DNA from: an uncultured Acidobacteriota bacterium
GTDB lineage: Bacteria; Acidobacteriota; Terriglobia; UBA7540
NCBI GenBank assembly: GCA_963804995.1
Contig: CAWDSK010000006.1
Location: 1,984,001-2,048,000, forward strand
Reading direction: 5' to 3'
Length of the DNA: 64,000 nucleotides
Shown one piece after another: positions 1 through 64,000 of this stretch; positions within the stretch are counted from its first letter, which is position 1, and each line of letters begins with the position of its first letter. The notes under the pieces were generated by a model. It was given only the letters and a program-made list of their open reading frames with translations. It was not told the origin of the DNA and did not search any database. Both the position numbers and the translations under genes were made by a program.

Positions 1-1490
1 GATACGCCACATTCCATGCCTTGGGCGCGAGCGGGGTGGATTCCTACCAAGTGGGAACCCCGTACGGCGTTCTCACCGCGGAGGGCGCAGCAATGTTCCG
101 CGTGGATCTTGACCAGGGCGCGGAGCGAGTTGAGGTCTTCGAGGGTATCGTTGACGTGCAGAGCAACCTGGGGTCTCGGGCTCTCCCAAGTGAAACTGTG
201 CTGGTGCTGCAACCGGGAGCAAGCAACCCGGCTAACGTCTCGCAGGGCATCACCCGGGACGATTGGGACAATTGGGTGGACAATCGCGAGAGCCAGGTCG
301 AGACGCCACAGACCGGTTCCCTGCCGAACGGCTACACGGGTAACACCTCGAACCTGGTTTACGGCTGGGGCGATCTTTCGGAATACGGCAACTGGTCTTA
401 TATTTCCGGGTACGGCTATGGCTGGATGCCTGCCTCGGCGGGTGGCAGTTGGTCACCTTACGGGTCAGGGCAGTGGTGTTGGTACCCTGGTTTCGGCTAT
501 ACCTGGATTTCTGCCGAGCCCTGGGGTTGGTTGCCCTTCCATTACGGAGAGTGGGATTTTGTGCCGGGAATGGGTTGGGCCTGGTTTCCCGAGAATTTCG
601 GGGGGTGGTCGCCGGCGCCGGTGAATTGGTACTCGGGACCCGGTTGGATCGGTTGGACTCCCAGGGTAAACCCGGGGCACGGCAGGCCCATCCACAATCC
701 TTGCGTGGGTGGCAACAGTTGCGGTGGTGCAGTAGTGAGTTCCAATACCTTCCGCAATGGCGGGTTGGTAAGTGCGTCGAACACCATGGCCTTAAGCCCT
801 GCCACGGGAGAGAGGATCAACCAGCCGGGGATTCAGCCGACTACCGCGGCCATGCTGCCGGGCCAGGCGCTTTCGCAACCCCCATCGGTTACACACGGAC
901 CGGGGAGAACAATGCCCGCAAGAACCGGGGCGGTAACCTTACCGGCGGGCCCTAAGGGTACTGCGACGCCTGCTCCCGCGACGCGTGGCGCCGGCTCACT
1001 TCAACCTGGCTCCAGTATTGTCTATGACCCCCAGGCCGCAAGCTACGTGAATAACCCGCACGCAGCGCCGGTGCAGCCAGCGGCCGCCCCGAAACCGGGA
1101 ATGACGGTCACCACTGTACCCGGGGCAGTACCAGCACTGATGCAGCCGGTGCCGGTGGGGGGCCGCGATCAGAGTGACCGCCCTGTGGACAGGGGAGGCT
1201 TGCTGCCGTCCGATCCCGTGGGAGGCGTCCGGCCCGTGCAGCCCAGGCCTCTGAGTTATGGCCCCGGACACGTGAATGCGCCGCCGAGTAACCCCAACCC
1301 TCAGCCTTCTGCTCCCCTCCACGTGACGGCTTCTCCGTCGCCACCCACCCCTGGACCGTCCGGCCAGGCGCCTTTTCACGCCGGAGGCGGATCTGAAAGC
1401 CATGGCGGGGCTGGGCTGGGCGGAGCTCACGCCGGAGGCGGAGGAGTCGGAGGCGGGGGCGGAGGCCATGGCGGCGGTGGCCATCACTAG
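1..1490 (+). CDS. FecR-domain / DUF6600-like protein with Pro/Gly-rich tail (5' truncated by window edge)
   Basis: Frame is open from the window start. FecR-like 'FRVDLDQGAERVEVFEGIVDV' and DUF6600-like 'DLSEYGNWSYISGYGYGW..W.PY..GQW.W....GYTWISAEPWGWLPFHYG.W' segments, then a low-complexity C-terminus. Confidence 0.75.
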   Translation, partial: YATFHALGASGVDSYQVGTPYGVLTAEGAAMFRVDLDQGAERVEVFEGIVDVQSNLGSRALPSETVLVLQPGASNPANVSQGITRDDWDNWVDNRESQVETPQTGSLPNGYTGNTSNLVYGWGDLSEYGNWSYISGYGYGWMPASAGGSWSPYGSGQWCWYPGFGYTWISAEPWGWLPFHYGEWDFVPGMGWAWFPENFGGWSPAPVNWYSGPGWIGWTPRVNPGHGRPIHNPCVGGNSCGGAVVSSNTFRNGGLVSASNTMALSPATGERINQPGIQPTTAAMLPGQALSQPPSVTHGPGRTMPARTGAVTLPAGPKGTATPAPATRGAGSLQPGSSIVYDPQAASYVNNPHAAPVQPAAAPKPGMTVTTVPGAVPALMQPVPVGGRDQSDRPVDRGGLLPSDPVGGVRPVQPRPLSYGPGHVNAPPSNPNPQPSAPLHVTASPSPPTPGPSGQAPFHAGGGSESHGGAGLGGAHAGGGGVGGGGGGHGGGGHH

Positions 1491-1567
1491 TCCGTATTTC
1501 CCACGGCAACAGTCTTCAAGCTTTCCAAAGAATTAAACTTCAGCGAAAAACGAGAGAAGGGGTTTCG

Positions 1568-2395
1568 TCAGGAAACCACGATGCCGGCGTAACCTACTAC
1601 GGCGCTGCGGTCGCCACTGACATCACCGGAGGTGGCGTAGCGGACCAGTTCAGCGCGGGTGGCGCCGATTTCCTTGGCGGCGGTGAGCATCGCGATGGCG
1701 GGACCGTAGCCGCACATGGAAATGCTCTCCTGGCCGATGACCTCGTATAGGCCTGCGGGATCAAGCGCCAAAATGCGGTCAATAGCCTTGTGGTCCTTGA
1801 GGCGAGTGACGTCGTCCGGCTCGTAGTGGTTCATATCGCTCGAGGCCACGATCAGCACCGTGCCCTGCCAGCGCTTGAGAGTTTGAGCGATTCCGCGCCC
1901 CAGTGAATCGAGCGCCGCAAAGCGGCCGACACCAATGGCGATGGGGACGAAAGTGAACGAGCCCACGCTGCGCTGGAGAAAGGGAAGCTGCACCTCAAGG
2001 GAATGCTCGTCCTCGTGAGCCACCTCATCTTCCATGAGCAGGTGGCAGGATTGGCGCAGGCTCAACGCCAGGTTGGCGTCAACCCGCACCACGCCCAAGG
2101 GTGTCAGCCACTCACCTCCTGACCTGATGGCCAGCGGCGCGCCGCGTCCAGTGTGGTTGGGGCAAAGAATGATATAGGCGGCGCGTTGCGGCAGCCGGCC
2201 GAAGACGGCTCCTGCCACGTGGCCGGAATACATGTAACCGGCATGGGGAACCAGGCAGCCCAGCGCGGCCTCAAACTTCTCCCCCGACGCGGCTTCCGAA
2301 GTGAGGTATTGATCGACCTGCCGCTTCAGAGAGTCCGGCTTCGCAGGATAAAATCGCCCCGCCACGGCCGGGCGTCGAACCGCGGGTGCTGACAT
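1568..2395 (-). CDS. amrB: AmmeMemoRadiSam system protein B (Memo family)
   Basis: Memo motifs 'RRPAVAGRFYP', 'PHAGYMYSG', 'EHSLEVQLPFLQ', 'SSDMNHY', 'SMCGYGP', 'YATSGDVSGD..AVVGYA'. Confidence 0.92.
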   Translation of the reverse strand: MSAPAVRRPAVAGRFYPAKPDSLKRQVDQYLTSEAASGEKFEAALGCLVPHAGYMYSGHVAGAVFGRLPQRAAYIILCPNHTGRGAPLAIRSGGEWLTPLGVVRVDANLALSLRQSCHLLMEDEVAHEDEHSLEVQLPFLQRSVGSFTFVPIAIGVGRFAALDSLGRGIAQTLKRWQGTVLIVASSDMNHYEPDDVTRLKDHKAIDRILALDPAGLYEVIGQESISMCGYGPAIAMLTAAKEIGATRAELVRYATSGDVSGDRSAVVGYAGIVVS

Positions 2396-2489
2396 GGATG
2401 CATCCTAAGCCTGGCGTTCCACCTCTGTCAAGGCAGGCTTTAAAACCTGTAAAACGGGGTTCGATGCGGGGCGGGTGCAAGGCGCGGGG

Positions 2490-2789
2490 CTAGTCGTCGG
2501 AGTTTTCTTCCACTGTGATTTTCAGCGCGCGAAGGAATTGCGTGTCCTGGGAGGTCAGCCGGAAGTCAGGGTCAGGGCGGGCGTCAGTGTTCAGTTTCTG
2601 GCGATGCACCAGGTTGACCTCACCGCGTTTGTTGAAGCCGATGGTAACTTCGAGAACCAGAAAGAGGTCGTAACCGGCGTTGCGGATGCGCGACATGACC
2701 TCAGCAATCCTTTCCGATTCGGAAAGGGATTCGTTAATGGCGTCACCCAATTCCTTGATGAGTCGTTTGAAATTGTCGTCAAGCTCCAA
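2490..2789 (-). CDS. Conserved-looking hypothetical protein (99 aa)
   Basis: Clean ORF with a plausible protein-like composition, ending 'DTQFLRALKI'. No function assignable. Confidence 0.7.
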   Translation of the reverse strand: MELDDNFKRLIKELGDAINESLSESERIAEVMSRIRNAGYDLFLVLEVTIGFNKRGEVNLVHRQKLNTDARPDPDFRLTSQDTQFLRALKITVEENSDD

Positions 2790-2864
2790 GGCTCACCTGG
2801 CTTGTCGAGGCTGGCTTCCACACTTCATTCTAGGGTTGGCAGCGAAAGACTGTCAAGGTGAAAC

Positions 2865-2992
2865 CCGGCCGGGTGGTGGGTGAATTTGATGTCGTAGCGG
2901 CGAGTTTACCTCGCCATCAATCGAGTAATCTCAACGAACGATGGCGGGGTAAACCCGCCGCTACGTCAAACTGAACCAGTACCCCCGGCCGG
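2865..2992. repeat. REP doublet (GTAG-CGGCG(A/G)GTTTAC family) inside short inverted ends
   Basis: GTAGCGGCGAGTTTACCTCGCCA ... TGGCGGGGTAAACCCGCCGCTAC in inverted orientation, flanked by GGGTGGTGGGTGAATTTGA / TCAAACTGAACCAGTACCC. Confidence 0.8.
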
Positions 2993-3172
2993 CGAGGGCA
3001 ACAGGTCTTCACACAGGGTTGAGAGCTTGGCGTGAACGCTGATTGCTCAGATTTGGATTGTCGCAACGATCTGCATTGCTTGTACCCTTCCAAAATTTGA
3101 CTGCACAGAAGTTTGTTCTTGCGATAACCTACGGAATGGGGAAGGGCCCGCGCAGGGCAGGGAAGGAAGACT

Positions 3173-3418
3173 TTGAGTCGACTCGGCAATCTGTTCCATT
3201 ATTGGTTTCTGAATGCAAAGCGGCTATTCCACATGTTGATTGGACTAGCCTTCATGTTTTTGACGGTGCTCGGTGCGTCAGTGACCCTTTCGGAATGGCG
3301 ATACTACCGCAAGGCTCCAGAATTGGGGATTGTCTACTTTAGTATGGTAGGTGTATTTACCGTGCTGCTGGCAATCCTATGCCTTTACTCCTTTGCAAAA
3401 GCCCGAAACGTGCGCTGA
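3173..3418 (+). CDS. Small membrane protein (2 predicted TM helices)
   Basis: 81-aa ORF with two hydrophobic stretches, directly upstream of the mutase gene. Confidence 0.6.
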
Positions 3419-3458
3419 GAGTGCAAGCCAGGATCCCTGGATGGACGGGTTGCTTCCT

Positions 3459-5069
3459 ATGGCTTCACAAGATGGCAAGAAACTGAAGCCGAAATCTACA
3501 ACTGGCCCAGGCCTGGAGCCCAAGAACTTCGTGAGGCCCGACGACCTTGGCGGCTGGGAGTATGAACGTGATCTCGGCTATCCGGGCGAGTATCCTTATA
3601 CGCGCGGGGTCTACCCCACACTCTACCGCAGCCGCCTCTGGACCATGCGCCAATACGCGGGCTTCGGTTCAGCACGCGAGTCGAACGCGCGCTACCGTTA
3701 TCTCCTTTCGCAAGGGCAGACAGGGCTTTCCGTCGCGTTCGATCTTCCCACCCAAATTGGAATCGACTCCGATCATCCCCTGGCGTACGGCGAAGTGGGC
3801 CGGGTGGGGGTGGCCATCGATTCGCTCGAAGACATGGAAACGCTCTTTGCGGGCATTCCACTGGAAGGCGTCTCAACCTCAATGACCATCAATGCCACCG
3901 CGGCGATTCTGCTGGCGCTCTACTTTGCCGTGGCGGAAAAGCAGGGTGCGGATCTTCGTCGTCTGGCGGGGACGGTGCAGAACGACATTCTGAAAGAGTA
4001 CATGGCGCGCGGCACCTATATCTATCCCCTCGGCCCTGCCCTGCGCATCGTAACGGATATCTTCGCCTATTGCCGCGAGAACGCTCCCGAGTGGAACACC
4101 ATTTCCATCAGCGGCTACCACATTCGCGAGGCCGGCTCGACCGCCGTGCAAGAGGTGGCGTTCACTCTGGGCGACGCCATCGCTTACGTTGAGGCCGCCC
4201 TTGAGCGTGGCCTGGGGGTGGATGAATTTGCGCCCCGGCTCTCTTTCTTTTTGAACGCACACAACGATTTGCTGGAGGAAATCGCGAAGTTTCGCGCCGC
4301 ACGGCGGCTGTGGGCGCGTATGATGCGCGAGCGCTTCAAGGCCCAGGACCCGCGCTCCTGCATGTTCCGTTTCCATACCCAGACCGCCGGCTCAACGCTC
4401 ACCGCGCAACAGCCCAACGTCAACATCGTGCGCGTAACGCTCCAGGCGGTGGCGGCCGTCTTGGGAGGAACGCAATCGCTGCACACCAACGCTCGGGACG
4501 AAGCCCTGGCTCTACCCACAGAAGATTCCGCCTTGCTGGCTCTGCGCACCCAACAGATTCTGGCTGCGGAAAGTGGGGTCGCGAATACCATCGATCCGTT
4601 GGCGGGTTCGTACATGATTGAAAAGCTGACGAACGAGATTGAATCCTCTGCCCAGGAATACTTGCGCAAGATCGATGCCATGGGCGGCATGGTGCGCGCC
4701 ATTGAGTCCGGCTATGTGCAGCGTGAGATCCAACAAGCGGCCTACCAATATCAAAAAGCCATCGAGGCAGGCGACCGCATCGTGGTGGGTGTGAACCGGT
4801 ACGTCGGCGAGACCCGCGCTTCGCCACCCCTCCTGCGCATTGATCCCGAAATCGAACGCGCGCAGGTGGAGCGTCTGGCCAAGCTGCGGGCCCGCCGTGA
4901 TGCGAGGCTCGTAGAAACCACGCTCCGGGCCGTGGAGGAGACGGCGCGCACTGACCGCAACTTGCTGCCGCCCATCCTCAACGCCGTCAAAGCTTACGCT
5001 ACAGTGGGTGAGGTTTCCGATGCCCTGCGTCGTGTCTTCGGCGAATATCAGGAGTCGGTGGTGATTTGA
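3459..5069 (+). CDS. Methylmalonyl-CoA mutase family, N-terminal substrate-binding subunit (no B12-binding domain)
   Basis: Motifs '[27 protein letters not shown]', '[11 protein letters not shown]', '[11 protein letters not shown]', '[12 protein letters not shown]'. Start chosen at ATG 3459; 3441 is an alternative. Confidence 0.93.
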
Positions 5070-5100
5070 TACGCCGCCCCGCATCTGCTATCGTTCATCT

Positions 5101-5490
5101 ATGTCGAAGGCGAAAGTGCTGGCGTTCCTGCTATGCGAGAATGCGACCAAGGGCCGCGATGGGAAGGTGACCCTGCATGATCTATTTGACCGCATCATCA
5201 CTCCGCGGACTCCGAGGGAGGATAAGCTCTTCTTCGTTTACTACAAAATCGTTGTGGACGGGGCGTGCACCGTTTCGCTGAGTGTCATGCATTCCTCCGG
5301 CCAGGAAATTTCTGGGAATTGGCGCGATTCATTCTCGCATCTTGGGCCGGTGCAATCGATTTGGGCGCTCGTTTCGAGTCTTTTCAAGCAGCCTGGGAAC
5401 TACGTGCTTGAATTGAGACAGGAGATAGAAGGTTCGGAACCGCTCTCATTAGCGAGTATGTTATTTGTCGTCGATCAGGAGGGCGAATAA
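5101..5490 (+). CDS. Hypothetical protein, DUF6941-like
   Basis: 'AFLLCENA....GKVTLHDLFDRI' N-terminus and 'F..PG.Y.LEL' C-terminus resemble this family. Confidence 0.55.
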   Translation: MSKAKVLAFLLCENATKGRDGKVTLHDLFDRIITPRTPREDKLFFVYYKIVVDGACTVSLSVMHSSGQEISGNWRDSFSHLGPVQSIWALVSSLFKQPGNYVLELRQEIEGSEPLSLASMLFVVDQEGE

Positions 5491-5808
5491 ATGGCCATGA
5501 ATAGTGGAGTTCTCACTGTAAGTGACACCCTCGATGTTCACGCATTTCCCGTAGATGCGCAGAACGCACTTGAGTCAGGGAATGTCCCTTCTTCTTCTGT
5601 CCGGGACGAGGCCATTCGAGCTCGGCTCGCCGACGTTGCCCAGCAAGAGGTAAGGCGTCGACGCTTGCTGGAGATATTGAGAAGACCGACTCCCGCTTGG
5701 AATCCTGACGACCATCCCGACATCGACGCGGCGGGCGGTGCCGCTGAATGGGTGAGGAAGCTACGCAGTGAGGCAGAGCGGGGATTTGAAAGGCGCACTC
5801 GAAACTAA
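5491..5808 (+). CDS. Putative antitoxin (VapB-like by position)
   Basis: Immediately upstream of a PIN toxin. C-terminal 'W..DDHPDI..G..EWVRKLRSE' pattern is typical of antitoxin tails. Confidence 0.55.
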   Translation: MAMNSGVLTVSDTLDVHAFPVDAQNALESGNVPSSSVRDEAIRARLADVAQQEVRRRRLLEILRRPTPAWNPDDHPDIDAAGGAAEWVRKLRSEAERGFERRTRN

Positions 5809-5816
5809 GAGCGGGA

Positions 5817-6206
5817 ATGATCATACTTCTTGATACTTCTGTTATCATCGATGCCCTGCGCATACGGCGTGGCCGGCGCGAGTTTTTGGACCAGAGAAAC
5901 CAGGCCGGTGACACGCTCGCGTGTTCTGCCGTTAGCGTGGCGGAAGTCTACGCCGGGATGAGACCCAACGAGGCGGCTGCCACGGAGGAATATATTGAAA
6001 ACCTGGTCTGTATCGAAGTTACTCAGGAAATTGCGCGAACGGCGGGTAGCTTGAAGTACGCGTGGGAGCGCAAGGGAGTCACCATCGACATCCCGGACGC
6101 TATCATTGCCGCAACGACTCTTAATTTCAATCTGTACTTGGCTACGGACAATCTCCGGGATTTTCCCATGCCGGAATTGAACCATCTCAACCTCCCGACA
6201 ACTTAG
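5817..6206 (+). CDS. vapC: VapC family PIN-domain toxin
   Basis: Motifs 'ILLDTSVIID', 'SAVSVAEVYAG', 'DAIIAAT', 'TDNLRDF'. Confidence 0.9.
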   Translation: MIILLDTSVIIDALRIRRGRREFLDQRNQAGDTLACSAVSVAEVYAGMRPNEAAATEEYIENLVCIEVTQEIARTAGSLKYAWERKGVTIDIPDAIIAATTLNFNLYLATDNLRDFPMPELNHLNLPTT

Positions 6207-6212
6207 ACCGTT

Positions 6213-7604
6213 ATGCCCACTCTAACTTTTCTCGGTGCCACCGGCACGGTTACCGGTTCAAAGTATCTGCTGGAAGCCGGCGGCGAACGCCTGATGATCG
6301 ACTGCGGACTTTTCCAGGGCGACAAGGAATTGCGGCTGCGCAACTGGAACCCGCTGCCCGTGCCCCCCGCGAGCATCCAGTGGTTGGTGCTGACGCACGC
6401 GCATCTCGACCACGTCGGATATATTCCCCGCCTGGTGAAAGATGGTTTTCGCGGGCAGATCCTGGCGTCTTCTGCCACCGTGGATATCACCAAAATCGTG
6501 CTTCCGGATTCCGGGCATCTCCAGGAAGAAGACGCGGAGTTCGCGAACAAGAAGGGGTTCAGCAAACACGCCCCGGCCCTGCCGCTCTATACATATGAGG
6601 AAGCTTTGAAGGCGCTTGAATTTCTTCGTGCCGTGGACACCAACCAGCCCCTGGAGCTTTCTACGCATTTCTCCCTGCGTTTTTTCTTTGCCGGCCACAT
6701 TCTAGGTGCGCGGATGGTGGAAGTGACGGTCCGGGAAAACGGCACCACCAAAAAGCTGCTCTTCTCCGGCGACCTCGGCCGCTTCCCACAGTTGATCATT
6801 CCTGAACCGGTGGTGCCGGAAGACAGGTTCGATTACATGCTGCTGGAATCCACTTACGGCGACCGCCTGCACCCGCAGGAAGACATTGGCGCGCGCCTGG
6901 CTTCCGTTGTTGAAGACACCGCCGGGCATGGCGGGACCGTGGTGATTCCTTCCTTTGCGGTGGGGCGCACGCAGGAACTGCTCTACCTGTTTCGCGAATT
7001 GATCGAAGATAAAAAGCTGCACTCGCTTCCCATCCATGTGGACAGCCCCATGGCGATCGACGTGACGAATCTTTACATGAAGCACGCCGAGGATCACTCC
7101 CTGATATTGGAGGCGCTGGAAGAAAAGGGAATCAAACCCTTCTCGCCCCCCAACTTGCACTTCGACAAAACCGTGGATGAGTCGAAGCAGCTCAACGATG
7201 CGCGCTACCCGACGGTGATTATCTCGGCCAGCGGTATGGCGACAGGGGGGCGCGTTGTGCACCACCTGGAACGCTGCCTGCCGGATCATCGCAATACGGT
7301 TTTGTTCGTAGGCTTTCAGGCAGCGGGAACACGGGGCCAGGCGATCCAATCGGGCGCTCAAGACATAAAGATGTACGGGCATGAAGTGCATGTGCGGGCA
7401 CGCATCGAGACTATTGAGAACTTGAGCGCCCACGCCGACTATGGTGAAATCCTCGCCTGGCTTAAGCGATTCAGCAAGGCGCCGGGGCGGACCTTTATGG
7501 TGCATGGTGAGCCGAAGGCTAGCGAAGCGCTGCGGCAACGCATTGCGCAGGAACTCCATTGGGATGTCACGGTGCCGACGTATCTTGAACGGGTGACATT
7601 GTGA
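6213..7604 (+). CDS. MBL-fold beta-CASP ribonuclease (RNA specificity domain)
   Basis: Motifs 'THAHLDHVG', 'AGHILG', 'SGDLG', 'ESTYGDRLH', 'SASGMATGGR', 'LSAHAD', 'VHGE'. Confidence 0.93.
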   Translation: MPTLTFLGATGTVTGSKYLLEAGGERLMIDCGLFQGDKELRLRNWNPLPVPPASIQWLVLTHAHLDHVGYIPRLVKDGFRGQILASSATVDITKIVLPDSGHLQEEDAEFANKKGFSKHAPALPLYTYEEALKALEFLRAVDTNQPLELSTHFSLRFFFAGHILGARMVEVTVRENGTTKKLLFSGDLGRFPQLIIPEPVVPEDRFDYMLLESTYGDRLHPQEDIGARLASVVEDTAGHGGTVVIPSFAVGRTQELLYLFRELIEDKKLHSLPIHVDSPMAIDVTNLYMKHAEDHSLILEALEEKGIKPFSPPNLHFDKTVDESKQLNDARYPTVIISASGMATGGRVVHHLERCLPDHRNTVLFVGFQAAGTRGQAIQSGAQDIKMYGHEVHVRARIETIENLSAHADYGEILAWLKRFSKAPGRTFMVHGEPKASEALRQRIAQELHWDVTVPTYLERVTL

Positions 7605-7637
7605 AGCAGGTTCGCAGGGGGCGATGAAAGGGAACGC

Positions 7638-8225
7638 CTAGGCGCCTGCCGATGCACCGGGGGTCGCGCCGGCCGGAGCGAGACCAAGCTGGCTTGCGAT
7701 ATTACGCATCGCGGCTATGCAGAATGTAATATGTTCATCCAGGGGCACCCCTAGTTCCTCGGCGCCCTTGGTAATGTCCTCGCGGCTGACGGAACGGGCA
7801 AAGGCTTTGTCCTTCATTCTCTTTCGTACCGACTTCGCTTCCAGGCTCACAATCCGGTCCGGGCGGACCAAGGAACAAGCCGTAATGAAGCCCGCGACCT
7901 CATCACAGGCAAAAAGCGTTCTGGCCAGAAGGGTGTCGCGGGGAACTCCCGTGTAATCCGCGTGACCCAGAATGGCACGGCGAATTTCTTCCGAAACGCC
8001 TCTCTCCTTGAGAATCTCACTTCCCTTCAGCGGGTGGTCGGGAGCGTTTGGATACATCTCGTAGTCAAAATCATGGATCAATGCGACCACGCTCCACTTT
8101 TCCTCGTCTTCACCAAACTTGCGTGCATAGGCAACCACGCAGGCTTCCACGGCCAAGGCGTGCTTCCGCAAGTTCTCATTCTGTGTGTACTCGCAAAGTA
8201 ATTCCCACGCCGCTTCGCGATTCAT
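7638..8225 (-). CDS. HD/HDIG-domain metal-dependent phosphohydrolase
   Basis: 'MNREAAWELL..YT....LRKHALAVE', 'LIHDFDYE', 'ACDE..GFITAC.LVRP'. The real start is ATG 8225; the longer ORF call runs into the tRNA repeats. Confidence 0.88.
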   Translation of the reverse strand: MNREAAWELLCEYTQNENLRKHALAVEACVVAYARKFGEDEEKWSVVALIHDFDYEMYPNAPDHPLKGSEILKERGVSEEIRRAILGHADYTGVPRDTLLARTLFACDEVAGFITACSLVRPDRIVSLEAKSVRKRMKDKAFARSVSREDITKGAEELGVPLDEHITFCIAAMRNIASQLGLAPAGATPGASAGA

Positions 8226-8343
8226 GGTTTGCACCCCTTTCGGCAGAAGGCTGATTATACGCCGCGCGAGGCTTCGCTCCCAAGCCAGGAAGCGGTAGCG
8301 AAGGCCAAAGCGGATTTGCGCCGTTTGCCCGCACGGTCCTGCG

Positions 8344-8372
8344 TTGACAGGTTTTGAGAACTGCGATAGTTT
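8344..8372 (+). promoter_or_regulatory. Putative sigma70 promoter of the tRNA-Val array
   Basis: TTGACA (8344-8349), 17 nt spacer, TAGTTT (8367-8372); 14 nt upstream of the first tRNA-like unit. Confidence 0.55.
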
Positions 8373-8386
8373 GAAAAGGTTCTCGC

Positions 8387-8742
8387 AGGCCCGTAGCTCA
8401 GCCCGGTTAGAGCGGGCCGACCCGTCGGCCAGGTCTGGGGCGGGAGAAGCAGATAGCAATTCACAGACAGCACGTAGGCCCGTAGCTCAGCCCGGTTAGA
8501 GCGGGCCGACCCGTCGGCCAGGTCTGGGGCGGGAGAAGCAGATAGCAATTCACAGACAGCACGTAGGCCCGTAGCTCAGCCCGGTTAGAGCGGGCCGACC
8601 CGTCGGCCAGGTCTGGGGCGGGAGAATCAGATAGCAGTTCAGAGACAGCACGTAGGCCCGTAGCTCAGCCCGGTTAGAGCGGGCCGACCCGTCGGCCAGG
8701 TCTGGGGCGGGAGAATCAGATAGCAGTTCAGACACAGCACGT
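8387..8742 (+). repeat. Four tandem 89-bp tRNA-Val-derived units with the anticodon arm replaced by a palindrome
   Basis: Units start at 8387, 8476, 8565 and 8654. Each is AGGCCCGTAGCTCAGCCCGGTTAGAGCG + GGCCGACCCGTCGGCC + AGGTCTGGGG + a 35-nt linker. Confidence 0.95.
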
Positions 8743-8820
8743 AGGCCCGTAGCTCAGCCCGGTTAGAGCGCTACCTTGACACGGTAGAGGTCTGGGGTTC
8801 GAGTCCCCACGGGCCTACCA
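8743..8820 (+). tRNA. tRNA-Val(GAC)
   Basis: Cloverleaf: acceptor AGGCCCG/CGGGCCT, D-stem GCTC/GAGC, anticodon arm CTACC-TTGACAC-GGTAG, T-arm TGGGG-TTCGAGT-CCCCA, discriminator A, encoded CCA. Confidence 0.97.
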
Positions 8821-8831
8821 TTGGTTCCTTG

Positions 8832-9083
8832 ATGGCTTTCCTCTAAATCCTGGAGAGTCTGACAACAGGCCGCTTTTACATCGGTTCCACCAGCGATCTC
8901 GACCGCCGCATCGAGGAGCACCAGCGAGGGCACACGCCGTCCACGCGAGGCCGCGGCCCGTGGAAACTCGCTTATCGCGAATCCTACCCAAGCTTGCGCG
9001 AGGCTCGCAAACGCGAACTCGAAATCAAGTGCTGGAAATCCGCGAAGCTAATCCAACAATTGATGGCGAGCCAGCCCGGTTAG
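8832..9083 (+). pseudogene. GIY-YIG nuclease copy 1, with an in-frame TAA at codon 5
   Basis: Reads MAFL*ILESLTTGRFYIGSTSDLDRRIEEHQRGHTPSTRGRGPWKLAYRESY...EARKRELEIK.WKS...SQPG*. Same length as and colinear with copy 2, which has TAT at codon 5. Confidence 0.85.
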
Positions 9084-9136
9084 AGCGGGCCGCCCGGTCG
9101 GCCAGGTCTGGGGTTCGAGTCCCCACGGGCCTACCA
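9072..9136 (+). repeat. tRNA-Val-derived 3' segment (D-loop to CCA), anticodon arm replaced by GGCCGCCCGGTCGGCC
   Basis: CAGCCCGGTTAGAGCG-[palindrome]-AGGTCTGGGGTTCGAGTCCCCACGGGCCTACCA; identical to the tRNA outside the swapped arm. Confidence 0.92.
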
Positions 9137-9148
9137 TTTGGTTCCTTG

Positions 9149-9400
9149 ATGGCTTTCCTCTATATCCTGGAGAGTCTGACAACCGGCCGCTTCTACATCG
9201 GTTCAACCAGCGATTTCGACCGCCGCATGCAGGAGCACGAGCGCGGACACACGCCCTCCACGAGAGGTCGGGGCCCGTGGAAACTCGTCTATCGAGAGTC
9301 GTTCCGGAGTTTACTTGAGGCCCGAAGGCGTGAGGCGGAAATCAAGCGCTGGAAATCAGCAAAGCTAATCCAACAATTGATTGCGAGCCGGCCCGGTTAG
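9149..9400 (+). CDS. Small stand-alone GIY-YIG nuclease (83 aa), copy 2, intact
   Basis: MAFLYILESLTTGRFYIGSTSDFDRRMQEHERG..STR.RGPWKLVYRESF....EARRREAEIKRWKS, with the YIL/YIG, R, H and E catalytic pattern. True start is ATG 9149. Confidence 0.9.
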   Translation: MAFLYILESLTTGRFYIGSTSDFDRRMQEHERGHTPSTRGRGPWKLVYRESFRSLLEARRREAEIKRWKSAKLIQQLIASRPG

Positions 9401-9453
9401 AGCGGGCCGACCGGTCGGCCAGGTCTGGGGTTCGAGTCCCCACGGGCCTACCA
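9391..9453 (+). repeat. tRNA-Val-derived 3' segment, anticodon arm replaced by the perfect palindrome GGCCGACCGGTCGGCC
   Basis: GCCCGGTTAGAGCG-GGCCGACCGGTCGGCC-AGGTCTGGGGTTCGAGTCCCCACGGGCCTACCA. Confidence 0.92.
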
Positions 9454-9772
9454 TTACTTTCAACAATCTAGCAATCTCGCTTGCCTTTCGCGTTGCTCCA
9501 CATTCCTTCAATAAGTGCCTAAGTTCTTGCATCCACTGACCCACCTTGGCCACAACGACCCCACGCGCCAGAGGAACTCCCAACAATCCGGTCCTGAGTT
9601 GCGATGCGTTCGCCTGAGACAACCACGCTGGTAACATTGGCGCATATTTGAGCCCTCCCTGGGCAGGATGCCAGAGGAACGTACCAACCCGCCAATTGAC
9701 TAACACCGGGGAGCCGCCGTATGATCTTGAGAATTCCCAATTTGGAGATTGTCTCCGGAGGTTGTAGCACAT

Positions 9773-10129
9773 ATGGGCGTGCGGAAGCTGAAACCCAAAC
9801 CTGGAATTAATCTCCCCCCGATCAGCAAAGCGAAACTGGAGGAGCTGATTGAGGAAGCAACGGTAGACGCTTACAACGAAGAGGAACAGACGGTCGGGTT
9901 CCTTACGATGATGCAGGAGCACTTGGCGCTCCCTTTTTCGGTGAACCTTCTCGGTATTGATGCTGTGGTAGAGAAGATCGATATGACCCGGGATGGCTGG
10001 ATTGTGGCGATCTGCCGCCGGGGCGAAGTCCGACAGAAGATAGGAATCCTCGATCTGCCACTGCCAACGCCCGCACCAGAAGGCACGGAATGGATCGCAG
10101 CATATCATCACTGGCGCAGAGGGTTTTAG
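9773..10129 (+). CDS. CcbP-like 'calcium-binding' family protein
   Basis: Pattern 'LIEEATVDAYNEEEQ..GF..M.QEHL.LPF...LLG' and 'EWIAAY.HW'. GGAGG lies upstream of ATG 9773. Confidence 0.65.
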   Translation: MGVRKLKPKPGINLPPISKAKLEELIEEATVDAYNEEEQTVGFLTMMQEHLALPFSVNLLGIDAVVEKIDMTRDGWIVAICRRGEVRQKIGILDLPLPTPAPEGTEWIAAYHHWRRGF

Positions 10130-11272
10130 ATGAGCGAATACCAGTATTACGACTTCCGGGCGATAGATCAGGCGCTGACCAAGGCTGACATCGCTGCCCT
10201 GCGATCCATTTCCACGCGCGCCATAATCACTTCGACGAGTTTTACGAATCACTACGAGTGGGGAGACCTAAAGGCCGATCCCCTCAAACTTCTGGAAAAG
10301 TACTTCGACGCGTTTGTTTACGTCGCGAATTGGGGGACGCGAGAGTTCTATCTTCGACTTCCACGGGAGTTGGCCGACTACGGACAGCTCAAAGCTATGC
10401 TTCCCGGCGACGCCGCCCGTGTGCAAAGAGTTGGAAAACACCTGATCGTCGGTTTTGAAGCGCAGTCGGAGATGGATGACTGGGATGATGGCACCGGCTG
10501 GATGGGTTCTCTGCTGTCTCTGCGCTCGGACCTGCTGCGTGGCGACCGCCGCTGTCTTTATCTCGGATGGCTCCTGTGCGTGCAATGTGATGAATTCTCT
10601 GAAGAGGAACTGGAGCCTCCGGTGCCTCCCGGCTTGGGCCAATTGTCGGCTCCTCTCCATTCACTGATCGAGTTTCTTGGAATCGACGAGGACCTTGTCG
10701 AAGTTGCCGCATCGGCTTCAGCGCCGCTGAGCGCTGCCCCGAGCCGGAAGGAATTGGCGGAGTGGATTCAAAATCTACCCGAAAAGGAAAAGAACGATTT
10801 GCTTCTAACCGCTGCGTTGGAATCCGGTGAACGCGGGAAAATCGAATTTCTGCGGCGCTTTCAGCAACAAAATGCAGCACGAACCTTGGACGCACACGCC
10901 GCAATTAAACCCCGTACAGTCCACGATCTTGTAACTGCGGCCAAGACACGCGCAGAAGAGAGAACCCGCCGATTGGAAGCCAAGCGGGCAGCGGAAGCAG
11001 CGCGACAGAAAGCGAAGGACGAGGCCGACCGCGCACGCTATCTGGATCAACTGGAGAAAAGCGAAGGAGAGACTTGGAATCGCATCACGGCACACATCCA
11101 GAAGCGGCAACCGAACGAATATGACAAGGCGGTCAGCTTACTGATCGACCTGCGCGATCTTGCCGTCCGCAAGCAACGTGTTTCTGAATTTCAGTCAGCG
11201 CTGGAGGAACTCCGCCATGCGCACGCCGCCAAGCACAGTTTTCTACGCCGGCTGGAGAAGGCAGAGTTTTGA
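10130..11272 (+). CDS. Conserved hypothetical protein (MSEYQYY-type)
   Basis: 380-aa ORF abutting the previous gene, beginning 'MSEYQYYDFRAIDQAL' and containing 'YFDAFVYVANWGTR'. Confidence 0.75.
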   Translation: MSEYQYYDFRAIDQALTKADIAALRSISTRAIITSTSFTNHYEWGDLKADPLKLLEKYFDAFVYVANWGTREFYLRLPRELADYGQLKAMLPGDAARVQRVGKHLIVGFEAQSEMDDWDDGTGWMGSLLSLRSDLLRGDRRCLYLGWLLCVQCDEFSEEELEPPVPPGLGQLSAPLHSLIEFLGIDEDLVEVAASASAPLSAAPSRKELAEWIQNLPEKEKNDLLLTAALESGERGKIEFLRRFQQQNAARTLDAHAAIKPRTVHDLVTAAKTRAEERTRRLEAKRAAEAARQKAKDEADRARYLDQLEKSEGETWNRITAHIQKRQPNEYDKAVSLLIDLRDLAVRKQRVSEFQSALEELRHAHAAKHSFLRRLEKAEF

Positions 11273-11403
11273 TGAGACTGTTGGCAAGTGGTCATATAGC
11301 CAAAGGTCCGAATAATTCCGCCACCGAAAGCGGTGCGTCAATAGGTTTGCCCTTGCTTTTTGTTCCGATGAGGCGTACGGGGTTGAAGTTGAAACGTCTG
11401 GCT

Positions 11404-11490
11404 GGGTGGTTCAATTTAAAGTAGGGGCCTCATTAGGCCGCAATTTGGTGGGGCAAGCTCGCCGCTACTGCATCAAATTAACCCATCACC
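11404..11490. repeat. Degenerate REP/MITE unit related to 2865-2992
   Basis: GGGTGGTTCAATTT ... GCTCGCCGCTAC ... AAATTAACCCATCACC. Confidence 0.5.
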
Positions 11491-11585
11491 GACGATGGGT
11501 GCCATTTCAAGGAGCGCGGAGAGGAGCAGTTAGTTGTTATGAGTTGTGTGTAATGAGGTAGGAATTAGGTTTCAGGTGTTTGGTG

Positions 11586-11627
11586 TCAACTTTCAACTTT
11601 GAACTCTTAACTTTCAACTCTTAACTG
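11586..11627. repeat. Heptamer tandem repeat (T(C/G/T)AACT(T/C)) x6
   Basis: tcaactt tcaactt tgaactc ttaactt tcaactc ttaactg. Confidence 0.8.
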
Positions 11628-11643
11628 TCACCCCGCCCCCGCC

Positions 11644-12471
11644 TCAGGCGGCAAAAGATTTGGGGAAGTCCTGATCCACAGGGGCGACAGATTCCTGCAA
11701 CAGGTTCTCGATGCGGCTGCGCCAGCCATTCATAACCTTTTGGACCGAAGTGTGGTCTCCCCGCAATTCCCAGTACTGGAGCCTCAGAGAGAGGCGCTTG
11801 TTCCGCACCTTCATCACAAAGGTGTCCCGATCGATATGCCACTCCCCCTCCGTGTAGAGCGAGGAGAGTCGCAGATAGGCGTTCGCATAAAGCTGCAAGC
11901 GCTTCAGGATTTCGGGGGCCAACCGGTCCGCGGTATCCGCCAGGGAGCGGCCCTCAAACACCATGGCCACCACGGCTTCGTAAACGTTGGCGTAATCCGT
12001 CAGTGCCCCGCGCCGGAAGAACGACAGAGGCGAGCTGAATTCCACCAGCACTTCGGAATCCCACAGCCGCGCAAGAAGCGCCGCTTCGAGGTAAGCAAGA
12101 TCAACAAAAGCCGTGGCGTGAGCGGCGCCGGCCGCGATTTCTTGTCCTCGAGCTCCCATCCAATCGCGATAGTCCGTCGCAAGAGTCAGAGCAAACTCCT
12201 GGAGTTGCTCTAAGACCAAGCGCACGCCCCTCCCCATCCCGGGGACTTGGGCCATCGCCGCCCGGACTTCGAGATCGACCAGATCCTTACGAACTTCATC
12301 GCTGTAAATCGCCGGAACAACCACCGCGTGAACACCCGGTTCGATTTCCAACTGACTTACGCGCCGGGTGCTGTAGCTCAAGTCGAGCAGATCTGACCAG
12401 CGTTCGCGTACCGTGGCATTCGAGGTATGGGGGAGCAGGGAGCGCATGGCGAGATTTGTGGGTTCAATCAT
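11644..12471 (-). CDS. Hypothetical protein (275 aa)
   Basis: Long ATG-started ORF with an upstream GGAG; no recognisable motif. Confidence 0.65.
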   Translation of the reverse strand: MIEPTNLAMRSLLPHTSNATVRERWSDLLDLSYSTRRVSQLEIEPGVHAVVVPAIYSDEVRKDLVDLEVRAAMAQVPGMGRGVRLVLEQLQEFALTLATDYRDWMGARGQEIAAGAAHATAFVDLAYLEAALLARLWDSEVLVEFSSPLSFFRRGALTDYANVYEAVVAMVFEGRSLADTADRLAPEILKRLQLYANAYLRLSSLYTEGEWHIDRDTFVMKVRNKRLSLRLQYWELRGDHTSVQKVMNGWRSRIENLLQESVAPVDQDFPKSFAA

Positions 12472-12821
12472 TTCGCTCCACTTGCTTGCATGGCAACTGC
12501 CATCCGGATTGCAGGCCTCACGAGCTATCTAGCTTGACCTCATGAAGATAGCCGAAGCGTAGAAATCGGCAGCAGGCAGGGTCGAAAGAATCGTGGGTTA
12601 AACCACGCAGAAGGGGGATTGTCGCTGCAAAAATCTTGATCTGAGGCAGAAACTTAGATTCTTTGCTAACCCGTATTTCTCATTACGTCAGGATGGGGCT
12701 GCCGGAAGAACACGCCTAGATAAAGATGCCCCACTGCGGATAACCACCCCGACACCCAGCGCGCCACCCACGGTAACCACCCCGGCGCTCGGAGCGCCAC
12801 GGGAATCAGGAGGGGAGTTGT

Positions 12822-13355
12822 TTAAGAACTCCACTCCTCAGATGAGGAGGGGTGGCGCGCCGAGCCCCGATAGCGCGTTCTTTCCAAATTGATCATCGGG
12901 GCCGAGCGCCGGGGTGGTGCTGAGGAGTCATGAGCAACGTCTTTGCTGAGAAAACACACAAGATTCGCGAAAGCTCGCACGGAAGCTTTGTTACCCAGTT
13001 TGACCCGCACCCGCCCTCCGCTTTCGGCAGCCGCCTGCACGGCTTTCTTCATGACAATCCCGACGCGTCGTGAATCCAAAATCCGCTCACGCTCGGCGGG
13101 ATTGAGTTCAAGGCTGGCTTCAAGCAATCCCGGCACGATGTGGGCTACGAAGAGACAGGCATCCCCTACGCGATAATGCGGCGCCCATCCGAGCTCCGGC
13201 CCGAGGTAGTGAAGCTCTTCGATCAATCCCTCAATGTCGGCGACTTGGCGGCGCAGATCCTCAAACAGGATCGCGGCGTGGTCGCCCGCCAGCCGAGTAA
13301 GTTGTGCCCACTGCGGCGGACGCTTGGGATCGCAAAAGGGGTTTGTGTGGACCAT
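12822..13355 (-). CDS. DUF3788-like hypothetical protein
   Basis: 'NPF.D...P', 'EL.Y.G...GW...YR' pattern. The 3' end runs into REP-like sequence. Confidence 0.5.
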   Translation of the reverse strand: MVHTNPFCDPKRPPQWAQLTRLAGDHAAILFEDLRRQVADIEGLIEELHYLGPELGWAPHYRVGDACLFVAHIVPGLLEASLELNPAERERILDSRRVGIVMKKAVQAAAESGGRVRVKLGNKASVRAFANLVCFLSKDVAHDSSAPPRRSAPMINLERTRYRGSARHPSSSEEWSS

Positions 13356-13361
13356 GTGGAT

Positions 13362-14802
13362 TCACCGCTTCGGCAGGCTAATGCTTTGCACCATCTTGTC
13401 AAAGGTCGGGGCGTATCTTTCGAAGGCCCCCTCGGGCGCGATGAAGATCAGGGCCAGCACATAATCTCCCTGGCGAACCGTAACCAGATGATCTGTCTCT
13501 CTCTGTCCCTCGATGGGGGAAGCATTCTGCAACAGAGTGCTCATGGCGGGATTGCCTTGCAGGTTTATGCCGGTTTGTTGTAGGAGGTGCATTTGCGGAT
13601 TCGACTGCTGCATGGATTTCAGCAGATCCTGGGTGGCATCCACCAGTCCCCAATTCCCCTGTGGGGGCTGGTAGCGGCTGACCGCGGCGCCATACGCCTG
13701 CGCCGTCTCACCTTGGGACCCCGTCACCATGCCGCCGGGAGGAAATAGCTCCACGCCATCTTCGCTCTCCTGCACCTGCCAGTTATCAGGATAGTTAAGC
13801 GTAAATACCTTGCCGTCGAAACCAATCAGATGCTCGGAGGGTAGGGGCGGGGGTTGCTGTGTGGCGCTGATTTTGGGCGTACCCGGCACCTTGGGCGGGG
13901 GAGCCATGGCCGACAAGCGTTGCTTGGCCGCCTCAAATTCCGGGCTGTCGGCCTTGGTTCCCCGCGATGGGCCCAAATGAGCGATCTCCGCGTCCACGTC
14001 CTTAATGCGGTTTTCGGGATTGGGATGATCGGAGAAAAACTGCACGGTGCGCTGCGGATACTTGCGCTCAATAACCTGGAAGAACTGCACCAGGGCATGC
14101 GGGTCGTATCCCGACAAGTAGAGAATGTAAGTTCCTACCTCGTCCGCTTGCGTTTCCGCCGTGCGTGAGTTTTTCAGGAGCAGCGAATTTAGTCCCAGGC
14201 CGATGCCCAGTTGCGCCAGTTGTCCTGTGAGGCTGCCGCCCTGGCCCAGAATGCCCCCCAAAATCGTCAAGGGCGCCTCTGCCAGCATGGTTTGCGAGGC
14301 CATGTGCGTGCCGTGGCGCATCACCACATGACCGGATTCGTGGGCCAGGGCGCCGGCCAATTGCGCTTCGTCCTCTGCGGCCTCAATCGTTCCGCGATTT
14401 ACGTAAATGTACCCTCCCGGCAGGGCGAAGGCATTGATCTCCAGGCTGTTCACGACCCTGAATTGCCAGACATATTCCGGATGATTGTTGGGCGCGTGGG
14501 CGACAAGTTTTTTGCCCAGGCTGTTGATGTATTGCAGGAACGTCAGGGTCGCTTACTAGCGGCATTTGCTTTTCTATCTTCTCCGAGGTTTCCTTCCCCA
14601 ACTGCACGTCCTGTTGGAGCGAGAAGAGGTTGAATCCGGGCTTGAATTGAAGCGCCTCAACTCCCCAAACGAGATTGGGCGCCAGGGCGAGACACACGAA
14701 AATCCCCGTCGCCACGAATTTCCGGGGCGCCGCGCGGGCCGTGAGGCAAGTCCTCTTTCCTCTTCCCCTCACCTTACTTGAACCTCCTCGGAGCCTGGCC
14801 AC
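13362..14802 (-). CDS. M48 family Zn metalloprotease (apparent +1 frameshift near 14537)
   Basis: Motifs 'INAFALPGG', 'AHESGHV..RH' (HExxH), 'ETQAD', 'SDHP..ENRI'. The N-terminal part 'FKPGFNLFSLQQDVQLG' is in the adjacent frame. Start uncertain. Confidence 0.8.
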
Positions 14803-15075
14803 TGCGAGTTGTTATCTCTGAATCCGCCTTGAGAACATTCTACACTCACTCTTGCGGTTTTGGGGATAGAGCGAAACGCCGCGTGGGTAGTGTCTCAGCC
14901 TGAGGACGTAGCGGCGAGTTTACCTCGCCATAGGGCGGCGTCCCGATCAAATCGGGATGAATGCCGCCGCCTCTACAGCAAACTGCGATACTACTGCCGC
15001 GTGAGGGTGTCGCCCAGGAACGAATCGAGAAGAAATTTCCTGAAACCATTTATGGGAACTGGATTCCCCCCCAAC

Positions 15076-15987
15076 TTACTTGGGCAAAAGAAACTTCCGG
15101 ACGGCTTCATTAAACTCCACGGGCTCTCCAATCATGGGGGTGTGCCCGGTACCCTCCAGCACCACAAGCTCGGAACCTGCAATGCCCCGGTTGAGTCGCT
15201 CACCAAACCGGAGCGGAATCAGCATGTCGTCCCGTCCCCAAATGAGCAACGTGGGGGCATGCACTTTCTCGAGTTTCTTGTCTTCAAATTCCTTGCCCGT
15301 GGCCATTTCCGCTACGCTGCTGGCGATAGTGTAGCTGTCCCCGTTCTCAACGTGCCGCTCAAAAGCATTGGTGCCCAGATCCGCCGTCACCCATTCCTTG
15401 TTGGCGGCCATGAAATCGAAAAACCCTCGCACGTTGAGAATGGATAGCGGCTTCAACCCGCCGGGCGGCTCCTTCAAGGGGGCTTCGGGACTCAATCCGG
15501 CAGCGTCCACCAGAACCAGTTTCTCCACCATCGGCTCGTGTCGAATTGCAAAATCCAGCGCAATCCAGCCGCCCAAGGAGTTCCCCACCAGGCTGGCGCG
15601 GGGAATCTTCAGCTCCTTCAGAAAACCGTGCAGGTACTTGTCAAAGTTCTCGACGGTGTATCGCATGATCGGCTTGTCAGATTGGCCGTAGCCAATCAGG
15701 TCAAGAGCGATGACGTGAAAGTCATGGGAAAGCGGGCCGACAGTGGCTGCCCAGTGCCGGGAATCCGCTCCCAGGCCGTGGATCAGGATTACGTCGCTTC
15801 CCTTCCCTGCCTCGTAATAGGCGAGTTTGTGCCCATGCACGACCACCGTCTGCCGCGGTGGCAACGGCCCCCCCTGGCACCAAGCCTGGGTGCTGAGAAT
15901 CATCAGGCATGCCAGCCACAAACAAACCCTGCATAATGACTCGGCGAAATAAGCTACTCGTTTACGCCCCATTGGAATAGACCCCAT
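15076..15987 (-). CDS. Alpha/beta fold hydrolase, probably exported
   Basis: Motifs 'LIHGLG', 'DLIGYGQSDKP', 'GNSLGG', 'WGRDD', 'GH'; signal-like N-terminus. Confidence 0.9.
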   Translation of the reverse strand: MGSIPMGRKRVAYFAESLCRVCLWLACLMILSTQAWCQGGPLPPRQTVVVHGHKLAYYEAGKGSDVILIHGLGADSRHWAATVGPLSHDFHVIALDLIGYGQSDKPIMRYTVENFDKYLHGFLKELKIPRASLVGNSLGGWIALDFAIRHEPMVEKLVLVDAAGLSPEAPLKEPPGGLKPLSILNVRGFFDFMAANKEWVTADLGTNAFERHVENGDSYTIASSVAEMATGKEFEDKKLEKVHAPTLLIWGRDDMLIPLRFGERLNRGIAGSELVVLEGTGHTPMIGEPVEFNEAVRKFLLPK

Positions 15988-15991
15988 AAAA

Positions 15992-16228
15992 TCATATGCG
16001 TTTTACCAATTGACCCGCTGCGTCCACCCGGTCAAGAAGTCGGTACCGGGCGCCGCAAGTGGGGCAGCGAAGCTCCTCCGCGGCCCATAGCGACCCTCGT
16101 CCCACCACATTCACAAGCCCGAAGTGGCCATCAGGTGAACGATAAAACTCAAACATCAATTGCCCGCAGCGCGTGCAGAATTGCCGCCGGCGCACCACGT
16201 GTGCCTCTTCTGACATTGCACATGCCAT
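15992..16228 (-). CDS. Small putative zinc-ribbon protein
   Basis: CTRC ... CPTC pairs within 78 aa. Confidence 0.5.
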   Translation of the reverse strand: MACAMSEEAHVVRRRQFCTRCGQLMFEFYRSPDGHFGLVNVVGRGSLWAAEELRCPTCGARYRLLDRVDAAGQLVKRI

Positions 16229-16374
16229 CCTTCGACGCGAGCCAAGCCTACCTTCCGGAATGAGCGGAGTAGTATACCGGAAGTAAGGAGTCAGAAGTCA
16301 GGAGTCAGAAGTTAGCGTCAGGAGAAAGCACTCCCAAAGATTGTCGCTATCGATTCCGAGGACAGTCTTCATCG

Positions 16375-17163
16375 TTGAGAATGGATGGCCTCGTCGCCAA
16401 CCCTCTCACCCTCACTTACGATGAGATTCGAAAGCTGCCTCAAATCGAGAAGGAACTTACGCTTGAGTGCATTTCGAATCCCATCGGCGGCACTTTTATT
16501 GGCAATGCGCGCTGGACCGGTACAGCTCTGAAACCGCTGCTGGAACGCGCCAGCCCCGCGAAAAATGCGACCCAGGCCATCATCTACGCGGTCGACGGCC
16601 TTTCCACCGGACATCCCATCGAGCGCCTGTGGAACGACGAGAATTTGCTCGCCTACGGGATGAACGGTGAAGACCTGCCGCCGAACCACGGCTATCCCGT
16701 GCGCATTTTCATTCCTGGAAAATTCGGGATGAAGCAGCCCAAGTGGGTTACGCGGATTGAGCTGGTCGACCACGCCTATCTCGGCTACTGGGAAAAGCAA
16801 AGTTGGTCAGATGAGTGTGAACGTTGGGCGCAGGCACGCTTCAGTGACCTGAAAGACGGCGCGCGGCTTACGGGCAGTAATCTTGAATTGACGGGTTACG
16901 CCATCGGCAACCTGGATGGAATTAAAGCAGTTGAAATCAGCTTTGATGATGGCAAAACCTGGCAGGAGACAAACCTTTTTAGTAATCCCTCGCCCCTTAC
17001 GTGGGCGTTTTGGAAATACCTCTGGGTCAATCCCCTGCCGGGTAAATACCGCCTGCGCGTGCGTTCGATCGACGGCCAGGGCCGCGTGGAAGGCCCTGAC
17101 CCCACCGGCATCTTCCCCGACGGCGCCACCGGCCAACAGGCGCTGGATGTGACGGTGGCGTAG
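16375..17163 (+). CDS. Sulfite-oxidase-family molybdopterin oxidoreductase (N-terminally short, possibly truncated)
   Basis: Motifs 'TLECISN', 'GNARWTG', 'MNGEDLPPNHGYPVR..IPG..GMK..KW', plus a C-terminal dimerisation domain. No in-frame upstream extension past the TAG at 16270. Confidence 0.8.
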   Translation: MRMDGLVANPLTLTYDEIRKLPQIEKELTLECISNPIGGTFIGNARWTGTALKPLLERASPAKNATQAIIYAVDGLSTGHPIERLWNDENLLAYGMNGEDLPPNHGYPVRIFIPGKFGMKQPKWVTRIELVDHAYLGYWEKQSWSDECERWAQARFSDLKDGARLTGSNLELTGYAIGNLDGIKAVEISFDDGKTWQETNLFSNPSPLTWAFWKYLWVNPLPGKYRLRVRSIDGQGRVEGPDPTGIFPDGATGQQALDVTVA

Positions 17164-17181
17164 CGCGTAATTCCAAATGCC

Positions 17182-17331
17182 CTATTTGCTCAGGTACTTT
17201 TCAGGGTTTTGATCGAACTTGGCTTTGCAGCCTTTGGCGCAGAAGTAGATGGTTTGGCCTTTGTATTCGCTGGTGGCAACGGCCTTCTCAGAATCAATCG
17301 TCATCTTACAAACCGGGTCTACGACTTTCAT
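17182..17331 (-). CDS. YHS-domain protein (49 aa; absent from the ORF track)
   Basis: Translated by hand: MKVVDPVCKMTIDSEKAVATSEYKGQTIYFCAKGCKAKFDQNPEKYLSK*, with the DPVC...Y.G..YFC...C...F..NPEKY signature. AAGGA lies upstream. Confidence 0.9.
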   Translation of the reverse strand: MKVVDPVCKMTIDSEKAVATSEYKGQTIYFCAKGCKAKFDQNPEKYLSK

Positions 17332-17424
17332 ATTTTGTCCTTCGCAGATGGCTTATTGGAGACGGCAAGAACACGCGCCTCCCTGCCTCGCGCGCCCTGG
17401 AGCCACCCCAGGTCAAGGGGTGGG

Positions 17425-17720
17425 TTACAGGCCCAGAGCCAGGGCCCGCGCCGGAATCTTCCTTTTTTCCTGCTTAACCTGACACCTGGGGCAAACCAGG
17501 ATAATGCTGGCGACGCGTTCGCCTTCCACGCGCTCGAACATCCCAGCCCGTGCCCACTGCGTCCTCGACGCGCGGCAGGCGCACATCGCAGTACCAGCAG
17601 CGCCCCTTGCCCGTCGAGCAAATGGCGTGCAGCGCCGCGTGCACGTCCAGCCTGATCCGCTCGGGTGCTTTAACTGCGCTCAAACTCACCTCCAAAGCAT
17701 CTCGATCCGTTCCTAGACAT
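17425..17720 (-). pseudogene. Small CxxC...CxxC protein with apparent frameshift(s)
   Basis: Joining frames gives ...GKGRCWYCDVRLP...GWDVERVEGERVASIILVCPRCQVK..., which requires removing 1 nt near 17537 and probably another near 17712. Confidence 0.4.
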
Positions 17721-17944
17721 CAGGTCGTGTCTGATTTTCGATCCCGCTCGCGTAAGAAACCCACAGTGCTGTGAAGATTTTCCGCATTCCCCTCGCCAGC
17801 AGATCTCTTGCCCTTATCGACCGCCCCAGCATTCAGAAGGGATTGGCCCGGCCAAGAAAATTTCCCGCCCTTTGATACCCCACCCACTCCCCAGGGTAAG
17901 CAAGCCGGTTGCCAAGGATCTCCTGCTGAGCCACCTAAGTCACG

Positions 17945-18586
17945 CCCCGCAGGGGCACCATATAGTAGCCGGGGGCAGCGCCCCCGGAAAACACGCGAAA
18001 CCAGATCCGACCCTGAAAGGGTCGCATAAAACCTCACGACCATATGTAGCGCTCGTCGTATTGAACGTTGTATTTCTTCAGCAGCGCCACGAGTTCCTGC
18101 TCGAATGAAATCTTCTTATGCCTTTCCTTCTGACCCGCAATGTAATTCTGCAAGGCTTCGACCTGTGATTGCCCGATTGTGAAAGCGCCGTACCCGTCCT
18201 GCCACCCGAAGGTCCGCAGCGCAGGGCTCTTGGTCTTGATCCATTTCGAGGAGCTCTTCTTGACCTCTTCCATCAAGCGGCTCAGGGCTATGGTCTTCGA
18301 CTGAGAGATTAAGAGATGAACGTGGTTGCTTGTTCCCCCAACGGCAAGACAAGGTGAATCCAGGTTCTTCGCCGTGCCGCCCATGTAAGCATAGAGTTCG
18401 GGCTCGACCTCGGAGTCGATCATGGGGCGCCGGTTCTTCGTCGAGAAGATAACATGTACCCGCAAGCATACGAGCGTCTGAGCCATGACCAGCACCTTGG
18501 CGGATGTGACCCCTTCAGGGTCAAGCCCCCATTGGGCCGTCTTCCGGGGGCGTTGCCCCCGGCTACTATATGAATCCCCTGCGGGG
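17945..18586. mobile_element. REPtron-like unit: Y1 transposase flanked by inverted composite REP arms
   Basis: Arms 17945-18027 and 18504-18586 are reverse complements in their hairpin modules (CCCCGCAGGGG; GTAG-CCGGGGGC-A(G/A)C-GCCCCCGG; GACCCTGAA(A/G)GGGTC). Confidence 0.8.
18034..18486 (-). CDS. tnpA: IS200/IS605-family TnpA (HUH Y1, RAYT-like)
   Basis: Motifs 'HVIFSTKNR', 'NHVHLL' (HUH), 'WQDGYGAF', 'YIAGQKERH'. No adjacent tnpB. Confidence 0.9.
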   Translation of the reverse strand: MAQTLVCLRVHVIFSTKNRRPMIDSEVEPELYAYMGGTAKNLDSPCLAVGGTSNHVHLLISQSKTIALSRLMEEVKKSSSKWIKTKSPALRTFGWQDGYGAFTIGQSQVEALQNYIAGQKERHKKISFEQELVALLKKYNVQYDERYIWS

Positions 18587-18918
18587 ATTTCCAGGCGTCA
18601 CAACCCGCACGCTGGGACTCTCCAGGGTCTGCGCTGCCTAAGCTCGCCGCGAGGTCCTGGATTGACCTTGGCTTCGGTGGCCTGTCGCGACGCGCCTGAC
18701 GGGCCGGACCTCAGCGCCCACCCACCCTTCAATGCGGGCAGTCACAGCGTCATGATTAGCGGTTCCTTTGTCGGCGGAGCGTGCACCGTACTGTTCAAAA
18801 ACCTCGCTAGCCGGCCGCTTTCCCCAAACTTCGTATTTCATAACGTGCCTCACATCCGTGCAGCGCTCGCCCTAGGACCACCCGCCGGCACTTCACTGCT
18901 TACCGCCTACGTTCCACT

Positions 18919-21855
18919 CTACGAGCACCCGCTGGTCGATCCGCAATTCAGACACTTATAGCAGGCGCCGTTACGAACCATGATGGCACCGCAATCGGCG
19001 CAACTCGGGGCGTCATCGCTCTGGTTGACACCCGCCAAACCCGCCTGCATCGGCGACGAGGTAAATCCGATTGCCGGCGCCGGAGCTTCGGCGGTGGCGC
19101 GAGAGAACTGCGCGGCGATCTCCGTAGCTTTTTCCGCCTCCGTGCCGTTCAGTGATTGCACGCTGGCGTCCTCGCGAGGCTGGGCGTCGCGCGGCAGGAA
19201 CTTGTATGCCAGCCACCGGAAGATGTAATCCATCACTGACTTGGCGTAGCGGATTTCCGGATTGGGCGTCCAGCCGCTGGGCTCGAAGCGCGTGTGGCTG
19301 AACTTATCGCACAGCACCTTGAGTGGTACGCCGTATTGCAGGGCCAGCGAAACCGCGGTGGCGAAGGAATCCATCAGACCCGATACGGTTGAGCCTTCCT
19401 TGGCCATGGTGATGAAGATCTCGCCGGGTTGGCCGTCTTCATAAAGGCCCACGGTCAGGTAGCCCTCGTGTTGCGCCACGGAGAATTTGTGGGTGATAGC
19501 ACGGCGCTCGTCAGGAAGCTTGTGACGGAAAGGCTGCGGCGCGCTGGGGGCCGGGGCTTCAGTCTTGCCTGTCTTTGGTTCCGCATTGCCTGTTCCCTGT
19601 TCCCTATTCCCTGTTCCCTGACTTTTCGGTTTCGCGTCGGAAGTGTTGAGTGGTTGCGAGCGCTTGGAGGCGTCGCGATAAATGGCGATGGCCTTCAGTC
19701 CCAGCCGCCAGCCCTCGGTATAGACGTTGGCGATTTCCTCAGCGGTCGCATCTTCCGGCATATTAACTGTCTTGGAAATGGCGCCGGAAAGGAAGGGCTG
19801 CACGGCGGCCATCATGCGCACGTGGCCCATGTAGTGGATGGAGCGCTTGCCGTTGGCGGGTTTCAGCGAGCAATCGAACACCGGCAGGTGCTCCGGCTTC
19901 AGGTGCGGAGCGCCCTCGATGGTGCCCTGCTGGTCGATGTAGTTGACGATGTCGCCTGCTTCCTGCTCCGTATAGCCCAGCCGCAGCAGCGCCGTGGGCA
20001 CCACGTTGTTGACGATTTTGATCAGACCGCCGCCCACCAGCTTCTTGTACTTCACCAGCGCCAGGTCCGGCTCAATGCCCGTGGTGTCGCAATCCATCAG
20101 GAAGCCGATCGTCCCCGTTGGCGCCAGCACCGTAACTTGCGCGTTGCGGTAGCCATACTTCATGCCGCTCGCCAGGCAATCATCCCAGGTCTTCTTGGCC
20201 GCTTCCCACAGGTTCTCCGGAACGTTGTGCGAGTTGATGTGCTGCAACGCCTGGCGGTGCATGGAAATGACGCCCAGGAAGGAATCCCGATTCAGGGGGA
20301 AGCCCGCGCAGGGCTCCAGCTCCGCCGCGATGCGCGAGGATTGCAGGTAAGACTCACCGTGCATAAGGGCAGTGATGGCCGCAGCGTAATCACGGCCGCC
20401 ATCGGAATCGTAGGGCAGACCGTTGGCCATCAGCAATGCGCCCAGGTTGGCATAGCCCAGGCCTAGGGGGCGGAAGTCGTGCGAGTTAAGCGCGATCCGC
20501 TCCGTCGGGTAGCTCGCGTTATCCACCAGAATTTCCTGCGCCGTGGTCATGATGTCGACGGCGTGCCGGAACGACTCCACGTCGAACTTGCCGTCGGGCG
20601 TGAGGAACTTCATCAGGTTCAGGGACGACAGGTTGCAGGCCGAATCGTCCAGGAACATATACTCGCTGCAGGGATTCGACGCGTTGATGGGCGCCGTGGC
20701 TTTGGACGTATGCCACTTGTTGATGGTGGTGTGGAACTGCATGCCCGGGTCGCCGCACTGCCACGCAGCCTCGGCGATCTTCTTCATCAGGTCGCGCGCC
20801 CGGTGCACCTTGGCGGTCTCACCGGTGCTGATGCGGCGCGTCGTCCAGTCCTTGTCTTCGATGACGGCTTTCATGAACTCGTCGGTGACGCGCACGCTGT
20901 TGTTGGCATTCTGGAAGAAGACGGAGCTGTACGCCTCACCGTCGATGGCAGAATCGTAACCGACATCCACCAGCGCCCAGGCCTTGCGTTCCTCCTTCGC
21001 CTTGCACTCAATGAACTCCTCGATGTCGGGGTGATCGACGTTGAGGATCACCATCTTGGCGGCGCGGCGGGTCTTGCCACCCGATTTGATGACGCCCGCA
21101 AACGCGTCGTAGCCTTTCATGAAGGAGAGGGGACCGGAGGCCACACCGCCACCCGACAGCGACTCGACTGAGGACCTGAGTGGTGAGAGGTTCGTACCCG
21201 TACCCGAACCCCACTTGAAGAGCATCCCTTCCACTTTAGCCAGATTCAGGATGCTTTCGAGGTTGTCCTGGACGGAGTTGATGAAGCAGGCTGAGCACTG
21301 AGGGTGCCGGTAGGCCTCGGTCTCCTTCTTGATGCCGCCCGTGGCCGGATCCCAATACCAGCCGCCCCCCTGGGAGGTGCGGTGATACTTGTGCCACAAG
21401 CCGCAATTGAACCAAACCGGGGAATTGAACGCCGCCTTTTGGCGGACCAGGATGTGCGTCAGTTCATCGTGAAAAGTTCTGGCGTCTTCCTCGCTGCGGA
21501 AGTAGCCGCCCTCCACACCCCATTGCGCGATGGTGTCGGCCACGCGGCTGATCAGTTGCCGCACGCTCGTTTCGCGCTCCGGCGAACCCAGTTTGCCGTG
21601 GAAATACTTCGAGGCCACAATGTTGGTGGCCGTCTGCGTCCAGTCCTTCGGCACTTCCACATTGCGCTGCTCGAATATGATCTTTCCCTTTTCGTTCTGA
21701 ATCGAAGCCGTGCGAAGCTCCCACTCGAGCTCGTCGAAAGGATGCACACCCGCCTTGGTCGAAACCCGCTTGACCGCGATGCCGCGCTTGCTTTGACTGT
21801 CTGTGGAAGGGGCCCAGGATTTGGTCTCCATCGACACAACGTCACGCTCAGACAT
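18919..21855 (-). CDS. nrdJ: Vitamin B12-dependent class II ribonucleotide reductase with C-terminal TSCPD and Zn-finger domains
   Basis: Motifs 'FNSPVWFN', 'QCSACFI', 'ASNPCSEY', 'APTGTI', 'GAISKTVN'; C-terminal CADC...CLNC...GCS. Confidence 0.96.
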   Translation of the reverse strand: MSERDVVSMETKSWAPSTDSQSKRGIAVKRVSTKAGVHPFDELEWELRTASIQNEKGKIIFEQRNVEVPKDWTQTATNIVASKYFHGKLGSPERETSVRQLISRVADTIAQWGVEGGYFRSEEDARTFHDELTHILVRQKAAFNSPVWFNCGLWHKYHRTSQGGGWYWDPATGGIKKETEAYRHPQCSACFINSVQDNLESILNLAKVEGMLFKWGSGTGTNLSPLRSSVESLSGGGVASGPLSFMKGYDAFAGVIKSGGKTRRAAKMVILNVDHPDIEEFIECKAKEERKAWALVDVGYDSAIDGEAYSSVFFQNANNSVRVTDEFMKAVIEDKDWTTRRISTGETAKVHRARDLMKKIAEAAWQCGDPGMQFHTTINKWHTSKATAPINASNPCSEYMFLDDSACNLSSLNLMKFLTPDGKFDVESFRHAVDIMTTAQEILVDNASYPTERIALNSHDFRPLGLGYANLGALLMANGLPYDSDGGRDYAAAITALMHGESYLQSSRIAAELEPCAGFPLNRDSFLGVISMHRQALQHINSHNVPENLWEAAKKTWDDCLASGMKYGYRNAQVTVLAPTGTIGFLMDCDTTGIEPDLALVKYKKLVGGGLIKIVNNVVPTALLRLGYTEQEAGDIVNYIDQQGTIEGAPHLKPEHLPVFDCSLKPANGKRSIHYMGHVRMMAAVQPFLSGAISKTVNMPEDATAEEIANVYTEGWRLGLKAIAIYRDASKRSQPLNTSDAKPKSQGTGNREQGTGNAEPKTGKTEAPAPSAPQPFRHKLPDERRAITHKFSVAQHEGYLTVGLYEDGQPGEIFITMAKEGSTVSGLMDSFATAVSLALQYGVPLKVLCDKFSHTRFEPSGWTPNPEIRYAKSVMDYIFRWLAYKFLPRDAQPREDASVQSLNGTEAEKATEIAAQFSRATAEAPAPAIGFTSSPMQAGLAGVNQSDDAPSCADCGAIMVRNGACYKCLNCGSTSGCS

Positions 21856-22001
21856 AGTCTGCCTCCATATGGTGGGTTCACGCCCTCAATTATGATTTGC
21901 TGCGATGCGGCCTGGGCCAACGGCTCAAGAATTGTTCTACTGCCCCGCTGCCGGCTTGCCCCCCTCCGGGCGGAGACCGGCTCCGCAACGACTGGGACGA
22001 A

Positions 22002-22029
22002 ATTCTACTCCTCCCGTTTGGTTTGTCAA
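22002..22029 (-). promoter_or_regulatory. Putative sigma70 promoter of nrdJ
   Basis: On the minus strand: TTGACA (22029-22024), 16 nt spacer, TAGAAT (22007-22002). Confidence 0.6.
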
Positions 22030-22038
22030 GAGGGAAAA

Positions 22039-22085
22039 ACACAATAGGTAGTGGTTGGCGGGTTTATACCGACAAAATCTTGTGG
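22039..22085. promoter_or_regulatory. Tandem NrdR boxes
   Basis: ACACAATAGGTAGTGG (22039-22054) and CGACAAAATCTTGTGG (22070-22085) resemble acaCwAtATaTwGtg and start 31 bp apart, upstream of nrdJ. Confidence 0.75.
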
Positions 22086-22285
22086 AAAACCTGTGGAGGA
22101 GTGTGAATATCTCCAGACCCCATTTCCCCCCTCTTGCAACCCCTTATCTCTGCGTAACTTCTCTTAATTAGATGGTCCCACGAAGGTCCGCGCTGCCCGC
22201 AGGCACACACTGACACCGCCACTCCATCTCAATTGTCGTCAGGGGAGAGCGGGGCGAACGGACGTTCGCCCCACGTAAGCCACAC

Positions 22286-22795
22286 TTAGCTCGGAAGGGG
22301 TGCTTTTATATTGACCTTGGACAGCGACTTAACCAGTTGTGCTTCCACGGTTTCTTTCGCCAGCCCGCGCACCACAGCAACTTCGTCGACGAGAAGTCCC
22401 CAGGCGCGATCCAGCATCTTTTTCTCGCGGAAGGAGAGTGGCTTGGCCTGATTGAGGAACATCAAAGTCTTCAGGACTTCGGCCACTTGCATCAACGCGC
22501 CATTGCGCATCTTCTCGGAGTTCTCCTTGAACCGCCCCTTCCAGTCCTGAGCGGATTTACAGCGGCCCTTCTGAAGGAATTCGAGCACCCCGCCGATCTC
22601 GCTGGTTTTGGTCACGCGCCGCAAACCCACGTTAGCCACGCTGCTGAGAGGCACCATGACCCGCATGCTGCTGGAACTGAGCTTCAAGAGATAAAACATT
22701 TCCGGCATGCCGGTAAGATTGCGCGTGGAAATCTGTTCGACTATCCCTACTCCTTGATTGGGGTAGACAACCTTGTCCCCGATTTGAAAGTCCAT
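22286..22795 (-). CDS. carD: CarD family transcriptional regulator
   Basis: Motifs 'FQIGDKVVYPNQGVG', 'VGLR', 'WKGRFKEN.EK', 'KPLSFREKKMLDRA'. Confidence 0.93.
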   Translation of the reverse strand: MDFQIGDKVVYPNQGVGIVEQISTRNLTGMPEMFYLLKLSSSSMRVMVPLSSVANVGLRRVTKTSEIGGVLEFLQKGRCKSAQDWKGRFKENSEKMRNGALMQVAEVLKTLMFLNQAKPLSFREKKMLDRAWGLLVDEVAVVRGLAKETVEAQLVKSLSKVNIKAPLPS

Positions 22796-23083
22796 GGGGC
22801 TCCTTGGAGGAAAAAGAATGATTACAAAACGATTAAGTTTACCTTAGAATTCGCGTAAAGTCAATTGAATAGAAAGGGATGCAGTGTTTCATCTTGATGT
22901 AGAGGCGGCGGAATTTATCCCGATCTCGTCGGGATGCCGACATTTGGCGAGGTAAACTCGCCGCTACCGCATCATCGATTCACTGCCGAGGAAATCCACC
23001 AACCAATCCAGGCAGCAGACAGATTCCGCGCGGCATCGTATAATAGGTTTGTAGCACTTCTCACGGGGCACTACGAAAGGTTC

Positions 23084-24337
23084 ATGCGGCACTGGGTCAG
23101 TTTTTTAGTCCTTCTATTCTTCCTTCCGAGCCAGATCTTCTGGATTCGGCAGGTGCGAGCGCTGGGGGCGAAGCTCCTTCGCAGCGCTGCCTTACGCCGT
23201 TGGCTGGGAGGCTTGGCCGGCGTTTTCTATCTCATACTGTTATTGTATTTTTTTAGCAACCTGCTGGGAATCCGCCGGCACCCCGAATCCACCTACCTGA
23301 CGCTGCGGGCCGCACTGCTGCAAGCTCCCTTCAACTGGTGGATGTTCTCTTCAGTCTTGGGATTCGTGGCCATTGCCGCCTTCTTTCTTCTCGATCGCCT
23401 CGCGCGGGCGGCCTATGCCTCCTACGCCAGCTTGGCTCTACCCTCGAAACCAGGTCACCACCGCTTGCTGTCTCCGGAGCGCCGACGCTTTCTGGAAAGG
23501 ACAGCCGTGGCACTGAGTGCCACACCCTTTGCCGCTTGCGCTTACGGGATGCTTTACGAGCGCACGGCCACGGAGATCGTGCACCAACGCCTCAAGCTGC
23601 GCCGGCTCCCCAAAGCTTTTGAGGGCTTTCGAATCGCGCAACTTTCCGACCTTCACATCGGACCTTTTACGACCAGCGATGATATTCGGAAGTGCGTCGC
23701 GACCGTGAATCAGTTGAAGCCCGATTTGGTGGCGCTCACAGGCGACTTTGTCACGTGGGACGCCAAAACGCAGGGCCCCGCCGTCGCCGCGCTCAGCGGG
23801 CTCAAGGCCCCCTTTGGAGTTTTCGGCTGCCTGGGCAATCACGAGATGTGGTGCCACGCCGAGAATTCCATCACCAGGCTTTTCGCGGCCGAGGGTGTCA
23901 AGATCCTGCGCGAGGAGCGGGCCGCGATCGAATCGGGCGGCGAGCGCCTGAACCTGATTGGCGTGGATTACCAGACGCGCACGCGTTTTGGGCCCCCCGG
24001 CGAAGGTATTGTGACCCATTATCTGGATGGTGTTGAGCCCCTGATCCTGGCCGACACCACGAATATCCTGCTGAGTCACAACCCCAATACTTTCGACCGC
24101 GCCGCCGAGCTTGGCATCGACTTGAGCCTGGCCGGTCACACCCACGGCGGCCAGGTCACACTGGAATTCATCTCCCCTGACCTTTCCCCCAGCCGCTTGA
24201 TTACTTCCTACGTGCGAGGTTGGTTCCAAAAAGGCGACTCGCAGCTCTATGTGAACCGCGGCATCGGAACCATCTTCGTCCCCATCCGCTTCGACTCCCC
24301 ACCTGAAATTACCATGTTTGAATTGCAGCGCGGGTAA
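23084..24337 (+). CDS. Membrane-anchored metallophosphoesterase
   Basis: N-terminal TM helices; motifs 'SDLH', 'TGDF', 'GNHE', 'LSHNP', 'GHTHGGQ'. Start chosen at ATG 23084. Confidence 0.9.
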   Translation: MRHWVSFLVLLFFLPSQIFWIRQVRALGAKLLRSAALRRWLGGLAGVFYLILLLYFFSNLLGIRRHPESTYLTLRAALLQAPFNWWMFSSVLGFVAIAAFFLLDRLARAAYASYASLALPSKPGHHRLLSPERRRFLERTAVALSATPFAACAYGMLYERTATEIVHQRLKLRRLPKAFEGFRIAQLSDLHIGPFTTSDDIRKCVATVNQLKPDLVALTGDFVTWDAKTQGPAVAALSGLKAPFGVFGCLGNHEMWCHAENSITRLFAAEGVKILREERAAIESGGERLNLIGVDYQTRTRFGPPGEGIVTHYLDGVEPLILADTTNILLSHNPNTFDRAAELGIDLSLAGHTHGGQVTLEFISPDLSPSRLITSYVRGWFQKGDSQLYVNRGIGTIFVPIRFDSPPEITMFELQRG

Positions 24338-24419
24338 GACCGGCGTGATCGCATACAGGCCAAAAGCCAGCACGTATGCGCCACCCGTGGATTTTTCCTT
24401 TCGGCCCTTCGTCTAATGC

Positions 24420-24488
24420 CTTCTTGGTGTCTTGGTGACTTGGTGGTAAAAAGAAATTGAACCACCAAGACACCAAGGCACGGAGAGA
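24420..24488. repeat. Inverted octamer repeats (CTTGGTG(T/A) / CACCAAG(A/G))
   Basis: cttggtgtcttggtgacttggtg ... caccaagacaccaaggcacggag. Confidence 0.65.
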
Positions 24489-24875
24489 GCGAGGAAACCA
24501 ACAAATTTGCACGAGATCGCTGCGGCTGCATTTGTGGTGCGAATGGCGCTCGCTGCCTGGTGCCTTCTATCTCCTGACTCCTATCTTCTGCATCCTTTCC
24601 TCCCACTGGCGCCCTGCGTTCGGGCAATTTGAGTGATTTATTTCATATTCGGGCTACCGGTAGCCCAAACCCACACATTGCCTATTGACATAGGCCAGTC
24701 GACTAAGAGCACAATAGAGGTGAGGAAGCGTAGCGCCCTGATGTGTCCAAGCAGCAATCTCTACCGAACAACCACGGGCCCCCAAATCGGGGGTCTGCCA
24801 TGCCATCCCGTGAATGCTGATTTCTTTAGCGAACCTTTTGGGGCAAGGGTTGAAAGTCACGGCTTCCGTCGAAGC

Positions 24876-25012
24876 AACCCCTCATCCGCTTCGTACCTCA
24901 GCACCTTCTCCCCGGGGAGAAGGTGGGAAATTAAACCGCCCTCTCCGAGGGGAGAGGGTGGACCGCCGCCGGCGTTTTCATCAGCCGGGGCGGGACGGGT
25001 GAGGGGTCACTT
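24876..25012. repeat. CCCTCTCC...GGGAGAGGG / GGGTGAGGGG palindromic repeat family, copy A
   Basis: Closely matches 55674-55815 and the inner arms at 57665-57737 and 57987-58060. Confidence 0.8.
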
Positions 25013-25865
25013 CGCCAGCGCATAACCACTTGGCAGCCCGCGCGCTCCCTCTGGAGATTCGCAGGTCCATCCTCAAGCGGCCTAGGGTGAGTCTGGCGGC
25101 ACGCGAGGCGTTCCGATTTGATTGGCTATTACACCTCATGAACACGCCGACAAACGTCCGGGAAGAGGCACTGACCCGTAGAGATGTTAAAAATGAAGGT
25201 CGATCCGGGGATGCGTATGAAAACACAGGAGCAGCGACACAATGTCAGGCTATTGTTTGGGCTTTTTGCAGAAAACACCGGAGTTTTGTGACAATGGACG
25301 ACAATCGAACGGGATTGTGGGTCGAAAATACACGGATTACGCCATAAATCGGGGTGAAGTAGCGCCGACCTTCAGATCCCGCCCTGAGCACCGCGAGGGG
25401 TCGGCACATGCGGACGTAGCGCCGACCGGAACCTGTCCCGACCTGGTCGGGAGGTCGGCACATGCTGAAGTAAAGTTCAGCACTACAAAAGGCCGTGGCT
25501 TTCCATTATGTTCATGAAAAGAAATAGGGTTACTGATAATGAGGGAAAAAATGGGAAGAAGAAATCATCGATCGGGATGAGGCTTTGAGGAGACGGGTAG
25601 CGCGATGGTCAAAGTGAAGCCGGAAGGTGCGATAGGCATTGGACGGGCGGTCAAAAGTGGTGGGGCCAGCCGTTTAAACCGATCTGCCGCAGCCGCCTAC
25701 TTCAGCCTCCGGTTGTCACTGCGGCGACAGAAAACAGTGTCGGCGCGGAAAGCAAGTGGCACAGGCGACCCACACCCCCGACCGAATGCCTCCCGTCCGG
25801 GACACACTTCCCCGTATCGGTAATCGGCAGTGCCAGGTGAGAAGATGAATCAAAGGCTGACTGCG

Positions 25866-25952
25866 AAAATCGCCAATCACAAATCGCCAATCACAAATCG
25901 CCATTCACCAATCAGCCGATCCCCCGATCACCAGATCAACCGATCACCCGAT
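25866..25952. repeat. Heptamer tandem repeat ((A/C)AATC(G/A)C, then CCGATCA-like)
   Basis: aaatcgc caatcac aaatcgc caatcac aaatcgc cattcac caatcag ... Confidence 0.8.
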
Positions 25953-26106
25953 TCCCAGCCCCCGCCGGCACGCACTCCCCCAAATCGGTTATCGGTGGGT
26001 TGGCGCACGAAGATGAGCATAAAGATCGGGGGGTGAATCGAATGGGCAGCCACCGGTTGAATTTTCACTCGACGGATAGGAACGCTCCTCATAGAATGGA
26101 AACTAC

Positions 26107-28152
26107 ATGCCCGCAGTGAGGCTCACGTTGAAGAAACTGACTCGATACGTTCTACTTTCCGGCACACTCGCGACGCTCGGTTACTTTGCGGGTTGCCATC
26201 GCGCCGCGCCCACACGTCCAGTGACGCAGCAAGTTGTGGTCTTGGGATTTGACGGCGCCGACCCGAAGCTGGCTGCCAAGTGGATTGCGGAAGGCAAGCT
26301 GCCGAACCTGGCGCGGCTGGCTGAGCAAGGTACCTTCAAGCCGCTGGGGACAACGAACCCGCCGGAGTCACCCGTGGCGTGGGCGGCGTTCGCCACAGGG
26401 CTTAACCCCGGAGCCACCGGCATTTTCGACTTCCTGAAGCGCGACCCGCAGACTTACCTGCCGGAGCTGGCACTGGTTTCTCGCGAGAAGGGTAAATTCC
26501 TGTGGGGCATGGTTCCCGTGAAGCTCCCGAAGGTAACGAACCTGCGCAGCGGCGTACCCTTCTACAAGGCCGTGGCTGATGCAGGTTACAAGACCACCAT
26601 CGTGCGCATGCCACTGGAGTTTCCCCCCACCCAGATTCCCGGAGGCAAGCTGCTGGCGGGTCTGGGCGTGCCGGACCTGCGCGGGACGTGGGGCACGTTC
26701 TTCTATTTCAGCTCTGACCTTACCCCTTGGGATGTGGGTGATACTGAATTCGGCGGCAAGCTGGTGCGCCTGGAGTTGAACGGCAACCACGCGGCCACCA
26801 CCATCGAGGGGCCGGCCGATCCCACCGCGGAAAAGTTCACACGCCTGTCGATCCCCATCGACTTCACAGTTTCGCCCGACGGGAAGACCGTAACCATCCA
26901 GCTTGAAGGGCAGACGGCCACGCTCCGGGAGCGTCAATGGAGCGCCTGGATGCACGCCAAGTTTCACGTAACCCCGTTCCTCCGTTTGCATTCGATCTGC
27001 CAGTTCTACATTTTGCAGGCCTCGCCCGATTTGCGCGTTTACATGTCACCGCTGAACCTTGATCCGGAGGATTCGCCGATCCCGATTTCCTCTCCGGCGG
27101 AATACAGCTCAGAGCTCGTGAAGAAGCACGGCCTGTACAAAACCCTGGGCTGGTGGCACGACACCTGGGCGCTCAACGAAGAGCGCATCGACGAGGGCAT
27201 GTTCCTGGAAGATTGTTGGCGCACCATGGACCAGTGGCGCGACATCACAGTTGACGAGCTGAAGAACGATCCGCCGAGTTTAATGGTTTCGGTTTCCACC
27301 GCCACGGACAGCGTCAGCCACATGTTCTACCGCTTGATCGATCCCACCCACCCGCGCTACGACCCGGAGCTGGCCGCCAGGTACGGCAATGCCATCGAGC
27401 GGACCTACGTGAAGATGGACGCGGCCGTGGGCGAAGTGATGCGGGCGATGAAGCCGGGGGCCACGCTCATCATCGTCTCCGACCACGGGTTTCATTCCTG
27501 GCGCAAAGGTTTCAACACCAATACTTGGCTCGTCGAGAATGGTTTCATGGCGCTCAAGAATCCGGGCGCCGCGGAGCAACAGCACAACCTGGACCAACTC
27601 TTCGGCAAGGGGAGCTTCTTCCCCAACACCGATTGGAGCCGCACCCAGGCGTACGCCCTGGGCCTGGGCCAGGTGTACCTAAACCTGGACGGGCGCGAGA
27701 AGGATGGAGTCGTCAGCCTGGGCGAGGAGTCAGAGCGGATTCTCGGAGCCATCCACGACAAGCTGCTGACTGTCCAGGACCCGGACACGCACCAGCCGGT
27801 GATTCAAAATGTTTATTTCGGCAAGGAAATCTTTCACGGCCCGCGCATGAGTGAGGCGCCTGACTTGCAGGTCGATTTCCGGGATGGTTATCGCACCTCG
27901 TGGCAGACCTCGCTGGGAGCGGTTCCCCCGGGCATCGTCGTGGCCAACATGAAGAAGTGGAGCGGCGATCACTGCGCCTCCGACCCCAGTGACACGCAAG
28001 GGATCTTCTTCTCGAATCGGCCTTATGCCGCTTCCCAAGCCTCCCTGCTGGATATCGCGCCAACCGTCTTAGGCATTTTCAGCGTGGCGCCACCCGCCCA
28101 ACTGGATGGCAAGGCGCTTGGACTCGCTACCGGCAATACGTCGAAGCCTTAA
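26107..28152 (+). CDS. Alkaline phosphatase superfamily protein (type I phosphodiesterase / nucleotide pyrophosphatase), probable lipoprotein
   Basis: Motifs 'VLGFDGADP', 'TTNPPESPVAW', 'TDSVSHMFY', 'VSDHGF', 'WSGDH'; lipobox-like 'FAGC'. Confidence 0.88.
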   Translation: MPAVRLTLKKLTRYVLLSGTLATLGYFAGCHRAAPTRPVTQQVVVLGFDGADPKLAAKWIAEGKLPNLARLAEQGTFKPLGTTNPPESPVAWAAFATGLNPGATGIFDFLKRDPQTYLPELALVSREKGKFLWGMVPVKLPKVTNLRSGVPFYKAVADAGYKTTIVRMPLEFPPTQIPGGKLLAGLGVPDLRGTWGTFFYFSSDLTPWDVGDTEFGGKLVRLELNGNHAATTIEGPADPTAEKFTRLSIPIDFTVSPDGKTVTIQLEGQTATLRERQWSAWMHAKFHVTPFLRLHSICQFYILQASPDLRVYMSPLNLDPEDSPIPISSPAEYSSELVKKHGLYKTLGWWHDTWALNEERIDEGMFLEDCWRTMDQWRDITVDELKNDPPSLMVSVSTATDSVSHMFYRLIDPTHPRYDPELAARYGNAIERTYVKMDAAVGEVMRAMKPGATLIIVSDHGFHSWRKGFNTNTWLVENGFMALKNPGAAEQQHNLDQLFGKGSFFPNTDWSRTQAYALGLGQVYLNLDGREKDGVVSLGEESERILGAIHDKLLTVQDPDTHQPVIQNVYFGKEIFHGPRMSEAPDLQVDFRDGYRTSWQTSLGAVPPGIVVANMKKWSGDHCASDPSDTQGIFFSNRPYAASQASLLDIAPTVLGIFSVAPPAQLDGKALGLATGNTSKP

Positions 28153-28694
28153 GGGTCGAGCCTCATGATGTCCCCGACTACATTTCGAACCACGTTTTGG
28201 CTGTCCACGTCGAGGATACGTGGCGTGTCACGGTAGGCTCGCGGCTGGGTCAGGCCCAAATCAAGCACACACCAGAGATTGATGCCCATGCCGCTGCACA
28301 CTGTATACGCCGGCTTGATCGGTTATCCATGCCAAGTGATCTCTATTTGTTCCATTACATACAAAGTGGATATATATTCTATGTATGGAACCCCTAAAAA
28401 AATTCATACATATTTAATATGGACAAAATACGCCTTTAAGATAAACAGCATTTTTGCACTTGACAGCCCCCATTATCAGTAGTATCCACTTTCCGTCATA
28501 TTGTAGACGGCCCAACGGCAAGGAAAGGTTGAGTCGTTTAATCGTGCGAAAATTTGTTCGGTTGCACCCCTCTTCGCTGTCTGTGTGTGCCAGGTGGTAG
28601 TGCATGTCCCGTCCCCACAGAGGCGCTCGCTCATGACCGCGAGCGAACTCATGCCGACGCAAGTGAATCGAGAAAAAAATTGAGGTGAGGAACC

Positions 28695-31600
28695 ATGCGA
28701 AATCGCACCATATCATTCATCATCTTTAGTTCTATGCTTTTTGGATTTCTGTTTCCCCTGACCGGGTGGGCGCAAACCACCGTCTCCTCGGGCAGCATTC
28801 AGGGAACGATCACGGACCCTAGCGGCGCGGTAATTCCCGGAGCCAAGATCACGATTTCCAGCAATGCAACGGGGCAGACCATCAATCTCACTTCAAGCAG
28901 CGGTGGCGCCTACAACTCGGGCGCGCTCATGCCCGGTGAGTACGTGGTGAGGGTAGAGTTTGCAGGTTTCAAGACTGTGCTTTTACCGGTGACCGTCCAG
29001 GTGGGTGTAACCTCAGCCGGGAACCTCAAGCTCGAGGTGGGTCATACGACCACCACGATTTCAGTGGAAACTGGCTACTCGCGCGTCAACACTGAGCAGG
29101 CAACGGTTCAGGGAGTTTTGACCGCTCAGCAGATCGAGCAGTTGCCTATCAACGGCCGCAACTTCCTGGATCTCGCAGCCTTGGAGCCCGGTGTTCAGAT
29201 TCAAGACGGCCGGGGATTCGACCCCACGAAAAACGGCTTCTCCTCGATTTCCTTTGGCAGCCGGTTCGGCCGCACGGCCCGCATTGAACTCGACGGGGTG
29301 GACATCAGCGACGAGACCGTGGGGACCACCACGCAGAATATCCCGGTGAGTGGCATCCAGGAATTCCAAGTCGCCCAATCCACGCTTGACCTTTCCACCG
29401 AGCTCACCTCCTCGGGTGCGGTGAACGTGGTCACCCGCTCCGGCAGCAACCAGTTTCATGGAGAGGGATTTGGCTACGGACGCAGCAGTGGCACCTCGGC
29501 GCGCTATGGCAACACGCCAGTTCCCTTCGACCGCGAGCAATATGGGGCGCGTTTTGGCGGGCCGTTTCTCAAGAACCGGCTCTTCTTCTTTGCCGATTGG
29601 GAACGGACCGTGCAAGACATGATTCAGAGCGTCTCCACTCCGGCGCCGTTCACGGCCCTCAGCGGATCGTACAATGCTCCCTTCCATGAATCCATGCTGA
29701 TGGCCCGTTTGGACTGGACCATCAAGCCCAACATGCGGGCTTTCTACCGCTGGACTTACAATCAGAATAACAATCAAGCCCCCTTTCTTATTAACACCTA
29801 TTCGCCGTATGCGAATCGTGACAATACTCCCGTGCAAGCTGCCGGGCTGGATATCACGCAAGGAATCATGTCACACAGCTTCCGCTTCGGCTATACGCGC
29901 TTCAATAACAGCATCGGCGATGCGGGGGGACGCGTTACCCCGTCGGGCCTGCCCACGAACGCTCGAATTAGTATTGGTCCTTTGTCCGGGTGCGGCCAAG
30001 CGGGAGATGTGTTTTGCTCCGGCCCCAACTATCTGGCCCCCCAGGCCACCGTGCAGCACAACACCCAGTTCAAGTATGACGCCAGCTTGATCAAAGGGTC
30101 CCATATCATACGGTTCGGCGCGGCGTTCAATCACATTCTGGGCGGGGGCTACGCCTCGTTCTACGGTCTGGGGCCGACCTTCCGCTCAAGTTTCACGTCC
30201 GCCAATCAGGCAATTGCGGCCAGCGGCCCCTTCGATGGAGGCGCCTCCAATCCCCTGAACTGGCCGATCAGCACCATGAGGTTTGGAAATGGCCAGGGAT
30301 TCTTCACTGAGATCCCCTCTCTGGGATATCCCGGCGGTGGACAGGAGGACAACCGCTTTGCCTTATACCTTGGCGATACGTGGAAAGCCAAACCGAACCT
30401 GACCGTCAGTTTCGGGGTGCGATATGCGCGGGACACTGGCCGCTCCGACAGCGACCTGCCGCCCATCCAAACCCTCAACCTGTGGGGTGCGGGGCTCGGC
30501 AACCGCGTGCACCAACCCAACCGGAACTTTGCTCCCCAACTCGGAATCGCCTACGATCCCTGGAAGTCCGGCAGGACGGTCTTCCGGGCAGGAGCGGGGA
30601 TCTATTACGAAAACGCGATTTTCAACAACGTCATGTTTGACCGCCCCGGACGGTTGCCCAAGGGATTGTTCTGGGGAGAAGCCAACCCCTGCCCCAGCGG
30701 CAACCTGCTCATGCCCGACGGATCGACCATCGATACTTCCAGCTTCTGCGGCGCCCCCATCGGCACGGTCCTCAATCAGGGCATCGCTCTGAATACAACC
30801 TACCAGAAAGCGACCGCGGCTGCCGGCGCGCAATCCAACCCAAATTACATCGACAACGCCATGGCCAACGGAAGCAACTCCACTGGTAATGGCTTCCTAA
30901 GCCCGGACTATCGCACGCCCTATTCCATCCAAATGAATGTGGGCTTTCAACATGAGTTCAAGCCCGGGACTGTCCTCAGTATCGATTACCTTCGTAACGT
31001 GGGCTTGCACTACATCCTGATCTACGACACCAATCATGTGGGCGACGCACGTTTCCTCGATCAGGGCGCAGCGCTGGGCGCGATCAATGCCACCAACGAA
31101 AGCTACCTCTGCCCGGACGGAGTGGGCGGCATCGACTGCGCGATTACGGCTGGCGCCGGGATCGCCGACTACGCCAACAACGGTCTGGACTCCGGCAAGG
31201 TGTATAACTCGGGGTATGGGGATTCAGGGACAGCTTTCCCAGGCATCAATTCAACGCTGGGGGAGAACGAGATGGCTTTCCCCATCGGTCGTTCCGTGTA
31301 TAACGCCATGCAAGTCTCCCTTCGTTCCAACAAGCAGAACCCCTTCCAGGGCGTTAAGAATCTGAGCTTGCAAGTGTCTTACTCCCTTTCGCGATTCGAG
31401 AGCATGGCACAGGATATGGATTTCACCAGCTACGCATATGACTATGCCAACATCAACCACTTCTTCGGGCCCAATGCCTTGGACCGGACTCACCAGCTCT
31501 CGTTTGGCGGATCCTTTGATTTCCCTCACGCGTTCCGACTGGCTTACAACGCGCGCTTTGCCACTGCCCTTCCGGTTGACATGCTCCTTCCCAGCGGTAC

Positions 31601-32156
31601 AGATCCTGGGGCTATCTACACCAGTGACTGGACCGGCGACGGCAGCAACCAGGATCACGTTCTCCCCGGGACGAACGTCGGCTCGTTCGGACGCGACGTA
31701 AAAGTGAGCAACCTCAACAACGTGATCAGTAAATACAATACGAACGTGGCGGGAACGCTTACACCCGCCGCTAAGGCGCTGGTCAACGCGGGCTTGGTTA
31801 CGAGCGACCAGATGGTCAAGCTCGGTGGGGTAATGGAGCCGGTTGCGGCCGCGCCGGCGGGGCAGGTGGCGAATCCACCCTCTCTCAACGCGGGGATTCT
31901 GTTGGGTTGGGTGCTCAGGCCCAGCAAGCGGTGGGCCTCCGCGCCGGAGAACTTGACTCTGGAACCCACGGTCTCCATATTCAATGTGTTCAACTTCTCC
32001 AACTGGGATGTGCTGAGTAATGAATTGAACGGCGGAGCACTTTCCGTGAATGGCACCACCCGAGCCAATCGCACCAATAAGATTTACATGGGCTCGGGGG
32101 TCTATTCCATTGGCGCGCCCCGGACTTTCGAGTTCGGACTGAAAGTAATGTTCTGA
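28695..32156 (+). CDS. TonB-dependent receptor, Oar-like, with N-terminal carboxypeptidase-regulatory-like domain
   Basis: Signal peptide; motifs 'GSIQGTITDPSGAVIPGA', 'LPINGRNFLDLA.L.PGV', 'NFAPQLGIAYDP'; C-terminal 'PRTFEFGLKVMF'. Confidence 0.93.
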   Translation: MRNRTISFIIFSSMLFGFLFPLTGWAQTTVSSGSIQGTITDPSGAVIPGAKITISSNATGQTINLTSSSGGAYNSGALMPGEYVVRVEFAGFKTVLLPVTVQVGVTSAGNLKLEVGHTTTTISVETGYSRVNTEQATVQGVLTAQQIEQLPINGRNFLDLAALEPGVQIQDGRGFDPTKNGFSSISFGSRFGRTARIELDGVDISDETVGTTTQNIPVSGIQEFQVAQSTLDLSTELTSSGAVNVVTRSGSNQFHGEGFGYGRSSGTSARYGNTPVPFDREQYGARFGGPFLKNRLFFFADWERTVQDMIQSVSTPAPFTALSGSYNAPFHESMLMARLDWTIKPNMRAFYRWTYNQNNNQAPFLINTYSPYANRDNTPVQAAGLDITQGIMSHSFRFGYTRFNNSIGDAGGRVTPSGLPTNARISIGPLSGCGQAGDVFCSGPNYLAPQATVQHNTQFKYDASLIKGSHIIRFGAAFNHILGGGYASFYGLGPTFRSSFTSANQAIAASGPFDGGASNPLNWPISTMRFGNGQGFFTEIPSLGYPGGGQEDNRFALYLGDTWKAKPNLTVSFGVRYARDTGRSDSDLPPIQTLNLWGAGLGNRVHQPNRNFAPQLGIAYDPWKSGRTVFRAGAGIYYENAIFNNVMFDRPGRLPKGLFWGEANPCPSGNLLMPDGSTIDTSSFCGAPIGTVLNQGIALNTTYQKATAAAGAQSNPNYIDNAMANGSNSTGNGFLSPDYRTPYSIQMNVGFQHEFKPGTVLSIDYLRNVGLHYILIYDTNHVGDARFLDQGAALGAINATNESYLCPDGVGGIDCAITAGAGIADYANNGLDSGKVYNSGYGDSGTAFPGINSTLGENEMAFPIGRSVYNAMQVSLRSNKQNPFQGVKNLSLQVSYSLSRFESMAQDMDFTSYAYDYANINHFFGPNALDRTHQLSFGGSFDFPHAFRLAYNARFATALPVDMLLPSGTDPGAIYTSDWTGDGSNQDHVLPGTNVGSFGRDVKVSNLNNVISKYNTNVAGTLTPAAKALVNAGLVTSDQMVKLGGVMEPVAAAPAGQVANPPSLNAGILLGWVLRPSKRWASAPENLTLEPTVSIFNVFNFSNWDVLSNELNGGALSVNGTTRANRTNKIYMGSGVYSIGAPRTFEFGLKVMF

Positions 32157-32180
32157 CGCTTCTGGGCGTGTATTCCTTAC

Positions 32181-32212
32181 GGGGGTGAGGTTAGAAGCCT
32201 CACCCCCTTTTT
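32181..32212 (+). terminator. Rho-independent terminator
   Basis: GGGGGTGAGG-ttagaag-CCTCACCCCC followed by TTTTT, downstream of the receptor gene. Confidence 0.85.
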
Positions 32213-32490
32213 CTTTCTCCCCCGACCGCGCACGGGGGAAAGGTTGGTCAGTGAATTTCTTACTAAGGACGCGAGGTTCCAGCAACGGAATTCGGGATTG
32301 GGGACTCGGACTGGGGGGTTCAGCGAGGCGTGCGGTTACGAAAAGCTGCGTGGCAATTTAGCCGGATTGGAAATGAATAACACCCGTTCTGAAATTCGCC
32401 AAGATGTTTGACACCACACGCGGCAGAACGTAATATCCTTACCCTGCTGTTCAATCGGACGTTTGACATCATCAGAAAGGACTGATACCC

Positions 32491-33756
32491 GTGCCTGGAC
32501 AACCTGTGAGTCTCAACGTAACGATCGTGGGCGGAGGAATGATCACCTATGACTTGCTCCTCCCCTCTTTGTACCACCTGCAAAGGACCGGAATCGTTAA
32601 CAAGATTGATGTCTGCGCGTTGAATTCTCCTCCCCTGCAAGCGTTGCGGGACAATCCGGATATGCATGAGGCTTTTCCGGGGCAGACCTTCACGCCCCAT
32701 CCGGACTTCTCCGAGCCCGCCGACAAGCTTTATCCCAACCTTTACAAAGATGTCGTCGCGGCCATGGCCCCCGGCAACATGGTGGTTGTCGCCATGCCTG
32801 ACGTCCTTCACTTCGAAGTGGTCATGCACGCTTTGCAGCACGACCAGAATGTGCTGTGCGTGAAGCCGCTGGTTCTCAAATACGATCAGTCGGTGGAGGT
32901 GGAAAAGCTGGCGCTCGAAAAGGGCCGCTTTGTGGGCATCGAGTACCACAAGCGCTTCGATCGCCGGTCGCTGGTGGTCCGCCGCGCCTACGAGCTTGGG
33001 CAGTTCGGCACGTTCATCATGGGCGAGGCCAAGATGATTGAACCGTACTTTTACCGCCACTCGAATTTCCAGAACTGGTTTACGGTCGATCGCACCGACC
33101 CCTTCACCTACGTCGGTTGCCACTATGTGGACCTGGTTTATTTCATGACCGGATTGAAGCCGGTGAAAGTTTCGGTGCAGGGGATCCGGGGAAAATTCCC
33201 CAACGGGAACGAGGCTTTCATGTGGTCGCACGGCCGCGTGACCTGGGAAAACGACGCGATCCTGTCCGTGGTAGACGGATTGGGCTACCCGGACGACGCC
33301 GCCGGCAGCAACGACCAAGGCCTGATTATGTATTTTGAGGGAAACAATCAGACCGGTATGGTTTACCATGATGACCACAATCGCGGGGCGGCCTACTCCT
33401 ACCTCAAAGGCATCGGACCGGGCGGCACCAAATACAATTACGTCAGCCCGGACTTCTACCGGTTGGTTCCCTGGGAAGGCCCCGGCTACAAACCCATTGG
33501 CTACGGGTTCGAATCTGTCGCGGGCATTACGAACACCATTCAACGCATGGGAAACGCCACCGCGGGCCTTGACCCGGCCGCGGCGCTCGCCAAGCGCCGG
33601 GAAATCATGCACGAAGTGGACGCCAAAGGCTTGCTCGCCACACCTGCCAACAGCTACATCAACGAGCTGGTGGTGGAGGCGACGCGCGCGTCCATCCTGC
33701 GGGATGCCGCGCCCGTCCGCATCGTCTACGGCGACCACCCGCATATTGAAATCTGA
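32491..33756 (+). CDS. Gfo/Idh/MocA family oxidoreductase
   Basis: Motifs 'IVGGGMI', 'AMPDVLH', 'VLCVKPL', 'EYHKRFD', 'GCHYVDL'; AAAGGA RBS. Confidence 0.85.
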   Translation: MPGQPVSLNVTIVGGGMITYDLLLPSLYHLQRTGIVNKIDVCALNSPPLQALRDNPDMHEAFPGQTFTPHPDFSEPADKLYPNLYKDVVAAMAPGNMVVVAMPDVLHFEVVMHALQHDQNVLCVKPLVLKYDQSVEVEKLALEKGRFVGIEYHKRFDRRSLVVRRAYELGQFGTFIMGEAKMIEPYFYRHSNFQNWFTVDRTDPFTYVGCHYVDLVYFMTGLKPVKVSVQGIRGKFPNGNEAFMWSHGRVTWENDAILSVVDGLGYPDDAAGSNDQGLIMYFEGNNQTGMVYHDDHNRGAAYSYLKGIGPGGTKYNYVSPDFYRLVPWEGPGYKPIGYGFESVAGITNTIQRMGNATAGLDPAAALAKRREIMHEVDAKGLLATPANSYINELVVEATRASILRDAAPVRIVYGDHPHIEI

Positions 33757-33776
33757 AAACAGGCAAAGGAGAAAAA

Positions 33777-35150
33777 ATGGCCTCTTACGATTTGACGCCC
33801 GTGGATGTCCCCAAAGTAGAAACGAAGTACCGGAGCATCAAGACCAAGCTGCCGGTGCCGGAATCCTTGCCCATTTTCGAGATGCTGAAGGAGTCGGAAC
33901 CGCGCTCGATGATGGGGCAGCCCCCCATTATCTGGGATAAGGCCGAGGGCAGCGTGGTCAGCGATCGCTGGGGCAACCGCTGGATTGACTGGTCGTGTGG
34001 GGTGCTCATTACCAATGCCGGGCATGGAAGGAAAGAAATCCGGGATGCCCTGCGCCACCTGATCGACCACGGGCTGCTGGCTTCTTATGTGTTCGTGCAT
34101 GAGGGACGCGCCCACCTGGCGGAGATGCTCCGCAAGCTTTCTCCTGACCCCACGAAGTACCGCGCCTTTGTTTTGAGCACGGGTAGCGAGGCCTGCGAGA
34201 ACTGCATCAAGCTGTCGAAGACGTACGCGGTGGAAAAGCATGGCCGTCACAAGAAGTATTTTGTGACGTTTCAAAATGCCTTCCACGGCCGCACCATGGG
34301 CTCCCAACTCGCCGGGGGAATGGATCGGCAAAAGGCCTGGATGGTGGATCGCGACCAGACTTTCGTGCAGGTGCCGTTTCCGGATGGGTACAAGAATGAG
34401 AACACGTCGTTCGATCTGTTCCTGAGCAGCCTGGCGGAAAAAGGCGTGAAGCCCCAGGATATCGCCGGCGTGATGACCGAAACTTATCAGGGAATCGGCC
34501 CGGATTTCGTGCCCGTCGAGTACGCGCAGAAGCTCCAGGCGCTCTGCCGCGAGCACGACATCGTGATGTGTTACGACGAAGTGCAAGCGGGCTTTGGCCG
34601 CACCGGCAAGATGTTTGGGTTCCAACATTACGGTGTGAAACCAGACCTGATCGCCTGCGGAAAAGGCATCTCATCGTCTCTGCCTATTTCCGCCGTGATT
34701 GGGCGCTCCGACATCATGGATCTCTATGCGCCCGGATCGATGACCTCAACGCACTCGGGATCGCCTCTGCCCGTGGCCGCCGCCGTTGCTAACCTCGAGA
34801 TCATCATCAACGAACACCTCGATGAGCGCGCCGCGCGCATGGGTGAAATCCTTGTCCCCGAGGTCCACCGCATTCAGCAGAAGTATCCCAAGGTTCTGGG
34901 GTGCGCGCAGGGCAAGGGATTGGTGGCAGGCATCCAGGTGGTGAAACCGGGAACCAAGACTCCTGACCCTGACATGGCGCTGCGCATCAACGTGGCTTGC
35001 TTCCAGAAGGGATTGCTCATGTTTGCGCCCGTCGGCATTGCGGGCGAATGCCTGAAGATTTCCCCGCCCCTGACGATTCCTGAAGACGCCCTGCGCGAGT
35101 CGTTGCAGGTTCTGGAAGAGGCCGTGGACGAAGTCTTGGGAGGCAAGTAG
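33777..35150 (+). CDS. Class III PLP-dependent aminotransferase (4-aminobutyrate aminotransferase-like)
   Basis: Motifs 'STGSEA', 'FHGRT', 'DEVQAGFGRTG', 'PDLIACGKG', 'STHSG'. Confidence 0.92.
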   Translation: MASYDLTPVDVPKVETKYRSIKTKLPVPESLPIFEMLKESEPRSMMGQPPIIWDKAEGSVVSDRWGNRWIDWSCGVLITNAGHGRKEIRDALRHLIDHGLLASYVFVHEGRAHLAEMLRKLSPDPTKYRAFVLSTGSEACENCIKLSKTYAVEKHGRHKKYFVTFQNAFHGRTMGSQLAGGMDRQKAWMVDRDQTFVQVPFPDGYKNENTSFDLFLSSLAEKGVKPQDIAGVMTETYQGIGPDFVPVEYAQKLQALCREHDIVMCYDEVQAGFGRTGKMFGFQHYGVKPDLIACGKGISSSLPISAVIGRSDIMDLYAPGSMTSTHSGSPLPVAAAVANLEIIINEHLDERAARMGEILVPEVHRIQQKYPKVLGCAQGKGLVAGIQVVKPGTKTPDPDMALRINVACFQKGLLMFAPVGIAGECLKISPPLTIPEDALRESLQVLEEAVDEVLGGK

Positions 35151-35455
35151 CACGACGAATTCGCATGCGAAAAGTCATGGGAAAATAACGCATGAAGATA
35201 GGGGATTAAGTGGGACCTCGCTCGCTATACCCCGCGGAGAGCGACAAGTGGGACATGTCCCACATGGACGAAAAGTAGCAGGCTTGGAAGAGTAAAGCGC
35301 CGCAGAGTCTTGTATTTTTTGAGGCTTTGCGGCTATTTTTGGGATAGTCGCGACCGCCGGCCATCGCTTGTGTCCTTCGAGGCAGTCGACTTCAGGAATG
35401 CGAGTCTGGGCGAGGACTTACCTTACTCATTCCTGGATTCCCGCTCCCCAAACCT

Positions 35456-37839
35456 TTAACCCAGTGAGGGTGTCGAATCCACTCTCGACCCCCAGCTCCT
35501 CGATCTTCTCGAGTTCGGCCAGGGGAGGCGAGGATCGCACAGGTCCAGGGTGCGAAGCCGCTCGACCAACCCCGGCGCCACGGCCGAGGGATGGTGATAC
35601 AAGCCCTCCAGGGCGGCGCGGCGAAGCGCCAGGGGCTGGCCCGTATCGGCAATGATTTTCGCGAGCGCCTCAGCCGCCTGATCCGTGGGGACTGCAGCGA
35701 GGGCGATGACTGCTTTTTCCAGCACGCCCGCCTTGAAATTCCCTTTCCCCATGACCATTGACTCCAGGTGTTCAACTGCCGCCGGATCTTTCGAAATCGT
35801 CAGTTCGTTCGAGCACCATCTCGAGCAGGCCGGCGTGCAAGTGGGGCAAGGCTTCCGCCAGGACGCTTCCACGCCCGGCGGTGTGGCTCTGCAGAATGGT
35901 GGTGACGGCGGCCCGCTGCACTCTGAGGTCCGGATGACGCAGGGCGACGCGCAACTGGGCGGGCAGATCCTGGTCACCTAAATCCCCCAGAATCGACGCG
36001 GCATTGCGTACCACGTACCAACGCTCATCCGCCAGCCGCTTGCTGGTGGCCTCGATGGCAGGCGCACCCAGACCGCGGATCAGCCGAATCAGCGGCAAGC
36101 GGTTCGAAGCCGCCGACTCCTCGTCCAGACGGCGGAAGGCGATTTCCGCACCCGGAGCCCCGGCCATCAGCAACAAGGAGGTTACGCGTCGTACCCAGGC
36201 GGCCTCACTTCGCTTCTCGAGGAACAACTCGATGAGCTGCTCCAGAGCCTCTGCGGTCAGCAGCCCGGATAGGGCCTGGCCACAGCAGTCGCGGTGCCGC
36301 CCCGGGTCTCTCGCGAGCGACCGTTTCAGGTCCACGCCCAGCTTTTGCACAAACTCGAAATCCTCAAAGCGTCCGGCATTCTGCGCGAGGGTGGCGAGGC
36401 AGTTGGCGGCCTCGACGTGGCAGGGCCCATGCTGGCTGGCCTCCTCCAGAAGTTCCCGGACCAGCGGCTCTGCCAGGGTGTGCATCAGTGGCAACGTTTG
36501 CGCGGTGGAAAGAATGTGCAGGAGCTCCGGAGCCCTTTTGAGTTCTTCAGCGCGCGTCACCGGGGGGAGTTTCTTCGAGAACCTTGAAATAGTGCTGGGC
36601 AACCGCACTCGCCTCATCAGTCCGGCCCTCGTTCATCGCCTCTTTAAGATATTGGAGCAGCCGCGCAAAATCCTCTGGCGTGTAGCGCTCCAGGCGGAGG
36701 AATTGGACGTGCTTCTGCCCGGCCGCCAGCGTAAACCACATCACTTCGCGCCGGATGCGCTCAAAGACTTCTTTGGGCAGGTTCGCCTGCTCCACAAACT
36801 GCGCCAGCTTTTGCAGCAGACGTTCAGCTACGTGAGTAGCCTTTAGGCCACGCAACAAAGCCTGCAACACATTTTGGTCCCAATCCCCTGAACCCTGGCT
36901 GGGAGCGGAAACGGCCAGGCGCTCGGCCGCCCATCCCGCCATGGCGTCTTCCATCAAATGCGCCGCCATGACCCCCGGAGGGTGGCCGCGCAGGTCCTCT
37001 TGTTTTTCCGGGGGCACGCCGGCGAGCAGATCGTCAGGCTTCAGGCCCGCCAACATCTGGGTCATGGCGACTAACAATTCGGAAAGGTTTCCCCCGGGAT
37101 TTTCCAGGGTCGTGCGAGTGGCCCGGTCCGCCACTTCCAGTAATTCGCGGGGATCATCGGCAAATTCTGCCGAGTATTTTTTGCCGCCCGCCTGCAGTAG
37201 CATATCCAGCGCCACGGTACTCAGGCGATGTTCCGGTTCGAGGATGGCCTGCGCCGTCAGGTAAGATTCCATGTCCATCCCCACGTCGACCGCGTCACCG
37301 TCTTCTTCTTTGGGCTTGGCCGCAGGCGTGATGCGAACGCCTACAACTGGGGTCGCAGCCAGGAAACTCTTGATACCTCCCCGCTCCGCAATCACGGCCG
37401 GCCGGGTGGTGAGCAGGTCAAGCGCGGATTTGAAATCCTTAAGTGTCACGCCAGCCTGAAAGCAGACAGTACCGATTTCTCTTTTGGAGAACTGTGCGTT
37501 GAGATACGTCAGGTTGGGCGCCGCCACCAGACGGCTGTTCAGCAGCATGCGGTGATGCATGAAACCAAAAGTGAATTGCGGGCCTGACTTCAGCAAGGGC
37601 GCGAGGAGCTCCCAACTCTGCTGCATGGAGCGCGCCACGGCAGGATGGTCCGCTGAATACATGGCGCTTACCTTGAAGGTCGCTTGTAAGGCTTGCCCGA
37701 AGGCCAATCCTTGAATCTTAAGCTGGCTCTTATCATTCGAGGGGTCGGGCGGAGCATGAGGTTTGAGTGGCAAGGAGTATCCAAACCGGCCCTCGGGCCG
37801 CAGAACGATTCTCGGAGCCGTTGACGGGCACGATCTCAA
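35456..37839 (-). CDS. Large HEAT-repeat protein split by two apparent +1 frameshifts (about 36565 and 35808)
   Basis: Three consecutive ORFs join as ...EETPPVTRAEEL... and ...LDELTISKDP...; HEAT motifs 'LADERWYVVRNAASILG', 'LRHPDLRVQRAAV'. Both ends uncertain. Confidence 0.7.
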
Positions 37840-38201
37840 CGCGTGGCCAGGAGCAACCTCGCGGGGCGCCTACCACAGGGGGAAGCACGTGCGTGGCCAA
37901 AAAGCGTGGCGCGCAGACTGACCACTTTGCCCACCAGTCGGGAAGATTCTGGCACGCTTCGCGAGGCGTCTGCGGTCCTGCGGCATGTCCAAAACAACGT
38001 CGCTCCGATCAGGGCATAAGCGTTAGGGAGAGTTGGTAGCGCGGACCTGTCTGCCAGGTCCGTGGTATTTTGCTGTCATTTGGGGACGAGCTACAAAACA
38101 GGTCCTCCCCACTCGCTGCGAGACCCGCGAAATGGAACCCTCGCGGCGATTCGCTTTGGTAAAATGTGAACTCTTGTAAGTCTCTTCAAATTAGGTCCGA
38201 T

Positions 38202-39086
38202 ATGAAGAAACTGTTTACCGAGCGCCACGGCATGAACGAGCCACGGGTCAAGGAGGAACTTGACGCGGGTCTGACTCAAGGACTTCTGACCGTCATTAAT
38301 GCCAAGATCGATCAGAATCTTTTTGGTGGACCGTTTTCGGAAGAGTGTCCGGACGGCGGCGGCAGGAGCATAGGGTGTGATTTCGAAAAGCTCAGAGCCG
38401 GGCTCGCTGCCTACAAAATTGTCTGGCCGCGCGGCTGGCCTAACCAAAATGATGAATGGCCGAGCGATCCTGAACTATTCGACTTGGTTGAATTTCTCTA
38501 TGAACACTCTGGCCTGCCCACGGCGTATTCGTACCATCAATTTTTCGGGCACAGCCATCTCAGCTATGACCAAGCAGCAGGAAGAGCTAATTTTGAGCAG
38601 GAAATTAATCGATTTTTCGAGCGGAATGGCCTGGCTTTCGAGCTCAAGAACGGCGAAGTTACGCGGATGGCACCTAGCGGTCTTCAAGAAGCTTTGGCGA
38701 GCACAGTGTTCGGAACCGGCGATGCACACCTTGACCGCTTGCTTGAAACAGCCCGCGAGAAATACCTGAACCGTTCATTGGACATTCGGAAGGAGGGGCT
38801 CGAGAAGCTTTGGGACGCGTGGGAGCGCATAAAGACAATCGAGAAAGGCAAAGACAAGGCCGCTCAGGTCAAGGCTATCCTCGATCGGAGTGCCACTGAA
38901 CCCGTTCTGCGCGAGCGTTTGGAAATCGAAGCGCGTGAGTTAAACTTTATCGGCAATAACCTGATGATCCGGCATACCGAAGTCGGCAAACCTCCGATAG
39001 GCGAATCTGCTCAGGTTGACTACCTTTTTCACCGTATGTTTGCCATGATTCGGTTGCTCTTGAAGTCTACTCATCGTGGTGGCTAG
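38202..39086 (+). CDS. AbiJ-related protein (AbiJ-NTD-like N-terminus, HEPN-like C-terminus)
   Basis: 'LFTERHG', 'LFDLVEFLY', 'F.QEINRFFERNG.AFEL..GEV', 'LEKLWDAWERIKT', 'GNNLMIRH' recalled as typical of this family; lower GC than the flanks. Confidence 0.65.
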   Translation: MKKLFTERHGMNEPRVKEELDAGLTQGLLTVINAKIDQNLFGGPFSEECPDGGGRSIGCDFEKLRAGLAAYKIVWPRGWPNQNDEWPSDPELFDLVEFLYEHSGLPTAYSYHQFFGHSHLSYDQAAGRANFEQEINRFFERNGLAFELKNGEVTRMAPSGLQEALASTVFGTGDAHLDRLLETAREKYLNRSLDIRKEGLEKLWDAWERIKTIEKGKDKAAQVKAILDRSATEPVLRERLEIEARELNFIGNNLMIRHTEVGKPPIGESAQVDYLFHRMFAMIRLLLKSTHRGG

Positions 39087-39117
39087 CAGGTGCCTATTGA
39101 TGCGAAACAGTGAAAAG

Positions 39118-41919
39118 CTAATCACCTTCAACCCATGACGGTGGAGAGATTATTGTCGCGATTCCCGCAGTCACAGCGGCACGAAGACTACTGTCTGCGG
39201 GTAGTTTGTCCTCCCCGAGCTTAACGTCGTCCAGTACGTCGCCATTACCAGCACTGACTGGGGTGCCGTCATCCTTTGTACCACCCCATCTAGCGTTCTG
39301 CGCCAATGTGAACTTCAGTTTTGGAAGCCTCGCCGAGGCCAGTAGTCGAGTAAACCTAGCGATAGAGGATTCCTGTTCGGGCGACGAATAATCAAGTGGC
39401 CCATGCTTTTTCAATAAATCCTCCAATTCCCGCAACGGGAAAAGCTCCGAAAGAGCCTCAAAAGTACCGACACTGGCGCTCTGTTCCATCGGAAATAGAT
39501 AATTGAGAAAGGTTCCGAGACTCAGTGGCCGTTTCCCAAATTCGTCCCTTAGATACGATCTCATCTCTTCCTTCCCACCTAGGCGAACCCAAAGCTGGAG
39601 TGAGCGTACCGCACCCTTTTGATTCGTTGAGTCGAAAATCGAAGCCGTTCCCCCTGCGAAGTACTTTTTCTCAAGCCGCGAGCGGCATGCACTTTTTAGC
39701 AGGTCTAGTTTGACATTCTCCCATTCGGTAAGGATTTGATTTTTGTTCCTATCCTCGCACGCCGAGAGAATGAGAGCCGCAAAATAGTCTGCTGAGGAAA
39801 CGCGAATCGAACATTCAAGAAAATCCTGCACCTTGCTGCTTCGCGCGAATCTAGTTGCCACGGTAAATATAATGCGTCCTGCAACTTCAGCCTCGGCCAA
39901 ACCAAGAATCGGCGGCTCGAGCTGGTCGGATAGCTCCGCCATTGCCAATCCCAAGGCCTCGGCCTGGAGAGGATGGAATTGCTCCATTTTCGCGGGGATG
40001 AGGTCTAGGAAATTCCACCTCCTCCGGGAGTCCATTGGCAGATTTCGGAACTCGCTGATTATTCGATCCTTGCAAGGGTCAAGCTGATCGATCCTATTAA
40101 GCGCATAAGCAAACTCTTTGAATTCGGCCTCTCCATACTGGCCAGATTGGACGCCGAAGATAAAGTACCGTGCGAAAAACGCCGGGTGGTATATCCTCCT
40201 ACTAACCTTACCCTCTGTTGACTCTGCCACTCCTCCCAAGGCATCTCCGCGGTACGCCTGTACAACCGGAAACAATTCACATAGTAGGGTGGTAATCAGC
40301 TCTCTTTTTCGCACATCCAAAGGTTGGAGCAAATCATCGAGGAATTGCTTGCGCATGGCGTTGGCTTCGTTCTGGTCGGGGTGCAAAGTCTCGATCCAAG
40401 TTTCGGTACGCCAGCTACCATAATAGAAATAGCGCCGATGGGTGTATATAGCTTCGTAGATCTCCGGGGCTGAGTCCCGGATGATTTCCAAAAGGATGAA
40501 ATCTATCAAGTTTATCTCATCAGCGATGGGGCCTATGCTTGCGGTGAGCCGGTTGAAAAAAAGTTTGATTCGGCGGAGATTGGTAAAACGGTGATTGAGG
40601 TGCACCTGCCAGAGCTGCCCAAATTTCTCGTTAAATCGGTTCTGCTCCTCCTTGGAAGGCAGTAAGTTGTATTTCTTGCAAAGTGCTTCGAAACTCCTGT
40701 CAAACATTTTCCCGAGGAGATTCACGTCAATTTTGGGTAGTGGTGTCTGCACCGGGAAGAATTTTTCAAGATAGCGCCTCCCCTCATCCATATCACCAAA
40801 TTGCCGGGCAACCAATCGCACCAACGCTTCTTTCTCGAACGCACACATGTATGTGAGGTTCGAAAACTCGGTCGCGCCCCGCATCAACTTCAATAAGACT
40901 TCCAGTTCTTCCGCTTCCATTCGGTCCATGTCATCGACCACCACCACTACCCGCGCAGTCAATTCTTCTAGGGACTCTTTTAATTGTCGAATTTGATCTT
41001 CCTGCGATGGGTCATGAAATAGCTCTTTTAGTGCATCGCCATACTTCGGCACAACCCCCACGAGCGATCTGGCGTAAAGGGCTAGTCGCCCCGCAGGAGA
41101 TGCATGGGCGAATCGCTTCTGGACTTCTTTGGCAATGCTGTTAAACAACGTGCCTACAAGGATTTCCTTGCTTGTAGCTAGCGAGGATACGAACGGTACA
41201 ACAACAAAGTCATCATGCTCTTGCTTGAGGGCCTTTTTCAGCAGATTAAGGACCGAAGTCTTCCCATCACCGTAAGGGCCCACCAGCGCAACCACCGACG
41301 AGCAACCGCTTGCCAGTTCTTTAACTAATCTTGAGGTCAAACCCTGACAACCCAAAATATCTTCCTCCCAAGTCTCGATCGGGAGATCGCGGTCGAATTC
41401 GATTTGCACATTGGGTAGTTTCAGTTTGCTTACCCAGATCAGAAGGGCGAAAGATAAGCACAGCGAAGCCAGGAGGGGGAGGAATGCGCAGCGATAATAG
41501 CTGTTACTGAATAATTCGACCGTCCAGAGCGAAAGAGGCAGCCATAACCAAAATAACCCGCCCGAAGGCCTAACCTGCAACGAGTTTCGGACTTTTCCGC
41601 AAAATGTCGTAAGCGTCTTGCCGAATAAGAAGAGTCCGGAAATCGCGATTACTGCCAGGAACAACCATGTATCTTGTGGCCATTGGACGAACTCGTGGTA
41701 CAGCTCCGCGAGCCGATTAAGCTGGGGACGAGCTAAGTTGTAAACTGTCGGAAACGCTAGGCCGACAGCACTCCCCGCAAGTACCCCACGCAGTATAGCG
41801 AAATAGTGAGCAGCTCCTGACTTATGGATGGCAGATATGTTAAGGTCAAAGAAGGGCATCGTCGTGTGCAAGTGATTTAAGTCAGTTACTACGCCGAAAT
41901 GAGGCGAGCCGAGGATCAC
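39118..41919 (-). CDS. KAP family P-loop NTPase with N-terminal TM helices
   Basis: Walker A 'GPYGDGKTS', Walker B 'VVVVDDMDR', 'YLEKFF', 'NLRRIK.F.N'. Start uncertain (possibly ATG 41859). Confidence 0.88.
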   Translation of the reverse strand: MILGSPHFGVVTDLNHLHTTMPFFDLNISAIHKSGAAHYFAILRGVLAGSAVGLAFPTVYNLARPQLNRLAELYHEFVQWPQDTWLFLAVIAISGLFLFGKTLTTFCGKVRNSLQVRPSGGLFWLWLPLSLWTVELFSNSYYRCAFLPLLASLCLSFALLIWVSKLKLPNVQIEFDRDLPIETWEEDILGCQGLTSRLVKELASGCSSVVALVGPYGDGKTSVLNLLKKALKQEHDDFVVVPFVSSLATSKEILVGTLFNSIAKEVQKRFAHASPAGRLALYARSLVGVVPKYGDALKELFHDPSQEDQIRQLKESLEELTARVVVVVDDMDRMEAEELEVLLKLMRGATEFSNLTYMCAFEKEALVRLVARQFGDMDEGRRYLEKFFPVQTPLPKIDVNLLGKMFDRSFEALCKKYNLLPSKEEQNRFNEKFGQLWQVHLNHRFTNLRRIKLFFNRLTASIGPIADEINLIDFILLEIIRDSAPEIYEAIYTHRRYFYYGSWRTETWIETLHPDQNEANAMRKQFLDDLLQPLDVRKRELITTLLCELFPVVQAYRGDALGGVAESTEGKVSRRIYHPAFFARYFIFGVQSGQYGEAEFKEFAYALNRIDQLDPCKDRIISEFRNLPMDSRRRWNFLDLIPAKMEQFHPLQAEALGLAMAELSDQLEPPILGLAEAEVAGRIIFTVATRFARSSKVQDFLECSIRVSSADYFAALILSACEDRNKNQILTEWENVKLDLLKSACRSRLEKKYFAGGTASIFDSTNQKGAVRSLQLWVRLGGKEEMRSYLRDEFGKRPLSLGTFLNYLFPMEQSASVGTFEALSELFPLRELEDLLKKHGPLDYSSPEQESSIARFTRLLASARLPKLKFTLAQNARWGGTKDDGTPVSAGNGDVLDDVKLGEDKLPADSSLRAAVTAGIATIISPPSWVEGD

Positions 41920-42136
41920 TCGCGATTCGGGCGTGATTCGCTTAAACTGTTAATAATGTCAATCTTGCCAGCACGCGAGCGTCCCTCCCTCTATACGCCT
42001 GTTAAACTGATATAGCAAGCATGCTGTGGTGTTGCGCCGTCGGAGTCGCAATGAGCCACATTGATGTATAGCGGTCTACCCGTACAGGCGCTGCGCGACC
42101 GCGAATAATCCGAACCTGTCCTTGGCCATTACCGGT

Positions 42137-42233
42137 GATAAACGCCGTAGGGTACCCTGTATCGTTGCCTATTCGGAAACTCCGCTTCAATCCGCCGGCG
42201 CCGGCTCAACGTTGACTGGGGCTTAGGTTAACG
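42137..42233. repeat. 97-bp direct repeat, copy 1 (copy 2 at 43461-43557)
   Basis: GATAAACGCCGTAGG...ATCGTTGCCTATTCGGAAACTCCGCTTCAA...ACGTTGACTGGGGCTTAGGTTAACG; 8 substitutions between copies by eye, no indels. Confidence 0.9.
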
Positions 42234-42318
42234 CCTATACCCCTCGTGGGTGCCCTCAAGTCGGCGCTGCCGAGGGGGGGCAGGGAGCAGACGGCTTTCG
42301 GCGTCTGCGCTTTGTCCC

Positions 42319-42897
42319 CTATCGGAGGGCGCGGAGGGCCGCTTCGGGTTCGCGGCTGATAATGGTTAACAGGATGCGAGCGGCGCCGGTAGGTTCACGT
42401 TCACCGTTTTCCCATTGACGCAGCGCCGCCGGACTCACGCCAAAGGCGCGGGCAAAGGCCTCGCGGCTCAGTCCTACTCTCTTACGGGCGGTTTTGATAT
42501 CCGCCGGTTTCACGGCAACGCGGCCGGTTCGCCCGGCGGCAGACTTATGGGCCAGGGCTCCCTCCAAACCGTGCCGGGTTGCCTCCCCAGGCCGTCGCGG
42601 TCGCACGACGACTTGAACTTGCTGGTTGAGAGCCTTCGCAATGCGGTTTAGCATCGATAACGAGTGCCCTTCGTAATCCGCATCTTCCAGGCGGCTGATG
42701 ACGGATTGGGTGGTATCCACTCGATCCGCCAACTCTTTTTGGCTCAGCCCCGCTTGCTCGCGAAGTTCATAGATGGTGCGGGCAACCTCGGCGTTTACCC
42801 GCTCCCGTGCCAGGGATGCCTTCCGCTGTACGTCCTCTCCGACGTAGCGATGATGAAGAATCCGAACGCCGTTCGTTGTCTTCCGAGTGTTATTCAT
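42319..42897 (-). CDS. HigA-like antitoxin with two Xre HTH domains
   Basis: HTH1 'LREQAGLSQKELADRVDTTQSVISRLE'; HTH2 'ARKRVGLSREAFARAFGVSPAALRQWENGEREP'. GAGGAG RBS before ATG 42897. Confidence 0.85.
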   Translation of the reverse strand: MNNTRKTTNGVRILHHRYVGEDVQRKASLARERVNAEVARTIYELREQAGLSQKELADRVDTTQSVISRLEDADYEGHSLSMLNRIAKALNQQVQVVVRPRRPGEATRHGLEGALAHKSAAGRTGRVAVKPADIKTARKRVGLSREAFARAFGVSPAALRQWENGEREPTGAARILLTIISREPEAALRALR

Positions 42898-43264
42898 GGT
42901 CGGGCTCCTCATAGGTGTATTTAGCTGCGTCCTTCTCGAATAGTTTGCGATGGCGTATCGCCAATTCAATCTCCCTGTCGGGAACCTGCTTCTCCTTAGT
43001 CAGCCCATGGGAGATCACCGCGGTTTGTTGGTGGAAGAAATAGAGCATCCGATAGTTCACCGACTGAAAGCTGGTCCGCAGCTCGTAAATGCCGTCCCGG
43101 AGCAGGTCCGCCTCCGGACGGCGCAACTCGTGCCCCAGTTCTGCCAACCGCTCGATGCGCACAATGCATTTGTCCTGCACTTTAGAGGGCATCCGGTCCA
43201 ACCACAGGAGCAGGGGGCATATTCCCTCTTCGTCTACAAAAAAGACCACCCTGGTGACAGGCAT
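42890..43264 (-). CDS. RelE/HigB-superfamily (Gp49-like) toxin
   Basis: 'RIERLAELGHELRRPEADLLRDGIYELR', 'YRMLYFF', 'SHGLTK'; toxin upstream of and overlapping the antitoxin. Confidence 0.88.
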   Translation of the reverse strand: MPVTRVVFFVDEEGICPLLLWLDRMPSKVQDKCIVRIERLAELGHELRRPEADLLRDGIYELRTSFQSVNYRMLYFFHQQTAVISHGLTKEKQVPDREIELAIRHRKLFEKDAAKYTYEEPDHE

Positions 43265-43288
43265 TAGCTTCCTCTCCCAGCTACGAGC

Positions 43289-43317
43289 AGAATATCGCAA
43301 TATTGCGATTAGGTCAA
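43289..43317 (-). promoter_or_regulatory. TA promoter with palindromic operator
   Basis: TTGACC, 17 nt spacer, TATTCT on the minus strand. Perfect 16-bp palindrome ATCGCAATATTGCGAT (43294-43309) lies in the spacer. Confidence 0.75.
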
Positions 43318-43460
43318 GAACTGTTCTTTGAGGCCTCTAACTCTTGAGCCCCAATCTGGCCGAGACTCGTCGAATTCATCTTCAGGCACGGAGGACGTGG
43401 AAATGTCCTACCCCCCGCACAGGATCGCAGTAGAAAAATCTGCCATCGGCGACCACTCGC

Positions 43461-43557
43461 GATAAACGCCGTAGGTTACCCACAATCGTTGCCTATTCGG
43501 AAACTCCGCTTCAAACCGCCGGCGTCGGTTCGACGTTGACTGGGGCTTAGGTTAACG
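43461..43557. repeat. 97-bp direct repeat, copy 2
   Basis: Matches 42137-42233. Confidence 0.9.
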
Positions 43558-43791
43558 ATTATGTCCGGCCAGGGCATAGGCGTTAGGAAGAGTTGTTGTC
43601 GAGTACGACGGAACTTCGGATCGGCCCCGCGGGTTGGTCGGTAAACAGGGAGAGTATCCGGGAGGGGCGTTTTTCGGGCCGAATCCCGCTTACGGTCGGC
43701 GACCAAGGCTAGCTTTGCGAGCCCCGCACGCAGCACCCGAACCAGGTTGGCGAGAAACACCAATCCCGGCGCATGCGGGTGGCACAACAGG

Positions 43792-44796
43792 TTATGGCGA
43801 TGGTTTGCTGGGAGGGGCAGACTCGAGCGCTGGGTAGTAGCCATGGCGGGCAAAAATCCTGTACGGGTGTTTTGAATTCTGGGCGCGGTCGGAGAGGCGG
43901 ACGTCGATCGAGCGGAAGGCACGATCACGGCGGGTGTTAGAACTCTGGTAGCCGAGTGTATAGCGCTGTTTCAGCCGCGTGATGACGGCGGCCATCGCCT
44001 TTTGCGCCGATCCTACGGCAGCCATATCGATTATCTCGCCGCCCGTTTCGAGCATGATCTTGTTTACCCAGCGCGCGCCAGGAATCCAGCCCGGCTCGTC
44101 CAGCGTACCTTCCAGGCGGTCACGTCCGAACCTCACACTGTAAACGATCGTCTGGGTCTCGAGCGCCAACCGAGTCACGTCGTCGCCGTTAAACTCTCCT
44201 TTCGCAGTAGGCTGGTTGTCCGAGATCATGATGACCGCATGGCGCCGGTCACGAGCCTCCTGCCCCAGATACTCGATCGCTGCGTAAAGGGCGTCAGCGA
44301 TGTTGGTGCCGCCCGCGGAACCAATGCCTATGATGCTATCGGCAATCGATTTGCGGTCAGTCGTCAGATCTACGAGTCGCTCAGGGTGCGCGGCGAAGGC
44401 ATACAGGGCGATTTGATCCTCTGGCTTGAGCTGCGAGAGGGTGTCGTAGGCGGCGTGGTGCAGTTCATTTAGCACTGGCGAAACGCTGCCACTGCCGTCC
44501 ACCACCAGCGCCACGGCCAAAGGCAACTCGTCACGTGAGAAATACGTGATTTGCTGCTCCACGCCATCTTCAAACACGCGGAAATCATCCCGCTTAAGAT
44601 CATTGGCCATCCTGCCCTTGTCGTCTCGAACCGTAGCCTCCACCAGCACCATGCTTACATCCACCTTGAGCGTGAATCCGCCTTTTTCAGGCGGCGGCAG
44701 TTGGCTCCCGGGCGCAGCAGGGCCTTGCGCCCCAAGTTCTACACAGAGCGCGAACGCCCAGAAAGCAAGAGTGCAAGCTGCTAGCGCCCGTTTCAT
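43792..44796 (-). CDS. VWA-domain protein (acidobacterial VWFA-related), exported
   Basis: Signal peptide; 'F.VFEDGVEQQI..F', MIDAS-like 'DGSGS', 'GGT', 'ISD', 'YTLGY', 'RHGYY'. Confidence 0.9.
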   Translation of the reverse strand: MKRALAACTLAFWAFALCVELGAQGPAAPGSQLPPPEKGGFTLKVDVSMVLVEATVRDDKGRMANDLKRDDFRVFEDGVEQQITYFSRDELPLAVALVVDGSGSVSPVLNELHHAAYDTLSQLKPEDQIALYAFAAHPERLVDLTTDRKSIADSIIGIGSAGGTNIADALYAAIEYLGQEARDRRHAVIMISDNQPTAKGEFNGDDVTRLALETQTIVYSVRFGRDRLEGTLDEPGWIPGARWVNKIMLETGGEIIDMAAVGSAQKAMAAVITRLKQRYTLGYQSSNTRRDRAFRSIDVRLSDRAQNSKHPYRIFARHGYYPALESAPPSKPSP

Positions 44797-45160
44797 AGCT
44801 CACCGGCGGGACTCCCTCGATAGCTCTTCCTCGGGAGGTGCCCCGATCAGACGTCAGGTTGTATCGAGAGCGGGTAGCCATCTCTGAAACCGCGATGCCG
44901 TGTCAAGCGGATTTTAGGTGCCGATTGACAGAAGTCTGCACCTAGTTTCAGAATGGCAGTCAGCCGGCGAAGCGGAAGCGGGCTCTGCTGGCGAGCAACC
45001 CGCCGAGGAATAGCCGGTGGGAGGCTCATCGTAACGACGAGCAGGGGGGCGATGGGATGATCGCTCCTCCTCCTGGTGGTTACGATAGCTTCCCCATGCC
45101 TGAGAAAACGCCCGGCCAATTACGATCCTCGCCGAGTTCGCCACTCCGAAACTTGCACGG

Positions 45161-46592
45161 CTAAGTTAAAACACCTCCCTGGGGTAGGGCCAGGTTCTCA
45201 CCCTGGCCTGCCGGTGGTGCGGTGGCCCAAGAGAAATCCCCAGGCCACGCACCCCCGACCGCGGCCGAGGAGAAGAATTCTCGCTCGGCCCTTTCTGAAA
45301 CTCGGAGCCCAGGACGTGGGCGCTTGTCGCTTGCCACGATGTCGCCGGCGGATGCGCCGATTCCAGTCATCTCTACAGGATCACTGCGGGGGTCTCCCGC
45401 AGGCCTCAGTCTGTTGTTCGAGGGGCAGTTCCTCATCACGGTTCGGGTTTGGTTTCCCCATGGCTACCTCAGGCTTACTGCCCCAGCTTGCCGGCTCTCC
45501 GGCCCCAACGTTCGGCCTGGAAAGGTGCTCCGTGTTTCAAAACTCCGTAAACGCAGCGGGCGACCGAACCCGCCACCGCCGTCTTGGCCACATTGGGGTG
45601 CTTGTGGCAGCGCCGCAGGTGCCAGTAACGCTGGCCGAGCGGGCTCTTGCTGCGCGTCAGGGCGTTGGCGGCGGTGATCAAGGCCCAGCGCAACCAGACC
45701 GGACCTTGGCGGGTGATCGGACCATGAATCGAAACCTCGCCACTATCGTAGGAACTGGGCACCAAGCCGGTATAGTTCAACAGCGCGTCGGCGGAGTCGA
45801 AACGCGCCAGGTCTCCGATCTCGCTCCAGATGACCGCCGCCAGCATGTGCCCGAGGCCGGGGATGGTCTGCAGGAGCGCCACCTGGGGGAAAGCCGCGGC
45901 GGCCGCCAGCAGTTCCGCCTCGCTGGTTTCGCGCTCGGCGCTGAGAAAATCGTACAGGCGAAACATCCGCTCGAAACACAACTGCGCCGCCGACGAGAGC
46001 GCTTGCTGCTGGATCCAGGCTCGCCCCTTGGCGGTGAAGACGCACCGCTGCGGTCGCAGCCCGTGCATCTCCAGCAGGCTATTGACGCGGTTCTTCGTCT
46101 GGGCCCGCAGCCGCGCCAGGCCGCACCGCTGCCGCGCCAGCAGGCGTAATTCCCGGATGGAAGGGGGCGGAAACCAAGCCTCCGGTAGCGGCTCCACGTC
46201 GTGCACCGCCAGTTTCTTCACCAAGCGCCGAGTGTCCAGCCGGTCCGACTTCTGCTTGCGCAAGCTGTCGATCCCCGCCGTGTGCACCCAGTGCGCCCGA
46301 TCCCGCCACCCCGCCTCTTCCAGCACACTCATCACAAAATAACCGCTGGTGGAAACTTCCAGAGCGATCTCCGCATCCGGCGGCAGCTCCGCCAAGCGCT
46401 GCCGCCACGCTTCCCGCGTGCACTCGATCGGCTCCAGCATTTTTACGTCTTCCCCGGGCGGAATCATCGCCATCCAACAACGTCCCTTGTGAACGTCCGA
46501 CGCAACCGGTATCATCGTCTTGCCTCCTCGTTGAATTTCTTTCCCAGGTCCAGTCTACCTGGACCCGAGGAGGCATCGCCGTTTCATAACAT
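45161..46592 (-). mobile_element. IS110-family insertion sequence (long non-coding end downstream of the transposase)
   Basis: Transposase gene with about 77 bp upstream and 314 bp downstream of non-coding DNA. CACGG is directly repeated at 45156-45160 and 46593-46597. Boundaries inferred. Confidence 0.65.
45475..46515 (-). CDS. IS110 family transposase/recombinase
   Basis: DEDD RuvC-like motifs 'SDVHK', 'ALEVS', 'KSDRLD'; C-terminal 'LLQTIPGLG', 'EIGD..RF', 'GLVPS..DSG'. Confidence 0.93.
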   Translation of the reverse strand: MIPVASDVHKGRCWMAMIPPGEDVKMLEPIECTREAWRQRLAELPPDAEIALEVSTSGYFVMSVLEEAGWRDRAHWVHTAGIDSLRKQKSDRLDTRRLVKKLAVHDVEPLPEAWFPPPSIRELRLLARQRCGLARLRAQTKNRVNSLLEMHGLRPQRCVFTAKGRAWIQQQALSSAAQLCFERMFRLYDFLSAERETSEAELLAAAAAFPQVALLQTIPGLGHMLAAVIWSEIGDLARFDSADALLNYTGLVPSSYDSGEVSIHGPITRQGPVWLRWALITAANALTRSKSPLGQRYWHLRRCHKHPNVAKTAVAGSVARCVYGVLKHGAPFQAERWGRRAGKLGQ

Positions 46593-46890
46593 CACGGTGT
46601 CGCCGCGGCGACCTTTCCTGACCGTGGGCTTTTCTCACGCCCGATATCCCAGAGACAACCACCCATAGTAAATCCGTATGGGGCGCACTGCCACCCTGGT
46701 CTCACCCGAATCAGACGTGTTGTAACTCAATTCTCGCGATCAATGGAAGAACCCACAGAAAAGCGCTGACCGTGGCTACCCCACTGAGGACTCAGGCAAA
46801 TCTCGAAAACTTCGGTGCGCGGATTTCGGATGTTTGGCGTATGATATTGTGTCGAGGCGAATTTACACTCAGGGATGGCGTCCAAAAACT

Positions 46891-47223
46891 ATGTCCACAA
46901 TCGAGGAACGGAAGGGAGCTCCACGGCTCAGCGCAGATTTGACAGTCATCCTGTCGACAGGGGAGGCTCACTACTTCGTGGAGGTTGAAAACGTGAGCGA
47001 CACGGGGCTCCGCCTCCGTGCGAAAGAGGTGTTCCCCGTCGGCACTCAAATTCATATGGTCTTTGGTCGACCGCCTGAGTTGCCCCGGGTAACTGCGGAA
47101 GGAATCGTGAGGTGGTCGGAAGCCGGAAAGGGAGTCGGGGTGGAGTTCACCTCGATCAGTCCGGATGACCACCAGGCCCTCTTGAGATTCATGAAATCGC
47201 AGTCCCAATCTGAGCAAGCTTAG
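46891..47223 (+). CDS. PilZ-domain protein
   Basis: 'ERKGAPR' (RxxxR-like), 'NVSDTG' (D/NxSxxG), 'GVGVEF'. Confidence 0.85.
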   Translation: MSTIEERKGAPRLSADLTVILSTGEAHYFVEVENVSDTGLRLRAKEVFPVGTQIHMVFGRPPELPRVTAEGIVRWSEAGKGVGVEFTSISPDDHQALLRFMKSQSQSEQA

Positions 47224-47254
47224 GCGGTTGCTTCTCCTCATCTACATTCTCCGA

Positions 47255-47300
47255 TTGACAAACTATCTTTTCCTACCTATATTACATTTCGATATCGAAA
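47255..47300 (+). promoter_or_regulatory. Sigma70 promoter and palindromic operator upstream of the PadR gene
   Basis: TTGACA (47255), 17 nt spacer, TATATT (47278); perfect palindrome TTTCGATATCGAAA at 47287-47300. Confidence 0.75.
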
Positions 47301-47319
47301 CAGGACATCGGAAGTCGAT

Positions 47320-47628
47320 ATGGATGACCGCAGTCTCTATTCAGGGTTGATCCGGCTCCACATTCTCCACCACGCGGCGGAGAGGCCCGTCTACGGAATC
47401 TGGATTGCCGAGGAGCTGGAGCGGCACGGATACAAGTTGAGTGCCGGAACCCTCTACCCCATCCTGCACGCGCTCGAACACAAAGGCTATTTGCTTTCGC
47501 ACCAGGAGCGGAACGGAAAGCAGGCGCGGCGCGTTTACCAAGTGACCCCACTCGGTCGCAAAGCGCTGCGCGCCGCACGCAAACGTGTGCAAGAACTCTT
47601 TGGAGAAATGTTCGGAAACGGGCACTGA
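47320..47628 (+). CDS. PadR family transcriptional regulator
   Basis: 'LHILHHA...VYG..IAEEL..HGY.LSAGTLYPILH.LE..GYL', 'RRVYQVT..GR'. Confidence 0.92.
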   Translation: MDDRSLYSGLIRLHILHHAAERPVYGIWIAEELERHGYKLSAGTLYPILHALEHKGYLLSHQERNGKQARRVYQVTPLGRKALRAARKRVQELFGEMFGNGH

Positions 47629-47678
47629 GCCTGCCCTCGTTACCGAGGGACAGGCTTCATATAAGAAGGGTTGTGATC

Positions 47679-49382
47679 ATGCCTACATGGAACAGCAAGA
47701 ACCTTTGGTTAGCCCTAACGGTGGGACTCCTGCTGATGACGGGCGCAGGTCGTTTTGCCCAGGCGGCACCCGCGACCGTCAGCTTTTCGCAGTCGGCGGA
47801 GACCCTGGAAGCTTACGACTTCGTGGAAGTCACCCTTAACGTGTCTTCCCCGGACGCCAAGAATCCCTTTACGGACGTCGTTGTGGAAGGGCAATTCGGG
47901 AAAACCGGCGGCGGCCAGCAACTCAACGTGACAGGCTTCTGTGACGCGGCGGATGGGAGCGTCTATCGCATCCGCTTCATGCCGGCTACGCCTGGCGAGT
48001 ACCGCTACTCGCTCGTCTTTCGGCAGGGCAGTTTCGAAAAGACACATTCCGGTACGTTCCGTGCGACGGACGGTCACCGGCGCGGTCCCATTCGCGTGGA
48101 CCCCCAATACCCCTGGCATTTCATCTGGGAAGGCACCGGGGAGCACTATTTTTTCAACGGCACCACGGCGTTCTGGCTGGTGGGGTGGCGTGAGGATCGG
48201 ATCATCGATTACAGCATCGAGCGTTTGCACAAATTGAAGATCAACCGGATGCGCGTGTTGCTCTCGGGAGCCGCGGACATCTTCTGGGGTGATGCGGTAA
48301 TGGCCGGCGGGAATTTCAGCCTGATTGTGCGCCCCTGGGTCGCGCAGGCGCCAGAAAGTGTCAACCACCCGGGGAACGACTTTACGCGTTTCAACGTTCC
48401 CTACTGGCAAAAATGGGAACGCATGTTGCGCTTCGCCCGGGACCGCGACATGATCATCTCAGCCATCCTGGATATCTCCACGCACAAAACCCAGCCGGTA
48501 GCGGGCAGCGAGGACGAACATCGATACATTCGCTACATGATCGCACGGTTAGGCGCCTTTTCGAATTACACCTACGACCTGGGTGACGATCTTGACAGTT
48601 TCCGCGACGAGAAGTGGGCCCACGAAACCGGCACCTTGATCGAGGGCTGGGATCCCTACCATCACCTTGCCACCAGCCACCCGACGAATCGCGCGCACCA
48701 GGATCGCGCTTCGGATTGGTTTGGCTTCACTTCCATCCAGAATTGGTCGCGAGAACAGCATACGCTGATGCTCGAGGAGCGGGAGATCCAGAAAAAGACC
48801 GGCCGGATTATTCCGCAAGCGAACGAGGAGTACGGTTACGAGGACCACTATCCGCACTGGGCGCCGACCCCGCCTGCGGATTCTGCCGAAACCTTGCGCC
48901 TGATGGCGTGGCAGATCGCCATGGCCGGAGCTTACGGAACGGCGGGAGAAACCGCGCGCCGCGGCACCAACATCTGGCCGGATACGGGCGGCGGTTGGAT
49001 TAACGGGCGCGGCGACAACACCATGGTCATGCTCAAAGGGTACGAGCACATGGTGGATTTCTTCACCAGCTTCGAGTGGTGGAAGACGGAGCCGCACGAC
49101 GAACTGGTGAACCAGGGCGCTTATTGCCTCGCCAAACCCGGGGAGATCTATGCGGTGTATGTCCCCATCCGTCCACTGTGCGGGAACCAGGAAAATTACC
49201 GGTTCCAAAACGAATGCGCCGAAATCTCAATCAAGCTGGAGCCGGGAACTTATGATGCGAAGTGGTTCAGCGCCTTCACGGGGGAAACGGTCCCACTGCC
49301 GGCTGTCCAGGGAGGGGCATGGACAATTCCCAATCCTCCCGGCTGGCTGGATTGGGCGCTATTGCTGACGAAGGCTCATTGA
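47679..49382 (+). CDS. Exported DUF5060/DUF4038 glycoside-hydrolase-like protein
   Basis: Signal peptide; 'NPFTDV', 'GFCD..DG..YRIRFMP..PG.Y.Y', 'GTTAFWL', 'EEYGYE'. Confidence 0.75.
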   Translation: MPTWNSKNLWLALTVGLLLMTGAGRFAQAAPATVSFSQSAETLEAYDFVEVTLNVSSPDAKNPFTDVVVEGQFGKTGGGQQLNVTGFCDAADGSVYRIRFMPATPGEYRYSLVFRQGSFEKTHSGTFRATDGHRRGPIRVDPQYPWHFIWEGTGEHYFFNGTTAFWLVGWREDRIIDYSIERLHKLKINRMRVLLSGAADIFWGDAVMAGGNFSLIVRPWVAQAPESVNHPGNDFTRFNVPYWQKWERMLRFARDRDMIISAILDISTHKTQPVAGSEDEHRYIRYMIARLGAFSNYTYDLGDDLDSFRDEKWAHETGTLIEGWDPYHHLATSHPTNRAHQDRASDWFGFTSIQNWSREQHTLMLEEREIQKKTGRIIPQANEEYGYEDHYPHWAPTPPADSAETLRLMAWQIAMAGAYGTAGETARRGTNIWPDTGGGWINGRGDNTMVMLKGYEHMVDFFTSFEWWKTEPHDELVNQGAYCLAKPGEIYAVYVPIRPLCGNQENYRFQNECAEISIKLEPGTYDAKWFSAFTGETVPLPAVQGGAWTIPNPPGWLDWALLLTKAH

Positions 49383-49446
49383 TTGATGTGAGGGCTCTGC
49401 GCTGGGTGGGGCAACAGTCGGAATTCCAAGCGGGGATGGGAATAGC

Positions 49447-50866
49447 ATGAGGCGGAGAATCCAAGTTGTATGGTTCGGCCTATTTCTGGTTCTGGTCTTA
49501 GGGCGAAGCCTGAGGGCGCAAGCGGATGCTCCGCCCGCGCACCCCTTGACCCTCAGTGAGGCCATTGACTATTCCCTGGCGCACTACCCCGCCGTCCGCG
49601 CGGCGCTGGAGCAACTGGACAGTGCGCGGAATGGCGTAGCGTTGGCGCGGAACGTCATACCTCCCCCAATTGAATCCGATCTACCAAATTAATCGCGCCA
49701 CGCAGAATCAGGTTGCCGGCATTTTCCTCCCGGCGTCGATTACCCCTTCAGTCGAGGGTCCGGTTCAGCCGTACTCGGGGACAAGTTTCTGGAACACGCA
49801 GGGTGGCGCGCTGCTTTCCTGGGAGCCTGTGGACTTTGGATTGAGGCGGGCCGCCGTGGATCAAGCCCGTTCCCTGGAGCATAAGTCGAACGCCGAAGTG
49901 GAACTGACGCGCTTGCAGGTTGCTTCCGCCACGGGCGGCTATTTCCTGAATTCTGTTTTGGCGCAACAGGCGGTAGCAGCGGCACAGGCGAACGTCCACC
50001 GCTGGGAGGTCTTCGACCAGGCGGTGCATGTGCTGGTCCAGCAGGAACTCCGTCCGGGTGTGGACGCCTCGCGCGCCGACGCGGAATTGGCCATGGCCCG
50101 CACGCAGCTTATCCAGACGCAGGCCGCCGGCCAACAGGCGAAGGTGACGCTTGCTTCACTGCTGGGAGCGGCGGGAGTTGCCCTCGAAGTCGAACCTTCC
50201 CCGCTCCTCGCCTCTCCTACCGCTGCATCGTTGCCGGCTACCCCAGCCTCGGCGCATCCGCTGGCCCTTGACCAACAGGCGAGCGTCGATGAGTTGCGGG
50301 CGCAGGAGCGCGTGCTGAATCGGACCGACTACCCGCGTCTCATTCTGCAATCGGAAGCCTTTGCCCGAGGCAGCGGCGCGAATCCCGACAACTCCGCGGC
50401 GGGAGGCTTGAAGGGTCTGGGCTTTGGCCGCGCCAACTGGGTCGCCGGTATTTCCGTGGTGTTCCCGAACTTGTTCGATTTCTCGGCGCTGCGGGACCAG
50501 AAGCGCATGGCGCAGGCGCGGGAGCGCAGCCAAGCGGCGAAATATCAGCAGACTCTGCAGGACCTGACCGGCCAGATTGCCTCGGCGCAGGCGGGGCTCG
50601 ATGCCGCCACCCAGGTTGCGCAGAATACTCCCATTGAGCTTGCGGCAGCGCGCCAGACGGAGACCCAGGCACGGGTCCGCTACCAGTCAGGCCTCACCAA
50701 TCTGGTGGAGGTTGCCGAGGCCGAGGGCTTGTTGGCCCAGGCCGAAAGGGACGACGCCGTGGCTCACATCAACGTCTGGCGCGCGATGTTCGGCGTCGCC
50801 GTGGCCCAGGGCAATCTGGAACCGTTCCTGGGGATTCTTCGTTCGGACTCTGGGAGGAAACCCTAG
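49447..50866 (+). CDS. TolC family outer membrane efflux protein (apparent +1 frameshift at about 49651)
   Basis: The signal peptide and 'LTLSEAIDYSLAHYP' join to 'ARTSYLPQL' if one A is removed; OEP repeat 'RYQSGLTNLVEV'. Confidence 0.82.
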
Positions 50867-50990
50867 CAGGCTGATGAAAAACGACGTAGCGGCGGGTTTA
50901 CCCCGCCATCCGCGGTTGAAATCGTTGGCGATATGGCGGGGTAAACCCGCCGCTACGTCGCACGGGGAGGGTTTTTCAACAGCCTGCTAG
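50863..50990. mobile_element. MITE with CTAG-bounded terminal inverted repeats carrying a REP doublet, copy 1
   Basis: CTAGCAGGCTGATGAAAA ... TTTTCAACAGCCTGCTAG enclosing GTAGCGGCGGGTTTACCCCGCCA / TGGCGGGGTAAACCCGCCGCTAC. Second copy at 62123-62249. Confidence 0.85.
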
Positions 50991-51069
50991 AAGGGAGAAG
51001 CTGGCGACGCTCGGCAGTCAGAGGAAGGTCTTGTCTGATTACTGATAGCTGATCGCTGAAAGCTGAATT

Positions 51070-54000
51070 ATGTGGCTCATCCGCACCGCCCTGCGGCGGC
51101 CCATCACGGTGATTGTCGTTGTCCTCGCCGTAGCGCTCTGCTCGATTCTGGCGGTCCTCCGGATGCGCACCGACATCTTCCCGGATTTGAATCTTCCCGT
51201 CATCTACGTGGCCCAACCCTATGGCGGAATGAGCCCTGCCCAGATGGAAGGTTACCTTGTCTATTATTACGAATATCATTTCCTTTACATCAATGGGATT
51301 GAGAGTGTAGAGGACAAGTCGATTCAGGGCAACGGCTTGCTGAAGCTCACCTTCCACCCTGGCACGGACATGAGCCAAGCCCTTGCCCAGACCATCGCCT
51401 ACGTGAACCGCGCCCACGCCTTCATGCCGTTTGGCGCCGTCAATCCCTTCGTGATTCGATTTGACGCGGGCACAGTGCCGGTGGGCTATCTCGTGTTCTC
51501 GAGCCAAACCCGCACCATAGGGGAAATCCAGGACCTGGCGCTCAATCGCATCCGCCCGCTATTCGCCACGCTTCCCGGCGTGTCAGCGCCACCACCCTTC
51601 GGCGGCAATCAGCGAACCATCGTCGTCACGGTCAATCCGGATCGACTCCGGTCGTACAATTTATCGCCCGATGCAGTGGTCAAGGCCATCAGTTCCGGCA
51701 ACATCCTCATGCCCGCCGGCAACGTGCGCACTGACAGCCTGCTGCGCATCGTCTCAAGTGATTCCGTTACCCCGGACATTCACTCCCTGCTCGATGTGCC
51801 CATCCGCACCGGCGCGGGGCCAGCGGTCTATCTGCGCGATATCGGCGCGGTGGCGGACAGCACCGACATTCCCACCGGTTACGCACTCGTGAACGGTCGC
51901 CGGGCGGTGTACATCCCGGTGACCAAGCGCCCGGACGCTTCTACGCTCACCGTCGTCGAGGAAGTCAAACAGAATCTGGCGCGTTTCCGCACCCTGGTTC
52001 CTTCGGACATCGACATCAGCTATCAATTCGACCAATCCGGATACGTCAAGAGTGCTCTCCTCTCCGTGGTGCGAGAAGGATTGCTGGGCGCCTTGCTCAC
52101 CGGTCTCGTAGTTCTGCTATTTCTGGGGGATTGGCGAAGCTCCTTCATCGTCTTGACCACGATTCCCTTCGCCCTGTTGGCCTCGGTGGTCGGCCTGTGG
52201 GTCAGTGGCCAGACGATCAACATCATGACGCTCGGAGGCTTGGCGCTCGCGGTGGGCATTCTGGTGGACGAGGGCGTGGTGGAAATTGAGAATATCGACA
52301 GCACACTCGCGCAAGAGCCAGGTCTTCCGCCCGCCCGTGCTGTGCTGCAAGCTACGCAGAGGACCGTCGTGCCTCGCTTCCTGTCGATGCTGGCCATCGT
52401 GGCCGTCTTCGTTCCGTCGTTTTTCATGACGGGCGTGGCAAAGAACCTGTTCGTGCCGCTCTCGCTAGCCGTGGCCTTTGCGATGGTGGCTTCGTTCCTG
52501 CTATCGAGCTCCCTGCTGCCGGTCTTGTTTCTCTGGATGCACCGCAAGCGCAACGTCGGGTCTGGAGCATCTTCATCCGGCTGGCTGAATTTCGACAAAG
52601 TGCGCGACCGCTGGGGCGCCGCGCTCGATCGCCTCGCCCCGTTCCGCTGGCTCGTGGTCGGGATTTACGTGGGCGTGGCGATAGTCATTCTGGGCTGGCT
52701 CGGACCGCGCGTGGGCAGGGATCTGTTTCCCAACGTGACGGGCCATCAATTCCGGCTACGTTTTGACGCTCCTACCGGAACCCGCGCCGAGGACACTGCG
52801 CGTTTGGTAACCAACGTTCTCGAGGAGATTCAGACCGCCGCCGGACCCGGAAACGTCGGCATCAGTCTGGGTTATGTCGGCACGCAAGGCGCGAGTTATC
52901 CCATCAACACCGTGTTCCTCTGGACTAGCGGACCGCACGAGGCGGTGATGAACGTGGCCCTCGCGCCCCAGGCGGGCATTGATGTGGCGGCCTTCGAAGA
53001 AAAACTTCGCGCCATCCTGCCGCCCAAATTTCCGGGCTGCACGTTCTCGTTCGAGCCGGGCGACATCGTGAGCCAGATTATGAATTTTGGCGCGCCCACT
53101 CCGGTTGAGTTGGCGGTTATGGGGCCGGACTTCGCCGCGGCCCGCGCCTACGCCGGAAAGGTGCGCGACGAGTTAAGCAATGTGCCGGCCCTTCGCGACC
53201 TCAAGTTTGAGCAGCCGCTCGATTATCCCAGTGTCGACGTGAAGGTGAACCGCGAACTGGCGGGCCAACTCGGCGTGACGGCGGAGCAGGTGGGCCGTTC
53301 GCTTTCAGAAGCCACGGCCTCCAGCCGCTTCACCACCCCCATCTACTGGGCGGATCCGAAGACCGGCGTCGGATTCCAGGTCCAGGTTCAATATCCCCAA
53401 CCGAGAATGACCTCCGTGCAGGACATCCAGAATATCCCCGTGATGCCGGGTGACGCGCCGCACCCGCTGATCGGGGACGTGGCCCGGGTGGCGGAGGGCA
53501 CCATCGTCGGGGAATACGATCGCATCAACGGCCTGTGGCTGCTGTCCCTCTCCGCAAATATCGCGAACCAGGACCTGGGCAGCGTTGCCAGCAGCATCAA
53601 CGCGGCCGTCGCGAAAGCCGGAGCACCGCCACGGGGCGCCACGGTGCAAGTGCGCGGGCAAATCGCTCCCATGCGCACAACTTTCTCGAACCTGGGAATT
53701 GGCCTGCTGCTGGCGATCGCCGTGATCTTCCTGCTGCTCGCCGCCAACTTCGAATCGATGCGTCTTTCCTTTGTCATCTTCACCACGGCGCCCGCGGCCA
53801 TCTGCGGAGTCCTCCTGATGCTCCTCGCCACGCACACGACTTTGAATATTCAATCCTATATGGGAGCGATCATGGCCATCGGCGTAGGGACGGCCAACGC
53901 CATTCTGCTCGTGACCTTTGCGGATGAGCGCCGCCGCGCGGGTGGCAGTGCGCTCGCCGCAGGCCTTGAGGGAGCGCGAGCCCGCATGCGTCCGATTGTG

Positions 54001-54204
54001 ATGACCAGCGCCGCCATGATCGCGGGCATGATTCCCATGGCCTTGGGCCTCGGCGAAGGAGCAGAGGCGGCGGCGCCACTCGGCAGGGCCGTTATCGGAG
54101 GACTCCTGGCGGCCACGCTGGTCAACCTGACGGCGCTGCCCTTCGTATTCTCTCTGGTTCAGGCGCGCGCCAGCACTGCGTCTGCTTCGCTCGAACCCGG
54201 ATGA
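51070..54204 (+). CDS. RND efflux permease
   Basis: 1044 aa; motifs 'DIFPDLNLP', 'GGLALAVGILVDE..V.IENI', 'ANAILLV', 'RMRPIVMT'. Confidence 0.95.
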   Translation: MWLIRTALRRPITVIVVVLAVALCSILAVLRMRTDIFPDLNLPVIYVAQPYGGMSPAQMEGYLVYYYEYHFLYINGIESVEDKSIQGNGLLKLTFHPGTDMSQALAQTIAYVNRAHAFMPFGAVNPFVIRFDAGTVPVGYLVFSSQTRTIGEIQDLALNRIRPLFATLPGVSAPPPFGGNQRTIVVTVNPDRLRSYNLSPDAVVKAISSGNILMPAGNVRTDSLLRIVSSDSVTPDIHSLLDVPIRTGAGPAVYLRDIGAVADSTDIPTGYALVNGRRAVYIPVTKRPDASTLTVVEEVKQNLARFRTLVPSDIDISYQFDQSGYVKSALLSVVREGLLGALLTGLVVLLFLGDWRSSFIVLTTIPFALLASVVGLWVSGQTINIMTLGGLALAVGILVDEGVVEIENIDSTLAQEPGLPPARAVLQATQRTVVPRFLSMLAIVAVFVPSFFMTGVAKNLFVPLSLAVAFAMVASFLLSSSLLPVLFLWMHRKRNVGSGASSSGWLNFDKVRDRWGAALDRLAPFRWLVVGIYVGVAIVILGWLGPRVGRDLFPNVTGHQFRLRFDAPTGTRAEDTARLVTNVLEEIQTAAGPGNVGISLGYVGTQGASYPINTVFLWTSGPHEAVMNVALAPQAGIDVAAFEEKLRAILPPKFPGCTFSFEPGDIVSQIMNFGAPTPVELAVMGPDFAAARAYAGKVRDELSNVPALRDLKFEQPLDYPSVDVKVNRELAGQLGVTAEQVGRSLSEATASSRFTTPIYWADPKTGVGFQVQVQYPQPRMTSVQDIQNIPVMPGDAPHPLIGDVARVAEGTIVGEYDRINGLWLLSLSANIANQDLGSVASSINAAVAKAGAPPRGATVQVRGQIAPMRTTFSNLGIGLLLAIAVIFLLLAANFESMRLSFVIFTTAPAAICGVLLMLLATHTTLNIQSYMGAIMAIGVGTANAILLVTFADERRRAGGSALAAGLEGARARMRPIVMTSAAMIAGMIPMALGLGEGAEAAAPLGRAVIGGLLAATLVNLTALPFVFSLVQARASTASASLEPG

Positions 54205-54262
54205 TCCGGAGAGCCGGTACGCACGGTAGCGGGGGAGAGGACCCTGCCAGGCAACAGGGCCG

Positions 54263-54305
54263 CAAAAGAAAGGCAAAAGGCAAAATGCAAAAGGCAAAAG
54301 TGAAA
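54263..54305. repeat. Heptamer repeat (GCAAAA(G/T))
   Basis: ggcaaaa ggcaaaa tgcaaaa ggcaaaa gtgaaaa. Confidence 0.75.
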
Positions 54306-54421
54306 AAACCATGCTTTGAGAATCCTCGCTGGTGAAACTAGAGATTACTGGTAGGCAATTCAGAGGATGAAAGCGTGGCCCGGCAACATCGCGGGCTAAG
54401 AATCCGCACGAGGAAACATCT

Positions 54422-55597
54422 ATGAAGGTCAAACGAACCGCCGCACTCCTCACACTCTCGGCCGCAACTCTATTGTTTGTCTCCTGCAGTCAGGACCGCA
54501 GTGGCGCAACGCCGGTGGCCGGCCTGGGGGCTGCGGCTCCGGCCACTGCCGAGGTGGAAGTGACCCGCGTGGTCTCGCAAAAACTGAACACCACAGTCAA
54601 ACTTCCTGCCCAGCTTACGGCCTATGAAATCGTGGACGTTTATCCCAAGGTGACAGGGTTCGTGAAGTGGATCAAAGTAGACCGCGGTTCGAGAGTGAAG
54701 ACCGGGCAACAGATCGCGCTGCTCGAGGCGCCGGAAGTTCTGGCACAACGCGCGGAAGCGGAATCCAAATTCCAAAGCGCCGAATCGCAGCTCACCGCGG
54801 CACAAGCCAAACTCGCGTCAGACCAAGCCACCTACCAGCGGATGAGCGCGGCTGCGAAGACCCCGGGCGTGGTGGCGCTGAACGATCTGGAGATTGCACA
54901 GAAGACGGCGCAAGCGGATGAGGCGAACGTCGCGGCCTTCGACAAGAGCGCCAAGGCAGCGCAGGAGGCGCTCCGCGCGGTTTCACAGCTTGAAGCTTAT
55001 CTCAGCATCACCGCGCCCTTTGATGGTCAGGTCACAAATCGCTATGTGCATCCGGGAGCCCTGGTCGGTCCCGGGGGCGGGCCCGGCGCGATGACCCCGA
55101 TCGTGCAGATTCAAACGCTCACTCGGCACCGCCTGGTAGTGCCTGTGCCGGAGTACGACGCGGCCGGAATCCCCGCAGGGACGGAAGTGAGTTTCAGCGT
55201 GCCCTCTTTTCCCGGTAGAGTCTTCACCGCCCCTATCGCCAGGGTTTCAGGCGCGGTGGACGTCAAGACCCGCACCATGCCGGTTGAATTGGATGTCAGG
55301 GATCCAAAGGCTGAACTCGACCCCGGCGCGTTCTGCGAAGTCGTGTGGCCGGTGCGTCGCGCTTACCCCACGCTGTTTGTTCCCACCACGTCCGTGGGAA
55401 GTGACCTGGAGCGAACCTTTGTGATTCGGGTGCGGGGGAATCACGCGGAATGGGTGGATGTGAAGACAGGCGTCACCTCCGCGAACCTTACCGAGGTCTT
55501 CGGCGACTTGCACGAGGGAGACGAGGTGGCAATTCGCGGCACCGACCAAATTCGCTCGGGTACTGCGGTTTCACCCAAGCTTGTCAGCTCGAAATAA
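54422..55597 (+). CDS. RND periplasmic adaptor (membrane fusion protein), lipoprotein
   Basis: Lipobox 'FVSC'; motifs 'KVTGFV....VDRGSRVK.GQ', 'ITAPFDG', 'VDVKTRTM.VE'. Confidence 0.93.
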   Translation: MKVKRTAALLTLSAATLLFVSCSQDRSGATPVAGLGAAAPATAEVEVTRVVSQKLNTTVKLPAQLTAYEIVDVYPKVTGFVKWIKVDRGSRVKTGQQIALLEAPEVLAQRAEAESKFQSAESQLTAAQAKLASDQATYQRMSAAAKTPGVVALNDLEIAQKTAQADEANVAAFDKSAKAAQEALRAVSQLEAYLSITAPFDGQVTNRYVHPGALVGPGGGPGAMTPIVQIQTLTRHRLVVPVPEYDAAGIPAGTEVSFSVPSFPGRVFTAPIARVSGAVDVKTRTMPVELDVRDPKAELDPGAFCEVVWPVRRAYPTLFVPTTSVGSDLERTFVIRVRGNHAEWVDVKTGVTSANLTEVFGDLHEGDEVAIRGTDQIRSGTAVSPKLVSSK

Positions 55598-55673
55598 TGG
55601 TCGGGTAGCGCTGGGCTTATGGTTTTTGAATTTATGAGTTGCAAATTGTTCCGACGCCCCGCGCGTGGAAGTA

Positions 55674-55815
55674 ACCCCTCATCCGGCCTCCTACGTCAGC
55701 CACCTTCTCCCCTGGGAGAAGGCTGGGATTCACGATACCTGGCCCTCTCCGAGGGGAGAGGGTGGACCGCAACCGGCGTTTTCATCAGCCGGGGCGGGAC
55801 GGGTGAGGGGTCACT
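55674..55815. repeat. CCCTCTCC...GGGAGAGGG repeat family, copy B
   Basis: Near-identical to 24876-25012 in CCCTCTCCGAGGGGAGAGGGTGGACCGC..CCGGCGTTTTCATCAGCCGGGGCGGGACGGGTGAGGGGTCACTT. Confidence 0.85.
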
Positions 55816-55904
55816 TGGGCGTTTGAGAATTCCAGCAATTCAAAACCCATTAGCCCGGCATGTAGCGCCCAAAATGAGGGCGCTAAAAGTAAAAGAGACA
55901 CCCC

Positions 55905-57422
55905 ATGGAAAACCATAATGAGTCACGACGGAGATTTCTAAAGGCTACGGGCTTCGCCGCCGGAGCATCCTTGCTCCGCGTGACCCGCACCGCGGCTGCC
56001 CCGGGGATAATCGCGCCAACTGGCACATCCCCCGCGCCGCCCGATCAGTCCGGCCCTGCGGACTACACCCTGCACATCAAAACGTCACCCGTGGAAATTT
56101 CGCATAAGCGGATCATCTCCACCGCAACCTACAACGGGCAATTCCCCGGACCCCTGCTTCGCTTCAAGGAAGGGCAGCAGGTCACGATCGACGCGTACAA
56201 TGACACGGACACGCCGGAACAACTGCACTGGCACGGGCAGAAGGTATCGACTGACGTGGACGGGGCGGCGGAGGAAGGCACGCCGTTCATTCCGGCGCGT
56301 GGCCAGCGGCGGCTCGTGTTCACGCCCAACCCGGCGGGCCTGCGTTTTTACCACACCCACAACCGCGCGGGCGCTGACCTGGCCGCAGGACAATACAGCG
56401 GCCAAGTCGGGCCGGTCTATATCGAGCCCAAGAATGACCCAGGCAGATACGACCGCGAAGTCTTTCTGGTTCTGAAAGAGTTCGACCCTTCCTTCAGCCG
56501 CGGCGGCGATATGGCGATGGACTTTCTTTATCCCTCGGCGCGGGTTAAGGCGCTCGAAGACGCGGGTGAATCCGCGATGAAGGCTTCGCTCGCGAAGGGT
56601 ATGCCGCACGGGTATGAGGTCGGCTACGACTCGTTCACGATCAACGGGCGCATGCTGGGGCATGGTGAGCCCATTCGCGTGAAGCAGGGGCAACGAGTCC
56701 TGTTCCATATTTTAAATGGAAGCGCCACGGAGATTCGCAGCCTGGCCTTGCCGGGGCACACCTTCCAGGTGGTGGCGCTGGACGGCAATCCGGTCCCGAA
56801 TCCCGCTGCGGTTCCTGTACTCTGGCTGGGCACGGCGGAGCGCATCTCCGCCGTCGTGCAAATGAATCACCCCGGGGTGTGGATCATGGGTGATCTCGCG
56901 GACGACGATCGCCATCATGGAATGGGCGTCATCGTTGAGTATGCCGGAAGCACCGGTAAGCCGGCATGGATCGCTCCGCCGCCCTTCAAGTGGAATTACA
57001 CGCACTTCGCGAAACCCGGAGCCACGGCGCCCCCGCCCGACGAGACGTTCGAGATGTTGATTGCGAAAGACAATGCCGCGGAGGAAGGCTTTAATCGCTG
57101 GACCCTAAACGGGGTGGCTTACCCGATGATGGGCGGGATGGCCCCCGCGTCATATCACCTGAAGCAGGGCAAGCGCTACCGCCTCCGATTCCGCAACGCG
57201 AGCGATGATATCCATCCCATTCACCTGCACCGCCACAGCTTTGAGTTGACGAACTGGGCCGGGAAGCCCACGGCAGGAATATTAAAAGATGTCGTGATGT
57301 TAGGCGGCTACCAGCAGGTCGAACTGGATTTTGTCGCGGACAATCCCGGCCTGACGCTCTTCCACTGCCACCAGCAATTGCACATGGACTTCGGTTTTAT
57401 GACGCTGTTCGACTATGTGTAG
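55905..57422 (+). CDS. Tat-exported multicopper oxidase
   Basis: Tat motif 'SRRRFLK'; Cu ligands 'HWHG', 'YHTH', 'HPIHLH', 'HCHQQLHMDFGFM'. Confidence 0.94.
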   Translation: MENHNESRRRFLKATGFAAGASLLRVTRTAAAPGIIAPTGTSPAPPDQSGPADYTLHIKTSPVEISHKRIISTATYNGQFPGPLLRFKEGQQVTIDAYNDTDTPEQLHWHGQKVSTDVDGAAEEGTPFIPARGQRRLVFTPNPAGLRFYHTHNRAGADLAAGQYSGQVGPVYIEPKNDPGRYDREVFLVLKEFDPSFSRGGDMAMDFLYPSARVKALEDAGESAMKASLAKGMPHGYEVGYDSFTINGRMLGHGEPIRVKQGQRVLFHILNGSATEIRSLALPGHTFQVVALDGNPVPNPAAVPVLWLGTAERISAVVQMNHPGVWIMGDLADDDRHHGMGVIVEYAGSTGKPAWIAPPPFKWNYTHFAKPGATAPPPDETFEMLIAKDNAAEEGFNRWTLNGVAYPMMGGMAPASYHLKQGKRYRLRFRNASDDIHPIHLHRHSFELTNWAGKPTAGILKDVVMLGGYQQVELDFVADNPGLTLFHCHQQLHMDFGFMTLFDYV

Positions 57423-57559
57423 CGGCTGAACCCACACCTTTTCCCACCTCGCATTGCCTTACGCAGCGGCTTGTTGCTCGCGGCTTTATGTTGTAGTGTC
57501 AATTCCTGGTCAAGCTTGTCCATGTTACGCTTATATGGGCGGGTAGCGATCTGCGGCTC

Positions 57560-58135
57560 CGGTCGCCGCGGCGACAAGGGCTGAGCCCTTCCCTGGAGTT
57601 TCTACATTTGAAATGAGAGGTCTAATCCCCCTCCGAAAGGGCGGACCGCTTCTTGGATTTACCGCCCTCGCCCCCTTGGGGGAGAGGGTGGACCACCGCC
57701 GGCGCACTTATCAGCCGGGGCGGGACGGGTGAGGGGGTCTAAGCCGTGAATACTGGAGATAGGATGAAATCCGCACCTCCCCGCCGCAAGATTCGGTCGT
57801 TGGCGCGCCGCGTAGCGCAACCCGATCGAGCGCGCGTCGCCCCCACCGAAACCGAGCCAGCGGCAGGGGGCTGGCTGCATCGTTCTGGAAGCGCCGGAGA
57901 GGTGGGTGGAGAAAGTGCTGCGCGGGGTAGGGTCCGTGCCGGAGGTCTTGGCAGGAGGGGGTGCCGGAGAGCGCCTCGAGCCTCAACCCCCTCACCCGGC
58001 CCGCCCCGGCTGGTGAAAGCGCCGGTTGCGGTCCACCCTCTCCCCCAAGGGGGCGAGGGCAGAGATTCTTGATTGGGCACTTTGAAAATGTACAAACTCC
58101 AGGGAAGGGCTGAGCCCTTGTCGCCGCGGCGACCG
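57560..58135. mobile_element. Nested inverted-repeat element (50-bp outer inverted repeats enclosing inverted REP-like arms)
   Basis: 57560-57609 is the reverse complement of 58086-58135 with 2 mismatches. Inner arms 57665-57737 and 57987-58060 are also mutually inverted. Confidence 0.75.
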
Positions 58136-58307
58136 AAGCTCATCAAACGCCAGGAGCGCTCGCTAATTGGGAAAGCCTTGGTTCCTGGTTAGCCTAGGGT
58201 CAGACTCAACGCGTTATCGCGTTAGCAGGCGAAACCGTACGAATCCAGCTTCAGAACTCAGGTCAGCGTGGGGGCAGTGGTTGAAAGGCAGCGGAGAAAA
58301 CGCGCGA

Positions 58308-60494
58308 ATGGTTCCGGCGAAAGGCGGGCAGGCGACCCCTGCGGCCAATCCCGCGGGGGGCGGCGCAGTCGCTGCTTCTCAGCGTCCCCCGGCGCCATCT
58401 ATCCTTCAAGCACCAACACCCGGCGGGGATATTGCCGCCCTCTTGCAGCGCACCTTCGGTTTCAATTCCTTTCTCCCCAATCAGGAGGCCGTCTGCCGGG
58501 CGGTCATTGAAGGCCGCGACGTGCTGCTGGTGATGCCCACGGGGTCAGGCAAATCACTGTGCTACCAATTGCCGGCCCTGGCGCGCGGTGGGACGACGCT
58601 CGTGATCAGTCCTCTCATCGCCCTGATGGAGGACCAGGTTGCCAAGCTTAAAGCGCTGAACTTTGCCGTGGAGCGCATCCATTCCGGGCGCGGCCGGGGT
58701 GACTCGCGCCGCGTCTGCATTGACTACCTGGCGGGCAAACTGCAATTCCTGTTCATCGCGCCGGAGCGGCTGCGTGTGGCCGGCTTTCCTGAGATGCTGG
58801 CGAAGCGGCAGGTCTCACTCATCGTGGTCGACGAAGCGCACTGCATATCCCAGTGGGGACATGATTTCCGGCCTGACTACCGCCGGCTCGGCAAGCACGT
58901 GCCCAGCCTGCGCCCGGCGCCGGTGATCGCGCTAACCGCCACCGCTACGCCACCCGTCCAGAACGACATCGTCGAGCAACTGGGGCTCGTGCGGCCGGCA
59001 CGTTTCATTCATGGCTTTCGGCGTACCAACCTGGCGATTGAAGTGGTGGAAGTTCCGCCCTCGGAACGCCCAGAGCTCACGCTGGAACTATTGTCTGACT
59101 CCGAGCGGCGGCCGGCAATTGTCTACACACCTACGCGCAAGCAGGCGGAATCCCTGGCCCTCGAACTCGGTGCCCACTTCACGGCTGCCGCCTATCACGC
59201 GGGACTCGATGCCGAGCGTCGCAAACAAGTCCAGGGGGAGTTCTTGGCGGGCAGGCTTCAGGCTACCGTGGCGACGATTGCCTTTGGCATGGGAATCGAC
59301 AAGCCCGATATCCGCACCGTGATCCACACTGCTTTGCCGGGGAGCATTGAAGCCTATTACCAGGAAATCGGCCGGGCCGGGCGGGATGGCCAGCCCAGCC
59401 GCGCCATCCTGATGCAATCCTACGCGGACCGCTACACGCATGACTTCTTCTTTGAGCGGGATTATCCGGACGTGATGTTTCTGGACGAAATCTTCGCGCG
59501 CCTCACTCCTGAGCCGCAGGCGAAACGCGAGCTACAAAGGAAATTGCTGATGGAGCCCGAAGTGTTTGACCGGGCCCTCGAAAAGCTGTGGACCCATGGC
59601 GGCGCCGTGGTGGACTACGCCGAAAACGTTACGTTGGGGCAGAACGATTGGCGGGAGATGTACCTGGTCCAGGGTGAGCAGAAGCGCCAGCAGATTGAGC
59701 TCATGATCCGCTACGCAGAGAGCAACCTGTGCCGCATGGCGAGCGTGGTGCGCCATTTCGGCGACCTCGCCGATAGTCAGAAGCCCTGCGGGATCTGCGA
59801 TCATTGCGCTCCGGCAGGATGCGTCGCACAGCACTTCCGGACCGCCACGAAGGCAGAGCACGCGGCGGTGCTGCGCGTAATTGACGAGTTGCGCGGCGGG
59901 GGCGCAAGGTCCACGGGCAAACTGCATACGGAACTCTTGGCGGGCCACGAGATGAGCCGCGACAGGTTCGAGGATCTGCTGGGGGCTATGGCGCGCGCCG
60001 GAATTGTGCGCTTGCAGGATGCGGTTTTTGAAAAGAATGGCCGGCAGATTCCTTATCGTACCGCCAGCCTCACGCGAGCCGGGCATGCGGTGGACGAACG
60101 TACTCCGCTCGACCTGGTAATGAAGGTTCTTAAGCCGCTTGCCGCTCAGCCCAAACGCCGGAAGAAACCCAGACGAGCCACGATGCCGGGGCTGGAACCT
60201 GCCGGCCCGGCGGCGGCGCTCGCGGCGCGCGCCACGAAGAGACAGCCTGACCCTGCGGCGGACCTTCGGGCCGAAGAGGCGCTGCGTGCCTGGCGGTTGG
60301 CGGAGGCCCGGCGACTTGGCGTGCCTGCCTTCCGCATCCTCACGGACAGGGCACTCGAAGGACTGGTAAAGCTGCGCCCCCATAATACCGCTGAGATGCT
60401 CGCCATTCCGGGCATCGGACTCCGCACGGCGGAGAAATACGAAGGCGACATCCGCAAAGCCTTGTACGGCGCCAATCGGCAGCCATCCTCGTAG
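58308..60494 (+). CDS. recQ: RecQ family ATP-dependent DNA helicase with HRDC domain
   Basis: Motifs 'MPTGSGKSLCYQLP', 'DEAHCISQWGHDFRPDY', 'ATIAFGMGIDK', 'QEIGRAGRDG'; Zn site 'CR...CGICDHC'; HRDC 'LRAWR...A...GVPAFRI'. Start uncertain. Confidence 0.92.
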   Translation: MVPAKGGQATPAANPAGGGAVAASQRPPAPSILQAPTPGGDIAALLQRTFGFNSFLPNQEAVCRAVIEGRDVLLVMPTGSGKSLCYQLPALARGGTTLVISPLIALMEDQVAKLKALNFAVERIHSGRGRGDSRRVCIDYLAGKLQFLFIAPERLRVAGFPEMLAKRQVSLIVVDEAHCISQWGHDFRPDYRRLGKHVPSLRPAPVIALTATATPPVQNDIVEQLGLVRPARFIHGFRRTNLAIEVVEVPPSERPELTLELLSDSERRPAIVYTPTRKQAESLALELGAHFTAAAYHAGLDAERRKQVQGEFLAGRLQATVATIAFGMGIDKPDIRTVIHTALPGSIEAYYQEIGRAGRDGQPSRAILMQSYADRYTHDFFFERDYPDVMFLDEIFARLTPEPQAKRELQRKLLMEPEVFDRALEKLWTHGGAVVDYAENVTLGQNDWREMYLVQGEQKRQQIELMIRYAESNLCRMASVVRHFGDLADSQKPCGICDHCAPAGCVAQHFRTATKAEHAAVLRVIDELRGGGARSTGKLHTELLAGHEMSRDRFEDLLGAMARAGIVRLQDAVFEKNGRQIPYRTASLTRAGHAVDERTPLDLVMKVLKPLAAQPKRRKKPRRATMPGLEPAGPAAALAARATKRQPDPAADLRAEEALRAWRLAEARRLGVPAFRILTDRALEGLVKLRPHNTAEMLAIPGIGLRTAEKYEGDIRKALYGANRQPSS

Positions 60495-60840
60495 CCTGGC
60501 CGCCCACCGTCCGACTGGGGTGGTAGCCACGGACAGTGCCTTCCTGTCCGTGGGCTTTTCTCAGGCGCGATATCCTATGGGAAATCTCACGTAATCAATT
60601 TGAATGGGGCAGGCCTCGAAGGTTGCTTTGTCCAAGGCGAAATTGCGGTAAGTTGCAGCCACAATTCATGGCGGGTTTGAGATCATGGGAAGAGCCCACT
60701 TTCATCCGCGATTCGAAGCCGCGCTCCAACCAGCAGCGATCGATTCACGATGCATCAATACCCCTCGATCCAGAGATTGTCAATCTCTCAATATGTCCGA
60801 AGCATAACCTGAGGTGGTTTTGGCAATGGCGAGAAAAATC

Positions 60841-60951
60841 CAGGCTGGCGCAGAGCGAGCCCAGCTCTGCGATTTCGAGCGGTTCAAGCAAGCCGGTCCG
60901 AGGTCAAGGCCGACGTGAGTCGCAGAGCTGAGCTCGCTCTGCGCCAGCCTG
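60841..60951. repeat. Inverted REP-like doublet (32-bp arms)
   Basis: CAGGCTGGCGCAGAGCGAGCCCAGCTCTGCGA ... TCGCAGAGCTGAGCTCGCTCTGCGCCAGCCTG. Confidence 0.8.
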
Positions 60952-61119
60952 CGCTTGCTGGTCAATCGTATTCACATGCTTTCGTCCCTGGGGTTTGAAC
61001 CCGGGAATTGACTTGGCACGATGGCGGTGCTTGATTATGATTGCTGCCTCATAACCCCCTGAGGAAAAGTGTGCGCTTTCCGCAACTGCGGGGGGAATCA
61101 ACTTCAGAAAGGACTCGGT

Positions 61120-62118
61120 ATGGCAAAAATCGGGGTGGGGGTTATTGGCGTAGGGTCATTTGGCGAGCTGCACATCGAAACTTACCGATCGCTCCCGGAT
61201 GTTGAGGTTCGAGCCATCTCAGACGTTAATGAAAGCCGTCTGCGCGAGATAGCCGGCAAGTACCAGATCCCTCACACCTATACTGACACCAAAGAGTTGT
61301 GCGCGCGGAAGGATATTGAGATGGTGAGCGTCGTGACACCCGAACCCCTCCATCTCGCGCCGGTTTTGGCTGCGGCCCAAGCGGGAAAACACATTCTGCT
61401 GGAGAAACCTATCGCCACGAATCTTGCAGACGCTCAGAAGATCATGCAGGCGGCGGAACAAGCCCACGTCCATCTCATGGTGGGCCACATCCTGCGCTTT
61501 GAAACCAACTACGGGAGCCTGCAGCGGGAAATCCGAGCCGGCAACCTTGGCAAGATTGTTTCAATTCATGCACGGCGCAACCGGCCGAGGAAGCTATATG
61601 CAATTTACTCGCGCGCTCACGCCATACTCGAGAACTCCATTCACGACATCGACATGTGCCTCTGGTACACGCAGGACCGTGTCACGAACGTGCGAGCGTT
61701 TACGCGCAACATCCAGGGCGGGGAGAATCCCGATATCAACTGGAGTTTTCTTGAATTTGCGGGCGGCGCCGTGGCTTGCGTTGAGACCCATTGGCTGATT
61801 CCCGACCAGGCCGGAATCATGACCAACGACTCCATGCAGGTCATCGGAACCAAAGCCGTGGCGGACCTTCACCTGGTGCCCGCGAGTTTGAGTTTGTGGA
61901 AGGAGCAAGGGACGGAATCTCTCAACACGAGTTACGACGCGCGATTCGCAGACCGCATCTGGGGAGCGATCAAGGAAGAAGTTGGCTACTTTGTGGACTG
62001 CGTGAGACGGGGCGAGTCACCAACGGTCATCACTCCACGCGAGGCCTGCGAGGCGCTGAAGGTTACTCTGGCCTTGATCCAATCCGCCCAAGAACAGCGT
62101 GACGTGAAAGTGCAATAG
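61120..62118 (+). CDS. Gfo/Idh/MocA family oxidoreductase
   Basis: Motifs 'GVIGVGSFG', 'GKHILLEKP', 'VGHILRF', 'IHDID'; AAAGGA RBS before ATG 61120. Confidence 0.92.
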   Translation: MAKIGVGVIGVGSFGELHIETYRSLPDVEVRAISDVNESRLREIAGKYQIPHTYTDTKELCARKDIEMVSVVTPEPLHLAPVLAAAQAGKHILLEKPIATNLADAQKIMQAAEQAHVHLMVGHILRFETNYGSLQREIRAGNLGKIVSIHARRNRPRKLYAIYSRAHAILENSIHDIDMCLWYTQDRVTNVRAFTRNIQGGENPDINWSFLEFAGGAVACVETHWLIPDQAGIMTNDSMQVIGTKAVADLHLVPASLSLWKEQGTESLNTSYDARFADRIWGAIKEEVGYFVDCVRRGESPTVITPREACEALKVTLALIQSAQEQRDVKVQ

Positions 62119-62122
62119 CGGC

Positions 62123-62249
62123 CTAGCAGGCTGATGAAAAACGACGTAGCGGCGGGTTTACGCCGCCATCCGCTGTTGAAATCGTTGGCGATATGGCGGG
62201 GTAAACCCGCGCTACCTCGCACCGTGAGGATTTTTCAACAGCCTGCCAG
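62123..62249. mobile_element. MITE with REP doublet, copy 2
   Basis: Closely matches 50863-50990 (CTAGCAGGCTGATGAAAAACGACGTAGCGGCGGG ... TTTTTCAACAGCCTGCCAG). Confidence 0.85.
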
Positions 62250-62322
62250 GCTTTGCCTGGGACCGACGAGCCGAAGTGCCGTGAGCGTGCCACGTGTTTC
62301 CCATCACCAGAGGACAGGAACC

Positions 62323-63486
62323 ATGGAACCTGGCTTGAAAATAAATTCCGAAGAGATTTTCGCCACGCTGGCCGATCTGATTGCAATCAACAGCGTCAAT
62401 CCCGGCTATCCCGGAGGACCGGGAGAAGGACGGATCGCGGAATACGTGGGAGAATTCTTTCGGAAGAATTCCATCCCCTGCGAATTCCAAACGGTATTCG
62501 AAGGCCGCCCCAACGTGATCGCCAAACTCGCAGGGCAGCCGGGAGGTCCCACCTTAGTCTTTGAAGCCCACATGGACACGGCCTCCGAATTAGGCATGAG
62601 CATCGAACCGTTCCAGCCGGTCCGGAAAAATAATCGCATGTACGGCCGCGGGAGTTGCGATACCAAGGGTGGGTTGGCCGCCATGATGCACGCGCTAAAA
62701 GCCGTGCGCGATGCCGGAACCCTACCCCGGGCCTCAACCGTGCTGGTGGCGGCTGCGGATGAGGAACATTCGTTTCGCGGGATTGTGAAGTTTGTGGAAA
62801 GAGGGGTGAAGGCTGAAGGGGCGGTGGTTGCGGAACCTACCGAGCTTGAGATCGTCGTAGCCTCCAAGGGAGTCCTGCGCTGGCGGATGCACACCCGCGG
62901 TCGCGCCGCCCATACTGCCAAGCCGCATTTGGGCATCAATGCGGTCACCAAAATGGCCAAGATCATCCTGGCCATCGATGAAAAATTGGTGCCCAGCTAT
63001 AAACTGCGGCAGCATCCGCTCCTGGGATCGCCGGCGCTCACGGTGGGAACAATTCGCGGCGGAATCCAGGTGAATCAGGTCCCGGAATCTTGCACGGTTG
63101 AAATCGACCGCCGTCTATTGCCCGGTGAAACCAAGGACTCCGTGTGGAAGGAACTAAACGACCTGCTTTCCGAAATGGGTGCGGAAGACCCCGAGTTGAA
63201 AGTAGAGATGGATCCCCCGATGCTGGAAGATCAGGCTATGGAGACTCCAGCTTCGGCGCGAATTGCCCAGATTGCGCGTGAGGTCTCTCAAAACCTTCGA
63301 GGGGTAAGTCGTTTGGTGGGCGTGCCTTATGGTTCGGATGCCAGCAAACTCGCGAGGGTAGGAGTGCCCAGCATTATTTTGGGCCCGGGAAGCATTGATC
63401 GTGCCCACGCGGCCGAGGAGTATGTGGAGCTTGATCAAGTGGCCTGCGCGGCGGAAATGTACGCACGGATCATTCTGGGCTTTTGA
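62323..63486 (+). CDS. M20 family metallopeptidase (ArgE/DapE-like)
   Basis: Motifs 'EAHMDT', 'YGRGSCDTKGG', 'DEE', 'AEPT', 'GPGSI..AH..EEY'. Start ATG 62323; the longer ORF reads through the MITE. Confidence 0.92.
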   Translation: MEPGLKINSEEIFATLADLIAINSVNPGYPGGPGEGRIAEYVGEFFRKNSIPCEFQTVFEGRPNVIAKLAGQPGGPTLVFEAHMDTASELGMSIEPFQPVRKNNRMYGRGSCDTKGGLAAMMHALKAVRDAGTLPRASTVLVAAADEEHSFRGIVKFVERGVKAEGAVVAEPTELEIVVASKGVLRWRMHTRGRAAHTAKPHLGINAVTKMAKIILAIDEKLVPSYKLRQHPLLGSPALTVGTIRGGIQVNQVPESCTVEIDRRLLPGETKDSVWKELNDLLSEMGAEDPELKVEMDPPMLEDQAMETPASARIAQIAREVSQNLRGVSRLVGVPYGSDASKLARVGVPSIILGPGSIDRAHAAEEYVELDQVACAAEMYARIILGF

Positions 63487-64000
63487 TGCTTGACAACACC
63501 CCCCTTTGGGTTAGAAGCCCTTCGTGGGGGTTCATATCGTGGCGGATCAGCCTTTTTCGATGTAACTGACAAATTGTCAGGACATTGAGAATCTATGGTC
63601 AAGTTGCCCGAATTCACCAAGCATCGAACGCGAAAACCATCGGTCCTATAGTCTCCTGCAGCATAATTGTTTATAATGGGTATTCCAAATGGAGAGCCTG
63701 ATTCGTCCAAAAGTCAAAATGAGAGGCTCCTTCGTTCAAACTATCTAGTGCCGCCGCCGAATTGACATTTTGCCCCACGCCCGCTTGGCGATTTGTGGAG
63801 TGGCAGACGAAATGCACGAATTTGCGATCGCTAGGTGAGATGGCCCTCTAGTTCCAGGCGACAATCTGCAGATTTTTCCCTTCCGTCCCCGGAACTAGTA
63901 ACGCCGATCTCAACGTCAACGTCTATTTCTATTTATAGGGGAAAATCACGGTGATTAGGGGTTTATCTTTCTTTGCAAAGGCTTGTTTGTACCTGACCGT

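Follow-up and report, generated by a model that had tools for sequence, protein, structure and literature searches.

What brings together, in one short stretch of bacterial DNA, an intact tRNA gene, partial copies of it that have exchanged their anticodon arm for a foreign hairpin, and small nuclease genes? The locus that raises this question spans positions 8344-9453 of the window, which is the whole stretch of 64,000 nucleotides that was analyzed, from an uncultured Acidobacteriota bacterium. The layout proposed in the first-pass annotation, all on one strand and with no terminator, was confirmed with ARAGORN, Rfam, and TRF: a predicted promoter is followed by four 89-bp units, tRNA-Val(GAC), and two cassettes of ∼317 bp. 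The features of the locus are as follows.

8344..8372, plus strand: host tRNA promoter, predicted (TTGACA at 8344, 17-nt spacer, TAGTTT at 8367)
8387..8475, plus strand: upstream unit 1, non-coding (tRNA nt 1-28, palindrome 8415-8430, tRNA nt 46-55, 35-nt spacer)
8476..8564, plus strand: upstream unit 2, identical in sequence to unit 1 (palindrome 8504-8519)
8565..8653, plus strand: upstream unit 3 (palindrome 8593-8608)
8654..8742, plus strand: upstream unit 4 (palindrome 8682-8697)
8743..8820, plus strand: tRNA-Val(GAC), intact host gene (ARAGORN; Rfam 67.8 bits; anticodon arm 8771-8787)
8832..9083, plus strand: GIY-YIG copy 1, pseudogene (TAA at codon 5, 8844-8846)
9072..9136, plus strand: downstream copy 1 (tRNA nt 13-28, imperfect palindrome 9088-9103, tRNA nt 46-78 with CCA)
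9149..9400, plus strand: GIY-YIG copy 2, intact, 83 aa, Slx1/UPF0213-like nuclease domain (PF01541)
9391..9453, plus strand: downstream copy 2 (tRNA nt 15-28, palindrome 9405-9420, tRNA nt 46-78)

Architecture of the locus

The anticodon arm is missing from all six copies, as had been noted, and a 16-nt CCGA…TCGG palindrome lies exactly at the place of the 17-nt anticodon stem-loop (8771-8787). It is this palindrome, and not the tRNA part, that is the conserved unit, a point overlooked in the first-pass annotation. The copies do keep flanking tRNA sequence on both sides of the palindrome, but they are partial and fall in the range of nt 1-55 or 13/15-78: the upstream ones are without the T-loop, the 3′ strand of the acceptor, and CCA, and the downstream ones are without the acceptor 5′ strand. 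Each cassette consists of a GIY-YIG ORF, tRNA nt 13/15-28, the palindrome, and tRNA nt 46-78, and the terminal TAG of GIY-YIG copy 1 is formed by tRNA nt 22-24 of downstream copy 1. The intact tRNA alone passes an Rfam scan of the locus, with no tRNA match for any of the six copies; mascRNA-like scores of the downstream copies lie under the cut-off (25.8 bits for copy 2 compared with 42.5). Predicted folds of the copies contain no cloverleaf, and none of them has both acceptor strands and the T arm.

The tRNA gene within the locus is the sole Val(GAC) gene among the 72 tRNA calls of the genome and is therefore likely to be essential; its sequence is identical in 15 congeners. The predicted promoter was not passed by a consensus promoter scan, its −10 box TAGTTT being too weak. 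There is no terminator-like site on the plus strand in 8100-9800, and no tyrosine or serine integrase ORF lies between 8344 and 9453. The pattern of multiple palindrome-substituted copies is absent at all other tRNAs of the same genome.

The 89-bp array has a TRF score of 719. Each unit comprises tRNA nt 1-28, the palindrome, tRNA nt 46-55, and 35 nt of other sequence. Units 1 and 2 are identical and units 3 and 4 deviate from them by 3-4 sites, and with only 0-4 differences between units the array is recent. Its copy number of four is that of the assembly, and no read set among the four runs examined, of 21 listed, spans it. Contigs of one DNA run include pieces near-identical to 8200-8375 and 9178-9389, perhaps from the source sample, none of which crosses the array; one contig links 8380 to 8722, which could reflect a shorter allele, a different organism, or repeat collapse. 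In three RNA runs, examined at contig level, coverage was limited to tRNA-like stretches and came from other organisms.

A predicted minimal GIY-YIG nuclease

The locus had been credited with two GIY-YIG genes. Copy 2 is intact, but copy 1 is interrupted close to its start. The product of copy 2 matches PF01541 with an E value of 2.6e-14 (53.7 bits, compared with a cut-off of 22.6) and also has a weak match to PF10544. Across an alignment of 37 homologues, residues Y5, Y16, G18, R26, E62, and K66 are invariant and H30 is kept in at least 90%. By profile and by fold, the latter using a structure model of the 83-aa protein with a pLDDT of 90.9, the nearest structures are the UPF0213 entries 1zg2 and 1ywl and then Slx1, with I-TevI and UvrC ranking behind them. 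Titles of the Slx1 PDB entries refer to the processing of branched and flap DNA. The 83-aa protein is a minimal, bare GIY-YIG domain without auxiliary domains and is predicted to be a nuclease. Its closest named relative, at 70%, is from Candidatus Acidiferrales; searches of 50,697 phage and 72,556 plasmid records gave no match to the protein, and no RAYT model of NCBIfam matched it. At E≤1e-10, the GIY-YIG profile matches 11,354 clusters at 50% identity, which include relatives without a link to tRNA.

The two gene copies differ at 40 of 252 nt, with a dS of 0.72 and a dN of 0.08; dN/dS is about 0.11, which points to purifying selection. Copies 1 and 2 are no closer to each other than copy 1 is to the gene of a congener, G006 (dS 0.61). 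With divergence at this level, the two cassettes either arrived separately or are an old pair that was under selection until copy 1 broke, and a recent duplication of the two is rejected. The earlier proposal that the module is self-amplifying is thus compatible with the 89-bp array and at odds with the two cassettes.

Linkage to tRNA genes across bacteria

Homologues of the nuclease recur next to tRNA genes of different isotypes with substituted arms, an expectation set out in the first-pass annotation. Among 56 distinct loci scoring at least 78 bits (a count that leaves out L028 and L029, which are partial matches of 28 residues), 45 have a tRNA within 500 bp: 21/24 in a search across GTDB and 24/32 within the class. 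The figure for loci scoring below 78 bits is 10/25, and the background for random sites in the source genome is 0.6%. The hosts belong to Acidobacteriota, Bacteroidota, Thermodesulfobacteriota, Deltaproteobacteria, and candidate phyla, and the adjoining isotypes include Val, Ala, Ile, Met, Asn, Pro, Arg, Gln, Ser, Lys, Phe, Gly, Asp, and Trp. Recurrence at so many isotypes supports the proposal of an integrase-free, tRNA-associated module in which nuclease and hairpin occur together.

Partial tRNA copies with a palindrome are found at many of these loci, often as one copy only, so that arrays are optional. A palindrome flanks the gene in 38 of the 56 strong loci, compared with a background of 17% under a similar rule; the other 18 have no CCG-type palindrome within 500 bp. 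In loci found through the protein, where nothing forces the position of the palindrome, 35 of 62 rows (some loci being repeated) are exact swaps of the anticodon arm. Elsewhere it is the D arm (at L008), the T arm (at L005), or the T-loop that is exchanged, and in Met, Asn, and Arg clades the palindrome, with a CCGC or CCGT core, takes the place of 8-12-nt inverted repeats that are not tRNA arms. Units can also be present without a nuclease gene, as at L248, L103, and L112.

The copies have a marked polarity, which was counted for 126 anticodon-arm copies in 79 loci after overlapping duplicate loci had been dropped. The 62 upstream copies include 42 that hold the 5′ end of the tRNA, often with the promoter region, but not one that extends to its 3′ end; in the 64 downstream copies, the 3′ end is present in 42 and the 5′ end in one. 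Beyond the palindrome, usually only about 10 nt of tRNA are retained. Such polarity is the outcome that would be expected of duplication around a break in the arm if survivors need one whole gene. Exceptions to the polarity occur in other clades, at L005 and L008.

In a tree of 127 proteins, the clade of the window has 15 rows, with Val(GAC) wherever a tRNA is seen and GG..CC-type palindromes in 14. Palindrome type needs 28 changes on this tree (shuffles, at least 47) and tRNA isotype 38 (shuffles, at least 62), signals that are confounded by kinship, because kin share labels, and that rest on a tree of 79 columns. One genome, G214, has three palindrome types at three nuclease loci, and the type therefore does not simply follow the host.

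From the palindrome back to the nuclease

The association can also be approached from the DNA. Metagenomes were searched with a pattern of tRNA arms around a CCGA..TCGG core, leaving the outer bases free, and at least 121 loci are among the matches listed, 41 of them with short flanks. The free bases are paired in 89. Among the matches listed, 47 of the 89 palindromic loci have the nuclease and 61 a tRNA, compared with 0 and 3 of the 32 non-palindromic ones (Fisher, 6e-9); all 47 nuclease genes are on the same strand, and the 42 palindromic loci where it is absent include many that are short. Viral contigs gave the nuclease at 3/4 palindromic and 0/33 non-palindromic matches, and in genomes of the class 17 of 19 distinct, non-self loci were positive. 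Some loci found by the pattern contain full-length palindrome-substituted tRNAs; the count of exact boundaries in such loci is partly built into the search pattern.

The outer bases of the palindrome covary (TC..GA, GG..CC, CT..AG, GT..AC, CC..GG) and the loop varies freely, so that the conserved feature is a hairpin whose core is fixed.

Dispersed palindromes in genomes

Palindromes of this kind are not confined to tRNA genes. The source genome has 299 of the form YCCCGA..TCGGGR, and the pattern matches 323 times compared with 4 for the reversed control; most lie within other REP-like repeats, many of these of GTAG type. Five genomes of other phyla gave 70, 55, 22, 20, and 15 palindromes against 17, 15, 8, 0, and 6 for the reversed control. 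Of 211 flank pairs around dispersed palindromes, 22 also occur elsewhere with an unrelated insert, and in 17 of these 22 the commonest insert closes a hairpin of at least 4 bp exactly at the boundary. In one repeat, the native hairpin is present at 87 sites, and at 7 sites the palindrome stands in its place. Replacement of one hairpin by another outside tRNA genes favors a process at the level of DNA and disfavors selection for a tRNA mimic.

The outer pairs are GG..CC at the window locus, compared with TC..GA or CC..GG in the 299 dispersed palindromes, and the window type, GGCCGAC..GTCGGCC, is found at just five sites elsewhere in the genome. This nuclease copy may therefore not have spread the dispersed set, and dispersed copies inside REP-like families could have multiplied by those families' own route.

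In a comparison of 201 genomes from the class, counts of at least 40 palindromes were reached by 13 of the 32 that have a strong homologue (the other 19 having fewer) and by 6 of the 169 that have none (within-family permutation, p 0.0009). RAYT genes are found in 172 of the 201, which makes their presence uninformative, and RAYT copy number was used as the control, with counts that are lower bounds. RAYT-rich genomes are also palindrome-rich (11/28 compared with 8/173), and the link between nuclease and palindromes was seen in both strata: 7/10 compared with 4/18 in RAYT-rich genomes, and 6/22 compared with 2/151 in RAYT-poor ones.

Alleles of the tRNA-Val locus in related genomes

The locus was compared with 21 other tRNA-Val(GAC) loci of the genus, L270 having been dropped. 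Six of these (L251, L253, L255, L258, L259, and L262) are empty alleles, in which a conserved 8344-type promoter directly abuts the 5′ side of the tRNA. Partly filled alleles were also found: at its tRNA-Val(GAC), congener G006 carries a pair of upstream units together with one gene and a single downstream copy; another locus has a single unit with no gene within the flank; and in two loci without the nuclease the unit is, judged by eye, apparently decayed. DNA 3′ of the last copy in the window aligns to the DNA directly 3′ of the intact tRNA in L251 and L252, with scores of 131 and 94 compared with 15-32 for other empty or unit-only loci. Because these flanks match those of empty alleles, the cassettes are best described as insertions that brought a duplicated 3′ part of the tRNA. 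The first-pass annotation had proposed looking for such variation at the HD-hydrolase/tRNA-Val locus in relatives; empty and partly filled alleles exist, but the HD hydrolase gene was found within about 1.5 kb at none of the 21 other loci, and it was rejected as a partner.

Insertion beside an intact tRNA gene together with a duplicated part of it is also the hallmark of integrase-driven tRNA islands, and tRNA-Val in the congeners serves integrase-type islands as well, with copies of nt 34-78. The cassette departs from such islands in that it encodes no integrase and carries a cargo of about 250 bp; in addition, the duplicated tRNA part is interrupted by a foreign palindrome with tRNA sequence to either side, and duplicates come in an upstream and a downstream form.

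A proposed mechanism

What was observed comprises the exact arm swap, the co-occurrence of gene and palindrome, hairpin replacement elsewhere, polarity, empty alleles, and purifying selection. We lean towards a selfish pair, made up of an Slx1/UPF0213-like nuclease and a predicted cognate DNA hairpin, that follows a logic like that of REPtrons with an unrelated enzyme, docks at tRNA genes, and leaves one tRNA intact; this reading is probable, if modestly so.

It is known that Slx1 nicks at branched DNA. By analogy, the nuclease would bind the hairpin extruded by the 16-21-nt CCG..CGG palindrome as its cognate site and nick hairpins at their base. To our knowledge, no strand-transfer step has been described for the hydrolytic GIY-YIG domain, so copying must rely on host functions; this counts against the model, as do the outer pairs of the window palindrome, which differ from those of the dispersed set, and the low number of dispersed copies in many carriers. 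Host recombination or repair might then copy the palindrome, and sometimes the gene, over the cut hairpin by means of arms of about 10 nt. In an essential tRNA gene, survivors would be found only among products that keep an intact copy. One such product would be an upstream duplicate, with the tRNA 5′ part, the palindrome, and ∼10 nt; the other would be a downstream duplicate, with ∼10-16 nt, the palindrome, and the tRNA 3′ part, and the nuclease gene would often lie between copies. Being conserved, transcribed, and rich in hairpins, tRNA genes would make suitable docks: they would provide a promoter, and their conserved sequence would serve as homology arms through which the element could pass from one relative to another. 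Local tandem amplification, for example of the 4 × 89 bp array, may be favored by nicks at palindromes already in place.

Alternative explanations and known systems

The phage GIY-YIG nuclease SegB offers a precedent for a different reading. According to the accessible part of PMC13096335, its gene lies beside tRNAs of many isotypes, the enzyme cuts within these tRNA genes, and tandem amplification by recombination depends on the nuclease, and the window shares with it a GIY-YIG gene beside a tRNA gene and tandem amplification. A SegB-like, free-standing homing endonuclease could cut the anticodon region in the empty allele, the substituted copies serving as cleavage-resistant homology arms. 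Such homing would agree with the ties of each clade to one tRNA isotype, with the empty alleles, and with two divergent cassettes stacked at a single site, but we consider it unlikely. The tRNA gene has the same sequence in carriers and empty alleles, so the target stands unaltered beside the nuclease in filled alleles, and only a site spanning the junction could differ. An immune site would be free to vary in sequence, but the CCG..CGG core is retained from phylum to phylum, and palindromes in non-tRNA hairpins would be left unexplained. The 83-aa bare catalytic domain is nearer to Slx1 and UPF0213 than to I-TevI and lacks matches in the phage and plasmid collections, whereas SegB is encoded by phages and has a loose motif in duplex DNA as its cutting site, and the same part of that source describes neither a cognate palindrome nor arm-substituted copies.

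The palindromes might also have been spread by RAYT/HUH transposases or some other factor, in which case the GIY-YIG protein would be either a passenger or an enzyme domesticated to resolve cruciforms and so limit their damage. This, too, seems improbable to us. The source genome has at least 16 RAYT-family matches, many of its dispersed palindromes lie within GTAG-type repeats, palindrome-rich genomes tend to be RAYT-rich, and purifying selection would equally fit a benefit to the host. Nevertheless, it is the GIY-YIG gene, and not a RAYT gene, that lies within about 300 bp of the palindrome-tRNA copies, and the association persists inside the RAYT strata; the distribution is patchy with broken gene copies, and at tRNA sites the palindrome has no GTAG foot.

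Comparison with REPtrons (RAYT/TnpA-REP) is instructive for the selfish pair that we favor. In those systems, as described in the accessible parts of PMC6006769 and PMC3733652, a small nuclease gene is flanked by a short palindrome, hundreds of copies of which lie dispersed (here, the dispersed form has variant outer bases), each protein type has its own repeat type, and the distribution is patchy. In contrast, the enzyme here is a GIY-YIG protein and not an HUH-Y1 tyrosine transposase; there is no GTAG/GTGG foot, tRNA sequence flanking all six copies in the window and those at related tRNA loci; and the gene lies at tRNA genes inside partial duplications, where the palindrome replaces existing hairpins. 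Prokaryotic stand-alone Slx1-like proteins of the UPF0213 group share its domain and fold, with 1zg2, 1ywl, and then Slx1 as the nearest structures. A survey of GIY-YIG proteins predicted roles in DNA repair and noted links to methyltransferases and a TrmH fusion, and the accessible part of that survey mentions neither docking at tRNA genes nor palindromes (PMC1564403).

A system that works at the level of RNA is a weaker candidate again. The copies had earlier been interpreted as possible tRNA mimics, decoys, or guide RNAs, and transcripts of them could act as antitoxin, decoy, or guide in a type III toxin-antitoxin-like arrangement or as decoys against an anticodon nuclease. Type III (ToxIN-like) loci have tandem non-coding repeats upstream of a nuclease gene, and the window resembles them in its repeat array and single predicted transcript. 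Exact arm swaps preserve a hairpin in place, downstream copy 2 has its sub-threshold mascRNA-like match, and full-length substituted tRNAs occur at some loci. We nonetheless regard this reading as quite improbable. Not one of the six copies (0/6) could form the acceptor and T arm of a cloverleaf, and the palindrome also replaces non-tRNA hairpins and non-arm inverted repeats, which speaks against the earlier interpretation. Unlike in ToxIN-like loci, the repeats derive from the host tRNA and are optional, many loci having a single copy and L248, L103, and L112 having units with no gene, and there is no terminator between array and gene. The three contig-level RNA runs, whose coverage was limited to tRNA-like stretches from other organisms, gave no RNA evidence for it.

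Neutral duplication or an assembly artefact, to which the lack of a spanning read set among the runs examined and the contig joining 8380 to 8722 might point, is hardly credible and is refuted for the architecture, because the same arrangement recurs with different sequences in many independent genomes, nuclease genes number 0 at 65 non-palindromic control matches among those listed, and dN/dS is about 0.11.

Implications

The first-pass annotation did not recognize a named system here, and no description of the arrangement emerged from a full-text literature search, which left most subscription papers and supplements outside its reach and so does not prove absence. Grouped by its logic and not by its enzyme, the family could be called a GIY-YIG counterpart of REPtrons.

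A broader reading goes further and is put forward tentatively, as a possibility that falls somewhat short of probable. The locus would belong to an unnamed, widespread, minimal mobile element, in which an 80-residue Slx1-like nuclease and a 16-nt palindrome overwrite hairpins from the base, with tRNA genes as dock and promoter. Clades of the enzyme and palindrome variants (CCGA, CCGC, CCGT, and CCGG cores) would have co-evolved, and stand-alone GIY-YIG proteins would be the missing mobilizers of palindromic repeats that have no RAYT. CGTC repeats, for example, have no transposase alongside them in the accessible part of PMC3733652.

Were the selfish pair confirmed, a very large protein family whose function is unknown would gain a role, although some of its 11,354 clusters have no tie to tRNA, and the question of how short palindromic repeats are dispersed in the absence of RAYT would have an answer open to test. 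It would represent a new mode of mobility, the replacement of one hairpin by another without integrase, transposase, or reverse transcriptase, and at about 317 bp the cassettes would be among the smallest autonomous ones known. There is also a practical consequence for annotation: a substituted copy of full length is annotated as a tRNA and given a false anticodon. The mechanism is a proposal; the pattern is real and broad, and can be tested directly with an 83-residue protein and short oligonucleotides.

Genes flanking the element

Several genes lie on either side of the element in the window, and the types of feature found there are as follows.

5491-7604 and 7638-8228 region: MBL/beta-CASP hydrolase gene
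5491-7604 and 7638-8228 region: HD-domain gene, divergent
5491-7604 and 7638-8228 region: 105-aa ORF, unknown, together with a PIN-domain gene
9749-11272, after the element: CcbP-like ORF (Pfam match, below strong)
9749-11272, after the element: 380-aa ORF without any family

The 105-aa ORF and the PIN-domain gene are likely to be a toxin-antitoxin pair, and no tie to the element was seen for the genes of 5491-7604 and 7638-8228. The CcbP-like and 380-aa ORFs probably have no relation to the cassette and represent either an island or cargo that is conserved; at a congener locus (L252), the start of the 380-aa gene is also found just 3' of tRNA-Val. Additional tRNA-Val pieces (nt 34-78 or nt 1-40) are present in six congeners (G026, G018, G008, G013, G002, and G007), in the same pattern as integrase att sites, and on this likeness the tRNA-Val of the element appears to be an island hotspot too. 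Elsewhere in the genome that contains the window, 26 tRNA genes are clustered in ∼4.2 kb (G000:C5:1304904-1309125), which is a second near-complete tRNA set.

Palindromes in tRNA copies and terminators

At nine collected loci (L145, L155, L170, L172, L178, L192, L193, L198, and L213), ARAGORN takes copies that carry the palindrome substitution for tRNAs, and assigns false anticodons or stop anticodons to some of them. These calls are a hazard for annotation, and a sign that full-length palindrome-substituted tRNA genes exist. Other palindrome insertions were observed at tRNA copies or terminators: a tRNA-Ala copy holds a different palindrome within a 4-bp palindromic site (L011:1760-1800), and a terminator-like hairpin carries the CCGA palindrome in its loop (L010:2333-2380).

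Three IMG/VR contigs classed as viral (L063, L077, and L078) contain the tRNA, palindrome, and nuclease together; in L063 and L077 these are at contig ends, and the two may be host flanks of prophages.

A second GIY-YIG gene and dispersed repeats

The genome that contains the window has at least 16 RAYT-family matches, and several further abundant repeat families are dispersed within it, with 150-250 copies of CCCTCACCC..CCTCTCCC-type elements. Outside the window, a second GIY-YIG gene, also stand-alone but more distant (33% identity; G000:C6:1226340-1226579), is flanked on either side by several GTC-tagged imperfect palindromic repeats instead of by a tRNA, a layout like that of a REPtron, in which a RAYT transposase gene accompanies its REP palindromes. 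According to the account of CGTC repeats in PMC3733652, a transposase was not found with them. The REPtron-like layout suggests that CGTC-type repeats may be mobilized by another GIY-YIG subfamily.

Follow-up and report, generated by a model that had tools for sequence, protein, structure and literature searches.

Palindromes in the anticodon-arm slot of partial tRNA-Val(GAC) copies beside a GIY-YIG gene: candidate recognition hairpins of a likely selfish nuclease cassette

Why should six partial copies of a tRNA gene, clustered around two copies of a small nuclease gene, each carry a palindrome exactly where the anticodon arm belongs? This question is raised by a locus of an uncultured Acidobacteriota bacterium that lies in a 64,000-nt stretch of DNA, here called the window. 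A preliminary description had reported a precise swap of the anticodon arm in six copies with identical junctions, and each of the six was confirmed at the place given for it (Table 1): in partial copies of tRNA-Val(GAC), the palindromes occupy exactly positions 27-43 of the tRNA. Every one of them is flanked by GGTTAGAGCG on one side and by AGGTCTGGGG on the other, the sequences that enclose the 17-nt anticodon arm CTACCTTGACACGGTAG (8771-8787) in the intact tRNA-Val(GAC) gene, which is the sole one found in the genome by ARAGORN. Hairpins 1-4 have the same sequence, hairpin 5 is GGCCGCCCGGTCGGCC, with a C.T mismatch at pair 6, and hairpin 6, GGCCGACCGGTCGGCC, is a perfect palindrome. The arms are 7 bp long around a 2-nt centre and are predicted to fold as 6 bp with a 4-nt loop. 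The characterization of the element as a 16-nt GC palindrome is accurate for this locus, but 16 nt is a local variant, since 51 of 65 related copies measure 17 nt, the length of the anticodon arm.

Table 1. Features of the tRNA-Val(GAC) locus in the window
Feature	Positions	Strand	Basis or remarks
Inferred tRNA promoter (TTGACA, 17 nt, TAGTTT)	8344..8372	+	kept directly 5' of the intact tRNA in empty-site relatives, e.g. L198, L202, L194
Four 89-nt tandem units without nuclease	8387..8742	+	tRNA 5' 28 nt, hairpin, AGGTCTGGGG, 35-nt spacer
Hairpin 1, GGCCGACCCGTCGGCC, in anticodon-arm slot	8415..8430	.	sequence match
Hairpin 2	8504..8519	.	sequence match
Hairpin 3	8593..8608	.	sequence match
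Hairpin 4	8682..8697	.	sequence match
Intact tRNA-Val(GAC)	8743..8820	+	ARAGORN; Rfam 67.8 bits
GIY-YIG copy 1, broken	8832..9083	+	TAA at codon 5 (8844-8846), at the invariant Tyr5 position
Partial tRNA copy with hairpin 5	9072..9136	+	D-arm 3' side (with nuclease TAG stop), hairpin at 9088-9103, tRNA 3' 33 nt with CCA
GIY-YIG copy 2, intact, 83 aa	9149..9400	+	Pfam PF01541; Y5, Y16, G18, R26, H30, E62 present
Partial tRNA copy with hairpin 6 (9405-9420)	9391..9453	+	sequence match
Original tRNA-gene 3' flank	9454..9562	+	directly after the intact tRNA in empty-site relatives L194, L195

A nuclease cassette inside a tRNA gene

The intact tRNA gene separates two classes of plugged copies. In the upstream array, units 1 and 2 are identical and units 3 and 4 differ by one base (a 2+2 pattern); these units have neither the T arm nor the 3' acceptor strand. 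Downstream, two units of ~317 nt each consist of a short leader, a GIY-YIG gene, the end of the D arm, a hairpin and the 3' 33 nt of the tRNA, and have no 5' acceptor strand. The last codon and the stop of the nuclease gene (GGT TAG; Gly, TAG) are tRNA D-arm letters. All hairpin copies lie 3' of the inferred tRNA promoter and on the sense strand; a consensus promoter scan did not detect that promoter. A CRISPR-like reading of the 89-nt array was rejected because its spacers are near-identical. The ~35-nt spacer (8441-8475 and its repeats) looks homologous across five genus members (the present one and L191, L192, L193, L199) and does not match the promoter-proximal leader, and the hairpin type varies among the relics.

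The product of gene copy 2 matches PF01541 with an E-value of 2.6e-14. In 109 aligned sequences, among the 120 matches listed, Y5, R26 and E62 are invariant and Y16, G18 and H30 are conserved at 90% or more; the predicted model has a pLDDT of 87.5 and its nearest folds are UPF0213, HIGLE and Slx1. Judged by profile, predicted fold and the catalytic Tyr/Tyr-Gly/Arg/His/Glu set, all of which are present, it is a protein of the GIY-YIG superfamily. Homing-endonuclease profiles match residues 1-33 only and stay under the NCBIfam cut-off, and the predicted model shows nothing beyond a bare 83-aa domain, too small to accommodate a separate DNA-binding domain. The relatives listed by a protein search limited to proteins of 45-146 aa carry Acidobacteriota labels. 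The two gene copies share 84% of their DNA sequence; on the nuclease tree copy 1 groups with relatives (support 87), with informative sites mixed, and the pair may reflect either an old duplication or two stacked arrivals. The TAA of copy 1 may come from a sequencing error.

The genus was sampled with 29 genomes, 23 of which yielded a full tRNA-Val(GAC). In two of the loci, L194 and L195, the sequence that follows hairpin copy 6 here directly follows an intact tRNA, which means that the cassette lies within the tRNA gene, whose 3' part is duplicated. Of 22 further genomes tested, one (G006) has the nuclease in the tRNA-Val flanks fetched. G015 has upstream units without nuclease, as do G003 and G019, where the units are decayed and their hairpins are of other types. 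The preliminary description had held that ordinary att-site duplication does not produce such copies, and this stands: at tRNA-Val in the genus, att-type duplicates lack a plug, and their usual starting point is gene position 34. Here the duplicate comprises D arm, plug and 3' 33 nt instead of a plain 3' end, and no integrase-sized ORF lies between the tRNA copies. We describe the cassette as a stand-alone gene for an 83-aa GIY-YIG protein plus a hairpin-plugged piece of tRNA, with one intact tRNA kept; two cassettes, one of them broken, are present at this locus.

The exact plugged copy occurs in three of 61 genomes (G000, which is the genome studied here, G006 and G045), and these are the three best nuclease matches. 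A search of the 7.55-Mb genome for the GTCGGCC-type palindrome, proposed in the preliminary description, returned six places only, all of them tRNA copies. The plugged tRNA-Val pattern had no match in viral contigs, which hold ten protein relatives (the best two at 49%), and plasmid and phage collections gave no protein match; among the collections searched, no vehicle for the cassette is known.

Related loci were taken as the best 80 of 508 and the best 80 of 498 matches, 160 in all and some redundant. Among these best 160, tRNA-Val(GAC) lies just 5' of the gene in 72 of the 103 loci with at least 60% identity and enough upstream DNA, and in 71 of these 72 the intact tRNA is 8-25 nt from the gene. 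A hairpin copy follows within 40 nt 3' of the gene at 81 of 113 loci with at least 60% identity, many of the remaining 32 having damaged hairpin copies when inspected by eye. Two layouts recur among the best 160: tRNA, nuclease, plugged 3' copy (79 loci), and plugged 5' copy, nuclease, tRNA, with the hairpin 5' of the gene (8 loci). Within the main clade the distance from stop codon to hairpin is fixed, the stem starting 4 nt after the stop. A perfect core also stands beside the gene in 13 of 21 loci labelled outside Acidobacteriota, under ten phylum labels (these are MAG labels, and some bins may be wrong). At L009 and L011, another GIY-YIG subclade lies beside tRNA-Arg-like and tRNA-Lys pieces, where CCGCC/CCGCG palindromes replace the 5' side of the anticodon arm only.

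Several other observations concern the surroundings and the tRNA complement of the genome. An ORF at 10130-11272 and the downstream flank match DNA beside tRNA-Val in L194/L195, and window positions 9454-11272 likely represent the terminal part of an integrated island. At 5491-6206, a PIN-domain gene likely forms a VapBC-type toxin-antitoxin pair with a small partner upstream of it; next to them lie genes for an MBL/beta-CASP RNase (6213-7604) and for an HD protein. Elsewhere in the genome there are a 25-28-nt piece of tRNA-Val at C5:1241607; 26 tRNA genes on one strand at C5:1304904-1309125, Val(GAC) not among them, which probably form a mobile tRNA array; and the 3' end of tRNA-Phe in three exact copies of 50 nt, at C6:815591, 843299 and 886824, which we read as stacked integrated elements.

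Conservation of the hairpin and of its junctions

The hairpin has outlasted the synonymous signal of the gene beside it. Over 44 full-length genes (946 pairs), four-fold sites of the nuclease differ at 0.69, which is saturation, versus 0.058 for the hairpin arms; the loops are identical in 9% of pairs, and their length ranges from 1 to more than 10 nt across related hairpins. Since most loci have a single plug, with no second copy to correct from, we read this conservation as selection on the cassette, and the earlier proposal that the hairpin is selected holds in this form. The hairpin is also tied to the gene in space: over 143 non-redundant loci, perfect CCG-core hairpins number 2.1-2.5 per kb within 200 nt of the gene versus 0-0.14 per kb beyond.

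A structure-blind extraction that used tRNA flanks as anchors recovered 116 inserts from 85 loci. Of these inserts, 104 pair at six or seven of seven positions, and positions 3-5 read CCG in 103; the 12 that pair poorly look mostly mis-anchored and were left in the counts. Mismatches show no G.U bias (5 G.T versus 14 others). In 28 distinct 17-nt plugs, 96.9% of cells are paired (slid controls, 11-54%), and the covariation analysis suggested in the preliminary description gave two-sided changes in 27 cells (0 of 500 shuffles). DNA palindromes can self-correct, and two-sided changes in a palindrome can arise by template switching without selection; because of such self-correction, and because kin share changes, covariation alone is weak evidence. 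Pairs 3-5 (CCG/CGG) are nearly invariant and pairs 1, 2, 6 and 7 covary; an invariant core with covarying outer pairs is the pattern of a hairpin that is read by its sequence. Hairpin subtype tracks nuclease subclades, which is not proof of a match because kin share labels.

The junctions are as constant as the core. Of 106 hairpins with their start at tRNA position 27, 82 have position 43 as their end and match the 3' junction exactly over 6 nt. This junction is common to eight tRNA types (Val GAC, Ala GGC and TGC, Pro TGG and CGG, Asp, Met and Leu), some of which (Asp, Met, Leu) have unrelated flanks. The CCG core was also seen replacing or interrupting a T arm or a D arm, or nested in itself, downstream of the gene at L181/L183 and at L099, L106, L107, L094 and L108.

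The tRNA sequence around the plug follows the neighbouring gene. In 44 of 65 non-redundant loci the plugged 3' part is the same as in the adjacent tRNA, rare alleles included, versus 14% across loci, and on the D side the last 10 nt match in 53 of 65. Three loci (L083, L119, L148) keep a different, well-formed T arm in the plugged copy, as expected of donor-derived or not-yet-converted copies. The 12 host tRNA alleles require 23 changes on the nuclease tree versus at least 32 in 200 shuffles, which is partial co-descent with repeated switching; as the alleles keep signal on that tree, much of the spread may be vertical.

The wider core as a dispersed repeat

A wider form of the core, YCCCGAY-N-RTCGGGR, has 322 copies in this genome (4 for the reversed control), the highest number in the 61 genomes, and the tRNA-flanked GGCC type has six copies at one locus. 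The dispersed copies are of TCCCGA/CCCCGA types, unlike the GGCCGAC of the resident nuclease. In six out-of-family genomes with a nuclease match below 1e-15 the core is found 2, 18, 21, 89, 96 and 101 times, compared with 0-12 times in the other 18; inside the family the relation between core number and nuclease is loose, one genome (G032) having 248 copies and a weak nuclease match. The preliminary description had named an abundant REP, inserted at random and without junction conservation in other tRNA-GIY-YIG loci, as the finding that would speak against a selected hairpin. The related core is indeed abundant and REP-like, but its placement is not random and the junctions are conserved in those loci.

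Much of this material is compound. As many as 128 of 297 perfect cores lie within an outer inverted repeat versus 21 for random sites. Eight repeat families were tested with exact flanks, and in four of them the slot of the core is occupied by a different hairpin in other copies (core versus other hairpin: 7 vs 82, 6 vs 12, 5 vs 2 and 3 vs 5); the remaining four have the core or its variants alone. That the core shares a slot with other hairpins in non-tRNA repeats points to arm-for-arm exchange beyond tRNA genes. Many of the ~300 dispersed YCCCGAY hairpins, two of which are in the window at 14941 and 25436, are nested in GTAG-tagged or CCCTCTCC-type composite repeats, within which hairpin slots are interchangeable. 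Arms of the GGCCGAC/GTCGGCC type with 6-nt loops were noted away from tRNA genes at C2:651643, C3:273860, C5:10478 and C9:175883 of this genome, three of them GTAG-tagged. The genome has 14 Y1 transposase matches, none in the cassette; the core occurs within 600 nt of two of these loci and is absent there from the other 12. A RAYT may have multiplied the composite repeats that hold the core.

Recognition hairpin and competing explanations

Taking these observations together with what is described for related nucleases, we think it fairly probable that the six palindromes are the recognition hairpin of a likely selfish nuclease cassette that resides in the tRNA-Val gene and is directed at single-stranded DNA. 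The preliminary description had offered the hairpin as either a recognition or an immunity mark; recognition appears to be the best reading, and immunity is weaker because the intact target tRNA stays by the gene and immunity would not need a single CCG core across eight tRNA types. By analogy with SsnA, the nuclease would bind the hairpin in single-stranded DNA and nick beside it; by analogy with SegB, such nicks would set off recombination with the intact tRNA gene, and this recombination would renew the flanks, multiply units in tandem and let the cassette enter tRNA genes that are still empty. Both layouts could derive from a single unit (5' part, hairpin, 3' part, nuclease), permuted according to the side of the arm on which it recombined with a tRNA gene, and the four upstream units may be tandem-amplified, non-autonomous relics. 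Counting against this reading are the other hairpin types among the dispersed copies, the core-rich genome G032 with its weak nuclease match, the host-allele signal on the nuclease tree, the want of a vehicle or an excised form in the collections and contigs searched, the place of the protein outside the GTCAY-flanked clade described below, and template switching as another source of two-sided changes. The least certain part of the mechanism is the initial swap at a new target; a weaker suggestion is that the foot of a stem-loop is cut and then repaired from a hairpin-bearing strand, which would give a precise swap at a new tRNA type or another repeat.

The closest functional parallel is Ssn with its NTS/SRM hairpins (SsnA, CDD cd10448; PMC11893778). 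According to the available text of that source, SsnA binds its hairpin on single-stranded DNA and cuts a few nucleotides upstream; like the cassette protein, it is a single GIY-YIG domain of less than 100 aa, and the conserved, sequence-specific hairpin that flanks it spreads as a dispersed repeat as well. The cassette protein, at 83 aa, fits the Ssn size feature (a single domain of less than 150 aa). Unlike Ssn as described there, the cassette lies in tRNA genes and replaces an arm, its protein is of another clade and its motif is another one, with no GTCAY repeat; 'tRNA' and 'cd10449' have no occurrences in the main text of PMC11893778. Eight GTCAY-flanked proteins, including the other small GIY-YIG protein of this genome, form a separate clade (SH-aLRT 97) with 32-36% identity to the cassette protein over 83 columns. 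We infer from sequence that this clade corresponds to cd10448 and that the cassette protein is outside it, so that the analogy with Ssn is not one of direct inheritance. The gene for that other protein (C6:1226340-1226579), flanked by five GTCAYTCT repeats, is likely Ssn-type with NTS-like repeats; no GTCAY repeat occurs at the cassette locus. The published SRM pattern matches neither the cassette locus nor this Ssn-like gene and is hence a poor control. By this analogy, the cassette likely works like Ssn/NTS.

Other known systems share single features with it. SegB of phages T4 and T6 is, in the available text of PMC2330249 and PMC13096335, a free-standing GIY-YIG gene beside tRNA genes; it recognises a T-arm motif of tRNA genes (PMC2330249) and drives tandem amplification there through recombination (PMC13096335). 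It differs in cutting double-stranded DNA at a 27-bp T-arm-motif site, in phages, with no cognate hairpin or plugged copies described in that text, and the extra DNA-binding domain of the Seg type was not found in the bare 83-aa protein. Stand-alone Slx1-like/UPF0213 proteins (PDB 1zg2, 1ywl) are the nearest solved sequence and fold and share the minimal domain without the C-terminal Asn of the UvrC/I-TevI lineage; for them the available part of PMC1564403 gives a predicted repair role and no link to tRNA genes or hairpins. IS1272, as far as PMC5678879 was available, is the nearest precedent for stem-loop replacement: a resident stem-loop is swapped for incoming DNA, a whole IS with its transposase that enters without duplication, whereas the cassette inserts a hairpin of 15-30 nt only and tRNA parts are duplicated. 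Own hairpins around the enzyme gene, non-autonomous copies and a restored tRNA recall REP/RAYT systems, as discussed in the available text of PMC11893778, and tRNA-integrating islands; the cassette differs from both in having no HUH transposase or integrase. By the features tested it is not a Seg endonuclease, a REPtron, an att site or a tRNA-like RNA. In REP/RAYT systems an enzyme gene lies between its own hairpins and there are non-autonomous copies, and at tRNA islands the tRNA gene is restored after insertion. The combination of plugged tRNA and nuclease was not found in the literature searched, outside whose scope were most subscription journals and the supplements of PMC11893778, which list GIY-YIG gene flanks.

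The alternative that survives best, though we consider it unlikely, is homing with an immune allele, in which intact tRNA-Val genes would be the target of the nuclease, as with SegB, and the hairpin would be a resistant substitute that guards the repair template. It would account for the tie of the clade to one tRNA just upstream, has a precedent in the T-arm recognition by SegB (PMC2330249), and repeated cuts in the intact gene would also homogenise the flanks and amplify units. Yet the intact target persists within 25 nt of the gene at all but one of the 72 loci among the best 160, resistance would need loss of the site alone and not a single CCG core shared by eight tRNA types and across ten phylum labels, non-tRNA repeats contain the core as well, and the bare domain leaves no room for a separate DNA-binding domain.

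Somewhat less probable still is that the hairpin is a REP-like module moved onto spare tRNA copies by a Y1/RAYT transposase or by replication errors, with the nuclease as a passenger. The abundance of related cores over the control, the Y1 matches and the many cores in GTAG-tagged composites with several hairpins per slot are all in its favour, but few Y1 loci have a core nearby, the hairpins cluster close to the GIY-YIG gene with almost none at greater distance, all 3 genomes with the exact type also have the nuclease, and subtype follows subclade, with the reservation about kin made above.

A function at the RNA level, as a non-decoding tRNA decoy or as a stem past the stop codon that controls nuclease mRNA, seems improbable. 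The position of all copies in sense orientation behind the inferred promoter, the arm-like length of most plugs and the fixed stop-to-hairpin distance in the main clade are what it would explain. The tRNA mimic put forward in the preliminary description finds no support: no copy class in the window has both acceptor strands, and the mismatches lack a G.U bias; moreover, folding z-scores run from -0.75 to +0.02 versus -2.95 for the intact tRNA, loops vary widely in length, and layout 2 puts the hairpin upstream of the gene. At this locus Rfam reports only the intact tRNA at gathering score, mascRNA-like matches being below the cut-off, and the ability of GGCCCG in copy 6 to pair with the 3' strand of the acceptor was taken as chance because most relatives are without it.

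An assembly artefact, which the near-identical tandem units and the want of an independent contig across the array might suggest, is very improbable in view of the 2+2 difference pattern, the divergence of the two genes and the recurrence of the architecture in dozens of independent assemblies. An independent peat metagenome contains 8200-8375 with no differences and 9178-9389 with two. The comparison with sequencing runs was made on contigs (best share 0.25, with no cover of nuclease copy 1); among them no excised form of the cassette was seen, and one has a joint from 8380 to 8722, which may come from a relative without the array.

Beyond the recognition hairpin, we put forward more tentatively, as a possibility that we hold to be rather less than even, that a minimal GIY-YIG family reads DNA shape and exchanges stem-loops: a resident hairpin, whether anticodon arm, T arm or REP arm, would be taken out at its foot and the family's own CCG-core hairpin put in. 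It would be a mobile element of ~320 bp without transposase, integrase or reverse transcriptase that seeds hundreds of repeats across many phyla.

The plugged copies explain false tRNA calls beside real ones, being called Gln, Pro, Arg or Ala, and the cassette is a possible origin for an abundant REP-like repeat. If the recognition reading is true, this would be the second nuclease-hairpin pair after Ssn/NTS, and its natural specificity variants (GGCCGAC, TCCCGAT, YCCCGGC and GGCCGCG) would be usable as tools for single-stranded DNA. It would also give a concrete substrate and a testable job to the large stand-alone Slx1/UPF0213-like family, which so far has only a predicted role in repair.
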